This document shows, one piece after another, positions 1-64,000 of a stretch of DNA of 64,000 bases; the stretch's first letter is position 1; each line of letters opens with the position of its first letter. The translations under genes were made by a program, and so were the position numbers. Origin of the DNA: an uncultured Chloroflexia bacterium (lineage in GTDB: Bacteria > Chloroflexota > Anaerolineae > JAAYZQ01). A model generated the notes under the pieces. That model saw nothing but the letters and a program-made list of their open reading frames with translations, made no database searches and was not told where the DNA came from. Where the stretch lies: positions 320,001-384,000 of the forward strand of contig CAVOXA010000014.1 in the NCBI GenBank assembly GCA_963700285.1, written 5' to 3'.

Positions 1-67
1 GCGGTACCAGCCTTGGCCTGGCGCCTGATTCCCAACCTGCCCGCAGCTGATAGGGGAGGACAGAGCC

Positions 68-1064
68 GTGCCTAGTTCCAAAAGACCGCTGCTGGACATG
101 TACCGTACCATGCTCACCATCCGCCGCTTCGAGGAGCGGTGCAACTACCTCTACATGCAGGGGCGGATCCCTTCGACGCTGCACCTCTACATTGGCCAGG
201 AGGCGGTGGCCACGGGGGTCTGCGCCAACCTGCGATGCGACGACTACCTGTTGAGCACGCACCGGCCCCACGGCCACGCCATCGCCAAGGGGGTAGCGCC
301 GCGGGCCATCATGGCCGAGCTGTTGGCCAAGACCACGGGCTGCTGCCAGGCCAAGGGCGGCTCGATGCACGTCGGCGACGTCAATGTGGGCATGTTCCCG
401 GCCATCGCCATCGTCGGCGGCAACGCACCCATCGCCGCCGGGACCGCCCTGGCCGCCAAGTGGCTCGACGCCGACCGGGTGACGGTCTGCTTCTTTGGCG
501 ACGGCGCGGCCAACGAGGGCGCCGTACACGAGGCGATGAACATGGCCGCCATCTGGGACCTACCGGTGGTCTATGTCTGCGAGAACAACCTGTACGCTGC
601 CTCGACGCCGGTTTCGACGACCTTCAAGATCGAGGACATCGCCGACCGGGCGGCTGCCTACGGCATGCCGGGAGTGATCGTCGATGGCAACGACGTGGAG
701 GCGGTCTACGAGGTTGCCGGGGAAGCCATCGCCCGCGCCCGACGCCGCGAGGGGCCGACGCTGGTCGAAGCCAAGACCTACCGCCAGTGCGGGCACTCGC
801 GCAGCGATCCACGCACCTATCGCTCCCAAGAGGAGGAGGCGCTGTGGGAGGCGCGGGACCCCATCCCCAGGCTGGCAGCGCGCCTCAAGGTGCTTGGAAC
901 TGGCCAGCGACGAGTGGCTGGCGGCGGTCGAGCAAGAGGTGGAAACGGTGGTAGACGAGGCTGTAGCCTTTGCGGAGACCAGCCCGTCGCCGGAGCCGGA
1001 GGACGCGCTCAAGCACGTCTTCTGGTCCCAGGCGCCGGATCTGGCGGAGGTGTCCCATGGCTAG
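68..1064 (+). CDS. TPP-dependent 2-oxoacid/acetoin dehydrogenase E1 alpha subunit (PdhA/AcoA family), one frameshift near 890
   Basis: HLYIGQEA, STHRPHGH, GKGGSMH-like AKGGSMH, TPP motif GDGAANEG...ENN, TYRQCGHS. The normal C-terminus (VDEAVAFAETSPSPEP) is in another frame ending at 1064. Confidence 0.9.
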
Positions 1065-2072
1065 AATGAGCATCGCCGAAGCCCTGCGCCAGGCCATCCG
1101 CGAGGAGATGCGCCGCGACCCCCGCGTATTCTGTATCGGCGAGGACATTGGCATCCAGGGTGGTTTCGGCGGCGCCTTCACGGTCACGCTGGGGCTGTCC
1201 GACGAGTTTGGCCACGAACGCATCCTGGACACGCCCATCTCCGAGGCCGGCCTCAGCGGGGTGGCCATCGGCGCGGCCATGGCCGGGCTGCGCCCTATCG
1301 CCGACGTGCAGTACGGCGATTTCCTGTTCTGCGCCATGGACCAGATCGCCAACCAGGCGGCCAAGATGACCTACATGTCGGGCGGCACGGTCAAGGTGCC
1401 CATGGTCATGCGCGTGCCGGTGGGCGCCACCCGCCGGGGCGCGCAGCACGCCCAGAGCCTGGAGGCTTTTTTCACCCACATTCCGGGGCTCAAGGTCGTG
1501 GCCCCGGCTACAGCCTACGACGCCAAGGGATTGCTCAAGAGCGCGGTACGCGACGACAACCCGGTGCTGGTCTTCGAGCACAAGCTGCTCTACGGCAGCA
1601 AGGGCCCCCGCTCCGAGCCGGGCGCCCTCAGCCCCATCGGCGAGGTGCCCGACGAGGAGTACCTGGTGCCCATCGGCCAGGGCATCGTGCGCCGCGAGGG
1701 GCAGAGATGTGACCATCGTCGGCAAGCTGCTGACCATGTACCGCGCCCTGGAGGCGGCCGAAACGCTGGCCCAGGAAGGGATCGAGGCCGAGGTCATCGA
1801 TCCCGCGCACCCTGGTACCGCTGGACAAGGAGCTGATCCTGGCCTCGGTGCGCAAGACCGGGCGGCTGGTCGTCGTCGAGGAGGACAACCTGACCGGCGG
1901 CTGGGCGGCCGATATCGCCGCCATCGTCGCCGACGAGGCCTTCTTCTGGCTCGACGCGCCCATCAAGCGCGTATCGGCGCCCGACACACCGGCGCCCTTT
2001 GCCCCGGTGATGGAACAATTCTACGTGCCCAGCACCCAGCGAGTCGTTGATGCCGTGCGTTCTCTCTTCTAG
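1057..2072 (+). CDS. 2-oxoacid/acetoin dehydrogenase E1 beta subunit (PdhB/AcoB family), frameshifts near 1700 and 1805
   Basis: [53 protein letters not shown] are spread over three ORF frames. ATG at 1057 overlaps the alpha stop and follows a GGAGG. Confidence 0.9.
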
Positions 2073-2165
2073 GGGGCACCGCCGGCGCCAGTACGCATCC
2101 ACTCGGGAGTCCCGAGCTTGCTCGGGCCGAAGGTATCCCCCCCGGCAAGCTGGGGACTCCCAGAG

Positions 2166-3605
2166 CTACAACCCAAGCCGGGAAGCCACGTACGGATTCA
2201 GGAACAGGGGCTGGACCAGCTCTGAGAACTTGGTCAGCCCGTGATTTTCAGCCACAAACTGAGGATCCATGAAATTGATCTTGCCCCAGTGGGCCTTGAA
2301 GGGAATCCCCTCCCGGACAAAGTGATCCCACAGACCCTGAAGGTGGGTACCGATCAGCGCCTTTTCTTCCATCGTCTCGCAGATATCGGTCAGGTACATG
2401 AAGTTGAGCTTTACGATGTAATCGAGGCCTTCCCAATTCCAGGGGGACATGAGATAGTTGTCCGTCTTGGAAAGCTCAATCTCGGTAGGGATGTTGGGCC
2501 AGCCATGTCTTTGGAAATAGGCTTCGCACTGGGCCAGGATCGCGTCCAGGTCCTGGGGCCTGAAGGACCACTCAGCCATGGCCACATGCAGCGGCGCCCG
2601 TCTGTCTACCGGCAGCATGTTACGCAACGGACCGGTGACATTGACCTTGTTCAGGTTGTAGAAGGCTGTCAGCAACTGGTAGACGACCTGCATGGTGCCG
2701 TCCAGCAGCGGGCCGGCGGATCCCCGGCGGATCCTGTCCCAAAGCATAAAGAGAAAGCTGAGTACACTCTCGGCTTCGTCGGGATCATAGTCACCCTCGG
2801 GCTTCGCTTGGTTCTTGGGGATCTGCTTCGCTGCCCACAGCAGCGCCTTGTCAGAATCTGGCATCCAGTTGACTCGCCAGAAATCATACTTTTCGGAGGT
2901 GGCCTCCAGGTCGCCCAACGCCTCTTCCATGGAGATCATTTTCATCGTCACCGCGAAAAAGAGCTCGTCGACAACCCTAAATTGTATTCTGGTGATGATG
3001 CCGATGGCACCGAGAGAGCATACCACCGCCGCAAAGGCTGGATCGGACCTTGCGACGCGGTGCTCCACCACCGATCCGGATGCCGGATCGACAGTAATAT
3101 ACTCGACCCAGTTTACCAGGTCATAGATTCCCTGTTTTGGTGAGGCCGGTGCGGTACTGGTCGACATGATGCCGGCCAGCGTCTGTGCGTTGGTGCCTCC
3201 GAGAGCGCCCAGCGACTTGCCGCGTTTGCCCAACTCCCCAAAGAACTCGTGGAGCGTCCAGTTTGCAGTAGCCGTCACCACCGAGTCGTCGTCCAAGTAT
3301 TCGATGGTTTTGGGCAAGCCGCCGACGTCGATGACGGCATCCGATACACAGATCTCGGAGCAAGAGTGGAGACTCCCCAGAACTCGGATGGAATCCACCC
3401 CGACGGTGCCATGCGCAACACCGGCCAAGAACCCTTTGAGCTCCTCTGTGGTTCGCGGCTTGTAGTACAAGCGCGGGCTGAACGAAACGAAATCAGACCA
3501 GTCACGGATGATAGGACCCACTTCCTCCTCTTCCATCGGGCCCCGTGTAGCCAGGGCGCGAGGAGCTAGCAATTGACCGGACAACAATCGATAGCTCTCA
3601 CTCAT
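2166..3605 (-). CDS. FAD-linked oxidase, D-arabinono-1,4-lactone/L-gulonolactone oxidase-like
   Basis: FAD-binding PCMH-type motifs (RVLGSLHS, QTLAGIMST, SLGAIGII) and C-terminal KAHWGK. GGAGG precedes the ATG at 3605. Confidence 0.8.
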   Translation of the reverse strand: MSESYRLLSGQLLAPRALATRGPMEEEEVGPIIRDWSDFVSFSPRLYYKPRTTEELKGFLAGVAHGTVGVDSIRVLGSLHSCSEICVSDAVIDVGGLPKTIEYLDDDSVVTATANWTLHEFFGELGKRGKSLGALGGTNAQTLAGIMSTSTAPASPKQGIYDLVNWVEYITVDPASGSVVEHRVARSDPAFAAVVCSLGAIGIITRIQFRVVDELFFAVTMKMISMEEALGDLEATSEKYDFWRVNWMPDSDKALLWAAKQIPKNQAKPEGDYDPDEAESVLSFLFMLWDRIRRGSAGPLLDGTMQVVYQLLTAFYNLNKVNVTGPLRNMLPVDRRAPLHVAMAEWSFRPQDLDAILAQCEAYFQRHGWPNIPTEIELSKTDNYLMSPWNWEGLDYIVKLNFMYLTDICETMEEKALIGTHLQGLWDHFVREGIPFKAHWGKINFMDPQFVAENHGLTKFSELVQPLFLNPYVASRLGL

Positions 3606-3934
3606 AGCATCTACCCTCCAGTCACAGATTGGTTGTTGGTCCTGTTCCACCTTGGAGTAGGGGCATCATTGCAGGGGCAGCATTATAACACAGTTTCCAA
3701 CTTTAGGCCAGTTGGGTACGATCTGCCAACAGGGTACCATAGGATCCGTCGTGGTTGGCCTGCGGATGAAGCTCTCAACGGCGCCCTCAAAGACCTCGCC
3801 TGGGTAAGGCGGGTTGACGCAGGCAATCTGGATGGCCAAGGGCCAGCATCAGGATCCAAGACCGGAGCGGAATCCGCAAGGCATCTTGTCGTTCAGGCGC
3901 GCCAGCGTCCATCTTTTCGATACACCTGGCATGG

Positions 3935-4125
3935 ACCCCAATACGTGTCCAAGGCTGGCATCAGTGGGCGCTAGAATGCCAGCCTCCCAATAGAGAAATC
4001 GGTGAACATCAGTGTGGCCAAAATGGCGCGGGCCAGGATGATGACGGGCAAGCCTATGCCCAGCAGCCAACTGGGAAGTTGGCCGCTGCCGATCAGCTCC
4101 GAGACACGGAGCCGGGTACCATTAG
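3935..4125 (-). pseudogene. Degraded fragment of a CPA1/NhaP-type cation:proton antiporter
   Basis: Minus-strand frames read LPSWLLGIGLPVIIL and WEAGILAPTDASLG, resembling NhaP-family LLGIGLPLT / LAPTDAALG motifs. Broken by a frameshift, with no start or end. Confidence 0.55.
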
Positions 4126-4154
4126 GGATAGGGGTCTTTCTGCGTCGGAAACTG

Positions 4155-4197
4155 AAAAAGCCCCCTCGGCATCGTAGGTAGACACCGAGGAGGCTTC
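4155..4197 (-). terminator. Rho-independent terminator of the DUF4203-like gene
   Basis: On the minus strand AAGCCTCCTCGG...CCGAGGGGGCTT is followed by a T run, about 30 nt after the stop at 4226. Confidence 0.75.
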
Positions 4198-4225
4198 TGT
4201 ATCCTTGGACTGGTCGCTCGCCCCT

Positions 4226-4879
4226 TTACCCAGACGGTTCTATAGCGGTGCTATAGTTGTCCCACTCCTCGACCTCGTAGGCATTGCTGGCTTTGAACTG
4301 GACAAAGATACCGGCGCCGGCCACAACCAGGAAGAACACCAGCCACAGGAACGAATTCTCGATGGCCATTCGTACGGGGTTTTCCATCAGCGCCAACGGC
4401 GGCAGGTCGGCGAATGCCGCCAGCATGGTGTAGATGATCACGCTAGTGCCCGCGGCGGCGGTGATGATGATGACAGCCCATTTCTGGATGTTGAAGCGCA
4501 ACACGACGAGGGCCAGCGCCACACCGACGACGATGCCGATGAGCCAGACGAGAAAGCCCCCCTCCAGCCCAATCGCCCCCAAGATGCCGACCGCCAGCCC
4601 ATAGCCCGCGGCGCCGGCCAGCAGGGCCACGGCCAGAAAGTAGAACAGGTAGGACAGTACGGCAAAGATGGCCCCCACGATAAAGCCCACGATCCAACTG
4701 GTAATGGTGGCCAGGAAGCCGACGCCAAATAGCCACTGGAGCGTCTGCGCGCCCAGGGCAAAGCCAAAGAAGAAGCCAAAGATCGGGAGCACGATCCACA
4801 TCAACCTGTAGCCCATAAAGGCCATAACCAGGCCAAACAGGACCGCGATCAAGCCCATGCACATCAGTTGGAACGCCAT
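4226..4879 (-). CDS. Multi-pass membrane protein, DUF4203/TMEM198-like
   Basis: About 7 Gly-rich hydrophobic helices, MGYRL...GFFFGF and AGIFVQF patterns, AAGGAGG RBS. Confidence 0.75.
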   Translation of the reverse strand: MAFQLMCMGLIAVLFGLVMAFMGYRLMWIVLPIFGFFFGFALGAQTLQWLFGVGFLATITSWIVGFIVGAIFAVLSYLFYFLAVALLAGAAGYGLAVGILGAIGLEGGFLVWLIGIVVGVALALVVLRFNIQKWAVIIITAAAGTSVIIYTMLAAFADLPPLALMENPVRMAIENSFLWLVFFLVVAGAGIFVQFKASNAYEVEEWDNYSTAIEPSG

Positions 4880-5181
4880 AATTCATCCTCCTTGTATTCA
4901 CTGATTCTATGATGGTTGCCCTTTGCTGCGATCGATCCTGACCTTAGAATGCGATTCGTCCCTCCTTTCTCGTGCTGCCGCCGAGGCCTCGTCTGGCATG
5001 AAATCGCCGGTCGGCAGACGGGGAAAGCCCGACCTCGAGCCGGCGGATGCCGCATCGCTGTCAGACCACAAAGACCGAAAAAACCAATTCCTGCTAAATG
5101 TAAAACCCCAAGCCAAGCCAAGGGTTACGCATCAGACTAGAGATCTATCTCAACAGGGATTCGTCGGGCATCCATAGAAAG

Positions 5182-5241
5182 CAACAGACCCCCGGAGTTC
5201 GTACGAGCCGACGGCTCGATCGAAACTCCGGGGGTCTGTTG
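5182..5241. repeat. REP-like palindrome / terminator hairpin downstream of the GH63 gene
   Basis: Perfect 18-bp inverted repeat CAACAGACCCCCGGAGTT/AACTCCGGGGGTCTGTTG with an inner CGAGCCG/CGGCTCG stem. Confidence 0.7.
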
Positions 5242-5265
5242 TGGGCATCGCGCCAAACGGCTGCG

Positions 5266-7974
5266 TCAGTCGTGGTAGGCGTAGACCGCCTGCTGGGCGC
5301 CCTCCAGGAATTGCTCGGCAGTGGTGGCCGCAAAGAGCTGGAGCAGTTTGGCAACAACCCCGGTCCAACCTGTCTGATGGCTGGCCCCAATGCCCGCGCC
5401 GTTGTCACCGTGAAAATACTCGTAGAACAGCAGATAGTCGCGCCAGTTGGGGTCGGTCTGGAACTTGGCCGCGCCGCCAAAGACCGGCCGCTGCCCCTCA
5501 TCGTCGCGCAGAAAGATGCGCGCCAACCGGTTGCCGATCTCTTCCGCTACCTGGTACAGGTTCATCTGCTGGCCTGAGCCGGTGGGACACTCTACGGTGA
5601 ACTCCGGGCCATAGTACAGATAGAAATTGAGCAGCGCACGGACGATCAGCACATTCATTGGCATCCAAACGGGGCCGCGCCAGTTGGAGTTGCCGCCAAA
5701 CATGCCGGTGTCCGACTCAGCGGGTAGGTACTCGACCCGATACTCCTCGCCGCCCCAGCGGAGGATAAAGGGATGCTCCAGGTGGTAGCGAGACAGGGAA
5801 CGGATGCCATGGGCGCTGAGGAACTCGTCCTCGTCCAGCATGCGCGCCAGCACCCTTCGCAGCTTGCGTTCGTCCAGGAGTGCTAGTAGATACCGGCCGC
5901 CATATCCAGGCTGGCTGGGCAGCACGATATTGGCCACAAGTTCCGGGCGCGCCTGAAGAAAGTGACTGGCCCGGTCCCTGAAGTGAGTGAGGGTTTCGAT
6001 GGATTCGGGTGCAAACACGGTCGCGGCGCACAGGGACAGGAGCCCTACCATCGAGCGGACCTTCAGCCGTCCGGCGCGGCCGTCGGGCAGACGCAGCAGG
6101 TCGTAGAAAAAGCCATCCTCCTCATCCCACATCTCGTCTTGGTTCTCGCCGACGCGGTCCATGGCCGCCGCGATCCACAAAAAGTGCTCGAAGAACTTGA
6201 CCGCCATCTGCTCATAGACCGGGTTGTGTTGGGCCAGCTCGATGGCCATCTCGAGCATATTCTGCGCAAAGAGCGCCATCCAGGCCGTGCCATCGGCCTG
6301 TTCGAGGTTGCCGCCGGTGGGCAATGGGGAGCTGCGGTCAAACACGCCGATGTTGTCCAGCCCCAGGAACCCGCCCTGAAACACATTGCGCCCGGTCAGA
6401 TCCTTCCGGTTCACCCACCAGGTGAAATTGAGCATCAGCTTGTGAAAGGCATTCTCCAGGAACTCGACGTCGGGCTGCCTGGCCAGCATCTGCTCGGTAT
6501 GGTAGTTAAAGAGCGTCGCCCAAGCATGCACCGGCGGGTTCACGTCGCCAAAGTTCCACTCGTAGGCCGGGATTTGACCGCTTGGGTGCAGGTAATGCTC
6601 GCGAAGCATCAGATCCAGTTGCTGCCGGCCAAAGGCTGGATCCACCATGTCGAGGGCCAGGGTATGGAAGGCCAGGTCCCAGGCAGCGTACCACGGATAC
6701 TCCCACTTGTCGGGCATGGAGATGACTTCTGCATTGAGCATGTGATACCAATCGTTGTTGCGCGCGGCCAGCTTCCTGGTTGGCGACAGCGGGTCGGCGC
6801 CGCGCTCCTCGAGCCAGCGGTCCACGTCGTAGTAGTAGTACTGCTTGGACCACAACATACCCGCCAACGCCTGCCGGATCACGCGAGCTGCATCGGGGTC
6901 CAGCGAATCAGGCGTGACGCCATCGTAGAACGCATCTGCCTCGCGCAGGCGCGCCTGCACGACCGACTCGAACTCCCGGCCGAAGGGCTTTGTCAGCGCG
7001 GCAGGCGCTATGCCGCTCAGGCGCAGGTGGAGGATGGTGCCCTGTCCCGGTTCGAGGGTCAGGTGGTAGTGGGCAGCAGCCTTGGTGCCTACCTGGCCGG
7101 GATTTACGGCGCCGGCCTGATCGTACACGATGTAGTTGTGGAACCCGTCCTTGACATAGGGGCTGGAGTTCGGCTGTCCCGAGATCCGCTCGGTGTTGGT
7201 CTCGTTTTCGGTGAAGAGCAGCGGAACCTGGCCCTCGCAGTACAAGTAGAGCTCACCCAACTCCTGGTGGCGGACGGCGACCGTGCTCACTCCCTTTGGG
7301 CCATCGACCCGTTGAAGGACCGGCTTGGGGGCAGCGTCGAACCACGACCACGTGTTTCGAAACCAGAGGGTGGGCAACACGTGCAGTTCGGCTGCCTCGG
7401 CGCCCCGGTTGACGACCTGGATGGCGATCAGCATGTCCTCTGGCGTGCTCTTGGCATACTCGACAAAGACATCAAAATAGCGATCGTCGTCGAACAGGCC
7501 GGTGTCGAGCAGCTCGTATTCTGGCTCATTGCGGCTGCGCGCGCGGTTGGTGCGCACCAGGTCTTCGTAGGGAAAGGCCATTTGCGGGTACTTGTAGAGA
7601 TACTTCATGTAGGAGTGAGTCGGCGTGCTATCGAGGTAAAAGTAGTACTCCTTTACGTCCTCGCCGTGGTTCCCCTCGCTGTTGGTCAGGCCAAACAACC
7701 GCTCCTTCAGGATCGGGTCCTGGCCATTCCACAGGCTGAGGGCAAAACAGAGAAGCTGCCGGTCGTCGCTGATGCCGCCGAGACCATCCTCGCCCCAGCG
7801 ATAGGCCCGGGAGCGGGCCTGGTCATGGCCAAAATCTGCCCAGGCGTTGCCATCAGCGCTATAGTCCTCGCGTACCGTACCCCACTGCCGCTCGCTCAGG
7901 TAGGGGCCCCACTTGCGCCAGGGTGCTCCTTGCTCATCTGCCTCCATGAGGCGGGTAACTTCTTGATTCTTCAT
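5266..7974 (-). CDS. GH63-like glucosidase (mannosyl-oligosaccharide glucosidase family)
   Basis: WGPYLSERQWGTVREDYS, GNHGEDVKE, SMPDKWEYPW, GFLGLDNIG, GNSNWRGPVW, EYFHGDNG..GASHQTGWT. The likely start is MKNQEV. Confidence 0.9.
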   Translation of the reverse strand: MKNQEVTRLMEADEQGAPWRKWGPYLSERQWGTVREDYSADGNAWADFGHDQARSRAYRWGEDGLGGISDDRQLLCFALSLWNGQDPILKERLFGLTNSEGNHGEDVKEYYFYLDSTPTHSYMKYLYKYPQMAFPYEDLVRTNRARSRNEPEYELLDTGLFDDDRYFDVFVEYAKSTPEDMLIAIQVVNRGAEAAELHVLPTLWFRNTWSWFDAAPKPVLQRVDGPKGVSTVAVRHQELGELYLYCEGQVPLLFTENETNTERISGQPNSSPYVKDGFHNYIVYDQAGAVNPGQVGTKAAAHYHLTLEPGQGTILHLRLSGIAPAALTKPFGREFESVVQARLREADAFYDGVTPDSLDPDAARVIRQALAGMLWSKQYYYYDVDRWLEERGADPLSPTRKLAARNNDWYHMLNAEVISMPDKWEYPWYAAWDLAFHTLALDMVDPAFGRQQLDLMLREHYLHPSGQIPAYEWNFGDVNPPVHAWATLFNYHTEQMLARQPDVEFLENAFHKLMLNFTWWVNRKDLTGRNVFQGGFLGLDNIGVFDRSSPLPTGGNLEQADGTAWMALFAQNMLEMAIELAQHNPVYEQMAVKFFEHFLWIAAAMDRVGENQDEMWDEEDGFFYDLLRLPDGRAGRLKVRSMVGLLSLCAATVFAPESIETLTHFRDRASHFLQARPELVANIVLPSQPGYGGRYLLALLDERKLRRVLARMLDEDEFLSAHGIRSLSRYHLEHPFILRWGGEEYRVEYLPAESDTGMFGGNSNWRGPVWMPMNVLIVRALLNFYLYYGPEFTVECPTGSGQQMNLYQVAEEIGNRLARIFLRDDEGQRPVFGGAAKFQTDPNWRDYLLFYEYFHGDNGAGIGASHQTGWTGVVAKLLQLFAATTAEQFLEGAQQAVYAYHD

Positions 7975-8169
7975 ATCGCCAACCCTTTCCATTTGTCTGC
8001 GTGATAGATTATCCACTTGGCCGCTTGTCATCCCGCCCGGCTGGGTCACAATCCGTCAGCCGCCCGGGCCCCGCCTGCCTTCCACCCGGAGACGCACCCG
8101 GAACCTCACCCGGCGACCACCCTGCCTGCCGCACCGATTGCAGACTGTGCCGGGCAGTTACCCAATACG

Positions 8170-8275
8170 AAAAACCCGGTTCCCGACCACCGGGAAGTGT
8201 CGCCACACAGGAGAACCCTCCTGAGCAGAAAGACACTTCCCTAGTGTGCTTCGGAAAGCGGGTTGCTCTTGTTTG
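8170..8275 (-). ncRNA. Candidate structured small RNA or 5' leader (long imperfect hairpin ending in a U tract)
   Basis: Nested complementary segments AACCCG/CGGGTT, GGGAAGTGTC/GACACTTCCC and CAGGAG/CTCCTG, followed by TTTTT, directly after a sigma70-like promoter. Confidence 0.4.
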
Positions 8276-8280
8276 AATCC

Positions 8281-8309
8281 CATATACCACCATTCCGTCC
8301 AAAATGCAA
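8281..8309 (-). promoter_or_regulatory. Sigma70-type promoter
   Basis: Minus strand TTGCAT-N17-TATATG with an extended TG. Confidence 0.5.
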
Positions 8310-8548
8310 ATTATCCTTGGGTCAATGCGGGATCCCTCTGCCCCACGTCGATGTACAGATCCCTCGTGTCGCAAGACTGATAGGTATGTAGTTGCCGCCC
8401 GTCTCTCCTTTGCGCTGCGGTTTCGCCCCCGGTTGGCGGCGGCAGCCACGCACGGGACTAGGTGGGGGTGGGCGCTAACTGCAGACGATCGCCCCCAGAA
8501 TTGGGATCCTCGTCGTGGCCTATTCGAACAAGGAAGGCCAAAGAGAAA

Positions 8549-8577
8549 TTGCCTTTTCGTAGCCCTGGTGGTATACT
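8549..8577 (+). promoter_or_regulatory. Sigma70-type promoter of the rhamnulokinase gene
   Basis: TTGCCT-N17-TATACT with an extended TG. Confidence 0.55.
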
Positions 8578-8684
8578 TCTGGGGCTAAGCAACCATTCCG
8601 CACCAGTTGGCAACGGCGCATGTCACCTTGGTGCCATGGTCCGCAGGACGCGTCCCGTGGACAGACACTTCAGGGGGAATAACC

Positions 8685-10169
8685 ATGGCTGATCTACAGT
8701 GCCTGGCTCTTGACCTCGGCGCGGAGAGTGGGCGGGCCATGCTGGGCCGGTTTGACGGGGAGAAGGTGCAGATCTCCGAGGTCCACCGTTTCCCCAACGT
8801 GCCGGTCTACGTACCGCACGGACTCCACTGGGACATCCTGCGCCTGTGGAGCGAAGTGAAGGTGGGCATCGCCCTGGCCGTCAGGGATCTGGGACCTGAC
8901 CTGGCCAGCGTGGGCATTGACACCTGGGGCGTAGACTTTGGCCTGCTGGGCCGTGACGGCGCCTTGATCGCCAACCCCTGCCACTATCGAGACAGCCGCA
9001 CCGACGGCATGCTGGACGAAGCTTTTCGCCGCGTGCCCCGCGCCGAGATATTCGAGCAGACGGGCATCCAGTTCCTACAGCTCAACAGCCTGTATCAACT
9101 CCTGTCCATGGCCACCAGCCACTCGCCACTGCTCGACATCGCCGCGACCTTTCTGACCATCCCCGACCTGCTCAACTACTGGCTGACCGGACAGGCAGTT
9201 TGCGAGTTCAGCAACGCGACGACGACCCAGTGCTCCAGCCCCCGTACCGGTGACTGGGCCAGGGGCATGCTGGAGCGCGTGGGCATTCCGTCTCACATTT
9301 TCCCCGAGATCGTGCCGCCGGGCACCGATCTGGGCCCGCTTCTGCCCCTTGCAGCGCAAGAAGTGGGGCTGTCGTCTGATACCGGACCCGCAGTCATCGC
9401 GCCCGCTTGCCACGACACAGGATCGGCCGTCGTAGCGGTGCCCGCCACAGAGCCCGGCTTTGCCTGGATCAGCTCCGGGACCTGGTCGGTGGTCGGCGCC
9501 GAGGTACGGGTGCCTGTCATCAACGCCCAGAGCCTGGCCCACAACTTTACCAACGAGGGCGGCGCCTGCGGTACCTACCGCTTCTCGCGCAACGTCATGG
9601 GCCTTTGGCTAGTACAGGAGTGCCGGCGCACGTGGGCCAGCCAGGGCGAGGAACACAGCTACAAAGACCTGGTCGGGATGGCGGAGAGGGCCGAGCCCTT
9701 CCAGGCCGTCATCGATCCGGATTATGTCGAATTCTTCAAGCCCGGCGACATGCCGGCCCGCATCCGCGACTACTGCCGGCTGACAGGCCAGCCAGCGCCT
9801 GGGAGCAAAGGTGCCGTCGTGCGCTGCGCGCTGGAGGGGATCGCCCTCAAATATCGCTGGGTGTTAGAGCGCCTGGAGGAGATGCTGGACCACCGCCTGG
9901 AGCCTCTATATATCGTCGGCGGCGGGACACAGAACCGGCTGCTATCGCAGTTCACGGCGGACGCAACAGGCAGGCAGGTAATCACGGGTCCCGTGGAAGC
10001 CACGGCTACCGGCAACATCCTGATGCAGATGCTGGCGCTGGGACGCATTGCCTCGCTGGCGGACGGTCGGGCTATCGTCCGCAGCTCTTTTGAGCTGTCG
10101 GTTTACGAACCGGACGCTGGCGACCGGTGGGACAACGCCTACGGACGCCTGCTGGCGCTACTGGAGTGA
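8685..10169 (+). CDS. rhaB: Rhamnulokinase / FGGY-family sugar kinase
   Basis: LALDLGAESGR, GIDTWGVDF, YRDSRT, HDTGSAV, ISSGTWS, FTNEGG, NVMGLWL, IVGGGTQN, GPVEATATGN. Confidence 0.9.
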   Translation: MADLQCLALDLGAESGRAMLGRFDGEKVQISEVHRFPNVPVYVPHGLHWDILRLWSEVKVGIALAVRDLGPDLASVGIDTWGVDFGLLGRDGALIANPCHYRDSRTDGMLDEAFRRVPRAEIFEQTGIQFLQLNSLYQLLSMATSHSPLLDIAATFLTIPDLLNYWLTGQAVCEFSNATTTQCSSPRTGDWARGMLERVGIPSHIFPEIVPPGTDLGPLLPLAAQEVGLSSDTGPAVIAPACHDTGSAVVAVPATEPGFAWISSGTWSVVGAEVRVPVINAQSLAHNFTNEGGACGTYRFSRNVMGLWLVQECRRTWASQGEEHSYKDLVGMAERAEPFQAVIDPDYVEFFKPGDMPARIRDYCRLTGQPAPGSKGAVVRCALEGIALKYRWVLERLEEMLDHRLEPLYIVGGGTQNRLLSQFTADATGRQVITGPVEATATGNILMQMLALGRIASLADGRAIVRSSFELSVYEPDAGDRWDNAYGRLLALLE

Positions 10170-10614
10170 TAGGGGCAGGCCGACGACCCGACCCACGGCA
10201 GACTCTTGCAGCGCCAGAGCATCTCAAGGCAACCAAAGCTTCCATTGGTCACAACGGTGATGGCAACGTCCTGTTTGTACCCTCGTGCAGAAAGAAGCCT
10301 GCAAGCGGTAGCGTATCAATTTCGGTGGAAATGCTGCCAAGCTGACTTGTCGTTCCCGCACATGCTTGCCCCCGAGCAGCCGGGGGATCGGGAATCCATA
10401 CCACCGGCAACCGTCACCGCTGCAGAGTGGATGCTCGCTAGAACCCCTTCGATGCCTCAGGGCAGGCATGCGGGCATGACAGGGTCGTTGGTGGATGCCA
10501 GCCAGAACCGTAGGAGAGAACCCTCGCCCTGGCTTACCTTCCTCTGCTACCGAATGGTAAAGCGCATCTATGAGCAGGGAAACGATACTGATACACTGCA
10601 ATACGATAGAAAAC

Positions 10615-10643
10615 TTGCCTTTTCTATAAATTCGCGGTATAAT
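10615..10643 (+). promoter_or_regulatory. Sigma70-type promoter
   Basis: TTGCCT-N17-TATAAT, about 80 nt upstream of the GAGGAGGAGG RBS. Confidence 0.65.
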
Positions 10644-10724
10644 CTTGGGTGAAAGGGCAGTGACGGCAGGCATGATCCTGACGTGAGTTGAGCAGCCCGC
10701 GGTACCGCGGCGAGGAGGAGGAAA

Positions 10725-12338
10725 TTGGTGAGTTCTGCCAGCCAAAAGATCGGTATTGACGCCAACCGCCCCGTGGACCCCAAGACGGGGCGGCTCGCGC
10801 CGCAGGCCGCAGACCCCGACCTCATCGCCAGTACAGGCACCGGCTGGGTGCGCATCAACTTTGTCCTGAAGCCCTGGACCAGCCCCCACGACAAGACTCC
10901 CTGCGGGGGACGCACGTGGGCGCAGGCTTACCAGCAGATCGTCTCCGGCTACCGCGACAAGGGGCTCTCTGTCTACGGTCTCATCGGCGTTGAGTCAGCG
11001 CCCAGGGGGCCTGGCGACCAGTTCAGAGAGCCACCGCCCCAGGGCAACATTGAGGACGATTGGATCGACCAGTACGTCGAGAACTTTTGTGCCATCGTCG
11101 AGATCTTTTGCGGAGATGTCCAGGTCTTTGAATCCTTCAACGAGCCCGATGATTGGCACGGCCAGGACCACAACTGGGTGCACCCCGGCTGGTTTGCCAT
11201 CATCCTGCAGCGTATCTATGATGCCGTACGCAGCAAACCCGAGCTGGGACACGTCATATTGGTCTCCGGGCCCCTGCAGGGCCTCGAATCGAACCGCAAC
11301 GCTGCGGTCCACTATCTGCAGGAGACCTACCGCGCGGGAAAATCGCGCTTCGGCTGGACCCGGAATGGTGTCCCCGTTCCCTTTGATGGCGTCGGCTATC
11401 ACCTCTACGTAAGGGGCGCTTTCAACCCGGACGCAAAGCAGCAAAAGCGAGCCGTGCACAGCACCTGTCTCCGCTACCTGGAGGCGATGCACCAGGTCGT
11501 ACGCCAGGAAGAGGGCCAGGACCGTCCGCTCTACGTATCCGAAGTGGGCTGGAACAGCAGTATCGACAGGGGAATGATGCGGCGTCACGAGGAATTCCAG
11601 GCAAATTGTCTGCGGACTGGCCTGGAGACGGTGTGCAGCGATCCCCTGGTGGGACTCGGCGTCTGGTTCTGCACCCAGGATTTTGGAACGGGAAGCGGAG
11701 AGCATCACTTTGGCCTGTACCGTGCCGGACAATTGGGTCCAGACGGGCGAAAACCGGCCTTTGACGCCTTCAGGGCCGTGTGCCAGGCCGCTGCTGAAAA
11801 GGAGGCGGAGGAAAAAGGCCTGGTGTGCACGAACCAGCAGTTGATCTCCGCCTTCTACCGTGCGGGCCAGGACCTGGCCATGCCCAAGCCTTGGGATCTA
11901 TTTGCCCAGGCGGGGTTGTCCCTCCGCGCACTCGCAGCCAACCGCCACGCCTTTTACGAGGGCCCGCCCATCGACGGGCTGCCCGGCCTGACCCCTGTGG
12001 AGAAAGCGGCCATTCAGGCCAGCCTTGACGGACAACAAGGCATCTTACCGGCAGGCATCATCCCAGAGCCAGACGCCGCCGCCAAAACAGGCCTGGCCGA
12101 TATGGCGGCGCCCGCCGCAGACTTTTTCGGCGGCGCACTTGAGACCGAAATCGCCCTCGACCTGAGCATCGCGCTGCAGGACCAGGTCTTGCAAGAACTG
12201 GAGCGTAACAACCAGCTTCTCACCCGCCTGCTTGACAAGCTCCAGCGTCTCGATTATTGTGACAGGGTGAAAAGCACGGGCGACGCAGAGAGCAGGATGA
12301 ACGGCATCTTGCACCGAGTCCGCGGGTTGCTATCGTAG
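10725..12338 (+). CDS. Clan GH-A glycoside hydrolase (GH5/GH39-like) with a C-terminal helical domain and coiled coil
   Basis: GWVRINF, acid/base motif FNEPD, FDGVGYHLY, nucleophile motif LYVSEVGW, HFGLY. No signal peptide. Confidence 0.75.
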   Translation: MVSSASQKIGIDANRPVDPKTGRLAPQAADPDLIASTGTGWVRINFVLKPWTSPHDKTPCGGRTWAQAYQQIVSGYRDKGLSVYGLIGVESAPRGPGDQFREPPPQGNIEDDWIDQYVENFCAIVEIFCGDVQVFESFNEPDDWHGQDHNWVHPGWFAIILQRIYDAVRSKPELGHVILVSGPLQGLESNRNAAVHYLQETYRAGKSRFGWTRNGVPVPFDGVGYHLYVRGAFNPDAKQQKRAVHSTCLRYLEAMHQVVRQEEGQDRPLYVSEVGWNSSIDRGMMRRHEEFQANCLRTGLETVCSDPLVGLGVWFCTQDFGTGSGEHHFGLYRAGQLGPDGRKPAFDAFRAVCQAAAEKEAEEKGLVCTNQQLISAFYRAGQDLAMPKPWDLFAQAGLSLRALAANRHAFYEGPPIDGLPGLTPVEKAAIQASLDGQQGILPAGIIPEPDAAAKTGLADMAAPAADFFGGALETEIALDLSIALQDQVLQELERNNQLLTRLLDKLQRLDYCDRVKSTGDAESRMNGILHRVRGLLS

Positions 12339-12353
12339 TCGTGGGAGGATGCG

Positions 12354-14069
12354 ATGGATCTCGATTGGACGCTCATCGAGTACCGGCCCGGCCGCTACGC
12401 CAAGGTATGCACGGATGGCACTTTCCTGGGTACGGCCACCGAGGCAGAGATCAGGGCCTGGTTCGCTGCGTCCACTCGACCCAAAGGCCAGGAGGCCGCC
12501 CCACTCGGGCTAGACAGCACCGCAGCCCGGCCCAGCTCTCTTAAACCCAGGGTACTCGCTCCCGAGCCCGGGAAAGTCGCCCCTGAACCCGACGAGGATT
12601 GGGAAAAGCCGCTCATCTGGGCGCCGCCGCGACCCGCCCGCGAGGGTCAAGCACCGCGTCCCTCTGCGAGGACCCTCGATCCGCTAGCGGCTGAGCCCGC
12701 CTCGGAACCGCCCGGCCGCGAGGTCAAAAGCAGCCAGCCCGAAGCAGAGGTAGCCTGGGCCAAACCCATGATCTGGGGGCGCCCGCCGGCCACTCCGCGG
12801 TGCTCTCCCGGCGCCGCGGAGCCGCCGTCTTTGACGGCTGAAGCGGAGGCCGCAACTCCAGGCGCAGAGCCCTCCAGGGCCAAAGAGCCAGCCCCTGGGC
12901 CCACCTCCCTCCAGGTAGATCAGGACAAGGCCGCGCCGGAGGGACCGGCCCCAGAGATCGCGGGTGGACCCAGAGTGGAGCCTGGTGCTGGAGAGAAGGC
13001 TGTTGCTGCAGACGCTGTCACCCTGGAGCCCGCCTTCGCCACCATGCCAGCAAGCGGCGCCGAAGAGGCGGGCGGCGCCGAACCAGAAGCTGTCCAGGTG
13101 CAGATGGGCTTCGCCCTCAGAGAACCGGCCAGACCCGCTGCCCGTGACCCGGCACCGGTCCAGGTGGCGATGGATCTGGCCATCCTGGAACCCATCGCCG
13201 CCGATTCCCCAGAGCCTGAGCCCGGACCTGATGAGGCAGAGCCCCAGGCCAGTGGTCCAAAACCGGCGGGACCTGACGCCGAGGAGACAGCGACAGAAGC
13301 CGAGGACCGCGACGAGGCGTCGGAGATGGTGACTGTCGAGCCAGACCTCCCCGAGCCCGAACCTGAGCTGGCCCAGGAGGCTCTGGCTGCACCCTTGCCT
13401 ATTCAAGGTGAAAATGACCTATCTGTCATTACCAGCGCAGCGAAGCACCGCCACGAGTCCTCGCGGTGGCAATCTCCACGCACTCGTGAGAAACTGACTG
13501 CTGAGCGCAAGGGGGGATTGCTTCGTCGCTCCGCTCCTCGCAATGACATCGGTCACAGTCTTGTTAAAGAGGGGCTACCGCCGGATCCGCTTGGCGCCGA
13601 GGAGGACTGGCTGGAAGAGGAAATCCCCGAGGATGAGGCCGGCGCCGCATCTCTTCGCGCGCAAGAGGACGAGTTCGAACTGGAGCGCGTCGTTCTTGGG
13701 CCACCGCCCACCCTCGCTCCCGGGTCTGTCTCCGCTGGCGCCGGTCTGGCCACGGACGAGCCTGGCCCCCAGGCCAAAGACCTCGATCTTGAAACCCCCG
13801 ACGCGGGCGACCTATGGCTGTGGGTCGATCCCCGCTATGAAGCTGGCTACAGCCCCGCGACCTTTGACTTGATGGCCTTCCTCCAGCGGGCGGCGGCCCT
13901 TTTCCAGAGCAAAGCGTGGACGCGAGGCAAGGTACCCGGTAAGATCGCGGTGCATTCCGACGACGCGGGCCAAGGGTTGGAAGTGGTTGCTGAGCGATTG
14001 GGACTCGTGGTCGTTGAGGATGCCCGGGTATCCAACGGCACCTACTGGCTTGGCCTGGGGGCCGACTGA
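12354..14069 (+). CDS. Hypothetical protein: small N-domain, long Pro/Ala/Glu-rich disordered linker, compact C-domain
   Basis: Starts 15 nt after the GH stop with a GGGAGG RBS. Uninterrupted 571-codon ORF. Confidence 0.7.
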   Translation: MDLDWTLIEYRPGRYAKVCTDGTFLGTATEAEIRAWFAASTRPKGQEAAPLGLDSTAARPSSLKPRVLAPEPGKVAPEPDEDWEKPLIWAPPRPAREGQAPRPSARTLDPLAAEPASEPPGREVKSSQPEAEVAWAKPMIWGRPPATPRCSPGAAEPPSLTAEAEAATPGAEPSRAKEPAPGPTSLQVDQDKAAPEGPAPEIAGGPRVEPGAGEKAVAADAVTLEPAFATMPASGAEEAGGAEPEAVQVQMGFALREPARPAARDPAPVQVAMDLAILEPIAADSPEPEPGPDEAEPQASGPKPAGPDAEETATEAEDRDEASEMVTVEPDLPEPEPELAQEALAAPLPIQGENDLSVITSAAKHRHESSRWQSPRTREKLTAERKGGLLRRSAPRNDIGHSLVKEGLPPDPLGAEEDWLEEEIPEDEAGAASLRAQEDEFELERVVLGPPPTLAPGSVSAGAGLATDEPGPQAKDLDLETPDAGDLWLWVDPRYEAGYSPATFDLMAFLQRAAALFQSKAWTRGKVPGKIAVHSDDAGQGLEVVAERLGLVVVEDARVSNGTYWLGLGAD

Positions 14070-14316
14070 GAGCCGGCAGAAACGCCCAGCACCTAGTGCG
14101 GCTGTATGTTACTGGTCCGGCCCCCCATCTGCCCACGGACCTGCCTCGAGCATCCACGGCCAGCAAGGGGAACCGCGCCTCGGGTCAGCCCTCGGCTGGA
14201 TCCTCCAGTGGCACGAGCCGCCAACGCTTTACCGCCAGGCCATTGAGGGCCGGAATTCTGAATCTGCCACCCAACGGAAGCGATGCGGCCCATGTGCGTT
14301 GCCGCCTCCGCGCAAG

Positions 14317-14342
14317 AGCCTGGCCGTTCCAGGGCCAGGCTC
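14317..14342. terminator. Hairpin between convergent genes
   Basis: GAGCCTGGCC...GGCCAGGCTC inverted repeat with no clear U tract. Confidence 0.35.
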
Positions 14343-14459
14343 GTCGCAATCCATGGCCGGTTTCTCTCCGTGCGCCTGCCCCGTTTCAGAGCAAGCTCCG
14401 TCCCCGCAGGAACTGGTCTGGCCCTGGAAGGAGAGCAAATAGTCCCTGGCAGGTAGGTC

Positions 14460-15188
14460 CTATCCGGCCCGGGAGACCTGCTTGCGCAGGCCGGCAATCT
14501 GCGCCTGGGCTTCGGCAATGGCCTCTTCGAGCCGGGCCACGGACGGCGTCCCCCCGCGCAGGGTTTCCAGGATCACCGCCTCGGCGGCGACATAGGCATC
14601 GGCGATATCCGCCATCTCTGCCGCGGTGTCCCTGGGGATGGTCGTCACGCCATTCAGATCCGCGTGCAGCAGGTCGTCAGGGTAGATGGCCAGGCCGCCG
14701 ACGTGGACCGGCACGTGGACGTGCAGAATGTGGCAGTATCCGTGGGCGCAGATGGTGCCATTGGTAAAGGCGGGGAAACCAATCGCCCGGACCTGGTCCA
14801 GATCCCGGCCGGCGCCGCTGGTGATCAGACCCCGCGCGCCAAAGGTCTGGTAGGTGGTACACATGACCTCGCCAAAGGTGGCAGCCACGGCGGGATCATC
14901 CAGATCCTGAAAGACGACGACCGGCGGGCCAGACAGCTCTCCAAAGCGCTCAACCTGGGCCGTCGTGCTGGAATAGGCGTCTCCCTCACGAGGAGGGCCC
15001 CCGGCCCGAAAGGTCGCCGTGGCCGCAAAGCCAACCATGGGCGCCATCTCTGGGAAACAGGCCCGGATGCGGCTGTCCATGTATCCAGCGTTCCGCGGAC
15101 GGACCTCAAAAAGCTCGACCAAGTTGCAGATGGTGGGTGTATCGAACTGTCGCAGTTTCTCCAGTACCTCTGTGCTGATTTCAGACAT
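14460..15188 (-). CDS. RraA/HMG-aldolase family protein
   Basis: FDTPTICN, PMVGFAAT, FGEVM, GAGRDL, DLLHADLNGV. GAGGGAG RBS. Confidence 0.85.
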   Translation of the reverse strand: MSEISTEVLEKLRQFDTPTICNLVELFEVRPRNAGYMDSRIRACFPEMAPMVGFAATATFRAGGPPREGDAYSSTTAQVERFGELSGPPVVVFQDLDDPAVAATFGEVMCTTYQTFGARGLITSGAGRDLDQVRAIGFPAFTNGTICAHGYCHILHVHVPVHVGGLAIYPDDLLHADLNGVTTIPRDTAAEMADIADAYVAAEAVILETLRGGTPSVARLEEAIAEAQAQIAGLRKQVSRAG

Positions 15189-15361
15189 TTGACTCCCTCA
15201 GTATTTTATGATTTCCCGCTTTGGTCGCGGCCAACTCTTCCCGTAGAGTTGGAGCAGCCCTTGATGTAGAGCAGGGTCAACCTGCCTCGCCCCGACGTGA
15301 TCGCATGTGAGGATGCTTGCTCCGCGCAGTGGATGCCGACTCCACATGGCTCATGCCTGTC

Positions 15362-16388
15362 TCAAAACAGGCTCGGCTGTGCCGTCTCCTCGAAAGTCGA
15401 TGCCCAGGTGCTCGTAGGCCCGCCGGGTGGCCACGCGGCCACGCGGCGTCCGGTCCAGGAAGCCGAGCTGCAGCAGGTAGGGCTCCACCACGTCCATGAT
15501 GGTGTCCGGCTCCTCCGACAGCGCGGCGCCGATGGTCTCCAGGCCCACCGGCCCGCCGTCGAACTTTTCGATGATCGTGCGCGCAGCACCCGCCGGTCGA
15601 TGTCGTCCAGGCCCAGCGCATCCACCTCCAGCAGCGCCAGGGCATCCCGCGCCACGGCCTGGGTGATGACCCCATCGGCGCGGACCTGGGCATAGTCGCG
15701 CACGCGCTTGAGCAGGCGGTTGGCCACGCGGGGCGTGCCCCGCGCCCGGCGCGCGATCTCGACGACGCCGCTCCTCGTCGATGGCCACATCCAGGATGCC
15801 CGCCGAGCGCGCGGACGATGGTCCGCATCGCCGCCTCGTCGTAGAAGTCCAGGCGGTAGACCGCGCCAAAGCGCGCCCGCAGCGGGGCCGTCATCAGCGC
15901 CAGGCGGGTCGTGGCGCCGACGATGGTGAAGCGGGGCAGCTTGAGGCGGATGCTGCGCGCCCCCGGCCCCTTGCCGATGACAATGTCCAGGGCAAAGTCC
16001 TCCATGGCCGGGTAGAGTACCTCTTCCACGACCCGGCCCAGGCGGTGGACCTCGTCGATGAAGAGCACGTCGCCCTTGTCGCAGGTTGGTCAGGATGGCC
16101 GCCAGATCGCCGGCCCGCTCGATGGCCGGCCCGGCGGTGACCTTGATGCCGACGCCCATCTCGTTGGCCACGACGTGGGCCAGCGTCGTCTTGCCCAGGC
16201 CGGGCGGGCCGTAGATCAGCACGTGGTCCAGCGCCTCGCCCCGCGCCTGTGGCCGCCTCGATGAGGATGCGCAGATTCTCCTTGACCCGGTCCTGGCCGA
16301 TGTACTCGTCCAGGCTCTGGGGGCGCAGGCCGACGTCCAGGCCCACCTCCTCGGTTCGGTTCTTGGGCGACACGATCCGGTCTGCCAT
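15362..16388 (-). CDS. ruvB: Holliday junction branch-migration helicase RuvB (several frameshifts)
   Basis: [68 protein letters not shown] across frames. Ends QPSLF. Confidence 0.93.
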
Positions 16389-16554
16389 GCTGTCCCTCGC
16401 TGCTTTTGGCTGGCTGCATTATACCAGAGCCTGACCGTTTGGGGAAGTGAAGGGCAGCGTGAAATTGAGACCTGGGCCGGGCAGCCCTCGAGACGAGGGC
16501 CAGGGCCTTTGAACGCGCTCGCGGTCGCGCGACCGCAGCATACAACTCGCGAGT

Positions 16555-16583
16555 TTGACCTCCCCGGGATACTGTGGTATATT
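16555..16583 (+). promoter_or_regulatory. Sigma70-type promoter of the DksA/TraR gene
   Basis: TTGACC-N17-TATATT with an extended TG. Confidence 0.55.
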
Positions 16584-16641
16584 CCTGCATCGGTTGGCGG
16601 CCCTGCCAAGCGCCAGCCCGATTGCAGGGGAGGAGGTTGTT

Positions 16642-17004
16642 ATGAACGTCGCGCCAATTCAAACCCGGCCCAATATCGAAAAGCTGGAAATGGAAAAACT
16701 GGCAATCGAAAACAAGCTGGAACGACTACATGTGGAATTGCGTAGCCTGGCCGAGCCCTCGGCCGACGAGGCCGACGTTGATGCCTACGAACGGGAGAAG
16801 ACATGGGCATTGATCCAGAGGATGCGGCAGAAGCTGCAATCCGTCGAGCGAGCGCTAGCATCGGCTCAAGATGGAACCTATGGCATCTGCGAGGGCTGTG
16901 GGTCGCGCATTGAGCCGGCGCGCCTTCAGATCCTGCCAGAGGCGACGCTCTGTCTCGAATGCCAGCGGGAATTCGAGCGAAAGAACAAAAAGTCATACCG
17001 CTAG
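16642..17004 (+). CDS. DksA/TraR family C4 zinc-finger protein
   Basis: Coiled coil followed by GTYGICEGCG..IEPARL..LPEATLCLECQ. AGGAGG RBS. Confidence 0.9.
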   Translation: MNVAPIQTRPNIEKLEMEKLAIENKLERLHVELRSLAEPSADEADVDAYEREKTWALIQRMRQKLQSVERALASAQDGTYGICEGCGSRIEPARLQILPEATLCLECQREFERKNKKSYR

Positions 17005-17139
17005 ACCAAAACTGCCAGCCTGACCACAGGTTGCTCGCGGGATCAGTCATAGGCTCAAGCCCTTCGCACTTGCCCGCGCTTGCGCTACCCAGAGCCGGGG
17101 CTTCACCGGCAGCTGCCCTAGCCATAGGCTGATTACCCT

Positions 17140-17168
17140 TTGACAAACGCGATTCGCTGTGCTATAAT
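17140..17168 (+). promoter_or_regulatory. Consensus sigma70 promoter of the PFOR operon
   Basis: TTGACA-N17-TATAAT, a perfect consensus, with an extended TG. Confidence 0.8.
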
Positions 17169-17248
17169 TCCGCCGCTTTTGAGCTAGGCGTTTTTCGTGG
17201 ACGAAACCGCCCGGACGAAACAGCAATCAAGCCAAGAGCGGCTCAATC

Positions 17249-17277
17249 AACGCCAGGCTCATGAGTCTGGCGTTTTT
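17249..17277 (+). terminator. Intrinsic terminator inside the PFOR 5' leader (putative attenuator)
   Basis: AACGCCAGGCTC-AT-GAGTCTGGCGTT followed by TTT, between the promoter and the ATG at 17385. Confidence 0.6.
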
Positions 17278-17375
17278 CTCGGACGCCGGCAGGAAAAAAG
17301 CCGCACGAGCAGTGAGCCGGTTCCAGCCCGGACGCCAAACAAGAATCTGCAATCGCGAATTCCGAATCCGATTAG

Positions 17376-20939
<3,564 letters not shown>

Positions 20940-21033
20940 ACGCAGCGAGCGGACGGCGACGAAAGGCGTGCAGCGCTGGCCTCTATCCTTCGTCGCTCGT
21001 CCGCCGTCAAGAACAGAGAGAAAGGAACGATCC

Positions 21034-22029
21034 ATGGTCGATCTAACGACCAGTTACATGGGCTTGACGCTCAAGAATCCTGTCGTCCCTTCAGCTTCGC
21101 CGCTGTCGTCCAGCCTGGACACCATCAAGCGGATGGAAGATGCTGGCGCCGGCGCCGTGATCCTGCACTCGCTCTTTGAGGAACAGATCGAGTTTGAAGC
21201 AGAAGCACTGGACCACTATCCTGGAGCACGGCACCGACAGCTTTGCCGAGGCGCTCACCTACTTTCCCCAGGTCCACGAATACCGCCGCGAGCCCGACGA
21301 TTATGTCGAGCATATCCGCAAGGCCAAGGAAGCGGTGGACATCCCCATCATCGCCAGCCTGAACGGCGTCAGCCCCGGCGGCTGGACGAGCTATGCCAAG
21401 AAGTTCGAGGAGGCTGGCGCCGATGCGTGTGGAGCTGAACGTCTACTTTATCCCCACCAACTTTCACCTGATGAGCTACGACGTCGAGGATCTTTACGTC
21501 AAGCTGCTCAAGAAGTCAAAGAAGCACGTGAGCATCCCGGTGGCCATGAAGCTCAGCCCCTACTTTAGCGCCATGCCCCACATGGCCTCGATGCTGGATG
21601 CCGAGGGCGCCGACGCCCTGGTGCTGTTCAACCGCTTCTACCAGCCCGACATCGACATCGAAGAGCTGGAAGTGACGCCCAATCTGCATGCTGAGCACGC
21701 CCGTCGAGATGCGCCTGCCTCTGCGCTGGATCGCCATCCTCTACGGGCACTTGGACTGCTCCATGGCCCTCACCAGCGGCATCCACAGCTACCGAGGATG
21801 TCATCAAGGCCGTCATGGTTGGCGCCGACGTCGCCAATGTCTGCTCGGTGCTGCTCAAAGAGGGCGTGGGCAAGATCACCGAACTGGTGGACGGCATGGC
21901 GCGTGGATGGACGAGCACGAATACGAGTCGGTCGAGCAGATGAAGGGCAGCATGAGCCACAAGTCGGTGCCCGAGCCGGCGGCCTTTGAGCGGGCCAACT
22001 ATATGAAGGTGCTCAACAGCTACGAATAG
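21034..22029 (+). CDS. Dihydroorotate dehydrogenase-like flavoprotein, the nifJ-associated type (frameshifts)
   Basis: [75 protein letters not shown]. Confidence 0.85.
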
Positions 22030-22061
22030 AATAGCACTCCGGATTCCATTCCTTAACGACC

Positions 22062-22103
22062 GCATAGAGGGTAGCTCTGGTCGCCCGGAGCTGCCCTCTA
22101 TGC
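22062..22103. terminator. Strong hairpin after the DHOD-like gene
   Basis: GCATAGAGGGTAGCTCTGG / CCGGAGCTGCCCTCTATGC stem with no U tract. Confidence 0.5.
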
Positions 22104-22110
22104 CGCCTGT

Positions 22111-22855
22111 GTGGCTGCCTTGAACAGAGATCCATCAAACCTGAAGGACCTGGAGGAAAAGCGCCGGGCCATCCGCCCGCTGCTTGTCGCCCACCGACCC
22201 GGCCGATGCGCTGGCCAGCTACTATGCCCTGTGGCACGATGCGCGGCGCACCCAGATCACACTGCACCGCGACGCCCAGCAGCGCGTCACCGGCTATGTC
22301 ACCGTAAGCCAGACCGGGGTGGACCTCTTTCGCCCTCTCGTCACGCTGCGCGCCCGGGACAAGAAAGCGGTGCCCGACCTGCTCCGCGCTGCGCTATCGC
22401 CCAACCGGCCCTACCAGGTCACCGTTCCTGTCGCACTGGCCCCCTCCCTGCGCGACCAGATGGACTTTTCTCGCTCGAGCCTGAACCGCATCTACATCCT
22501 CGCCCCTTCCCGCTTTCAGCCCATCATCAACGTGCTGGTCCAGCGCGTCGCTGGCGCTGATGGTACGCCCCGGTTCCAGATCGAGTCGCAGGGTCAGATT
22601 GTGGCCATGTCAGGCACCAATTGGCGCTCGCCGACCCATGCAGAGGTTTTCGTCTGGGTCGACGCCAAGGGTCGAGGGAGGGGCTGGGGCAAGTCCGTGG
22701 TCTCGGCCTGTACGGCCACCCTGCTGGAAGAGCGCCTGCGCCCGCTCTACCTGGTAGAGGAGGGCAACCAGGCCTCTATCCGTATTGCGGAAAGTGTGGG
22801 CTATGTGGACACGGATGCCCGCGAGCTGACCGGGGAAAGCCAGTTGAGGCTCTAG
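22111..22855 (+). CDS. GNAT family acetyltransferase (one frameshift near 22185)
   Basis: Acetyl-CoA motif KGRGRGWGKSVV and NQASIRIAESVGY. The N-terminal part is in another frame. Confidence 0.75.
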
Positions 22856-22924
22856 CTCCCGGGATACGCAGCCAGCCAGCTGGGTATCCCGACCTGGACC
22901 GGTTTCGACGCCAGAATCCGGTCC

Positions 22925-25900
22925 TTATGCATCTTTCAGCACATCCACTTCCGTTCCATCCGGCGTGGCGATCCGGTCGCCCTCCAATCGCAGGGACACC
23001 ACCTGTGACACGCTGTCGTCTCCCATCGAGACACCATAGATCGTGTCCGCGGCCTCGATGGTCCTCCGATTGTGGGTAATGATGACAAACTGGGTCTGCT
23101 CGGCCAACTTTTCCAGAGAGCTGCGAAAGCGCCTGACATTTGCTTCGTCGAGCATCGCGTCTACCTCGTCGAGAATGCAAAAGGGCGGAGCACTGACCTC
23201 CAAAAGTGCGAAAACGAGCGCCACAGCCGTGAGCGACCGCTCTCCGCCGGAGAGCAGGGCCAGCGTCTGCTGCCGCCGGCCAGGAGGTTGGGCAATGATC
23301 TCCACGCCGGCGAGGCTGATGTCCTCGGGCTCCGTGAGCACCAGGCGGGCCGAGCCTCCGCCAAAGAGTTGGGTAAAGTTCTCCCGAAAATGCGCGGCTA
23401 CCTGCTTGAAGGTCGCCTGAAACTCTCGGGACATCACCTCATCCAGCTCGACGATGATGTCGCGCAGTCCCTGGGCGGCCTCTTCCAGATCGGCCGTCTG
23501 GGTGGTCAGAAAGGTATGCCGGTCCAGCACCTCGCCATACTCGTCGGGCGCCTGGGGATTCACCGAGCCCATCCGGCGTAGTTGGGCTTTGAGCCCGTGC
23601 AGCTCCTTTTCCAAGCCCTCCGGCAGCGTCTGAACAGAGGGCAGCGCCGAGACCATTTCGCCCAGTGGCAGCGGAGGCTGCTCGGGAAAGCCATCGGTCA
23701 GCTCCATCTCTACCAGGCCAAAATCATCGGTGATCTGCTCTCGCAGCCGATGGAGACGATCCTCAACCCTGCTCAAACTGACCATCGCCTGAGCGTGGCG
23801 GCTCTCCGCATCCCTGAGCCGGGCGCGGTGGGTGGCTTCTTCCTCTTCCCAGCGCTCGCGCTCCGCGTCCAGGTGTCCCAGCTCGGCCTCGGCCGGATCG
23901 ATCCTTTCGGTCAAGGATGCCAGCCAGCCCTGAACTACCGCTTCACGAGATGCCTGGCCCGCGATCTGATCCGCCAGCGCCGCCCGCTCCGAAGCCAAAG
24001 AAGCGATCCGCTGCTGCTTTTCCTCGATCCCTGCCTGAAGCTCTGCCTGCCGCTCGCGCAGGTTGTGCACCGTCGAGCGTCGGTGATCCCTCGTACCGCG
24101 GGCCACCGCCACCGACGTGCGCAAATCCGACAGTCTTTCGTACAGCGCTTCTCCCTGGAGTTCTCCCAGTTCGGCCTCCAGGGACACCATCTGGTTTTCG
24201 GCCGTCCCTTGCTGGGCCTCCAACTGCGCTAACTCTGATCGGAGCGACGCCTCGCGGGCGTCCAGCTCTTTCGCTTCATCGCCAAGCTGTACCATCAGGC
24301 CCTGCCGCCACACCATCTGCTGATTGACGTGCTCGGCATCCCGCTCCAGTTCCCTGCGGTGTCCTTCAAGCCGGGCCGCGGATTGTTCCAGTTGCCGCTG
24401 CCGGTTCGCCACAGCCGCCAGTTGCTCTCGCAGCCGTACCTCATCTCGCTGCGCCTCGGCCAATGATGACGCGAACTCCTGGCGGGTTCCCTGCGCGGCT
24501 TCACACCGGGCAGGCAGCTCGCGCCACTCTCGCTCGCGGGCCAGAACCTGACCCCGCACCTGATTGTCTCCGTGTCCGCCCGTCACCGATCCGCTTGAGC
24601 GCAGGATGTCTCCACCCAGGGTGACGATCTGGAAGCCGCCTCGAAGCCGGTCAAAGATGCTGCGCGCAGCCTTCAGGTCCTCCGCGATGATAGTCCGGCC
24701 CAAAAGCATCTCGACCACCGGCGCCAGGCGCGGCTGGGACTCGATCAAATCGGCCGCCACCCCAACGGCCCCTGGCCCGCCTGGGAGTTTTCAGGCGGCC
24801 GCTGGATCGCACCGTATCCAGCGGCAGGAAGGTCACCCGCCCCCGCTTGTTCTCCTTCAGGTAGGCGATGGCCGTGCTCGCAGCGGACCACGATTCCACG
24901 ACTATGTCCTGCAGATGGCCGCCCAGGGCCACTTCGATGGCAACCTCGTATGCTGCCGGCACGTGGACAAGCTGGGCCACAGTCCCGATCACACCGGAGA
25001 GAGAAGGGTCTGCGGCGCTCTGCTTCTCAGAAGCGAAGCGGCTGCCCGCCCGCAGTACGGCTCGAACTCCCGCGTGAAGCCCCTCGCCTTCAGATCTAAG
25101 GCGGGTGAGCAGATCCAGGCGATCCTGCAAGCGCTCGGCTGTTGCCTGGGCCCCGGCCAGTGCGGTACGCAACTCCGCCTGGAGCCCCTGCAGGTCGGCC
25201 ATCTCGCCGACGAGACGCGTGTCCTCCGCCGCCAGGGTCTCAACCTCGGCCCGCAGCAGGATCTGCTCTTTCTCGACGGCTCTCACGTGCGCAACGAACT
25301 CGCTGGCCTTGACTTTGTGCGCCTCAATGGCTGCATTGTGGTCGCTGCGCTCTCTCCCCAGGACCTGCCGGCGCTCCGCGAGCTGCTCCAAGCGGTTGCG
25401 ACGATCGCTGGCCCGGGTCGCCCGCTCGATTGCCCGAGACTGGGCTTCGGCCACCTGCTGCAGAAGGTCAGCCCGCTGCTTCTCGTGAGCGTCCAGCTCG
25501 GCCTGGGCGCTGGACACCAGGGCTTGCTGCTCTGCAAGCTCTGCCTGCGCATCGGCCAGATCTTGCTCGGCAGTGCCGACGCGCTCGGCTGAGGCCAGCA
25601 ATTGGACCTCTTGCTCGACCTGCTCCAGGGAGAGCTCATCGTGGCGGCCCGAAAGCAGGCGATCGCGTTCCTGCCACACGGCCAGATCCCGCAGGACCTC
25701 TTCCATCTGGCCATGCAGCTCGCTGCTCTCCTTGTGCCAGGCGCCCAGTTGCTCGCGAAGCTGGGACTGCCGGAGGCGCAGGGCGGCCATGCCCTCCTCC
25801 AGCTCATCGAGCACGGAACGACGATGGTCCAGGACCACCTCGCGCCGATTCAGCGCATCGCGGGCGCGTTGCAGGTCCAACTGCCCCTGCCGCCAGCGGA

Positions 25901-26606
25901 AGCCGTACCAGATGCGCAACAGGCCCTCAAGCTCTCTGCTCAGCAGGGCATGGCGCTCGGCCTTCTCCGCTTCGCGCTCCAGCCGGCGGAGGCGCGGCGC
26001 GATCTCGTTGATGATGTCATTGACGCGCACCAGGTTGCCCCGCGTCTCTTCCAGGCGCCCCAGGGCGTCGGCCCGCTTGGATTGGTAGAGGGAGATGCCG
26101 GCCGCCTCTTCAAAGAGCGCGCGCCTGTCCTCCGGGCGCAGACTAAGGACGGCGTCAACCAGGCCCTGGCCGATCACCGTATAGCCGCGCTGGCCGAGGC
26201 CAGATGACGCCAGGAGCTCGTTGATATCCCGCAGCCGGACGCGGCTCCCGTTCAGCAGGTACTCGTTCTCACCGGAGCGGTAGGCACGCCGCGTGATCGT
26301 CACCTCCGCAAAGTCGATGGGCAACCAGCCATCGGTATTGTCCAGGGTGATGGAAGCATAGGCCATACCCAGGCGCGCGCGCTGGGCGCTGCCGGAAAAG
26401 ATCATGTCCTCCGTGCGCTTGCCCCGCAGCGAGCGATAGCTCTGCTCGCCCAGCACCCAGCGGATGGCATCGGCAATGTTGCTCTTGCCGCTGCCGTTGG
26501 GTCCGACGATGGCCGTGATCCCACCATCAAAGACAAACTCGGTACGGAGTGCAAAAGTCTTGTAGCCCTGCAGTTCCAGATGCTTGAGTCGCAAAACCCT
26601 ACCCAT
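22925..26606 (-). CDS. smc: Chromosome segregation protein SMC (frameshift near 24770-24810)
   Basis: GYKTF, Walker [10 protein letters not shown], coiled coils, hinge GRVTFLPLD, signature LSGGERS, Walker [15 protein letters not shown]. Confidence 0.95.
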
Positions 26607-26649
26607 GGAAGATCTTGGTTATCACCGATTCCTAGCAGCCTCACGGCAT

Positions 26650-26677
26650 ATTATACGGATTTTCCAGGTGATGTCAA
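26650..26677 (-). promoter_or_regulatory. Sigma70-type promoter of smc
   Basis: Minus strand TTGACA-N16-TATAAT. Confidence 0.6.
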
Positions 26678-26759
26678 TCACAAGCTGGCCGCCGATTGGC
26701 AGTCAGAACGCCTGTCCGCAACTGTAGGACAAGATGGTATCTTGTGCAAAGTCGCAGAT

Positions 26760-27674
26760 CTACAGAATACCGCCCTCCACCAGAATGTCCCGCAGCAGGC
26801 CGCGTTCCTCATCCCCAAGCTCAAGCAGCGGCATGCGTACAGGCCCGCCATAATAGCCCAGCATCTCCAGCGCCGCCTTCAGGCCGGGGATGCCGAAACG
26901 GGCCGTGACCGAGGCGTTGACCGGCAGCATCTGCCGCTGGAGTTCCGCCGCTTCAGCCCATTGCCCCGCCTGGAAGAGGCGATAGATCTCGATGCTCTGA
27001 GCCGGGGCGATGTTGGCCAGGGCCAAAATGCCGCCCACCGCTCCCACGGCCAGTCCGGCAAAGAAAAATGCCGCCGAGCCGGCGATCATCTGAAACCCGG
27101 GTTCCGCCAGCCGCACGATATCGGCCATTTTGGCGATATTGCCCCCAGTTTCCTTCAGGCCAACGATGTTGGGATGCTGGCCGGCCCGGGCGATGGCTCC
27201 CGCCTCCATGTCAATGCCGGTGAACTTGGGCACGTTGTAGATCATTACCGGGATCGGTGAGGCGTGCGCCAGGACCTCATAGTGGCGCACCAGCGCCTCG
27301 GACGTCATCATGCCGCCAAAATAGTGGGGCGTCACGGCCAGCGCCACGTCTGCGCCGGCTTCCGCCGCCCGGCGGGTGAGGGTGATGGTCTCTGACGTCG
27401 ACTCGGCCCCGGTTCCGGCGATCAGCAGCTTGCCCGGCGAAATGACCTTCCGGGCTGTTTCCCAGACACTCGCCTTCTCTTCCTCGGTGCAGAGTACGGA
27501 CTCCCCGTTGGAGCCCATGACGACATAGCCGGCCAGATCGTACTCGTTCCAGCGCTCCAGGTTCCCGGTCAAGGCCCCGCAGTCGACCGTCCCTTTTTCG
27601 TCAAAGGGGGTGGGAATGGGTGGAAATACGCCCGCAAGTGAGACCGGCCCTTGGGGATTCATCGCTTCGTACAT
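26760..27674 (-). CDS. DapA/DHDPS-family aldolase (4-hydroxy-2-oxoglutarate aldolase-like)
   Basis: PPIPTPF, GSNGE, IAGTG, YNVPKFTG, Schiff-base motif VGLKET. GSNGE rather than GTTGE argues against canonical DapA. Confidence 0.85.
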   Translation of the reverse strand: MYEAMNPQGPVSLAGVFPPIPTPFDEKGTVDCGALTGNLERWNEYDLAGYVVMGSNGESVLCTEEEKASVWETARKVISPGKLLIAGTGAESTSETITLTRRAAEAGADVALAVTPHYFGGMMTSEALVRHYEVLAHASPIPVMIYNVPKFTGIDMEAGAIARAGQHPNIVGLKETGGNIAKMADIVRLAEPGFQMIAGSAAFFFAGLAVGAVGGILALANIAPAQSIEIYRLFQAGQWAEAAELQRQMLPVNASVTARFGIPGLKAALEMLGYYGGPVRMPLLELGDEERGLLRDILVEGGIL

Positions 27675-27712
27675 TGGTATTCTTCCTCCTGTGAGATGTC
27701 CCTATTCTGCTC

Positions 27713-27825
27713 GCCTCCGGTCCGTGACCGGAGGCACAACCACTTGCTATACTCAAACAGGCCAGGTCACGGACCTGGCCCGAGCCCGGCTCCCCCTTGC
27801 TCGCTGCAGGTCCGTGACCGGCAGC
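27713..27825. repeat. Cluster of three REP-like hairpins with core GGTC-ACG-GACC
   Basis: Copies at 27713-27735, 27760-27780 and 27803-27825 in alternating orientation, each with a different outer stem. Confidence 0.6.
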
Positions 27826-27861
27826 TTACTCATAGAGCGCTTTCCACCGCCTGCTCCACTG

Positions 27862-29346
27862 CTACGGCAGCCACTTGGGCAGCACCGCCTCATCGCTGAC
27901 TGCGCGGGCCTGGCCCAGGGCAAAGTCAAAGATCCAGACCGAGACCTCGGGCACGACCTGAGGGCCCTGTGATAGATCGGTCCGCGCGTAGGCCAGCGCC
28001 CCGCCATCCGGCCGCCAGGCAAAAGCATAGCGGTCGGCCATCGCCTCGGCTGGCAGGCCGTAGGCTTCGCTGGCGTCGGGCCGGGTCAGCCAGATCTGCC
28101 GGCCCGGCGTCCACCGCTCGTCATCCAGGAACTGGCGTCCCAGCGCGATCCAGCCGCCGCCAGGTGACCAGGCAGGCGTAGTGTCCTTGACAAAGTCATC
28201 GTCGCCGCTGATGTCCGATAGGTGTTCGTCAGCCAGGTCGATGCGCACCAGGCGTACAACCAGCTCCTCGCCGGCCAGCATCAGCTCCGGCAGCACCAGA
28301 CTGCCGCCATCAGGCGCCCACGCGGGCGATGCGCCCCACTCATTGGCGAACTGCTGCAATTCGCCCGTATCCAGGTCATAGACCTCCACGCCCGGTAAGG
28401 TCGGGCTCGTGTAGGCCAGGCGCCGGCCCGCGGGCGCCCACTGCGGCGAGTGGAGCGCGACCTCATAGTCAAACAGCGGCAGATCCTCCCCCTCCTCCAG
28501 GTCCAGGAGCCAGATGCGGCCTGCGTTGGGATCCAGGTTGGGCGCGCCGGCCCAGATGTCGCGCCGCTCGTAGGCCAGTGTCTCGCCGTCGGGTGCCCAG
28601 GCCGGGTCCAGGCAGGCCGCCTCGGGACAGGCCAGCAGGAGCCGCTGCTCGCTGCCGTCCCGGTCCATGCGCCACAGGTCGGCGCCGCCATCCTCGCGCA
28701 GCACGCTGTAGACGATGCCCACGCCCTGGGGATGCACCGCATAGTCCCACACCCCCTGCGGATGGTCCGTGAGCTGCCGGGGCGCATCCTCGAACGCGGC
28801 AACGAAGAGCTGGCGACCGTCTGCACCAGGCTCAGGCCAGCCTAGGTAGAGCAGTTGCGGCTCGCGGGTGCGAAACCGCCAGCCAAACTCCCTGGCCAAC
28901 TGGCGGTCACTCTGGCTGCGGATGCCCGCCTCCAGGGTGACCGTATAGCTGGCTCCGGGTTCTAGCGCCCTGTCTGCCACAAAAAGGGCCTCGTCGCCTT
29001 CGACCAGCCAGCTTCCGTCCACCTCGGGCTCGATGCGGGCACGCGCTTCGAGGCTGGCAGCGTCGGCCTCCCGGGAAAAGACCACGCGAATGGGTGCGGT
29101 GATGGCCGCCTGCTGCTCGTCTTCTGCCGGCCAAACCTGAACGACGCGCATATCGGCCGAAACGACGGCGATGGCCGCGGCCAGGAGACCGGCGCAAGCC
29201 AGCGCCAGCATAAGCCACACGGTCCAGGGTAATCTGAACCGACGCAGAGTCACTGTCTCAGGCGCGCTGCCACCCGGCGTGTGTCCAGCCTTTGCCGATA
29301 GGTTGTGCGCGTTGTGATTACGCACAGACTCCTGGTGGGTGCCCAT
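27862..29346 (-). CDS. Membrane-anchored Ig-like (Big_5) + TolB/PD40 beta-propeller protein
   Basis: One TM helix, then an Ig-like segment (IRVVFSR...LEPGASYTVTL...WRFRT) and repeated PAW(A/S)PDG motifs. Confidence 0.8.
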   Translation of the reverse strand: MGTHQESVRNHNAHNLSAKAGHTPGGSAPETVTLRRFRLPWTVWLMLALACAGLLAAAIAVVSADMRVVQVWPAEDEQQAAITAPIRVVFSREADAASLEARARIEPEVDGSWLVEGDEALFVADRALEPGASYTVTLEAGIRSQSDRQLAREFGWRFRTREPQLLYLGWPEPGADGRQLFVAAFEDAPRQLTDHPQGVWDYAVHPQGVGIVYSVLREDGGADLWRMDRDGSEQRLLLACPEAACLDPAWAPDGETLAYERRDIWAGAPNLDPNAGRIWLLDLEEGEDLPLFDYEVALHSPQWAPAGRRLAYTSPTLPGVEVYDLDTGELQQFANEWGASPAWAPDGGSLVLPELMLAGEELVVRLVRIDLADEHLSDISGDDDFVKDTTPAWSPGGGWIALGRQFLDDERWTPGRQIWLTRPDASEAYGLPAEAMADRYAFAWRPDGGALAYARTDLSQGPQVVPEVSVWIFDFALGQARAVSDEAVLPKWLP

Positions 29347-29352
29347 AGGCAG

Positions 29353-29410
29353 CCATTGTATCACGGCACCCGACCAGGCGTCAAAGCGCAGGGGGGTTCA
29401 AACGTTCTCA
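29353..29410 (-). promoter_or_regulatory. Promoter, copy 1 of a duplicated promoter/operator
   Basis: Minus strand TGAGAACGTTTGAA...TTGACG-N18-TACAAT. Near-identical to 36328-36385. Confidence 0.6.
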
Positions 29411-29561
29411 AACAAGTCGGTCGCGCAGTATAGAACCCGCGTGGTGCCAAGCCAGGTGACCGCGAACCCTCCACTGGGGCAGGGGCCTCGGAACTCCAAT
29501 AGCCGAGACTCTTTGTCGCTCGCTGCGATCTCTCCTCAGAATGACAACTGCGGCAACAGGA

Positions 29562-30200
29562 CTAAGCGATCGGGCCCACTCCTACGTTGAAGATGCCGAA
29601 CAGCAACAGAAGCACCGCCAATACCTGGAGCGCCAACCGCACCTTGGCTACCGAGAAATTGCGCGAAATCCCGACGAGAAACAGCGCCAGCGCCAGGAAG
29701 AGCGTGTTGCGCATATAGTACGCCGCATTGTCGGCTGCTTCGCGCACCTTCTGCTGCAGCTCGCCGGCCTCCTCCTGCAGATCGTTTGCGGCCTGCCTGC
29801 GGGCCGGGGCGTATTCAGCCATGGCAAAAGGCGAAGAGGGTGCTTCTGGATTTTTGAGAGGCTCAAGGCCAACCCAGGCTTCAAAGGCTGGCTTGAATTC
29901 CTCGCGAAACCGGCTGCGATAGAAATCGGCCAACGGCTGGTTCTCTGTACTGACGGCCTCCAGCCAACTGGTGAAGGTGATCACGTCAACCAGCGAATCC
30001 TGGCCACCCTGAGTCGACACGCGGGTGCTCTCCAACAGCTTGGCCACCACGGCGTTGCCGGTGATCGCCTGAATGCGGCTCCATTGGGCCGCCTCGTAAC
30101 TGCTCCAGGCAGTCAACACGCTGGCCAGCGAAAGGATGATGGCCGCGGCAACTTCCAGCCGTCTTGAGGACCTGTCGGAGGATTCGGCAGACATGCTCAT
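29562..30200 (-). CDS. Hypothetical membrane protein (one N-terminal and two C-terminal TM helices)
   Basis: LASVLTAWSSYEAAQW, RFREEFKPAFEAW, PSSPFAMAEY. The ATG overlaps the corrected stop of the upstream DUF2252 gene. Confidence 0.75.
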   Translation of the reverse strand: MSMSAESSDRSSRRLEVAAAIILSLASVLTAWSSYEAAQWSRIQAITGNAVVAKLLESTRVSTQGGQDSLVDVITFTSWLEAVSTENQPLADFYRSRFREEFKPAFEAWVGLEPLKNPEAPSSPFAMAEYAPARRQAANDLQEEAGELQQKVREAADNAAYYMRNTLFLALALFLVGISRNFSVAKVRLALQVLAVLLLLFGIFNVGVGPIA

Positions 30201-31628
30201 TCACCCATGCGAGCTTCGATCCGGCTGGTACGTATCGCGGCCAAGAGAGCCGCATGATCGCGTTCGTTTTGATCGGCGTAGGCCAGGCCGAAAGTCGGAC
30301 AGGGCGTCCTCAAACGCCTCGCTCTTGCCCATATAGCCCGTCAACACCGCCGCGTCGCCGGAACGGGTATGGGCCCGCGCCAGAGTCTGCCCGCACAGGG
30401 TGGCATAGCCCTTCAGATTTGCAGGCGCCATGACCTCCACCACAGGCTTGATCTTGGCATCCCGCAATTGGCGGGCGTAATAATGATGTCCCTGGCGGGC
30501 AGCGGTATACCAGCCCAGGAATAGATCGCCGGCGGCCTGCATCAGCCGTTGGCCGACGACGACCCGCTGTCCGGCGTGCGCATAGGGGCTGGTGCCGGCA
30601 TAGGGTTCCAGCACCGATTGCCGCGCTTGTTTGAACTGCAGGAAGAGCGGATCGCCGTTGCCAGAGATAAACAGGGCGATTCCACAGAACGTGCCCACGC
30701 TGCCGACGCCGACAACCTTCATGGCCACATCGACAGGCTGGTAGCGGCTCAACAGTACGCGCCGATCTGCAGGGACCGAGGCGAGATAGCTGGCTATCGA
30801 TTGCTCTGAGTCGGCGCGAAACTTGTCCGAACGGATATCGTCGTAGTGGAAGATGAGCGGCGGCTGGTCGATGATGCGCGGCGGGTCGCCAGCGGCATAG
30901 GTCAGCCTGGCAAACTCCGTTTCATGGGCGGATTGGCCTTTGGCGGAATCCAGTTTCCTGGTGTAGAAGCGCTTCATCTGCTTGTCGGCCATATTGGCAA
31001 TGATCTCTTCCATATCCATCGCCTCGTACCAGGCATCCAGGACCGGCATGGACGCGTACCTAGTGATCGACTGCCGGTAGCTCTGCGCCGCCAGCCAGGC
31101 AGCTTCGCGGCAATCGGCCTTGTTAAAACCATTGGAGCGCCCCGCGATCACAAAGCTAGCGGCCAGGCGTTTCACGTCCCATTCCCAGGGAGCGATCGAT
31201 GTCTCGTCAAAGTCGTTGATGTCAAAGATATGCCTGCGTTCCGCGGTGGCAAAGCCGCCAAAGTTCAGCAAATGGCAGTCCCCGCAGATCTGCAGGTTCA
31301 GGCCGGTAGCCGGCGTATAGGACAGATCGTAGGCCATGATCGCCGCCGCACCGCGGTAGAAGGCGAAGGGACTGGCCGCCATACGCCCATAGCGAATGGG
31401 AACGAGATCCTCCATCCTTCCTTGACTGTTCTCGACCAACAGGTCGATGGGATCGGCGCGATCCGCGGGCGGGTGCCACGCAGCTTGCGACGCGCGGGAA
31501 CACTGCTGGCGCAGGGCCCGGCCGGCGTCGACGCGCTCCTCCGGCCGGAGGATATGTGTTTGGGGCAATTCGGCTGCGAAAGCTTGGGACTCTGTTTCCT
31601 GGTTAGTCGGTCTCTGTACTTGGGTCAT
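30197..31628 (-). CDS. DUF2252 family protein (frameshift near 30290)
   Basis: RYGRMAASPFAFYRG, CGDCHLLNFG, FDINDFDE, KVVGVGSVG, LARAHTRSGD. The shifted frame gives AYADQNERDH and a stop at 30197. Confidence 0.88.
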
Positions 31629-31957
31629 TTCCCTCTCCTAATGCTAGTTCGTTCTGTTTGTTATGCTCACTTCTGGCCGCTGCACGCCGGGAAGGCCGCC
31701 AGATCCGGCCGGCAAGGCCGTGAGAGTGGTCCCCAATGGGTCTATACGGCGCGTGCGCTTTGATTGTCATGCTCGGCCAACGCCTGCCAGGCCCCTGGCA
31801 GGGCATACTCCACCAGCCTCTGGGCTGGCAAGGGGTTTTTGGCGGTGCGCAGCCGGCGCGGATGGAGCCGAAATTGGGGCAGCCGAAGTGGCTGCATGGC
31901 TGTGCAGATGAGAGTTGACACGGCCCTCTCGACCGTCACCGCCTATCTCAGATTAGA

Positions 31958-31986
31958 ATTATATCACAGGGCAAGCGAATGGTCAA
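31958..31986 (-). promoter_or_regulatory. Sigma70-type promoter upstream of DUF2252, long leader
   Basis: Minus strand TTGACC-N17-TATAAT with an extended TG. Confidence 0.55.
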
Positions 31987-32014
31987 TACTGGAAGACGAA
32001 CAACAAGTACCCTC

Positions 32015-33325
32015 TCAGATGAGGGATTCCGAAAGGGCTTGGACAGCACTGGCCGCCTCGGGCACCGGGGGCCTTGCCAGGAACGCGCACAGTGCGCCTG
32101 TCACAGCAACGCCCACCATTAGCACAAAGGCCGGCACGTAGCTGCCGCTAGCATCCTTGATGCCGCCCACCAGCAGGGGACTCAGGATCCCCAGGACGGT
32201 GCCAACAGGCATGGAAATACCCATGATGGACGCGTAGCTCCTGGTGCCAAAATAGTTGAGGAATGCCGCCGACGTCACGACGATGATGCCACCGTAGCCG
32301 ATGCCAAAGAGAAGGACATAGACGTACAGGGCGACCAGGCCCCGGCCAACCATCAGGATCAGGAGACTGACGCCCATGGCCAGGAGCAGGCCGGCGATAA
32401 CGTGCCTGGGCTCTACGCGATCGCCCAGCCAGCCAGCAACCAGCCGGCCGATGACGCTGGATCCGGCGACCAGCCCCAGGGCCGAGGCCGCGATCGCCAG
32501 GTCCAACCCGGCTTCGCCGGCCAGATAGGCCACCTGGTGGGCCGTGATGGCTTGCAGCAGGAAGAACATGATGCCCGTGGCCAGCGAGATCAACCAGAAG
32601 GAGCGCGTCTTGATGGCGTTCCTGGTCTCCCACTGGAGCTTGGTCCGGTAAACGCGGCTGGCTGGCTGGGCGGCAGCAATGGCGGCCTCAGGATCTGGTT
32701 CCTGGCTGACGCCATCCGCCTTTTGCCCCAACTCCTCAGGCCTGTTCCTCAGAAACAGGACGGCGACCAGCACCGGCAGCACCATCAGGGCCGCCAGGGC
32801 CAGCCAGGCGGAACACCATGAGCCGCTGGTGGTGGCGACTCTGGCGGCCAGGGTCGTGATGGCCAGCCCGCCCACGCCCGCGCCGCTGAGCACCAGTCCC
32901 AGGAACGACGAGCGGCGGCGGACGAACCAATTGCCCACGATCTGTTGGACCGGCAGGCTCCCACCCAAGGAGATGCCCGCACCCAGTACAACGATAAATC
33001 CATACAATTGCCAGGCCGTGGTCGTGGAGGACAGCAGGACAAGCCCGGCGGCCACCAGTACAGAGCCGCCCAGGATGGCCAGCCGGGGGCCAAAGCGCAC
33101 CACAAAGGCGCCGACCAGGGGGGCGCCGATACCTGTCGTCAGGGCAAAGACGCTGAAGGCGGCCCCGAAGGCGGCCGCGCTCCAGCCCAGATCTGCGGCC
33201 ATGACGGGGGCGAGAACCGACAGGCTATAGTAGGCGCCTCCAAGGATAAAGTAGACCAGAAAGGCGGAAACGACGATGGCATAGCCATAGAACCCCTTGC
33301 GCCAGGCGAACATGCACGTTCCCAT
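32015..33325 (-). CDS. MFS transporter (paralogue A)
   Basis: About 12 TM helices, motif A variants GAFVVRFGPR and GWLGDRVEPR. Confidence 0.9.
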   Translation of the reverse strand: MGTCMFAWRKGFYGYAIVVSAFLVYFILGGAYYSLSVLAPVMAADLGWSAAAFGAAFSVFALTTGIGAPLVGAFVVRFGPRLAILGGSVLVAAGLVLLSSTTTAWQLYGFIVVLGAGISLGGSLPVQQIVGNWFVRRRSSFLGLVLSGAGVGGLAITTLAARVATTSGSWCSAWLALAALMVLPVLVAVLFLRNRPEELGQKADGVSQEPDPEAAIAAAQPASRVYRTKLQWETRNAIKTRSFWLISLATGIMFFLLQAITAHQVAYLAGEAGLDLAIAASALGLVAGSSVIGRLVAGWLGDRVEPRHVIAGLLLAMGVSLLILMVGRGLVALYVYVLLFGIGYGGIIVVTSAAFLNYFGTRSYASIMGISMPVGTVLGILSPLLVGGIKDASGSYVPAFVLMVGVAVTGALCAFLARPPVPEAASAVQALSESLI

Positions 33326-33553
33326 TCTTCGCGGTGGAGACTCGGACCCTCATGGCGGCAGCCCGGTCCGGACTTGACGGCTATACCATCGCCCGCGATG
33401 CATCATACGGCTGAAAAAGAGCCCCTTCGCCAGAGCGGCGACGACGGGACCCATTATACCTCATCAGCTCTGTCTGGCCAAACCGGCGACCCCGTAGCCT
33501 TCTGAGCGATCCCTGTCACAGGGTGCCAATCTATATGTCAGAAACTCGCTTCT

Positions 33554-33598
33554 CGGGAGCCCGTCATCCTTCACTTCGTTCAGGATGACGGGCTCCCG
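33554..33598. repeat. REP-like perfect hairpin (GTCATCCT...AGGATGAC type)
   Basis: 17-bp perfect inverted repeat CGGGAGCCCGTCATCCT/AGGATGACGGGCTCCCG after the DJ-1 gene stop. Confidence 0.7.
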
Positions 33599-33619
33599 CT
33601 CAGGTTGCGAGTATCGGCG

Positions 33620-34771
33620 TCACCAGAGTTCCATCCAGCTTCGCCCCCACAGGGGCAGGTCCTCCGTACCCTGACAGGTGAGCAGATTCCCATCGCGGAC
33701 CAGGGCTTCATCCCGGTAGTCAATGCCCGCAGCAACCAGATCATCGCGCATCTCTGGGCTGCAGGTCAGGGTACGGCCCGGCAGTATGCCCGCCGAGAGC
33801 AGGACTTTGGGGCCGCGCTCGATGGCGGCCAGCGGTTTGTTGGCGGCTGCCATCTCCTGGATCAACTTCTTCAGGCCCGGATGCCCCCTGATCATCCACG
33901 TCCCCAATCCACCGGGCACAATGAGACCGTCCAGTTGTGAGGCCCGTACAGCCCGCAGTTTCTCCTCGTAGGGGAAATCGTGCGAGTCCACAGCACCCGT
34001 GTCCGCCAGAGCCCTGTCCACCGTGGCCGTATGCCCGCCGTAGTCGGCCCATTCCCAGGCAGGATTGCCCAGCCGGACCGTCATGCCTTCCCGGCGGCCC
34101 AGCAACAGGGCCGTACCCCCTTCCTCCTGAATGCGATACTGGGGGTAAAAGACCTGCATGTCGTTGGTAGCATCTTCAGCCACGATGCCAAAGGTCTTGC
34201 CCCGCAGGCGCTGGCCGGCCCCATCCGGCACAGGGCGATCCTCGACATCGGCAAATGCCTCAAGGACCAGAGGGCAGAACTGGGGCAGGTCAAAGGGAAA
34301 ACGGGCCGTAACCAGCGTGCCATCACGGACAGCGCGGGCCTCGGGGTCATGCACTGCGCCGGTGTGAATCAAGTCGTCCACCATGCTCCAGGCCGCCACA
34401 GCTTTCCGGCCCCTGAGCAGTCCGGCTGAGATGAGGACCTGCTGGCCGTGGCAGATAGCAGCACAGACCTTGCCCCGGTTGAATAGCTGGCGAACAAAGG
34501 CAATCACCCTGGGATTCTGGCGCAGCTTCTCCGGGGCCAGGCCGCCGGGGATCAGGACGCCGTCAAACTCGGCAGCGTCCGCCTGGTCAATCGTTATGTC
34601 GGCCTGTGTCCAGCCGTGGTTCTCCCCGACATACTCGAGCGCGTTGTTGCCGACGACCACCACCTGGGCCCCGGCTTCGCGCATCCGCAGCCGGCTGTAG
34701 TGAAACTCGACCTCGTTGACGCCGCGCTCCAGCAGCACGGCAACGCGCAATCCATCCAGTTGCGTGGACAT
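33620..34771 (-). CDS. Tandem DJ-1/PfpI-domain protein
   Basis: Domain 1: NEVEF, IPGG, AAICHG. Domain 2: VPGG, AAIERG. AGGAG RBS. Confidence 0.88.
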   Translation of the reverse strand: MSTQLDGLRVAVLLERGVNEVEFHYSRLRMREAGAQVVVVGNNALEYVGENHGWTQADITIDQADAAEFDGVLIPGGLAPEKLRQNPRVIAFVRQLFNRGKVCAAICHGQQVLISAGLLRGRKAVAAWSMVDDLIHTGAVHDPEARAVRDGTLVTARFPFDLPQFCPLVLEAFADVEDRPVPDGAGQRLRGKTFGIVAEDATNDMQVFYPQYRIQEEGGTALLLGRREGMTVRLGNPAWEWADYGGHTATVDRALADTGAVDSHDFPYEEKLRAVRASQLDGLIVPGGLGTWMIRGHPGLKKLIQEMAAANKPLAAIERGPKVLLSAGILPGRTLTCSPEMRDDLVAAGIDYRDEALVRDGNLLTCQGTEDLPLWGRSWMELW

Positions 34772-34913
34772 CGTTTCTCCTATTCGGGTGAACCCCTCTC
34801 ACCATTGATATGAGCCGCGGGCACTGTTCAAGAGGCCAATCTACCTTCTCGCTGACCATACCGGGACCTTGCATTATGTTCACTGAGTGGCCAGCGGCAG
34901 GCTTGCTCACCCA

Positions 34914-36218
34914 TCAGGCAAGAGGCTCCAAGGCCACCAGGGCGGCATCGGCGGCATGGGACACGGGAGGCTTGGCCAACAAGGCGCACAGAGAACCTGC
35001 GACAGCAATACCTACCATCAGCACAAAAGCCGGCAGGTAGCTGCCGCTGGCATCCTTGATCCCGCCAACCAGCACGGGGCTCAGTACGGCCAGGACGTTC
35101 CCAGCGGGCATAGAGATGCCCATGATGGCCGCGTAGCGCTTTGAGCCAAAGTAGTTGAGAAATATCGCCGCCGGCAGGACAACCATACCACCGTAGCCGA
35201 TGCCAAAGAGCACCACGTAGATGTACAGGGCGACCAATCCCTGCCCCGCCATCAGGATCAGGAGGCTGAGGCCCATTGTGAGAAGCAAGCCGGCCATCAC
35301 GTACCTGGGCTCCACGCGATCCCCTAACCAGCCAGCGGCGAGCCGGCCTATCACGCTAGAGCCCGCGATCAAACCCAGTGCCGATGCCGCGACTGCGAGG
35401 TCCATACCGGCCTCACCGGCCAGATAAGCCACCTGGTGCGCGGTCATCGCCTGCAGAAGGAAGAACATGACCCCACCAGCCAGCGAGATCAGCCAGAAGG
35501 CTGGGGTTCTGAGGGCAGTCCCGGTTTCCCACTGCCCTTCAGTCTGGTAGACGCAGTTGGCCGGCCGCTGGGCCGCGACGCCAGTCTTGAAGTCCGGTTC
35601 TTGGTTGGCACCGTCCGGCCTCTGCCCTAGCTCCTCCGGTCCGTTCCTCAGCAACAACAGGGACAACAGCACCGGCAGCACCATCAGAAGCGCCAAGGCC
35701 AGCCAGCTTGTGCGCCACGAGCCGGTAGCGCTGACCAGGCCGGCGGCCAGCGTCGTGATGACCAGCCCGCCCAGACCCGCCCCGCTGAGCACCAGGCCCA
35801 GGAACAGCGAGCGGCGGAGCACGAACCAATTGCCCACGAGCTGTTGGGCCGGCAGGCGTGCGCCCAGGGTGACACCCGTTCCCAGCAGAAAGATGAACGT
35901 ATAAAACTGCCAGGTCCTGGTCGTGGTGGACAGAAGGACAAAGGAGCTGGCCACCAGGACAGAGCCGCCCAGAATCGCCAGGCGAGGGCCAAAACGAACT
36001 ACAAAGGCCCCCGCCAGGGGAGCGGTTATCCCGCTAACCAGGGCAAAAACGCTGAAGGCGGCCCCAAAGGCGCTAGCGCTCCAACCCAGGTCTTCAGCCA
36101 TAACCGGCGCAAACACCGCCAGGCCATAGTAGACGCCCCCCAAAACAGCAAAGATCAGAAAGGCCGATACGGCGATCGCATAGCCATAGAATCCCCGGCG
36201 CCAGGCCAGCATAAACAC
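34914..36218 (-). CDS. MFS transporter (paralogue B)
   Basis: Visibly colinear and highly similar to 32015-33325 along its whole length. Confidence 0.9.
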   Translation of the reverse strand: MFMLAWRRGFYGYAIAVSAFLIFAVLGGVYYGLAVFAPVMAEDLGWSASAFGAAFSVFALVSGITAPLAGAFVVRFGPRLAILGGSVLVASSFVLLSTTTRTWQFYTFIFLLGTGVTLGARLPAQQLVGNWFVLRRSLFLGLVLSGAGLGGLVITTLAAGLVSATGSWRTSWLALALLMVLPVLLSLLLLRNGPEELGQRPDGANQEPDFKTGVAAQRPANCVYQTEGQWETGTALRTPAFWLISLAGGVMFFLLQAMTAHQVAYLAGEAGMDLAVAASALGLIAGSSVIGRLAAGWLGDRVEPRYVMAGLLLTMGLSLLILMAGQGLVALYIYVVLFGIGYGGMVVLPAAIFLNYFGSKRYAAIMGISMPAGNVLAVLSPVLVGGIKDASGSYLPAFVLMVGIAVAGSLCALLAKPPVSHAADAALVALEPLA

Positions 36219-36327
36219 TCTCCCTGCACGGCGATGCTCCGGACCGGAGCTTCCGGCTTTGCCATCGCCCGCGATGGAACCTGATGATGATTGAGAGCCC
36301 GTCGGCCTTGTTGGCGGCGGCTGGATC

Positions 36328-36385
36328 CCATTGTATCATGGTAGCCAGCGTGGCGTCAAAGCGCAGGGGGATTCAAACGATCTCA
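36328..36385 (-). promoter_or_regulatory. Promoter, copy 2 of the duplicated promoter/operator
   Basis: Minus strand TGAGATCGTTTGAA...TTGACG-N18-TACAAT. Confidence 0.6.
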
Positions 36386-36516
36386 GTCAGGACAGAGGCA
36401 CAGAAGGGTCCTCGCCTGGCCGCGTGCTAGGTGACCCGGAGCACACACGTCTTTGCGCACAAGGATTTCTCGTCTGGTTCGGCTGAGACCTTCGCCGATG
36501 AGTATTTTCGGCCAGG

Positions 36517-37240
36517 TCAGGTGCGGGGTTGGCCCAGGTGCTTCGCCAGGGAAGCGGCGATGTATTCGGCGTCTTGCTCAATTCCGTAAGCGATGCCAGA
36601 CTTGCGGCTACGGAGCCAAGGGAATCCGATGTAGTACAAGCCAGGCACCGGCGCAACTCCTTGCTCATGGAGCGGGTTTCCTGCTGAGTCAAAGGCCGGC
36701 AGGTGCATCCAACTGAAATCCCCACCAAACCCTGTCGCCCAGATGACCGTACTGACCTCTGCGGCGCCAAGATTCAGCCGGTGCAACGGCGAGACGCAGG
36801 CAGCCTCAGGGTCAGGCGCGTCCGCCGGATCATCCTCGAGGGGCGGCCGAGGGATACCCGCCCGTGCCAAGTAGGCATCGATGCCGTCCTTTCCCCGCTG
36901 CGAAAATTCATCGGCAGACCGCACGTTGGCGGCCGCATCATCGCCCCAGGACAAATGTTCCTGCATTTATGTCCAGCAAGCGACCCAGAATCACAGCCCC
37001 CTGGCGCCCAAGCCCCGACGTTTGTGGCACGGCGGCGCGGGCGATCGACTTGCCCTCCAGGCTGGCGTAGGACACATCGAGAAACTTCATTTCAGCCCAC
37101 CATTCCAGAATATCCCGTCCGCGATAGCGGCGAGGTACACGCCCAAATCTACTGGTGCTCAGATGCACGGCCCTGTCAGACAACAGCAGCTCCTCGGCAA
37201 TCTGGCAACCCGATTGTGCGCTTCCGACGCGGGCATGGAT
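36517..37240 (-). pseudogene. Truncated flavin-dependent oxidoreductase (FMO/CzcO-like)
   Basis: VGSAQSGCQIAEEL, PRRYRGRDI, VIWATGF and PGLYYIGFPWL..RKSG in two frames. The N-terminal FAD-binding half and an internal piece are missing. Confidence 0.7.
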
Positions 37241-37319
37241 GTAGCTTTGGGAACGAGTATTTCTGGCATGCTGGAACGCTGGAAGGGTGGGGTTATCGAT
37301 GGAAGAGGGCAATCCCTCG

Positions 37320-37540
37320 AACTGGGCTGCATCCGCCGCCGTCATTGCCATCTGGCTGGTAGCTGCAGTCGCGATCATATTCATCGTTGCCTATGACAAC
37401 GTGGGGATCTGGCCCGGTCTGATCGCGGCTGCCGCCCTACTGATCGACTATGTGCTCACCGTGGCTGTGAGCATCACGACGGGAGTCGCTGCCTTCACGT
37501 CGACCTTTCCGGCACTGCTCCCCTTCCGGGTGAAGCTCTG
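37320..37540 (+). pseudogene. Fragment of an APC-family permease (YdaO/KimA-like)
   Basis: LIAAAALLIDYVLTVAVSITTGVAA is typical of this family. Only about 70 codons remain. Confidence 0.6.
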
Positions 37541-38173
37541 TCGGGATACCTTGGCGAATCGGATGCTGAACACACGGCCCGGGTATGAGACAGCCTGATC
37601 ATGTCATACGTCGGCCCCATGTATCGCCGAGTCCTGACGGCGGAGATGGCACATCTCCCCTTGCGGTTGCAGGGGATGTGCTGGGTAATCTGCACGGGGG
37701 TATACAGGGGCAGTCAGATCCTCACCGCCCTCAGTTCGTGCCACTGCTCTGGGGCGAGATAATTGGTGCAGGGCATCAGCGGCCATGGTGCCCTCATGGC
37801 CGACGCCGGATTTCCCTACAGGGCCGAAGCCCAGAACAGCTAGCCACACTGGGCAGCGTGCCTCGATGCTTGTGAAGACCTCGAGGGCAGCAGCGAGACA
37901 GCAGATCATTGAGGCGGGCTCTTCTCCCAGTCAGCCGGCCCGGTAGGTTCCTGCGTGCCGGAAAGGGTCATGGGCAAGGTACGCTCCATCCATACTTCTG
38001 ACCGAGGGACCGTTCATTTGGCTGAGCCTCTGTTCATTCTCCGCGTAGGTGTCGCCCACCACGCTGGTCATGAGCGAAGTGAAGGCATCTGGTTCCTCGA
38101 ACAACAGAACCCAGTCGGCATTTCTGTGACCTCCGATCATGGCTTCCTCTATTGGCCGATTGCCAACATTATG

Positions 38174-38809
38174 TCATGTAGGCCTCCTGGCAGCGCCAGT
38201 TCGCAGCCCCTGCCTCCGCACAGGGACAGATGGCAAGGCCTTGACTCCCTTCCTGTCCAAGACGAGATGCACGGCTCTCTCCTCGACGCGCTCGATCTCT
38301 GTAATGGGAATCGCCACCTCTTCTTGGTCCCACAGATGTCCGCCCAAGAGTACCAGGTGGGTAATGTTTCCGCTGGCTGGATCGATCACAAATTCCTCGA
38401 CATGGCCTACGGTCCCGTCGGTAGCAATCACCTGGGTTCCGCGGCGTACGGCGAGTTCGCGGGGCGGGATGGACTTGTGTTTCACCCTCACCCACTTTGG
38501 AACCACGTAGGGATGCATCAGGCACTCGTAGGACTTGTCATCCACATCTGGCATGTCGGCCCGCACAAACTCGGTCAGCGAAAGAGGCCGCATCTCGGAG
38601 AGCTGGCGCCAGCTACAACACAGATGGATCAGGTCATCGGCAGTATCAGTGACATACCTGATGGGGACCAGGCGCTCGATGTGCGGTGACTGCCGCTCCT
38701 TCACAACCACATGCGTTATCTTGTTGTTCGTCGGGTCAATGATCACCAGCGTCGAGTGACCAGCAGGACCATCGGCACATTGTACTTTGGCTTTCATCGG
38801 AATATCCAT
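38174..38809 (-). CDS. PRC-barrel domain protein (two barrels)
   Basis: VQCADGPAG..VIIDP..ITHVVV and VIATDGTVGHVEEFVIDP..ITHLVL. GGAGAG RBS. Confidence 0.85.
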   Translation of the reverse strand: MDIPMKAKVQCADGPAGHSTLVIIDPTNNKITHVVVKERQSPHIERLVPIRYVTDTADDLIHLCCSWRQLSEMRPLSLTEFVRADMPDVDDKSYECLMHPYVVPKWVRVKHKSIPPRELAVRRGTQVIATDGTVGHVEEFVIDPASGNITHLVLLGGHLWDQEEVAIPITEIERVEERAVHLVLDRKGVKALPSVPVRRQGLRTGAARRPT

Positions 38810-39383
38810 CTGCTATTCTCTCCCCTCACTGGAGACTGGCTCATCTCAGGGCCCCATCACTACGACGGAGATCCCATTGGCCCTAATCTCCTGCTCCAGA
38901 CATCTTTGGGCGAATACTCTGCTCCCTCATCGACATCGTACGCCCAACCCAGCGCAAAAGCGTGAATGCTGCTCACTCCTCGCGCCCATTGGCAGGTCCT
39001 TCTCTGTCACCGCCTGCCAAAGCCGAATTGGACTGTTGGCGATTCTCTCCCGTATTGTTCGTGTAACCGACGCCACTACAACGCGCATCGGCAGGAGGAC
39101 CGATTCCTCATAGGACATTTGACCTACCCGGGCAGGGGTAGAATGAGTACGGGTGGCGCCTCTGGCCCAAGGGTGGCAGGCCGGGCCAAGCAAAGGAGGG
39201 CTCCGTACAGGACTCCCCGAATACTCGGACCATCGCCTGCGCAGGTGTGGTATGCATCTGCTGTCTCCTGGTAGACGTTTGCGTCTGGGTGCGCGCCAAC
39301 CACACCCAGCGGCTGACTGGGGGCAGTTGGCGCGACGGCAGTACCGAACTTGATACAGCTAGTTTTGGATTGGCAGGAACTGA

Positions 39384-40601
39384 CTAGCGCCTGCGTCGCC
39401 GAGCTCGAACCTGCAAGGCAGCGTAACTTGCCAGGGCCAGCCCCGAGCTTGCCAGCAATCCCAAGGTCGAGGCCTCAGGTACTACCGGTGGCGGTGGCGC
39501 CGGCACTGGTGTTGACGTCGGGGTGGCCGTACTGGTAGGCGTCGAGGTTGCGGTGGCCGTGGGTGTTGGCGTGGGCGTATACGTCGGCGTCGGCGGTGGT
39601 TCCTCGATCCTCATCCTTCGTCCTGTGGCCAGCAGAATGCCGCTGGCCGGGCGCCAGCTCGGATCCCGAGGATCGACGGCAGATTCTACCTGGAGGCAGA
39701 CCCAGGTGTGGCCGGCCGGTATGGTCACCTGGTTGGTATAGTCATCCCATTGGGGGTCGTCGAAGGAGCCAAAGGGGTAGTCGGGCGGGCCCTGGATCCG
39801 GATGCCAATGACCGGGCCATCTGTTGGGGCATTGACCAGGTCGGTCGGAATCGGATCGGCGTCGGTCCCTGACAGGTACCACAGGGCATTGGGCCGTGGT
39901 TCCTCCTCACCCAGCCGGACGATTTCGGCCGCGAACATGGAGAACTCCATCTGGCGCTCGAAGGGTTGCTCCGTCATGACAACGCAGTTTGCCGCCGTCT
40001 CACCCTGTGGCCCTTCTCCCCAGCCGCGGTAGAAACGGTCCAGGCCATCTCTGATCACCACCTCGCGCACCGGAAGGCTGGGATCTTGATAGACTACCAT
40101 TAGCCCTGCTCCGTCACGCCGTACCATGGACCCGCCAAAATCGGACACCAAGTAAGTATCCTGTCCCGGTCTGATCAGCGACGTAACCTCGGCGACGTAG
40201 ACATAGTAATAGTAATCATCAGCCCAGGGCTTGGGCCCATGGGTGCCGGTATCCGGATCTGCGACCAAGGTCAAGGAGGCGCCGTCGCTACTCCGGACGA
40301 GGGTGACCGTATCATCTCCACCACCAAGTGGAGCGTAGCCAGACCAGTAGAGATAGGCAACCTGGACGGCGGTACCAGGAACGTAGATCTCGATCTCCCC
40401 CGGGCCGGGCCTGAAGCCGCGGTGCATGCCCCGGCCCGCAGCGACGATGCCCCAGCTTCCCTGTCCAGAGAACCGTTCCTGGAGGACCTCCTCGATGTCA
40501 TCCGCCAAAGACAACTGGGGAAGCACCAGCATGCCCAGCATAAGCGCGGTAAGGGCCCACAAGCCCCACCTGCCGCGTACGTGTCCATGCACTCCTCGCA
40601 T
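39384..40601 (-). CDS. Secreted protein with a PT-rich linker and a PEP-CTERM-like sorting tail
   Basis: Signal peptide (..SLA-DD), a domain with AYLYWSG and GAGLMVVY, PTPT repeats, then VPEAST + hydrophobic helix + RARRRRR. Confidence 0.8.
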   Translation of the reverse strand: MRGVHGHVRGRWGLWALTALMLGMLVLPQLSLADDIEEVLQERFSGQGSWGIVAAGRGMHRGFRPGPGEIEIYVPGTAVQVAYLYWSGYAPLGGGDDTVTLVRSSDGASLTLVADPDTGTHGPKPWADDYYYYVYVAEVTSLIRPGQDTYLVSDFGGSMVRRDGAGLMVVYQDPSLPVREVVIRDGLDRFYRGWGEGPQGETAANCVVMTEQPFERQMEFSMFAAEIVRLGEEEPRPNALWYLSGTDADPIPTDLVNAPTDGPVIGIRIQGPPDYPFGSFDDPQWDDYTNQVTIPAGHTWVCLQVESAVDPRDPSWRPASGILLATGRRMRIEEPPPTPTYTPTPTPTATATSTPTSTATPTSTPVPAPPPPVVPEASTLGLLASSGLALASYAALQVRARRRRR

Positions 40602-40942
40602 GCCACACTCCTTTCATGATCCAGAGAATTCCCGTCCACGTGACCCTCGGAACGGCTGCCTTTCGATCATGTCCTCAAGGCCCACTGACCAGAGAGCTGC
40701 TCTAATGCTGATCATTATACACGAGATCTCGCAACAGTGCAATCTCCTCGCTCCATTATGGTACAGCCGCCAGTTAGGGAAGCTTGTACTTACGATGCCC
40801 CCAACGTTCGGGCCGTCCTCAACGGCCAGGACACCAGCAGCCAGCTCGTCTGTACCCATGGATCTTTCACAGAACAGGTATAGGCTTTTCCCTGCTCAAG
40901 CCCAGTCCATTAACAAAAAGTTTCTGTCTGTTTCAAACCAAT

Positions 40943-41041
40943 GGAACCGGTCACGGACCGGTTCCGAGCCAAGGGGAAGACTGGGGGAAAGGCAAAGACC
41001 AGCAGTTCGACCTCGGAGGTCTCGAGCAGGCCTCCGAGGTC
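40943..41041. repeat. Two REP-like hairpins
   Basis: GGAACCGGTCACGGACCGGTTCC (40943-40965) and GACCTCGGAGG...CCTCCGAGGTC (41009-41041). Confidence 0.5.
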
Positions 41042-41306
41042 TGATGGCGAGAACCATGCAACGAATGCGAGCCTCAGGTATCCCAACCCAAACCGCCCGC
41101 ACCAACGAACGGCCGGCCCCCTGCCGAACCTGACAGCGAACGCGCCCATCCCGCCTGACGTCGCCCGCATTGCCAAGTGTCTTGCGCAACCCGCCCAATC
41201 CCCCTTTGCCCCCTACAGTCTGCAATGGTATAATCAGTACACCGGCACAGACTGGTCCGATCTCATTCCAGACGGGTCCAACTTGAGGGATCAGGATTCG
41301 GAGCAT

Positions 41307-44063
41307 ATGATGCAATGCCCTCGCTGCGGGCACGACAACCGAATCGGCGCGGACTTTTGCGCCCAATGCGGCGCCTCGCTGGCCTACCTGCAGGGCCAAG
41401 TGCGGCTGCAGCCAGGCCAGTCGCTGAAAGGCGGCGCCTACGAGGTCGCACAGGCCCTGACCCAGGGCGGCATGGGCGCTCTGTACCTGGTCAAGGACAG
41501 GGAAGCCTTTGAAAGGCCGCGCGTCCTGAAAGAGATGCTGGATTATGTCGATCCAGCCGACTATCCCGACCGGTCCACCTACGAGCAGGCCGTCCAGCGG
41601 GCCAACGAGCGTTTTGAGGAAGAGGCTCGCATCCTGGCCAGCCTCCACCACGCCGGGATCCCGGCCATCATCACCTACTTTACCGAGTCGGGGCGCAACT
41701 ATATCGTCATGGAGTATGTGGAAGGCGATGATCTAAACGAGGGCCTGACCCACATCGATGGCCAGGGCCAACTCGTTCCAGGCGAGCCCTATGCTATCAA
41801 GGATGTGGTACGCTGGGGCATCCAGGCCTGCCAGATCCTGGAGTACCTGGAAAGTCGACAGCCTACCCCCGTCATCCACCATGACATCAAACCGGCCAAC
41901 CTTGTCCTGGACCAACACACAGGCGACATCCGTCTGGTGGACTTTGGTACAGCTCAGACGCGCTTTGTGAGCGATCTGGACCCACAAGTCGCCCTGAAAA
42001 AGGCCAGCGTTTTTGGCACCATGGGCTACGCTCCGCCGGAGCAGTACCAGGGCAAGTCGGTGCCCAAGTCGGACGTCTATGCGCTGGCGGCGACGATGTA
42101 TCATCTGCTGACAGACGACGACCCCCAGAACCATCCCATGTCCTTTCCCTGGCCGTCCTCGCTGGGCAGTTCGCTGGCGCGGGTCCTGGCCAAAGCTGTG
42201 GAACCCGATCCTCAGAAGCGCAGCACGGCGGCTCAGTTCCGTCAGGGCCTGGAACTGGGTCTGAAGGAACCTGGAACCAGGACACCCAAAGACAAGGCTG
42301 GCGACTATCGCGTGGTCCTGGCCTACGTTCCCGACCAGATGATCGAACAGACGGTTGAAACTCTGCAGATCGAGCTGTCCATGACTGAAGAAGAAGCCAC
42401 GATGAAAACCCTCTCTGCGCCCACGACAGTGCTGAACAGTACCTCGTACAATGCTTCGCAGACGGTCGTCTCCCAGCTCCAGGCGGCGGGTCTGGGAGCC
42501 AAGTTGGTGGAGGTGGACGAAGGTTACTCGCGTTCGCTGGGACCGGGCACTCTGCGCCAGTACCTGACAAACCGCGGAGAGGTTAAAAAACTGGTATCCA
42601 CCAGGTTGAGCAAAGACCGGCACTGCCACTGCTACGTATGTGGCCACGACTGGACCGCACCCAGGACGCGGGGCCGCCGCCCTCCCTCCGAGTGTCCCCA
42701 GTGTCACTCCAATCAGTGGAATCTGCGCCGGGTTCTCAAGTGCCGCGTCTGCGGCCACGAGTTCGCCCACGCCGACCACGAGCTGCCGGCCAAGCAGCTC
42801 TTTCCCGCCTGCCCTGCCTGCGGCACCCTGGACTGGTTGTCCCGCGACGAGCCAGTACTCCAGATCAAAAACAGCACGCAAAATCTCGGCACGGTACGCT
42901 TGGGCCAACCCAGGTCGGTGGCCGTCACGATCAAGAACCGGGGCAAGGGCGTCCTACGCGGGATCATCCGCGGCCGGGAACCCTGGCTGCAGGCCAGCAG
43001 GAGCTTTAGTGGCGAGACAAAGCTCACCATCCCCATTGATACGTCGCTCTTGAAAGGCGAGCAGCGCTACCAGGGCATGCTGGACGTCCTGAGCAACGGC
43101 GGCGCCCAGCGGATCCAGGTGGAATTCCTGGCACAGACACCAGAGAGGGTCCGAGTCTCACCCGCCGCCCTGGACTTTGGACAAGTAGACGCCCAACCGG
43201 GGTTCTACACATTGCAGGTGACAAACAGTGGTGGAGGCAGGCTTCAGGGCACAGTCACAGCCAGCCAGCCCTGGCTCAAACTCTCCAGCAATGCAATCTC
43301 GGGCAATGCCGTCAAGCTGGCCGTCGTGGCCCGGCCGCTCGAGATGCCGGCCGGGCAGACCGCGAGCGCTGCCATTCGGGTGGCCACCAATGGCGGGGAG
43401 GTGACCATCCCCGTACAGGCTCGGGCCCTGCCAGCCAAGCTTGGGCTATCGCCGCAATCCCTGGAGTTTAGGGAAGTGCAGCCCGGAGAGAAGCGAAGCC
43501 TGGTAGTCAAACTGGAAAACCGAGGGGCGGGTCTACTCGAAGGCCGGCTCACGTCCTGGCCAGAATGGCTCCGCCCGAGCAAAGACCGCTGGTCAAGCAA
43601 CGCCTTTGACCTGGCCGTGGAGCTTGACAGCCGGCCTCTGGCCGATGGCGTGGATCGGAAGGGAGTCATCCGCTTCACCTCCAACGGGGGCGACGTCGAC
43701 CTGCCTGTGCGGGCCACCGCCCTGGGACCCACGCTGACGGTACAGCCCTCAGCCGTCTACCTGGGCACGGTGGCAGCCGGATCACGGCGGAGAGTCAAGC
43801 TACGCCTGACCAACACCGGCAGCGGCGCGCTGACCGGTACCGCCCAAAGTACTTCAGCCTGGCTGCACCTGGAGTCGAACCGGTTCTCCGGCAAGCGTGC
43901 CACCCTCAGCGCCCGGCTCCAGACCAAAGGTCTCGCACCAGGAAGCTACAGCGGAAGCATCGAGATAGAAAGCAACGGGGGACAGACCTCGGTGGTGGTC
44001 CAGATGCAGGTCGCCGACCCAACCGGTCCGCACGCCAGGATCACAAGCTTACTGGGCCGTTAG
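41307..44063 (+). CDS. Ser/Thr protein kinase with zinc ribbons, an L7/L12-CTD-like domain and tandem Ig-like (BACON/ASH-type) repeats
   Basis: CPRCG..FCAQCG, GGMGALY, VLKEM, HHDIKPANL, DFG, GTMGYAPPEQ, two CxxCGH..CPxC ribbons, about four repeats ending (S/T)NGG. TGGTATAAT at about 41226 supports this start. Confidence 0.88.
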   Translation: MMQCPRCGHDNRIGADFCAQCGASLAYLQGQVRLQPGQSLKGGAYEVAQALTQGGMGALYLVKDREAFERPRVLKEMLDYVDPADYPDRSTYEQAVQRANERFEEEARILASLHHAGIPAIITYFTESGRNYIVMEYVEGDDLNEGLTHIDGQGQLVPGEPYAIKDVVRWGIQACQILEYLESRQPTPVIHHDIKPANLVLDQHTGDIRLVDFGTAQTRFVSDLDPQVALKKASVFGTMGYAPPEQYQGKSVPKSDVYALAATMYHLLTDDDPQNHPMSFPWPSSLGSSLARVLAKAVEPDPQKRSTAAQFRQGLELGLKEPGTRTPKDKAGDYRVVLAYVPDQMIEQTVETLQIELSMTEEEATMKTLSAPTTVLNSTSYNASQTVVSQLQAAGLGAKLVEVDEGYSRSLGPGTLRQYLTNRGEVKKLVSTRLSKDRHCHCYVCGHDWTAPRTRGRRPPSECPQCHSNQWNLRRVLKCRVCGHEFAHADHELPAKQLFPACPACGTLDWLSRDEPVLQIKNSTQNLGTVRLGQPRSVAVTIKNRGKGVLRGIIRGREPWLQASRSFSGETKLTIPIDTSLLKGEQRYQGMLDVLSNGGAQRIQVEFLAQTPERVRVSPAALDFGQVDAQPGFYTLQVTNSGGGRLQGTVTASQPWLKLSSNAISGNAVKLAVVARPLEMPAGQTASAAIRVATNGGEVTIPVQARALPAKLGLSPQSLEFREVQPGEKRSLVVKLENRGAGLLEGRLTSWPEWLRPSKDRWSSNAFDLAVELDSRPLADGVDRKGVIRFTSNGGDVDLPVRATALGPTLTVQPSAVYLGTVAAGSRRRVKLRLTNTGSGALTGTAQSTSAWLHLESNRFSGKRATLSARLQTKGLAPGSYSGSIEIESNGGQTSVVVQMQVADPTGPHARITSLLGR

Positions 44064-44304
44064 GCCCAGAGGCGTGGCGGTCAGATCTCGGGCAGCAGCT
44101 CGGAGATCTGGCCAGGACAGACAAGTTGCCATTTACTCAAAGATCCAAATGGCGTTACAATGGTAGCGTTCCGGCTCAGTTGAGACTTGGATTCTGTGCT
44201 GTCTTTTCTAGAGATCCTCACGCTTGAGTCCCGTGGAAACCCCCATTGCCTGGTTGTGAGATAATCGGAGGAGAACAATAAAGATCGACTATTCCCGCGA
44301 GAAC

Positions 44305-45120
44305 GTGATGACCCTGGACCCGACGACGCTGCGGGCCATGATCGTTGAGCGCACCCACCACACGGTCGAGATCCAGCTCTGCGATGCGCTGGCCAAGGGT
44401 GAAGCCATGTCTCCGAAGCGGGGCGACAACGTGCGTGAACTGCTGTCCATGTGGCAGGAACGCGGCCTGCCGGTGGATCCGGACGCCCCTGACTGGGCCT
44501 GGGTACATGCCCTGCTGGACATGGCGGAGCGGTTGGGCCAGGGTGAAGCGGTGACGCTGTCCGATTTTGCCTGGCAGCCCTTCGACGAGAGCAGACGGGA
44601 GGTTTGCGCCCAGCTCATCCACCAGCGGCGTTCGGTGCGGCACTGGACCCATGAGCGGGTGCCGGATGGGATGATCGACGAGATCATGCAGGCTGGATTG
44701 TGGGCACCCCACGGCTGCAACCTCTGCTCGTTGCGCTTCCTAGTAATCCGCGAAGAGAATGCGCCCGGGCTCTTTCGGGGAAGCGACATTCCGGGCGGTC
44801 CGGTGCATATCGTCGCCTGCCAGGATCGCCGTGCCTACTATGCCCAGCCAGGCTACGTGGCCCATCCGGATATGCTGGAGCGTAACCGTCTGCTAGACTG
44901 CGGCGCCGCCATGCAGAATATGGTGCTCATGGCCCATGCCCTGGGGCTTGGCGCCTGCTGGCTCACCTTCCGTCTCGACATGGTACAGCGACTCTGCGAG
45001 CATTTTGAGCTGGATGATGAGATAGAGATAGTGACCTACCTGGACATCGGCTTTCCCGCCGAGACGCCGATGCCCCCAGGCCGGATGGCCTTGGCGGAGA
45101 CCGTTATCGCCCGGGTATAG
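44305..45120 (+). CDS. Nitroreductase family protein with an N-terminal extension
   Basis: RRSVRHW, WAPHGCN, DCGAAMQNMVLMAHALGLGACW. The real start may be at 44278. Confidence 0.85.
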   Translation: MMTLDPTTLRAMIVERTHHTVEIQLCDALAKGEAMSPKRGDNVRELLSMWQERGLPVDPDAPDWAWVHALLDMAERLGQGEAVTLSDFAWQPFDESRREVCAQLIHQRRSVRHWTHERVPDGMIDEIMQAGLWAPHGCNLCSLRFLVIREENAPGLFRGSDIPGGPVHIVACQDRRAYYAQPGYVAHPDMLERNRLLDCGAAMQNMVLMAHALGLGACWLTFRLDMVQRLCEHFELDDEIEIVTYLDIGFPAETPMPPGRMALAETVIARV

Positions 45121-45134
45121 ATGGGGGGCATGCC

Positions 45135-46238
45135 ATGGGTAGATGGTCGAGAACTAGCAGGCACATTCCGGCCAGACCTGGTTGGGCTGTGTTCCTGTTG
45201 CTCGTCGCACCGCTACTCTCCTGCACACCGCTAGTCGCCAGCCAGAGGATCAGGGATCGTGTCCCGCAGGTGGACACTCATCTGGACCGGCTGGCCCAGC
45301 AGGGACAGTTCAGCGGCTCCGTCCTCGTGGCCCAGGGCGGAGAGATCCTCCTCAGCAAGGGCTATGGCTGGGCCGACAAGGAGAACAGCGTGGCCAACAG
45401 CCCACAGACCAAGTTCCGCATCCACTGGCTCACGATGCCCTTCACAGCCACGGCCATCCTCATGCTGCAGGCGCGGGGGCAACTGGACGTCCTGGACCCC
45501 ATCTGCGACTATGTCCCGGACTGCCCCGAGTACTGGCGAGGGATCACTATCCACCATCTTCTGACCCACACCTCGGGCCTGTCCGACTGGATCCAGCCCT
45601 GGCACGGCGAGTCTGACAGGCCGACCAACTCGCTCCAGCTCATCTCACGCTTCAAGGACAAGCCACCCTACTTTGGCCCGGGAGAGGACCTGCGGTACAG
45701 CGCCAATGGCTACCTCGTTCTGGGCCACATCATCGAGAGCGTCTCGGGAATATCGTATGAAACCTTCTTGCGTCAAGAGGTTTTCGAGCCGTTGGGTCTG
45801 GCGAATACGGGCTACGAAACCAGCAACCAGCTAGCTGTTGGTTACAAGCGCTTGGGAATCAGGGCGCCAATCCCCGACCTCCTCTTTCAGTATTCGGCCG
45901 GCGGGCTCTACTCGTCTGTGGGAGACCTCTACCGCTTTGAACGAGCGCTGCACAATGAACAACTTGTCCCCCGGGAGTATCTGAACATGATGTTCACCGG
46001 ATACGCCAGAACACCCAGCGTGGACATCGAAAAGGCCGACTATGGCTATGGCTGGTTCATCGGCCGCATGCTCGACCGTCGGGTCCTGGCCCATGGCGGT
46101 CAGATCGGAGGCTATACCTCTTTCTGGATTCATTTTACGAAGGAGCAGGTGACGATAATAGGCCTGCGCAACTATGGGCTGGATATCTACGATCGCCTGG
46201 AGATAGAGGTGGCCCAGATGCTCTTTGGCGAGGATTGA
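45135..46238 (+). CDS. Beta-lactamase/serine-hydrolase-fold lipoprotein, catalytic motif altered
   Basis: FSGSVLV, KGYG, ITIHHLLTHTSG, AGGLYSS, YGYGW, HGG. The SxxK position reads WLTM. Confidence 0.85.
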   Translation: MGRWSRTSRHIPARPGWAVFLLLVAPLLSCTPLVASQRIRDRVPQVDTHLDRLAQQGQFSGSVLVAQGGEILLSKGYGWADKENSVANSPQTKFRIHWLTMPFTATAILMLQARGQLDVLDPICDYVPDCPEYWRGITIHHLLTHTSGLSDWIQPWHGESDRPTNSLQLISRFKDKPPYFGPGEDLRYSANGYLVLGHIIESVSGISYETFLRQEVFEPLGLANTGYETSNQLAVGYKRLGIRAPIPDLLFQYSAGGLYSSVGDLYRFERALHNEQLVPREYLNMMFTGYARTPSVDIEKADYGYGWFIGRMLDRRVLAHGGQIGGYTSFWIHFTKEQVTIIGLRNYGLDIYDRLEIEVAQMLFGED

Positions 46239-46439
46239 TGCAAACGATAGTTGGTGCTCCAGACCCGATAGACTGTCCGAAGCTCTTCAGGGTTGAATCT
46301 CCTGACCACGACGGTATACTGGGGCTTCTTCGCCGGCCTATGGCCGGAAAACACTGGTTCGTGCCCAGCGGAGGCTGCAAGACAATGCGGGCTGCGGCTA
46401 ATGGCGCCGGCACAAACCAGATAGAGGAGAACGCGTTCA

Positions 46440-47123
46440 ATGTTAAGGATCATGTTGATTGTTCTGGCCGTGATACTCGCCCTGGTCCTGCTGTTCTGGT
46501 TCATCGTCCTGCCCTGGAGCCACCGCCGCGGCGCTACCGATGAAGAGGTCAAAAATCCCCTGCCTGGGGATGAGTTGGTGCCGGATCCCAGGACGGGCTA
46601 CACGCAGGCCATCACCATCAACGCTCCGGCGGCCAAAGTCTGGCCCTGGCTGGCGCAGCATGGCTACATGCGGGCGGGCTTTTACAGTCACGAGTGGGTC
46701 TACCAGCTCATGGGCAGCAATGACTATTACGAAGGCACGCGGTCGGCGGATCGGATCATCCCCGAACTGCAAGACCTAAAGGTGGGGGACTCGATCAAGA
46801 TCAATGCATACTCGCCCTTCGAGGTCGTGGACCTGGAGCCGGCGCGGCTTCTGGCACTACTGGCCCGCTCCGACCTGGAAACTGGCGAGACCTTCGAGCT
46901 TTCTGGACCGGCGCCAGCCAGGTACATGAATCAGAGCTGGGTGTACCATCTGCAAGAGATCGACGAGGATAGTACTCGGCTCATCGTCCGCTGGCGCGGT
47001 GACTATAGCCCCAGCTTTGCCAACTCCTTGTTCTTTCGGATGTCGGTTGAAGCCGGGGCCGTGCTGATGCAGTACAAGATGCTCCAAGGCATCAAGGAGC
47101 GGGCGAAGGGGGAAGCACGCTGA
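46440..47123 (+). CDS. SRPBCC-like protein with an N-terminal TM helix
   Basis: GATDEEV..LPGDEL, AITINAPAAKVWPWLAQ.G..RAGFYS, KMLQGIKERA. Confidence 0.8.
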   Translation: MLRIMLIVLAVILALVLLFWFIVLPWSHRRGATDEEVKNPLPGDELVPDPRTGYTQAITINAPAAKVWPWLAQHGYMRAGFYSHEWVYQLMGSNDYYEGTRSADRIIPELQDLKVGDSIKINAYSPFEVVDLEPARLLALLARSDLETGETFELSGPAPARYMNQSWVYHLQEIDEDSTRLIVRWRGDYSPSFANSLFFRMSVEAGAVLMQYKMLQGIKERAKGEAR

Positions 47124-47155
47124 ATTCCTCTGATTCTCAGTTCGCTGTAGCTCCA

Positions 47156-48808
47156 TCATTCCGTCGGATCCAGCACGCGCCCGGCAAAGAGGATGGAGCC
47201 CGACTGAATGTCGCGAATGAAGAAAATAAAGGGCCGGTCTACCCGGACCTCCACCGGTTCTGAGGGCATGGCCGACAGGGCCATACCCACCGCCGTTGCC
47301 GCGGCCGCCTCGGTGCCCTGCTCGTCCACCGCCACGAAGGCCTTGTGGATCACGGCGCTGATGAAGAGATCGCGCTGGCCCGTCATCCCTGAAAAGTCGG
47401 CCGCGTCGGAAAAGGCCAGCGGCATGCCCATGTCCGCCAGCGTGTCCCCCAGACTGAATTCGTCGTCGAACTCGAAGCGGGGCATGGTCAGGTCAATCTG
47501 CTGGTAGCCCGAGCCGTCCAGCGCGGATTCGACGACTGAGGTGTCCAGCGCCGCCTCAAAAGTCTCGAATCCCCCCTCGTCGGGTAGCAGCATGACCATC
47601 GACAGCTCGCTCCCGCTGTAGGGTAGCTCCACAAGCTGGTAGCCATCACCCCGGGCATAACCAAAGGTATCGCTCTGGCGCATCAGCGGCACCGTCACCG
47701 GCTCACCGTCGACGGGGTAAAACGGGCCATCCGCTGTGGCCGTCTCCTGGAATGGCTTGGCCCAGGCCGCATTAAAATAGATGGCATTGGTCAGCACCAG
47801 CCGGGTGGTGGCATCCAACACACCAGGTGGGATCAGGTTCTCGATCCGGCCCTCTGTCTGCTCGCTGACCCAGTCGTTGATGGTCGACCGGGCCGCCCCA
47901 GCGCCGGCAAAGTCTACGAGCCGCATGCCGGCGCCATAGTTGCGGGCCAGCAGGTCCAGGAACTCGGGCAGGAAGGGGTAGCCCGTCTGGCCCCAGAGGG
48001 CGTTGGCGATGTTGAGGCGGAAGCCTTCCCCATCCAAACCAGCCGCCCCTTCGCCTCGCTTGGCCAGCTCTTGATCCAGGCCGTTGAAGGCCGGGTGCAG
48101 CCACTCCTGGGGCAGGCTGAAGCGCAGCGTATCGGCCATCTGGGACTCGGTCTCCCCGCGAGCACCAGCGTAGGTCATGGCCAGCGCCACAGAGATGCTG
48201 TAGGGCGAGAAGAAGAGATTGCCCTCTTCTCCACGCAGTTTCTGGTATAGGTCAAAGGCGAAGGCACTGTTGCCTGTCGCCAGCATTTGCAGGTCGCTCT
48301 CCGGCACCTGGGGCGCAGCCTCACGCTCGCCCTGGGGCGGGACAGACTCGGTCACGTTTCCCATTGCATCCACTTTTCCCTCCCACTGGAATCCCGTTGC
48401 CGGGTCGCTGACCAGGACGGTATAGACAACATATTGTGGAGCCACGACGGGCATCGATACCTGGACCGTGCCATCCCAGGTAGCGGACGTGTACTCGACT
48501 GCATGGGAACCGACCAGCTTCTCGGGGGTGACCACCTGCTCGTCCCAGTTGGGATCCCGTAGCACATCCAGTCCGTACTGCTTGTACAGGTAGGCAAGGG
48601 CGGCGTCCCGACCGCGGGCGGGATCGGGCGCATCCACCAACCCGGGAGTTGGACCGGCCGGTTCGGAGCTTGGGCCGGAACGCACCGGCGTGGCCAGTGG
48701 CAGGGTAGGCTTGGGAGTCACTACAGCCTCTCGCGCCGGGATGCATGCACTGGCAACCAGCGGGCCCACCACCAAGATCAACATCAGCCTAAGCAGTTTC
48801 CTGTTCAT
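47156..48808 (-). CDS. Serpin-family lipoprotein
   Basis: Lipobox VASAC, FFSPYSI, LTNAIYFNAAW, hinge EQGTEAAAAT, VDRPFIFFIRD. Confidence 0.93.
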   Translation of the reverse strand: MNRKLLRLMLILVVGPLVASACIPAREAVVTPKPTLPLATPVRSGPSSEPAGPTPGLVDAPDPARGRDAALAYLYKQYGLDVLRDPNWDEQVVTPEKLVGSHAVEYTSATWDGTVQVSMPVVAPQYVVYTVLVSDPATGFQWEGKVDAMGNVTESVPPQGEREAAPQVPESDLQMLATGNSAFAFDLYQKLRGEEGNLFFSPYSISVALAMTYAGARGETESQMADTLRFSLPQEWLHPAFNGLDQELAKRGEGAAGLDGEGFRLNIANALWGQTGYPFLPEFLDLLARNYGAGMRLVDFAGAGAARSTINDWVSEQTEGRIENLIPPGVLDATTRLVLTNAIYFNAAWAKPFQETATADGPFYPVDGEPVTVPLMRQSDTFGYARGDGYQLVELPYSGSELSMVMLLPDEGGFETFEAALDTSVVESALDGSGYQQIDLTMPRFEFDDEFSLGDTLADMGMPLAFSDAADFSGMTGQRDLFISAVIHKAFVAVDEQGTEAAAATAVGMALSAMPSEPVEVRVDRPFIFFIRDIQSGSILFAGRVLDPTE

Positions 48809-49226
48809 CTTCTATCTCCTCGAGTTCTCGCACCTTCGATGCCATGCATTTGGCGTCCTGCATACTAGACGCATCGGTGCCCACGTTGGTTCCCCGCGGC
48901 ACACGGCTCCCAGTGCCGCGCCTTGGGTGCTTTTCGCGCCCTTTCGTGACCTTCGCGATCCAGATGTTGCACCGCGCCCCCAGCGCGCACCTCCACGCGG
49001 TTTTGGTCTCGATGAGGTCGCCTCCAAATGTCGGGCGTACCTTGGTAAACGACCGGCCAGGCTCGATACCAAGACACTTGTACCTTTCCCGGCTTTGTGG
49101 TATCATTTACCCACATCATGCTCAACAGTCGCCTCCATGACGCCTCTGAAAAGAGGCACAAGAGAAAGGAGAATAGTCGCACAGCCGGCCGCATCCAGCA
49201 GTCACACACAAGGAAGGAGACAGATC

Positions 49227-51203
49227 ATGATCGCTCAGTCTCTCACCGTTCTCAAGAGCTTTGGTCTTGTGACGGCCCTCGTTGGCCTGGTTTTCAGCTC
49301 CCAGATCAGCGCTGCAGCCAGCGGTGGCGTGTTCAATCCCATCCAGTCCGCGCCTTCGCCCGAAGAGCCTCCCGCGGCCCAGTTGGCTGAGCCAACTGGG
49401 CCCAACACCCCGCTCATCGGCTGTGGCGAATCAGCAGGCGACTCCTGGACCAACTCAACAGACACTTTCAGCACCGTCCGAGAGTGCAGCCTCACAGTGC
49501 CCGACGATGGCCTCGTCTTCATCTCCACGGATGCCAGTGTGGCAAACAGCGGCGACGGCAGCCGCGGCGAGTTCGACGTCTCTATCGACAGCACGACCAG
49601 CGGAGTTGGCGCTCCACGTTGGGTCGACGTCCGTGACGACGGGAACGGAGGCCAGCGAATGGTCCTGGCCCGTACTGCTACTGTGCCCCTTGCTACTGGC
49701 AGCCACACCATTCGCCTGCTGGGCCGGAGCCTCTTCCCACCAGACACGGTACACCTGGAAGACTCCTCGCTGTCCGCCATCTTTGTTCCGGACTCCAGCG
49801 ATCTGTTGGTTTGTTATGACAATGCTAGTGAATGGTCAACCTCGTCCTCTACCTACGGCGGCATCCTAAAGTGCTCGCTCAAGGTTCCCGAGAATGGCTG
49901 GGCCTTTATCACCGCCGATGCCACGGTCCGGTGGCAACAACTCGACCAGGATCTGGAACTGGCCTTCGACTTTGACGATGCGACTAGCCCTGAGGGGGCT
50001 ACCCGTTTTATCGGCGCGCACACCGGCACCTGGTCCTTCTCCCCGGCTGCGCTCTCTCTCCTCAAACCCGTGAAGAAAGGTGATCGTATCTTCTATCTCG
50101 TTGGCCGGCGCGACCAGGGCGCTGGGCAGATCGACGTCTACCACCCAGCCCTCAACGTCATCTACATCCCATCGGCCAGTGCTTATGCCCTCACCTGTGG
50201 CGCATCCGATACTGATCTCTGGTCGCATACATCCAGTACCTGGAAGGAAATCGCCAAGTGCAGCCTGCCCGTTCCCACCGACGCCTGGGCTTTCGTTTCG
50301 GCCAGCAGCTCGGTGAACTATTCGGACGGCCCCTATCAGGGGGAGTTCAAGGTCAATATCGGCACCCTTGAGAGTACCTCCCGCGTGGTCAACATCTACG
50401 ACAACGATGACTTTGGCAAAGACAACACGGTGGCAGCATCGCTGCTCAAGCCCATCGAGGCCGGTACGCATAGCTTCACGTTCGAAGCGCGGCGAGCGTC
50501 AGGAACGGCAACCATGCAGCTCTACCGCCCGACACTGACAGCCATCGTGCCGCTCTCCACACTGTACGCGCCGGTCCTGAGCACGCCGGCGGATGGCGCC
50601 ACCCTCTGCTCCGGCCAGCCCACCTTCACTTGGAACGGCGTGGATGGGGCAACGTCGCACCAGATCCAGATCGACAACGATCCCACCTTCGGGTCGCCTG
50701 AGATCGACGAGACGGTTATGGGCGCGAGCTACACCGTCACTCCGGCCCAAGAGATCCTGGACGGCCGGCACCACTGGCGCGTACGGGGCCTGTCTCCGAG
50801 CCAGACAGGGCCCTGGTCGGCGGCATGGAACTTCTCGGTTGGCCCGCCGGTGGCGCCCACGCCCCAGTCGCCGGCCGATGGCGCGACGATAGAAGATACC
50901 ACGCCGGAATTCCGCTGGTCCAGCGTTCAGGGAGGCACCGAATACCGCCTTCGAGTGGGCCGCGATGCCTCATTCAGTTCTGTCGCGCTGGACGTCAACG
51001 TGGCCGGTACGTCACACACGCCGGCAGCGGTACTGGCCAATGGCACATACTGGTGGATGGTCCAGGCCCACAACACCTGCGCCTGGGGTGATTGGTCCGC
51101 AACCTGGAAGGTAACCGTCGACGAAAAGCAACACTACATTTACCTTCCGCTGCTGTCGCGAGAGTCCGCCAGGCAGTATCACTCCCGGGTTTTGTTGCGA
51201 TAG
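49227..51203 (+). CDS. Secreted protein: three beta-sandwich repeats, two FN3/Ig-like domains, C-terminal YLPLL motif
   Basis: AAGGAG RBS, signal peptide, three CSL.VP..(G/A)..F(I/V) repeats, PTFTW/PEFRW..Y.W.V domains, HYIYLPLL. Confidence 0.75.
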   Translation: MIAQSLTVLKSFGLVTALVGLVFSSQISAAASGGVFNPIQSAPSPEEPPAAQLAEPTGPNTPLIGCGESAGDSWTNSTDTFSTVRECSLTVPDDGLVFISTDASVANSGDGSRGEFDVSIDSTTSGVGAPRWVDVRDDGNGGQRMVLARTATVPLATGSHTIRLLGRSLFPPDTVHLEDSSLSAIFVPDSSDLLVCYDNASEWSTSSSTYGGILKCSLKVPENGWAFITADATVRWQQLDQDLELAFDFDDATSPEGATRFIGAHTGTWSFSPAALSLLKPVKKGDRIFYLVGRRDQGAGQIDVYHPALNVIYIPSASAYALTCGASDTDLWSHTSSTWKEIAKCSLPVPTDAWAFVSASSSVNYSDGPYQGEFKVNIGTLESTSRVVNIYDNDDFGKDNTVAASLLKPIEAGTHSFTFEARRASGTATMQLYRPTLTAIVPLSTLYAPVLSTPADGATLCSGQPTFTWNGVDGATSHQIQIDNDPTFGSPEIDETVMGASYTVTPAQEILDGRHHWRVRGLSPSQTGPWSAAWNFSVGPPVAPTPQSPADGATIEDTTPEFRWSSVQGGTEYRLRVGRDASFSSVALDVNVAGTSHTPAAVLANGTYWWMVQAHNTCAWGDWSATWKVTVDEKQHYIYLPLLSRESARQYHSRVLLR

Positions 51204-51310
51204 CGCCACCCTTGATGCTACGGGGAATGGAGAGAGCCATAGAGCAAGCAGCACAGATCGAGAGCAATTGCCAGACCTGCGGCATGCGCGCCCGGACTTA
51301 CGGAGGCACA

Positions 51311-51700
51311 ATGGAAATCGAACATGTTGCTATCTGGACCAGGGACCTCAAAGGGCTCAAAACGTTCTACGAAGCCTACTTCCAGGCCAAGGCAGGCGTA
51401 AAGTACTCCAACCCGGCCACCGGGTTGGAGTCCTACTTCCTTACCTTCCCCGCCGGCGCGCGAATTGAACTCATGTGTCTGCCGTCGCTGGTCCACCAAG
51501 CAGATGCACAGGAAGCTCCCTGGACCGGGTATGCGCACCTGGCCTTTTCCGTCGGCTCCAGAGAGGCGGTCGATACCTTGACTGCCCGGCTACGGGCAGA
51601 CGGCCATCGCGTCCTGGATAACCCGCGGTACACCGGCGATGGGTACTATGAGGCCAGCGCACTGGATCCGGACGGCAACCGACTCGAACTCACAACTTGA
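51311..51700 (+). CDS. VOC/glyoxalase family protein
   Basis: IEHVAIWT, GYAHLAFSVG, PRYTGDGYYE, DPDGNRLE. GGAGG RBS. Confidence 0.9.
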   Translation: MEIEHVAIWTRDLKGLKTFYEAYFQAKAGVKYSNPATGLESYFLTFPAGARIELMCLPSLVHQADAQEAPWTGYAHLAFSVGSREAVDTLTARLRADGHRVLDNPRYTGDGYYEASALDPDGNRLELTT

Positions 51701-51941
51701 GTACCCCTCCGGTGGGCCGTGTGAGGCGCAGATTGGACGGGTCCTGTCTGTCGGCTCTGGCCCCCGAAACTCAAGGCGGATGGGTTCGTAGCGGTGGAAG
51801 ATTGCCCTGGAACCGATAGCACATCAAAGGATGGTCCAAGACGTCACACTCGCACCCTTTGCCCCCTTTCGGTGTTGAATGTACTGCGACCTGGATACTC
51901 AGGCAGCGAGTACCGAGCGTCAATCACCATGGGAGGGTACC

Positions 51942-53186
51942 ATGCGCAAGCGAGTCGTGATTACCGGCCTGGGGGCCGTCACCCCGCTGGGCAATGATGT
52001 AGCGACCTACTGGGCTGGACTGATCGAGGGACAGTCTGGGGTTGGTCCGGTCACTGCTTATGATGCCTCTGACCAAAAGAGCCAGATCGCCGCGGAGGTG
52101 AAGGACTTGGACCCTGACGGGCGCCTCGGCCGCAAGCAGGCGCGTCGCACTGACCGCTTCACCCACATGGCCCTGATCGCCTCGGATGAGGCCATGGCCG
52201 ATGCAGGCTTGGACCTCGACGGCGTCGGCAACGGCCATCACGTTGGCGTGATGCTCGGCTCCGCCATTGGCGGCCTGGGAACGCTGCTGGGCAGCCACGA
52301 GGTACTGCTCAGCCGGGGCCCAGGGCGGGTCAGCCCCCTGATGGTGCCAATGATGATGTCCAACGCGGCAGCCGGCGAGATTGCCATCCGCTATGGCCTC
52401 CACGGCCAGTCGCTCTCTGTTGCCTCGGCCTGCGCTACGGGAGCCAACGCCCTGGGCGAGGGAGCAGAGCTGATCCGCCGCGGCGTCGCGCAGGTGATGA
52501 TCTGCGGCGGTAGCGAAGCGACGATGCACCCCCTGGCTCAGGCGGCTTTCGCCAATATGCAGGCTCTTTCAACGCGCAACGACGAGCCTCAGCGTGCCAG
52601 CCGCCCCTTTGACGCGGGTCGGGATGGTTTTGTCATGGGGGAGGGTGCCGGTGTTCTGATCCTGGAGAGCCTGGAACACGCGCAGCAACGCGGTGCGCGC
52701 ATCTACGCCGAGCTGACCGGCTATGGCACCAGTTCGGATGCCTTTCACATCACGGCTCCCGACGAAGATGGACAGGGAGCCACCCTCTCGATGCGGCGTG
52801 CCCTCGACGGCGCCGGTCTCGCCCCAGAGGAAGTGGACTATATCAATGCCCACGGCACCAGCACGCCCCTCAATGATGCCATAGAGACGAAGGCCATCCG
52901 CACGGTTTTTGGCCAGCATGCCTACCGGGTACCGGTGAGTTCGACGAAATCGATGATCGGACACCTGCTAGGCGCGGCCGGAGCGGTGGAAGCCATCGCC
53001 TGCGTCAGGACGCTGGAGACGGGTGTGATCCACCCCACGGTGAACTATGAGACGCCCGACCCGGACTGCGACTTGGACTATGTGCCGAATCTGGCACGGG
53101 AAACGCACCCTCGCATGGCAATGTCCAACTCCTTCGGATTCGGCGGCCACAACGCCACGATCATCTTCTCGGCCTGGGAAGTGTAG
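51942..53186 (+). CDS. fabF: Beta-ketoacyl-ACP synthase II
   Basis: RVVITGLG, ASACATG (catalytic Cys), SRPFDAGRDGF, AHGTST, KSMIGHLLG, NSFGFGGHN. Confidence 0.95.
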   Translation: MRKRVVITGLGAVTPLGNDVATYWAGLIEGQSGVGPVTAYDASDQKSQIAAEVKDLDPDGRLGRKQARRTDRFTHMALIASDEAMADAGLDLDGVGNGHHVGVMLGSAIGGLGTLLGSHEVLLSRGPGRVSPLMVPMMMSNAAAGEIAIRYGLHGQSLSVASACATGANALGEGAELIRRGVAQVMICGGSEATMHPLAQAAFANMQALSTRNDEPQRASRPFDAGRDGFVMGEGAGVLILESLEHAQQRGARIYAELTGYGTSSDAFHITAPDEDGQGATLSMRRALDGAGLAPEEVDYINAHGTSTPLNDAIETKAIRTVFGQHAYRVPVSSTKSMIGHLLGAAGAVEAIACVRTLETGVIHPTVNYETPDPDCDLDYVPNLARETHPRMAMSNSFGFGGHNATIIFSAWEV

Positions 53187-53295
53187 GACCTTTCCAGGGA
53201 CGCCACGCCGGAAACGGCTTGAGTTGGACGGAGCGGCTAGCCGGATTGCGCGCCCCCGTCGAACCGCTGGCAGTTTCACCTCCCACTGCTCACCG

Positions 53296-54402
53296 TCAGG
53301 GCAGATGCTCCAGAACAAAGTGCCTCTGGTGCAGGGCGGCGCGGTGGAAATGCACCCACAGCGAATCCCAGAACCCGGGTTTTGCCGCGCGCGCGGGCAT
53401 CTGCGCCCAGTCCTGCAGGCTATAGCCATCCCACTCGACCGGCCCCTCGAGGGCGGATTGCCGCCAGGCCAGCTCGTCGTAGGCATATGCCTCCGGGTGC
53501 GGTTCAAACAGGTAGCCGAAGGCCTGCTGCCAGCGCTGGCAGCGCTGGTTTACGTCTCTTGCCTGGAAGGCCCGATATGCGGGCAGCGTGAGATGGTCGC
53601 CCCAGCGGGGCTGCCGGCCCTCCTCGGCCAGAAGCCCTTCGATCTGGGAAGAAATCTCGCTCCAGGGGATCGGGTCCTCGCCGCCAGCCTTGTCCATGGC
53701 CAGCAGGCGGTCGTAGATAGTCTCGCCCGCCTCCAGAAACAGCTCGACGTTGTCACGCTCGATGGGGCGCGGCGGCTGACCGAGATCGCACTTCCAACGT
53801 TGAAAAGCCAGGTCCGGAAAGTAGCCCGCCTCGCCGTGGCCGATGAAGGGCAGCGCGTCAAAGAGTACGTTTTCCACTTTCAGGTGATCCCACGCTCCCG
53901 CCTCCCGGTCATACAAGTGGATTGCCTCCACGTTGTTCTCTTCCCGGCACTCCCATCCGGAAAAGTCTTGGTGAGACCAGGTGTCGGCATAGGTGTGCAG
54001 CGCCACACCGATCCGGCACAGGCGCCGCTCGCGGTGTTCCAGGGGCTCGGTGGCGGCCTCCGCCAGCAGCAGACGGGAAAAATCGGAATCCGATCCCGTG
54101 ACAAAGGTAAAGCCCTCCCCATAGTCCGGGTCAAAGGGCGACAGGGGCAAAAAGTGGAAGGGGATCCAGACCCGTTTCTGCGCGTCCCAGGTCAGGGAAT
54201 GGACCGTCTCCAGGCCGAAATAGGAGGTACGTACCGGATCAAAGTGGGGACCTGCCACATCGTCCCTGAGCTTGAACACCCCCGTCTCTGTCGCATCGTC
54301 CACGTACTGCGACGCGTAGGCCAGGACCAGGGCATCGGCAGCGGCAAAGCCCGCGGCCCGGGCCAGTATGCCGATGCAGTAATAGTGAAAATCTCTTTGC
54401 AT
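53296..54402 (-). CDS. DUF6765-like protein, probable Zn-dependent phospholipase C/P1-nuclease-like fold
   Basis: DFHYY, ASQYVDD, WIPFHFLP, GVALHTYADTWSHQDF, IGHGEA. GAGGAGG RBS. Confidence 0.7.
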   Translation of the reverse strand: MQRDFHYYCIGILARAAGFAAADALVLAYASQYVDDATETGVFKLRDDVAGPHFDPVRTSYFGLETVHSLTWDAQKRVWIPFHFLPLSPFDPDYGEGFTFVTGSDSDFSRLLLAEAATEPLEHRERRLCRIGVALHTYADTWSHQDFSGWECREENNVEAIHLYDREAGAWDHLKVENVLFDALPFIGHGEAGYFPDLAFQRWKCDLGQPPRPIERDNVELFLEAGETIYDRLLAMDKAGGEDPIPWSEISSQIEGLLAEEGRQPRWGDHLTLPAYRAFQARDVNQRCQRWQQAFGYLFEPHPEAYAYDELAWRQSALEGPVEWDGYSLQDWAQMPARAAKPGFWDSLWVHFHRAALHQRHFVLEHLP

Positions 54403-54658
54403 GGCCCCCTCCTCATTCAGTCTCGGTGCTGCGCTGCCGAGGGTCAGATCCATCTGCTCTCACCAACCATTTTATCGGTACACCGCAATGGATCCTTACA
54501 GGCTCGGGCGAATCCGTGATTCCCCGGCCTGCGACCAGAAGATGGTGGTCACGGACCAGCGCGGAGCTAGGTCTTGCGGTCTACTGATCATACTTCCGTG
54601 GAAAACGCAACGCAGATAAGTGCAATGCAGCCAGACGGAAAGGCTCTTGAGCCTGGCG

Positions 54659-57600
54659 TCAGTCCTTCCCTGCTACGGACACCGGGCACGCTTCTACGTG
54701 CAGGAACTTGCGGCACTCCTCGTCCGTCAGCGAGCGGGTGACTCGCGATTCGGCCAGGGCCACCAGGTCTTTGAGGTTCAAGGCATACACGCTCACCTTC
54801 TGCCCCCCGCCAGTCGAACCCGTGGCCAGCCGCGCCCCATCGGGGCTGAAGGCTACCCAGGCCAGGGAGTCCTGACCGGAAAGCGTCAGCCGCTCCTGGC
54901 CAGTGTCCATGTCCCAGACCTTGGCCGTCCCGTCGAAACTGGCCGTCGCCAGACGGGTACCATCTGGGCTGAAGGTCAGACCAGGGGAAAATGCCGCATG
55001 GCCCGACAGAGTAAACAGCACCTGGCTTTCTGCGTCTGAGGGGTGATCTGTATCGGCGATATCCCAGACCAGCGCCGTACCATCGGCGCCGATCGCTGCC
55101 AGGCGCCTGCCGTCCGGGCTGAAGGCAATGTTCGCCAGACTGCGCCCAGCATCCAGCGCCTCCAATTCCTGGCCCGTAGCCGCGTCCCAGATCCTTGCCG
55201 TCCAGTCGTCCGAGGCCGTTGCGATATGGGTCCCATCGGGGCTATATGCCGCGCCCTGAACCCAGCTCCCGTGGCCATGCAGGGTGAACAACTCCTGGCC
55301 TGTGCGCGTATCCCACACCTTGGCCGTTCCATCCGCGCTGGAGGTGACCAGGCGGGCCCCGTCCGGGCTGAAAGATGCTTGAAATACAAAACCCGTGTGA
55401 CTGGGTAGAGTGAACAATTCATGACCGGTCGAAGCGTCCCACAGTTTCGCGGTCGTGTCCCAACTAGCCGTGGCCATCTGCTTGCCGTCGGGGCTAAACT
55501 CGGTCCATCCCGCAGCGATTTCGGGGTGGCCGTCCAGGGTCAGTAAAACCTGGCCGGTCGTGCTGTCCCGGATGGCGACTGTGCCGTCGGACTGGGACGT
55601 GGCCAGGCGCAAGCCGTCGGGGCTGTATGCGGGTGCGGTACCATCGACCAGCGTAAGCAGCTCTCTTCCCGGAGCCAGGTCCCAGATCCGGACTGTCACG
55701 TCCTCACCCGCGGTGACCAGGCGCTTGCCGTCCGGCGTAAAGGCCACATCATCCACCAGTCCGGAATGGCCCGCCAGGGTAAGCAGTCTGCGCCCGGTAG
55801 CGGCATCCCAGACCCTGGCCGAGCCATCCTGGCTGGCGGCCACGATCCGCGCGCCCTCCGGGCCAAAGGCCGCAGCCCGCGCCGGCTGTCCGTGGTCGAT
55901 GCTAACCAACGGCTCCGTCGCCCTAGATCCTGGCTCAACGTCCCACACTTTCACCCAGCCATCATAGCCAGCCGTCAACAGGCGCTGTCCGTCAGGGCTC
56001 AGGGCGATATAGATCTCGCCCGTATGGTCGGAAATAACCCGCAGCAGTTCACCCGTCCCAGCATCCCACAACCTGGCCGTGCCATCGGTGCCGGCCGTCA
56101 CCAGTCGTTCACCATCTGGCGTAAAGAGGACACCGATGACGCCGCCAGGATGTACGCTGCCGGCCCGTATCTCGTCGGCATGGCCCGTCAGAACGAGCAG
56201 TTGTTGGCCGGTGGCGCTATCCCACACCCTGGCCGCCGGATCAGCCCCGGCGGTGGCCAGACGCTTCCCGTCCGGGCTGAAGGCGAGGCCGCTCAGAGGA
56301 GCGCCATGATCGATGACGAGCAACTGCTGGCCGGTGGCGGCATCCCAGACTTTCGCGGTCTGATCGTCACTGGCTGTCGCGATACGGGCACCATCGGGGC
56401 TGAAGGCCAGGCCAAAGATAGAGATACCTCTGTGCTCCGTGGCAAAACTCAACAGTTCCAGGCCTGTCGCCGCGTCCCATACCTTCACGGTCCCATCGTC
56501 GCTGGCCGAGGCCAGACGGGTCCCATCGGAGCTAACGGCGACGCTTTCGGGCATTTTCACGTGGCCGGTTAGCGTCATCAACAGGTGCAGTTCCGGGATC
56601 GACTCGTGCAGGGCATTCTCCGCCTCCAGCGTGTAGGCTTCCGACAGTCCCTGCAGGGCCAGCAACACGCTGCGCTCCGGGTCGGCGTCCAGATTGTTGA
56701 TGGCCGCCGCCGCCAATTCGCGTGAGGTGGCGACACGGGCTTGCTCCTGTGCCTGCTGCTGCTGCCAAATCGCAACCACTGCCGCCGCTGCTGCCAGCAA
56801 AACCACCACCGCCAACACTCCCGCCAACCGGCGGAATCGCCCGGTGGCCATGGTCTGCTCTTCGGCCCGCCTCCTCTCCGTTTCAGCTACCTTTTGCGCT
56901 GCTTCAAGCTCTCGCTGCCGCTGGGCTTCCCGCTCCTCTTGTTCGCGCCGGGCTATCTCCTGTGAAACCTGCAGAAACTCGCTCTCCAGAGGGTTCAGGT
57001 CCCCGGCGTGCCCCTCAGCCCACTCGCCGGCCGCCACCAGCCGAGTACCCCGGTACAGCTCGCCCGGCTCGCGGTCCAGCGCTTCCCAGTCCAGCGCCGC
57101 GCTGGTCAGATGGCGGTGGATGCGCAGGCCCTCCCGGTCCTCATCCAGCCAGCCGCGCAACGCCGGCCACTCCCGGATCAGCGCTTCGTGGGCTACCTCG
57201 ACGGTGTCTTCGCCTACCGTGATGAGCCGGGCATCGGCCAGGGTCATGAGCACCGACTCTACGACCGGCTCCTCCTCGGCCGTCCGCACCAGCTCTTCTG
57301 GCGCTACGCGGCGCCGCGTGTCCTGAGTCCCCTCCTCTCCCAGCTCTGTCAGCCGCAGAAAGATATTGTGAGCGATAGCTTGTTCGTCAGGAGAAAAGTA
57401 CCCAAAGACCCTGTCAGCCGTCTGGGCAATGGCTCCCGCCACCCCACCCGAGGCCGCGTACCCCGACAGGGTAAGCATCCGCCCCCGCCGCTGCCCCCAC
57501 GTCTCCAGCAGGGCGTGGGACAACAGTGGCAGAGCCCCCGGCTCGCCGGCCACATCGTCCACGATGGTGTCGGCCAGGCCCGGCTCCAGGCACAAGCCCA

Positions 57601-59443
57601 CGCGCTCCGCCGGCCACTCGACGGCCTGGCGCAGCCCCACCTCATCCAGCGGCCCAACCAGCACGCTATCCGCCAACCGCGCCGCCAGCTCGGGATAGTC
57701 GGCGCAACGCCCGTAAAAGTCGGCCCGGATGGTCGGCACCACCACGGTCCGGCCCTGCTCCGCCTCTACAGCGTGCAGCAGCGCCTTGATGAATGCGCGG
57801 CGTTCCGTCGCACTCCGGCACAGGGCAAAGATCTCCTCGAATTGGTCGACCACCAGGAGCAAGCGTACGCCCCGCGGCTCATCCGCCAGCGCCTGCTTCA
57901 CCGCCAGGTGCATGGCCTGGGGCCGTGCCTGCAACGCCTCATGCAGGGCGCTGGCTTCGACACCCCGCAGCAGCGAGACCCGGACCGCCAATTCCTCCAG
58001 CGGATGGGCGCCAGGGGTCAGGACCAGCGTCCGCCACGCCTCGCTGCCCGGCAGCGCATTCCCCCAGATAGCTGGCAGCAACCCGGCTCGCACTACCGAC
58101 GACTTGCCGCTGCCCGACGGCCCCACCACCGCCAGGAAGCGGGTCCCCGCCAGCCGGGCCGTCAGCTCGGCCACCAGCACCTCCCGACCGTAAAAGTACT
58201 CCGCATCTTCGGCTTCGAAAGCCGCCAGTCCCTTGTATGGGCAGGGCACCTCGGCCGGAGGCAGCAACAACTCCTCTTCAACGACCATTCCGGTCAGCGG
58301 CACAGAGACCGATACCTGTTGGCGCTGGAGGATGAGGTTGGTCTTGACCAACTGCTGCCGCTGCAGATCGAGCTGTTCCCTCTGCATGGCCAACTGCAGC
58401 CCCTGCCGGGCCCGTACCTCCGCCAGCGCCTCCTGCAGATCGCCCAGCATCCAGCGGAACTCACCCAACTGGCTGCCCAGGTCGCCCAATCCCCGAGCCA
58501 GAACTGCCTTCACGTCCTCGGAAGCGGCCATCATGGCCGCTTCCACACCGTGCACCGCTTGGAGCAAGCGGCTGGCACCCGCTTGCAAGGCCAAGGCCAC
58601 AGGCCCATCGCCTTCCCACTCCTGTTGCAGTTCGGCCTCCAGTAGCTGCCGGAGCTTCTCAGGTTCGGCCTCCTGCCGACGCAGCACAAAACCAGCCAGA
58701 AATTCGGCGAGGGCCGCCGCCCCTAGATCGTGAAGCACCCCCACATTCCCTGCCAGCGCCGGAGATTCTGGCGACAAGTCACCAAGGACCGCGGGGAGCA
58801 GAGTGGTGCTCACCAACCCCACCACCAACCTCTCCGGTTCCAGGGCCGCTAGCCGATGACCCTGCCGGCCTACCATCTCGCTGATGGCGCGCCCTGACAG
58901 CGAACGAGGCGGAGGAAACTCGACCTGCGGCAACTCGGGATGGAGCAACTGGTAGATCTGCTGCGGGGCGCTCACATCCTTTAGCAGATGCTCACCTAGA
59001 TCCAACAAGCTTGCCTTCTGGGGGAGGGGTGCAATCTTGGTGACAGCAGGGGTTAGGAGGATCTGTCCGCCCCAGGCCGCGGCCATGATCCGCGCCGTAC
59101 AGTTCACTGGTGGACCATAGTAATCCCCGCCAGTACTGCCCGGTGCAGGGTGCAACTCTGCCTCGCCGGCGTGGAGCCCCACCCGGATACGCAGCCCGCC
59201 GATGGCGCCCCATGCTTCCTCAGCGAACCGCTTCTGCGTTTTCAGGGCACAGGCCACCGGCTCGCCCGCTTCAAAGGCCGCCGTCACGCCGTCGCCGGTG
59301 TGCTTGGTGATCCGGCCGCCGCTGGCCCGGATCTGCTCCTGGAGGATGGCATCGTGCCGGGCAAGGACTGCTCCCATCTCCGCAGTGTGGCTCTCCCAAA
59401 GCCGGGTCGAGCCTTCGATATCGGTGAAAAAGAAGATGGGCAT
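54659..59443 (-). CDS. Class III nucleotidyl cyclase - helical linker - nSTAND1 NTPase - TM - WD40 repeat protein
   Basis: FTDIEGST, KHTGDG, GDYYGPPVNCTAR; CPYKGL, GPSGSGKSS, VDQFEE, HEALIREW; one TM helix; more than a dozen FSPDG...(K/R)(V/L/I)WD repeats. Confidence 0.92.
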   Translation of the reverse strand: MPIFFFTDIEGSTRLWESHTAEMGAVLARHDAILQEQIRASGGRITKHTGDGVTAAFEAGEPVACALKTQKRFAEEAWGAIGGLRIRVGLHAGEAELHPAPGSTGGDYYGPPVNCTARIMAAAWGGQILLTPAVTKIAPLPQKASLLDLGEHLLKDVSAPQQIYQLLHPELPQVEFPPPRSLSGRAISEMVGRQGHRLAALEPERLVVGLVSTTLLPAVLGDLSPESPALAGNVGVLHDLGAAALAEFLAGFVLRRQEAEPEKLRQLLEAELQQEWEGDGPVALALQAGASRLLQAVHGVEAAMMAASEDVKAVLARGLGDLGSQLGEFRWMLGDLQEALAEVRARQGLQLAMQREQLDLQRQQLVKTNLILQRQQVSVSVPLTGMVVEEELLLPPAEVPCPYKGLAAFEAEDAEYFYGREVLVAELTARLAGTRFLAVVGPSGSGKSSVVRAGLLPAIWGNALPGSEAWRTLVLTPGAHPLEELAVRVSLLRGVEASALHEALQARPQAMHLAVKQALADEPRGVRLLLVVDQFEEIFALCRSATERRAFIKALLHAVEAEQGRTVVVPTIRADFYGRCADYPELAARLADSVLVGPLDEVGLRQAVEWPAERVGLCLEPGLADTIVDDVAGEPGALPLLSHALLETWGQRRGRMLTLSGYAASGGVAGAIAQTADRVFGYFSPDEQAIAHNIFLRLTELGEEGTQDTRRRVAPEELVRTAEEEPVVESVLMTLADARLITVGEDTVEVAHEALIREWPALRGWLDEDREGLRIHRHLTSAALDWEALDREPGELYRGTRLVAAGEWAEGHAGDLNPLESEFLQVSQEIARREQEEREAQRQRELEAAQKVAETERRRAEEQTMATGRFRRLAGVLAVVVLLAAAAAVVAIWQQQQAQEQARVATSRELAAAAINNLDADPERSVLLALQGLSEAYTLEAENALHESIPELHLLMTLTGHVKMPESVAVSSDGTRLASASDDGTVKVWDAATGLELLSFATEHRGISIFGLAFSPDGARIATASDDQTAKVWDAATGQQLLVIDHGAPLSGLAFSPDGKRLATAGADPAARVWDSATGQQLLVLTGHADEIRAGSVHPGGVIGVLFTPDGERLVTAGTDGTARLWDAGTGELLRVISDHTGEIYIALSPDGQRLLTAGYDGWVKVWDVEPGSRATEPLVSIDHGQPARAAAFGPEGARIVAASQDGSARVWDAATGRRLLTLAGHSGLVDDVAFTPDGKRLVTAGEDVTVRIWDLAPGRELLTLVDGTAPAYSPDGLRLATSQSDGTVAIRDSTTGQVLLTLDGHPEIAAGWTEFSPDGKQMATASWDTTAKLWDASTGHELFTLPSHTGFVFQASFSPDGARLVTSSADGTAKVWDTRTGQELFTLHGHGSWVQGAAYSPDGTHIATASDDWTARIWDAATGQELEALDAGRSLANIAFSPDGRRLAAIGADGTALVWDIADTDHPSDAESQVLFTLSGHAAFSPGLTFSPDGTRLATASFDGTAKVWDMDTGQERLTLSGQDSLAWVAFSPDGARLATGSTGGGQKVSVYALNLKDLVALAESRVTRSLTDEECRKFLHVEACPVSVAGKD

Positions 59444-59541
59444 GTCCCACACCCCTTTCCTGTCTGCGGCGCCGAGAACCATGCGGGACTGCGAGAGTGC
59501 TATCGAGCCGTGGCCCGCCGATCACTGTTCACGTGGGACCA

Positions 59542-59570
59542 ATTGTAGCACATATTCCGCCTTACGTCAA
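59542..59570 (-). promoter_or_regulatory. Sigma70-type promoter of the cyclase-STAND gene
   Basis: Minus strand TTGACG-N17-TACAAT with an extended TG. Confidence 0.6.
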
Positions 59571-59819
59571 CGCATCCATACAGATGACGAGCAACGGATG
59601 AGAGTGGACCAGGACATCCAAGATTTCCCTACGCCGTGAGTTCCTTCATATCGCGATACGCTACCCGCAAAGGGGATGCCGATTCGTGCGCGCAGGTGCT
59701 GGGCTGTGGTCCAGCACGAGCGTTTTCGCACAGTCTCGAGCAAATGGTAAAGTTTATGGAAACAGGAAGGCATTCCGCCAATTTAGGTGCAATTGCCCTC
59801 GCGCAGCCACCGGCCGATC

Positions 59820-59847
59820 TTGACACGGAACCGACTCGTGGTACAAT
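59820..59847 (+). promoter_or_regulatory. Sigma70-type promoter of the kor operon
   Basis: TTGACA-N16-TACAAT with an extended TG. Confidence 0.6.
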
Positions 59848-59903
59848 TAGCCGCAAATCCTGGGTAGCAATGGGTACCCGCCGGCAACCGGGAGGTTGTA
59901 GAT

Positions 59904-60260
59904 ATGACTAGTGAAGAAACGGCGGAGGGATCCGTCGTTCAGGTTTCTGGGACAGGCCAAGCTGGTGCAACCAGCCAGCGTCCCTCACGCCCCCGAGGCC
60001 ACGTCACCATCTTTGAAACCTGGTGCAAGGGCTGCGGCATCTGCATCGAGTTTTGCCCCAAAGGCGTATTTGAGGCCAATGGCCAGGGCCGACCCGTGGT
60101 GGTGCACGGAGAAGCGTGTACGGCCTGCCACTGGTGCGACACCCATTGCCCGGACATGGCCATCAGGGTGCGGCGGCTCACGCCAGAAGAAGTGGAAGAG
60201 CTGGAGGAGCTGGCCGAGCTGGCCGGGCTGGGCGCGCTGCCGGCCGGAGGTGAGCTGTGA
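59904..60260 (+). CDS. korD: 2-oxoacid:ferredoxin oxidoreductase delta subunit (2x[4Fe-4S])
   Basis: CKGCGICIEFCP and CTACHWCDTHCPDMAI. GGGAGG RBS. Confidence 0.85.
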   Translation: MTSEETAEGSVVQVSGTGQAGATSQRPSRPRGHVTIFETWCKGCGICIEFCPKGVFEANGQGRPVVVHGEACTACHWCDTHCPDMAIRVRRLTPEEVEELEELAELAGLGALPAGGEL

Positions 60261-61417
60261 CCGCGCAGTTGATGCAGGGCAACCGCGCTTCGGCGCTGGG
60301 CGCGCTGGCGGTCGGATGTCGCTTTTTCGCCGGATACCCCATCACCCCCTCTTCCGAGATCGCAGAGTTCATGTCCCGCCAACTACCCAGACTGGGCGGC
60401 AAGTTCATCCTGATGGAGGACGAGATCTCGAGCCTCGCGGCGGTGATTGGCGCCTCGGTGGGCGGGCTAAAGGCGATGACGGCCACCAGCGGGCCGGGCT
60501 TTTCGCTGATGCAGGAGAATATTGGCTACGCGGCCGTGACCGAGATCCCATGCGTCATTGTCAACGTGATGCGAGCCGGTCCCAGCACGGGACTGCCCAC
60601 CAGCCCTTCGCAGGGCGACGTGATGCAGGCGCGGTGGGGCACCCACGGCGACCATCCCATCATCGCGCTGGCGCCGGCATCGGTGCTGGAAGCGTTTGAT
60701 CTGACGGTGACGGCCTTTAATTTTGCGGAAAAGTACCGCAGCCCAGTCATTGTGCTGATGGACGAGGTAGTGGGCCACATGCGCGAGAAGGTAGATCTGC
60801 CCGATCCCGAGCAGGTGGTGAACGCATCCCGGGAGAACCAGGCCAAAGCCCTGGTACCCATCGTCAACCGCGAGATGCCCGCCGTGCCGCCGGAATGGTA
60901 CGAGCCCTTTGGCAGCACCCCCTCGGACGTGCCGCCCCTGGCACCCTTTGGCGAGGGGTACCGCTTCCACGTCACCGGGCTACTGCACGATGCGCGGGGC
61001 TTTCCCACCGGGCGCCTGGACGAGATCCAACCCTGGATCGACCGCGTGTTTCGCAAGATCGACCGCAACCTGGACGAAATCGCCATGTGGGAAGCGGATG
61101 GCATCGAGGATGCCCGGGCCGTGGTCGTGACCTACGGCTCGACGGCGCGCTCGGCACGACAGGCGATCAAGATGGCCCGCGCCCGGTACGGGCGCAAGGT
61201 GGGATTGCTGCGGCTGAAGACACTGTGGCCCTTCCCGGAGAAGGCGGTGGAGCGGGCTGGCGAGCAGGCGCACCGGGTCATCGTGGCCGAGATGAACCTG
61301 GGGCAGATTGCTCTGGAGGTGGAGCGGATCGTTGGCCGGAAAAAGGTCCTGCGAGTGGGCCGGGCGGACGGTCAGATGGTCACGCCGCAGCAGATCTTGG
61401 ACGCGATGCGGTTGTGA
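60257..61417 (+). CDS. korA: 2-oxoacid:ferredoxin oxidoreductase alpha subunit
   Basis: FAGYPITPSSE, MEDEI, TATSGPGFSLMQE, MRAGPSTGLPT, EMNLGQ. Confidence 0.92.
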   Translation: MTAQLMQGNRASALGALAVGCRFFAGYPITPSSEIAEFMSRQLPRLGGKFILMEDEISSLAAVIGASVGGLKAMTATSGPGFSLMQENIGYAAVTEIPCVIVNVMRAGPSTGLPTSPSQGDVMQARWGTHGDHPIIALAPASVLEAFDLTVTAFNFAEKYRSPVIVLMDEVVGHMREKVDLPDPEQVVNASRENQAKALVPIVNREMPAVPPEWYEPFGSTPSDVPPLAPFGEGYRFHVTGLLHDARGFPTGRLDEIQPWIDRVFRKIDRNLDEIAMWEADGIEDARAVVVTYGSTARSARQAIKMARARYGRKVGLLRLKTLWPFPEKAVERAGEQAHRVIVAEMNLGQIALEVERIVGRKKVLRVGRADGQMVTPQQILDAMRL

Positions 61418-61602
61418 GACTCAGGTCTGGGACAGACTGCCAGATCCGTATTCGGTCTAACGCAATGATGGTTGGTAGTGGGTTCCCTTTGACAGGTCCT
61501 TCAAGGACTCGGGACATGCTTCAGCGCCCTGACAGGACAAGAATGCCGGGAAGAAAGACACTGATAGACTCTGACGGATTCATCGGGTAGCATTACACAA
61601 AC

Positions 61603-61704
61603 GTCATTCTGAGCGCAGCGAAGAATCTCTTCTGCGCTTTTCGGGTGATTCCATTTGACAAGGTGGAGATTCTTCGCCTCCGCTGCGCTCCAGCTCAGAA
61701 TGAC
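61603..61704. repeat. REP/MITE-like element inside the korA-korB spacer
   Basis: GTCATTCTGAGCGCAGCGAAGAATCTC ... GAGATTCTTCGC...GCTCAGAATGAC terminal inverted repeats. Confidence 0.7.
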
Positions 61705-61734
61705 ATGATTGGGCTACTGAAAGAAGGTTGGAAG

Positions 61735-62601
61735 GTGAAGCGACACGATCAGGGGACGTACGAGTATCTCCGCCACCACAAGAAATTCCCGCACGTCTGG
61801 TGCGCCGGGTGCGGCATTGGCATCGTGATGGGCAGCATCCTGCGATCCGTGGAGAACCTGGAACTGAACCAGGACGACGTGGCCGTGGTCTCGGGCATCG
61901 GCTGCACGGGACGCATGCCAGTGTACATGGACTTTAACACGATGCACACGACGCATGGCCGGGCGCTGTCCTTTGCCACGGGCCTCAAGCTGGCCAGGCC
62001 GGAGATGGAGATCATTGTCATCATGGGCGACGGGGATGCGCTGGCCATTGGCGGCAACCATTTCATCCACACAGCCCGGCGCAACATCGATCTGACGGCC
62101 ATCGTGGTCAACAACAGCATCTATGGCATGACCGGCGGCCAGTCGTCGCCGACGACGCCGCTGGACAGCTTTTCGGCCACCGCGCCCTATGGGCACATCG
62201 AACAGCCTTTTCCGATCTGCGACCTGGCCATCGCTGCCGGCGCGGCCTATGTGGCTCGCAGCACCGTATACCACGCCAACCAGTTGGACAAGCTCATCGA
62301 GCAGGCGATGCGCAAGCGGGGTTTCGCGCTGGTGGAGGCGGTCAGCTACTGCCACACGACCTTTGGACGCGCGAACGACATAAAGTCGCCCATCCAGATG
62401 ATGCACCTCATGAAAGACAGCAGCATCACCATCCAGGCAGCCGAAAAGATGGGCGACGAGCTGCCCGAAGGAAAGATCGTGCGGGGCATCCTTCACGACG
62501 AGGACAAGCCAGAATTCACCGATCTCTATGACGACGTTATCGCACGGGCGCAGGGATCGCCGCTGCCGCGCAAGCGCAAAGTGCGCCGGGGTTGGACCTA
62601 G
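61735..62601 (+). CDS. korB: 2-oxoacid:ferredoxin oxidoreductase beta subunit
   Basis: WCAGCG, SGIGC, HTTHGRA, GDGDALAIGGNH, NNSIYGMTGGQ. Confidence 0.92.
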   Translation: MKRHDQGTYEYLRHHKKFPHVWCAGCGIGIVMGSILRSVENLELNQDDVAVVSGIGCTGRMPVYMDFNTMHTTHGRALSFATGLKLARPEMEIIVIMGDGDALAIGGNHFIHTARRNIDLTAIVVNNSIYGMTGGQSSPTTPLDSFSATAPYGHIEQPFPICDLAIAAGAAYVARSTVYHANQLDKLIEQAMRKRGFALVEAVSYCHTTFGRANDIKSPIQMMHLMKDSSITIQAAEKMGDELPEGKIVRGILHDEDKPEFTDLYDDVIARAQGSPLPRKRKVRRGWT

Positions 62602-62609
62602 GGGCCAGG

Positions 62610-63221
62610 ATGATGGAAAAGGATCGACAAGAAGCGCGAAGAGCACTGGATGACCGCTACGAGGTTCGCCTAGCCGGCGAAGGCGGGCAAGGCATGATCC
62701 TGGCCGGCGTGATCCTGGCCGAGGCGGCAGCGGTGCACGATGGATTGAACGCCATCCAGACCCAGAGCTACGGACCTGAAGCCCGCGGCGGGGCAAGCCG
62801 GTCGGAAGTGATCATTGCCAAAGGTGAGGTGGACTATCCAAAGGTGATGGCCGCTGACCTGCTGCTGTGCATGAGCCAGGAAGCGTGCGACCGGTTCTAC
62901 GAGCAGGTCAAAGAGGACGGCATGATCGTCGTAGACTCGACCAGCGTCAGCCGCTTGCCCAGCCACAGAGCGGTGGCGGTACCCATCTCGCAACTGGCCC
63001 AGGAGGAGACGGGGCGCAAAATCACGGCCAGCATCGTAGCACTGGGGCTGGTCGCCGGACTGACCGGGATCGTCAGCCGCCAGGCGCTATCGGCGGCCGT
63101 CAACGACCGGGTGCCGCGGGGGACAGAAGAGATCAATATGAAGGCGCTGGAGGCCGGTTATGCCGCAGCGCAAAGATTGAAGCAAAAAGTGCCAGATCTG
63201 CCAATCGCCTGGTCGCAATAG
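62610..63221 (+). CDS. korC: 2-oxoacid:ferredoxin oxidoreductase gamma subunit
   Basis: GEGGQG, QSYGPEARGGAS, NMKAL. Confidence 0.9.
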   Translation: MMEKDRQEARRALDDRYEVRLAGEGGQGMILAGVILAEAAAVHDGLNAIQTQSYGPEARGGASRSEVIIAKGEVDYPKVMAADLLLCMSQEACDRFYEQVKEDGMIVVDSTSVSRLPSHRAVAVPISQLAQEETGRKITASIVALGLVAGLTGIVSRQALSAAVNDRVPRGTEEINMKALEAGYAAAQRLKQKVPDLPIAWSQ

Positions 63222-64000
63222 ACGGAAGGGCTTGCAGGCTCTCGGACCGGCGGCGATTGTGAAGCCGCCAGCACCAACGCTGTTTCACCCCCCAATCGCA
63301 CCAGCCGGATGCCCAAGCGGGCGAGGATGAAGAGCTGCTGGACCAGCAGCACCAGAAGCCACCCATCGAGGCGCAGGTAGGGCATCGACCCCAGACGAAA
63401 GAGCGCGTGCAGGGCCGCCGCCAACAGGAGCGACAGCAGATACAGGCCGGCCACCGGCAGGGGGTGGCGGAAGACGAAGCGCAAGCCGCTGCCGAGGGCG
63501 CGGACGGCGCTCTGGGTGTCGCCAACGACGGCGGCGACACGGGCGTATTCCAGCAGAACCAGCCAGAAGGCCAGCCAGAGCCCTAGTCCGGCGACGAGCA
63601 GCCAGACGAGCCATTGGCCGACCGAGAGGGCGGCCACAATGAGGAGCACCCCCGGGATGAGACCGATGAGCCAGCCAAAGGCTTGTACCAGACCCAGGAG
63701 CAGAAAGGCGCCAAACCAATGCCAGCAGCCCCAGAGGAAGCGACGCCAGCGGAAGGGCTGGGGGGCCCCACCGCCGGTCAGTTGCGGGTCCCCGGCGTAG
63801 GTCAGGAGCAAGCCGCCAGTCAGGAAGGAGGCCGGCAGCCAGGCCAGCCAGGGCAGGGCTACGAGCGTGATGAGAGCCAACAAGAGCGCCTGCTGCAGGT
63901 CCGGTGCCAGGGAGGGTTCCGGGCCACCCTGGCCCAGGGCCGCCCTGGCATTGGGCGACATCAACGTCTCAAGCACCAACCAGGCATCCAGGCCATCGGC
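63158..64000 (-). CDS. Multi-pass membrane protein, 5' end outside the window
   Basis: The frame stays open to the window edge and has several Leu/Trp-rich TM helices. Confidence 0.7.
   Translation of the reverse strand, partial: ADGLDAWLVLETLMSPNARAALGQGGPEPSLAPDLQQALLLALITLVALPWLAWLPASFLTGGLLLTYAGDPQLTGGGAPQPFRWRRFLWGCWHWFGAFLLLGLVQAFGWLIGLIPGVLLIVAALSVGQWLVWLLVAGLGLWLAFWLVLLEYARVAAVVGDTQSAVRALGSGLRFVFRHPLPVAGLYLLSLLLAAALHALFRLGSMPYLRLDGWLLVLLVQQLFILARLGIRLVRLGGETALVLAASQSPPVREPASPSVYCDQAIGRSGTFCFNLCAAA

What the first reader, a model, noticed from the sequence alone, without database searches (positions are those of the whole stretch)
53296..59443. Candidate NLR-like signalling/defence pair: cyclase-STAND-TM-WD40 sensor followed by a DUF6765 (PLC/P1-nuclease-like) gene
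Seen: a 1594-aa protein with a class III cyclase keeping both metal Asp residues (TDIEGS, TGDG), the Lys/Asp pair typical of ATP specificity and the NxxAR motif. A ~200-aa helical/coiled-coil linker, an intact nSTAND1 NTPase, one TM helix and a double WD40 propeller follow. It has its own promoter. About 256 bp downstream on the same strand, with no evident terminator, lies a protein with HYY, VDD, PFHF and H.YADTWSH metal-ligand-like motifs. Known: STAND oligomerisation activates N-terminal effectors (Avs, bacterial NLRs), class III cyclases need dimerisation, and Pycsar couples class III cyclases to effectors. Inference: ligand-triggered cAMP production, possibly coupled to a Zn-dependent lipase, nuclease or nucleotide hydrolase. 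Linkage of the two genes is unproven, and cyclase-STAND fusions are widespread in this kind of genome.
Basis: partly seen in the sequence, partly recalled or inferred. Interest (0 to 1): 0.7.

Follow-up and report, generated by a model that had tools for sequence, protein, structure and literature searches.

The report
Membrane STAND cyclase, incidental hydrolase neighbour
Both genes are real: one encodes a membrane-spanning switch protein predicted to make cAMP inside the cell when its propeller, likely outside, binds a cue, and the next encodes a likely zinc phosphoesterase; they were found side by side only in one small lineage, so they are probably neighbours, not a defence system.

Summary
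Observation confirmed; the two-gene defence reading is not supported. Gene 1 (1594 aa) has a class III cyclase, a Pfam-less helical domain, nSTAND1, one TM helix and 14 WD40 repeats. The positive-inside bias (44 of 45 homologues) puts the propellers outside the cell, so it looks like a receptor cyclase, not a cytoplasmic phage-protein sensor. Gene 2 (DUF6765) is a leaderless enzyme whose model best matches the phospholipase C/P1-nuclease fold, with nine near-invariant putative metal ligands and no cNMP-binding domain. Linkage: of 94 DUF6765 loci (76 with at least 1 kb upstream), only the sister-species locus has the sensor upstream; a third lineage is inferred, unverified. 0 of 24 other DUF6765 genomes carry this sensor family, and 0 of 5 other sensor loci with downstream DNA have DUF6765. 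Sensor relatives sit beside CRP/cNMP-binding genes in 2 loci. DUF6765's recurrent partner is an Amidohydro_2 enzyme (10 of 94 loci). Cyclase-nSTAND1-propeller proteins are already listed in a published supplement, and this scan found them before on other DNA. New here: the helical insert and the DUF6765 fold and partner.

The parts
54659..59443 (-). Gene 1, 1594 aa: class III cyclase - helical insert - nSTAND1 - stalk - TM - double WD40 propeller
59542..59570 (-). sigma-70-type promoter candidate TTGACG-17-TACAAT with extended -10 TG
   Evidence: both hexamers kept in the sister species where upstream DNA diverges
58898..59443 (-). class III nucleotide cyclase (aa 1-182): D8, D51 metal ligands; K47, D107 adenine-type; N114, R118
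   Evidence: Pfam PF00211; model matches adenylyl cyclases at Z 21-24 and Pycsar cyclases at Z 15-17; residue roles recalled from class III cyclase literature
58244..58897 (-). helical insert (aa 183-400; helices 185-379) with no Pfam family; travels with the cyclase onto nSTAND1-WD40 and AAA_16-TPR bodies
57065..58240 (-). nSTAND1 NTPase (aa 402-793), Walker A/B intact
56768..56824 (-). single TM helix (aa 874-892), Arg-rich on its N-terminal side: predicted N-in, C-out
   Evidence: 45 of 45 homologues have one such helix; 44 of 45 are positive-inside
54794..56581 (-). 14 WD40 repeats (two propellers), predicted extracytoplasmic
54686..54715 (-). C-terminal Cys pair C1577/C1586, the only Cys after the TM helix (possible disulfide)
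   Evidence: at least 2 Cys in the last 60 aa in 40 of 45 homologues; disulfide is inference
54641..54654 (-). short hairpin 5 nt after the gene 1 stop with a 3-U tail; stem kept, loop changed in the sister; weak terminator candidate
   Evidence: sequence and alignment; not called by the scan; function untested
54487..54588 (.). dispersed two-hairpin repeat in the gap between the genes; 3 other strong and 3 weak copies in the genome
   Evidence: no Rfam match
54409..54414 (-). ribosome-binding site before the ATG at 54402
   Evidence: sequence; 111 of 131 family representatives start M-x-x-D/E-x-H
53296..54402 (-). Gene 2, DUF6765, 368 aa, leaderless; PLC/S1-P1-nuclease-like fold; putative trinuclear metal ligands Met1 amine, H6, D35, H83, H136, D140, H144, H189, D197
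   Evidence: ligand roles inferred

Best explanation
Gene 1 encodes a single-pass membrane protein that likely works alone as a receptor adenylyl cyclase, and gene 2 is likely an independent cytoplasmic zinc phosphoesterase that lies next to it through lineage-level gene order. Shown: domain order, intact catalytic motifs, one hydrophobic helix with an Arg-rich N-terminal flank, and adjacency in two congeneric genomes. Inferred steps: (1) the double propeller faces outside and binds an unknown ligand or surface; (2) the signal passes through the TM helix and coiled-coil stalk to nSTAND1, which exchanges nucleotide and oligomerises; (3) this brings cyclase domains together through the helical insert into the head-to-tail dimer that class III cyclases need; (4) cAMP acts in trans on the cell's cNMP-binding proteins (18 reading frames in this genome), such as CRP-type regulators. 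DUF6765 most likely hydrolyses a phosphodiester or phosphomonoester at a three-metal site. My split for the substrate: phospholipid or glycerophosphoester 0.4, nucleotide or nucleic acid 0.35, other 0.25.
For: Topology: 45 of 45 homologues have exactly one TM-grade helix, 89-131 aa after the STAND end; 44 of 45 are positive-inside; 40 of 45 have a C-terminal Cys pair. Cyclase: best fold matches are adenylyl cyclases, Z 23.7-21.0 at rmsd 2.1-2.5; motifs conserved. Independence: 1 of 94 DUF6765 loci has the sensor upstream, 76 of them having at least 1 kb upstream; 0 of 4 viral loci; 0 of 24 DUF6765 genomes hold the insert; 4 of 7 insert-bearing genomes in a 401-genome class sample lack DUF6765 (76-89% complete); 0 of 5 other sensor loci with downstream DNA have DUF6765. 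cAMP output: the G374 homologue is followed within about 20 bp by a cNMP_binding + Crp-HTH gene, and a G013 homologue is preceded by two cNMP-binding genes; 25 cNMP_binding matches in this genome. Context: fabF, glyoxalase, serpin and a 2-oxoacid:ferredoxin oxidoreductase operon; 12 of 13 neighbours have no PADLOC hit and the 13th is a generic kinase about 9 kb away. Against the sister, all parts are under purifying selection, dN/dS 0.11-0.28, similar to fabF at 0.10. DUF6765's recurrent partner is an Amidohydro_2 subfamily (10 of 94 loci), and lipid hydrolases are adjacent in 5 of 79.
Against: The pair is kept in the sister species (DUF6765 there is split by a frameshift), with the 256-bp gap 82% identical. 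A third lineage is likely: a 79%-identical N-truncated sensor (P0174) and a 69%-identical DUF6765 (P0007) both list a 14,925-bp longest contig; this is inferred from length only and stayed unchecked. All 3 DUF6765-positive genomes of the class sample also hold the sensor family (one family, not independent), and in G013 the gene upstream of DUF6765 is cut off by the contig end. Other STAND proteins lie within 8 kb in 6 of 79 DUF6765 loci (5 independent), against about 2 expected from this genome's density (my arithmetic; the baseline is a lower bound). They are of mixed clades and orientations, none directly upstream. A dCache-cyclase directly follows DUF6765 in L017. nSTAND1 was defined in predicted conflict systems (PMC8195603, passages). 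Topology, activity and transcription are all unmeasured.
Confidence: 0.7

Rival explanations
1. Lineage-specific, non-defence operon: the sensor promoter also drives DUF6765, which acts downstream of the signal (for example remodels membrane lipid or removes a nucleotide).
For: Same strand, 256-bp gap, no strong terminator or second promoter found; order kept in the sister and probably a third lineage; 3 of 3 DUF6765 genomes in the class sample also have the sensor family.
Against: The whole ~8-kb block, fabF included, is collinear in the sister, so adjacency is expected by descent. The gap carries a dispersed repeat and a hairpin after the stop. Each gene occurs widely without the other.
Confidence: 0.15
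2. Two-gene immune system: the STAND sensor detects an invader, makes cAMP, and DUF6765 kills the cell or filament as a Het-C/PLC-like effector.
For: nSTAND1+TM+propeller proteins carry caspase and TIR heads in predicted conflict systems (PMC8195603 supplement 1). DUF6765 shares the HxxxDxxxH motif given for Tox-HET-C (PMC3482391, passages). CapV-like patatins or HmaA are adjacent to DUF6765 in 3 of 78 loci (L037, L038, L065). The second propeller is the fastest-evolving part (dN/dS 0.28).
Against: No conserved linkage. DUF6765 has no cNMP-binding domain, so no evident way to sense cAMP. No full-length PADLOC match for either gene; gene 1 has only partial-domain hits. Housekeeping surroundings at genome-average GC. 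dN/dS is far below 1 throughout.
Confidence: 0.08
3. The hydrophobic helix anchors or folds back without crossing the membrane, so the propellers are cytoplasmic and gene 1 is a membrane-tethered, stand-alone NLR-like sensor.
For: No signal peptide; 600 residues must be exported after an internal anchor; the same cyclase-insert head also sits on AAA_16-TPR bodies.
Against: A full 19-residue hydrophobic span with positive-inside bias in 44 of 45 homologues, and conserved terminal Cys pairs in several spacings.
Confidence: 0.07

Closest known systems
nSTAND1 + TM + beta-propeller proteins, including ACYC+nSTAND1+BetaPropeller entries (Kaur et al. 2021, PMC8195603; passages and supplement 1 seen)
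   Same: Same NTPase clade and same core order. 'nSTAND1+TM+Beta' occurs 318 times in supplement 1, and three listed proteins join a cyclase to nSTAND1 and a propeller (PWU20186.1, RIL11133.1, RPJ24401.1).
   Different: A ~200-aa helical insert between cyclase and STAND. No EAD, EACC1, TIR or caspase partner gene was seen. In the passages read, that family is described from computation.
Avs/AVAST bacterial NLR-like defence proteins (PMC12931631, passages)
   Same: Effector-STAND-repeat-sensor layout.
   Different: The Avs proteins described there sense phage proteins inside the cell and use nuclease or Sir2 effectors. Here a TM helix separates the sensor from the NTPase and the head is a cyclase. 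No Avs model hit.
Pycsar (PMC11224242, passages)
   Same: Class III cyclase followed by a second gene.
   Different: The cyclase has adenine-type K/D and fits adenylyl cyclases better than PycC. It is fused to STAND and WD40. The neighbour lacks the cNMP-binding domain that defines PycTIR.
Receptor-type class III adenylyl cyclases, for example trypanosome receptor cyclases (PMC6027212, passages)
   Same: Works like these: one TM helix, outside sensor, activation proposed by dimerising the catalytic domains. Best fold match 1fx4, Z 23.7.
   Different: Reverse orientation (cyclase N-terminal), a STAND switch in between, WD40 instead of Venus-flytrap sensor.
Zn-dependent phospholipase C / S1-P1 nuclease / Het-C superfamily (PMC5201275 and PMC3482391, passages)
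   Same: Top six fold matches of the DUF6765 model are all of this fold (Z 6.3-4.3; next unrelated row 3.5). N-terminal residue plus His/Asp set conserved. Weak Zn_dep_PLPC hits in 2 of 16 family members scanned.
   Different: No signal peptide (family starts at M-x-x-D-F-H); 10-16% identity, rmsd about 4-5 A; extra C-terminal ~130 aa; substrate unknown.

Membership tests
nSTAND1 clade STAND NTPase | PF20703 match above cut-off with intact Walker A/B | tested here: met
   449.6 bits against 27.1, profile 1-378 of 379; motifs invariant in 45 of 45
nSTAND1 clade STAND NTPase | ligand-induced nucleotide exchange and oligomerisation | not testable with these tools
   needs biochemistry
Class III adenylyl cyclase | class III cyclase fold | tested here: met
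   Z 23.7, rmsd 2.1 over 181 residues to 1fx4; Foldseek E 3.8e-11
Class III adenylyl cyclase | two metal Asp, Lys/Asp adenine pair, Asn/Arg pair (roles recalled) | tested here: met
   D8, D51, K47, D107, N114, R118
Class III adenylyl cyclase | makes cAMP from ATP | not testable with these tools
   needs an assay
Pycsar | adjacent receptor with a cNMP-binding domain plus TIR or TM effector | tested here: not met
   DUF6765 is the only Pfam match of gene 2; definition from PMC11224242
Pycsar | PycC-type pyrimidine cyclase | tested here: not met
   PADLOC PycC hits are partial and weak (E 1.2e-6, about 95 aa); adenine-type K/D; PycC structures rank below adenylyl cyclases
Avs / bacterial NLR defence | tripartite effector-STAND-repeat layout | tested here: met
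Avs / bacterial NLR defence | sensor on the same side as the NTPase, able to meet intracellular phage proteins | tested here: not met
   by prediction only: single TM helix with positive-inside bias in 44 of 45
Avs / bacterial NLR defence | defence-island context or match to Avs models | tested here: not met
Avs / bacterial NLR defence | phage protection | not testable with these tools
   needs phage challenge
PLC / S1-P1 nuclease superfamily (gene 2) | all-alpha PLC/P1 fold | tested here: inconclusive
   favourable but middling: top six VIA rows of this fold, Z 4.3-6.3, rmsd 3.9-4.9 over 149-161 residues; Foldseek no match at E <= 0.001
PLC / S1-P1 nuclease superfamily (gene 2) | N-terminal residue plus His/Asp set for a three-zinc cluster | tested here: met
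   at sequence level: H83, H136, D140, H144, H189, D197 in 131 of 131; H6 and D35 in 129 of 131; M1 in 125 of 131; 3D geometry not inspected
PLC / S1-P1 nuclease superfamily (gene 2) | phospholipase or nuclease activity | not testable with these tools
   needs an assay
Conserved two-gene system (sensor + DUF6765) | linkage kept beyond close kin or in new contexts | tested here: not met

The most novel reading that the evidence does not exclude
In this small clade a trans-membrane NLR-like receptor senses an outside threat (predator, phage particle or neighbouring filament) with its propellers, makes cAMP through an undescribed helical coupling domain, and switches on a co-transcribed Het-C/PLC-like enzyme that destroys the cell's own membrane or nucleotides: a bacterial parallel to fungal incompatibility death, with DUF6765 as a new effector family.
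Probability: 0.08. Interest if true: 0.75.

Novelty: new variant of a known kind. Interest (0 to 1): 0.3.

Why it matters
As a pair it is probably ordinary. Two by-products have some value. First, the sensor belongs to a listed but, in what I read, experimentally unstudied class of STAND proteins that appear to signal across a membrane; a cyclase head gives an easy readout (cAMP) for testing whether a STAND switch can be driven from outside the cell, and this subfamily adds a ~200-aa helical module that moves with the cyclase between two STAND clades. Second, DUF6765 (2,318 clusters at 50% identity; 0 papers in the library searched) gets a testable assignment as a leaderless PLC/P1-nuclease-type metalloenzyme with named ligands and a recurrent amidohydrolase partner.

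Tried and rejected
Sequence searches of DUF6765 against solved structures gave nothing useful (0 hits; 2 chance rows with the profile); Foldseek gave no match at E <= 0.001. The helical insert had no Pfam match at E <= 5 and no Atlas hit; fold searches with the 1-400 model were filled by the cyclase, so the insert's fold is untested, not shown new. The complex job on two copies of the insert gave no answer (score 0.02). Public runs held only small shares of the stretch; contigs laid from one RNA and three DNA runs were short, and no listed piece spanned the gap, so they say nothing on co-transcription. Rfam: 0 matches in 53000-60000. The gap folds at z -2.07, explained by the repeat. S1-P1 nuclease family: 0 of 151 phylum genomes, so no profile-profile comparison with DUF6765 could be built. 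Longer DUF6765 proteins: 0 of 16 scanned had a second domain above cut-off. The upstream in-frame ATG at 54453 was rejected as the start (family starts, RBS). PMC2447327 held only its reference list for my terms. Paper searches: DUF6765 0; nSTAND1 + cyclase 2; five-term STAND/cyclase/WD40/Chloroflexi/NLR 0; others. None described this pair; subscription papers are not covered. Whether P0007 and P0174 share a contig stayed unchecked. Neighbour ORFs were picked by a simple script with some hand choices, so a few may be shadow frames; only 80 of 178 confirmed genome matches were kept by the tool, and only immediate neighbours and P-loop or large ORFs, not all 626 flanking ORFs, went to Pfam.


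Full report
Observation. The window lies on contig C14 of a 7.05-Mb assembly; homologues with source names are Anaerolineae/Chloroflexota. Gene 1 runs 59443-54659 on the minus strand (1594 aa) and gene 2 runs 54402-53296 (368 aa), 256 bp apart. Pfam gives nSTAND1 at 402-793 (E 1.7e-134) and WD40 for gene 1, and DUF6765 alone for gene 2; the sliced N-terminus matches Guanylate_cyc (E 3.4e-10) and residues 183-400 match nothing. GC of about 63-68% across the two genes is within the window's range. The flanks are fabF, a glyoxalase, a serpin and a 2-oxoacid:ferredoxin oxidoreductase operon; 12 of 13 flanking proteins have no PADLOC hit and one is a generic kinase.

The sensor. A search with the insert found 57 proteins; 44 full-length WD40-type ones were aligned with gene 1. 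D8, D51, R118, Walker A, Walker B, R573 and H752 are invariant in 45 of 45, K47 and N114 in 44 of 45. The 1-400 model (pLDDT 89) matches adenylyl cyclases best (1fx4 Z 23.7, CyaB 21.7, Rv1900c 21.6) and Pycsar cyclases less well (Z 15.0-16.9). That K47/D107 select adenine is recalled, not tested. Every one of the 45 has a single TM-grade helix and no second one, 44 have more Lys/Arg before it than after (medians 5 and 2), and 40 have at least two Cys in the last 60 residues. I read this as N-in/C-out, with 14 WD40 repeats outside. The lead for testing topology came from earlier scan notes; the test is mine. Median identity to gene 1 is 71% cyclase, 55% insert, 75% STAND and 36% WD40, so paralogues differ mostly in the sensor. 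Between sister species every part is under purifying selection (dN/dS 0.11, 0.16, 0.16, 0.14, 0.18, 0.28; DUF6765 0.12; fabF 0.10). The cyclase-insert head also sits on AAA_16-TPR bodies (P0166, P0171, P0173, L141), so it is a mobile module. The promoter candidate keeps both hexamers in the sister, where similarity is lost upstream of the -35.

DUF6765. The model is confident (pLDDT 93). Foldseek finds nothing significant, but the wide structural search ranks six PLC/S1-P1 structures first (Z 6.3-4.3) above unrelated rows (3.5 or less): moderate support. S1 nuclease binds three zincs through its N-terminal main chain and His/Asp side chains (PMC5201275, passages). In 131 representatives H83, H136, D140, H144, N156, H189 and D197 are invariant, H6 and D35 are in 129, and 111 begin M-x-x-D/E-x-H. 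This fits Met1 as the N-terminal ligand and a cytoplasmic enzyme (inference). HxxxDxxxH is also the Het-C motif (PMC3482391, passages). There is no cNMP-binding domain.

Linkage. The same-genus genome G001 has sensor, DUF6765 (frameshifted) and convergent fabF in the same order, within a 7.7-kb block at 83% identity. Among 79 genome loci (best 80 of 178 kept) and 15 metagenome loci, 65 and 11 have at least 1 kb upstream; HMMs for cyclase, insert, nSTAND1 and WD40 find the sensor upstream only in L012, which is the G001 locus. None of 4 viral loci has it. None of 24 DUF6765-bearing genomes chosen from those loci (13 Anaerolineae-type close hits and 11 others) holds the insert (completeness not given). 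In one 401-genome class sample, 7 have the insert and 3 have DUF6765; all 3 are among the 7 and in one family, and 4 sensor genomes (76-89% complete) show no DUF6765. Five other sensor loci with downstream DNA show a Pfam-less protein (L115), another cyclase gene (L116), a CRP-type regulator about 20 bp on (L138), DinB (L141) or a convergent hydrolase (L118); four more end at contig edges, one of them (L117) preceded by two cNMP-binding genes. Against my reading: P0174 (79% identical sensor, N-truncated) and P0007 (69% DUF6765) list the same 14,925-bp contig length, so a third lineage probably keeps the pair (unchecked). Other STAND proteins lie within 8 kb in 6 of 79 loci (L017, L026, L027, L032, L034, L041), about 2 expected from 15 STAND genes in this genome (a lower bound), but they differ in clade, side and strand.

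What DUF6765 does travel with. One Amidohydro_2 subfamily is adjacent and co-directional in 8 of 79 genome loci and 2 of 15 metagenome loci; 7 built the HMM, 3 were independent hits, and L055 has the two in one frame. Record titles span Verrucomicrobiota, Aminicenantes, Acidobacteriota and Anaerolineae. This genome has no close copy (best E 1.2e-6). Patatin, PLD-like or PLA1 genes are adjacent in 5 of 79 (L037, L038, L074, L076, L077) and PfkB kinases in 3. Of 139 immediate neighbours scanned with PADLOC, near-full-length defence-specific matches occur at 3 loci (L037, L038, L065); the other hits I judged generic (sigma factor, kinase, TatD, PolA, ABC, amylase, cyclase, partial PLD or nucleotidyltransferase).

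The gap. No U-tailed terminator or promoter was called. A 5-bp-stem hairpin follows the stop and is kept in the sister, and 54487-54588 is a two-hairpin repeat with three other strong copies in the genome. Co-transcription cannot be decided; the runs laid were uninformative.

Mechanism. Most likely (0.70) gene 1 is a stand-alone receptor cyclase: outside ligand, stalk and TM helix, STAND oligomer, cyclase dimer, then cAMP to cNMP-binding proteins (25 matches in 18 frames). Class III cyclases are active as head-to-tail dimers (PMC6027212, passages). All steps after the domain order are inferred. Rivals: lineage operon 0.15, defence pair 0.08, cytoplasmic propellers 0.07.

Known kinds. nSTAND1 was named in PMC8195603 (passages). 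Its supplement 1 has 'nSTAND1+TM+Beta' 318 times and three ACYC+nSTAND1+BetaPropeller proteins; DUF6765 had 0 occurrences in the supplement files searched, file 13 not searched and file 4 cut. A preprint passage treats nSTAND1 among immunity STANDs (10.64898/2026.10.19.760177), another predicts a periplasmic sensor domain for one STAND target (10.1101/2023.09.22.558884), and PMC7159879 passages describe cyclase heads in EACC1 systems; bioRxiv supplements were not seen. It fails Pycsar and Avs membership on the features testable here. This scan noted cyclase-nSTAND1-TM-WD40 proteins in other genomes and DUF6765 twice; these notes are leads, not support.

Verdict. Real genes, known architecture with a new helical insert, a useful fold call for DUF6765, and no support for the pair as a system. 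Interest 0.3.

Noticed in passing
window 59678-59799 (core 59695-59721); G000 C22:44923-47506, C4:96633-97008, C10:1365136-1365412, C5:261521-262475: A palindromic REP-like repeat between the two divergent promoters; 42 copies of the 27-bp core within 3 mismatches in the genome, many in tandem arrays with near-identical units (periods about 50, 69, 78 bp), so not CRISPR.
   Followed up: partly
L023, L025, L030, L034, L042, L047, L048, L055, L092, L095: DUF6765 is paired with one Amidohydro_2 subfamily in several phyla, in either order, and in one reading frame in L055: a candidate two-enzyme module worth its own study.
   Followed up: partly
L008:4401-5594: In the sister species a transposase-like ORF (my reading of the translation; not scanned) lies just upstream of the sensor's -35 box, where similarity to the window ends.
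   Followed up: no
G000 C10:1198781-1203556 and 1204629-1206758: A second nSTAND1-WD40 gene whose head reads like a caspase-type domain, followed by another caspase-like ORF (motifs recalled, not scanned): a better conflict-system candidate than this locus.
   Followed up: no
G000 C1:1119246-1123641 and C22:170143-175238; L008:10607-11763: nSTAND1 paralogues and the sister's DUF6765 are split by frameshifts, as are many other sister ORFs; this looks like long-read assembly error rather than decay (inference).
   Followed up: no
L116 (G013:C438): Two cyclase-insert genes in tandem; the second starts about 200 bp after the first ends.
   Followed up: no
L134-L137: DUF6765 relatives (25-32% identity) occur in 4 viral contigs; in L134 the gene lies opposite phage structural-like genes.
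   Followed up: no
window 47156-48808 (-): Serpin with a lipoprotein-like N-terminus and an extra ~170-aa N-terminal region; also in the sister.
   Followed up: no
window 59820-59847 (+): Near-consensus promoter (TTGACA-16-TACAAT, 11 of 12) for the divergent ferredoxin / 2-oxoacid oxidoreductase operon.
   Followed up: no
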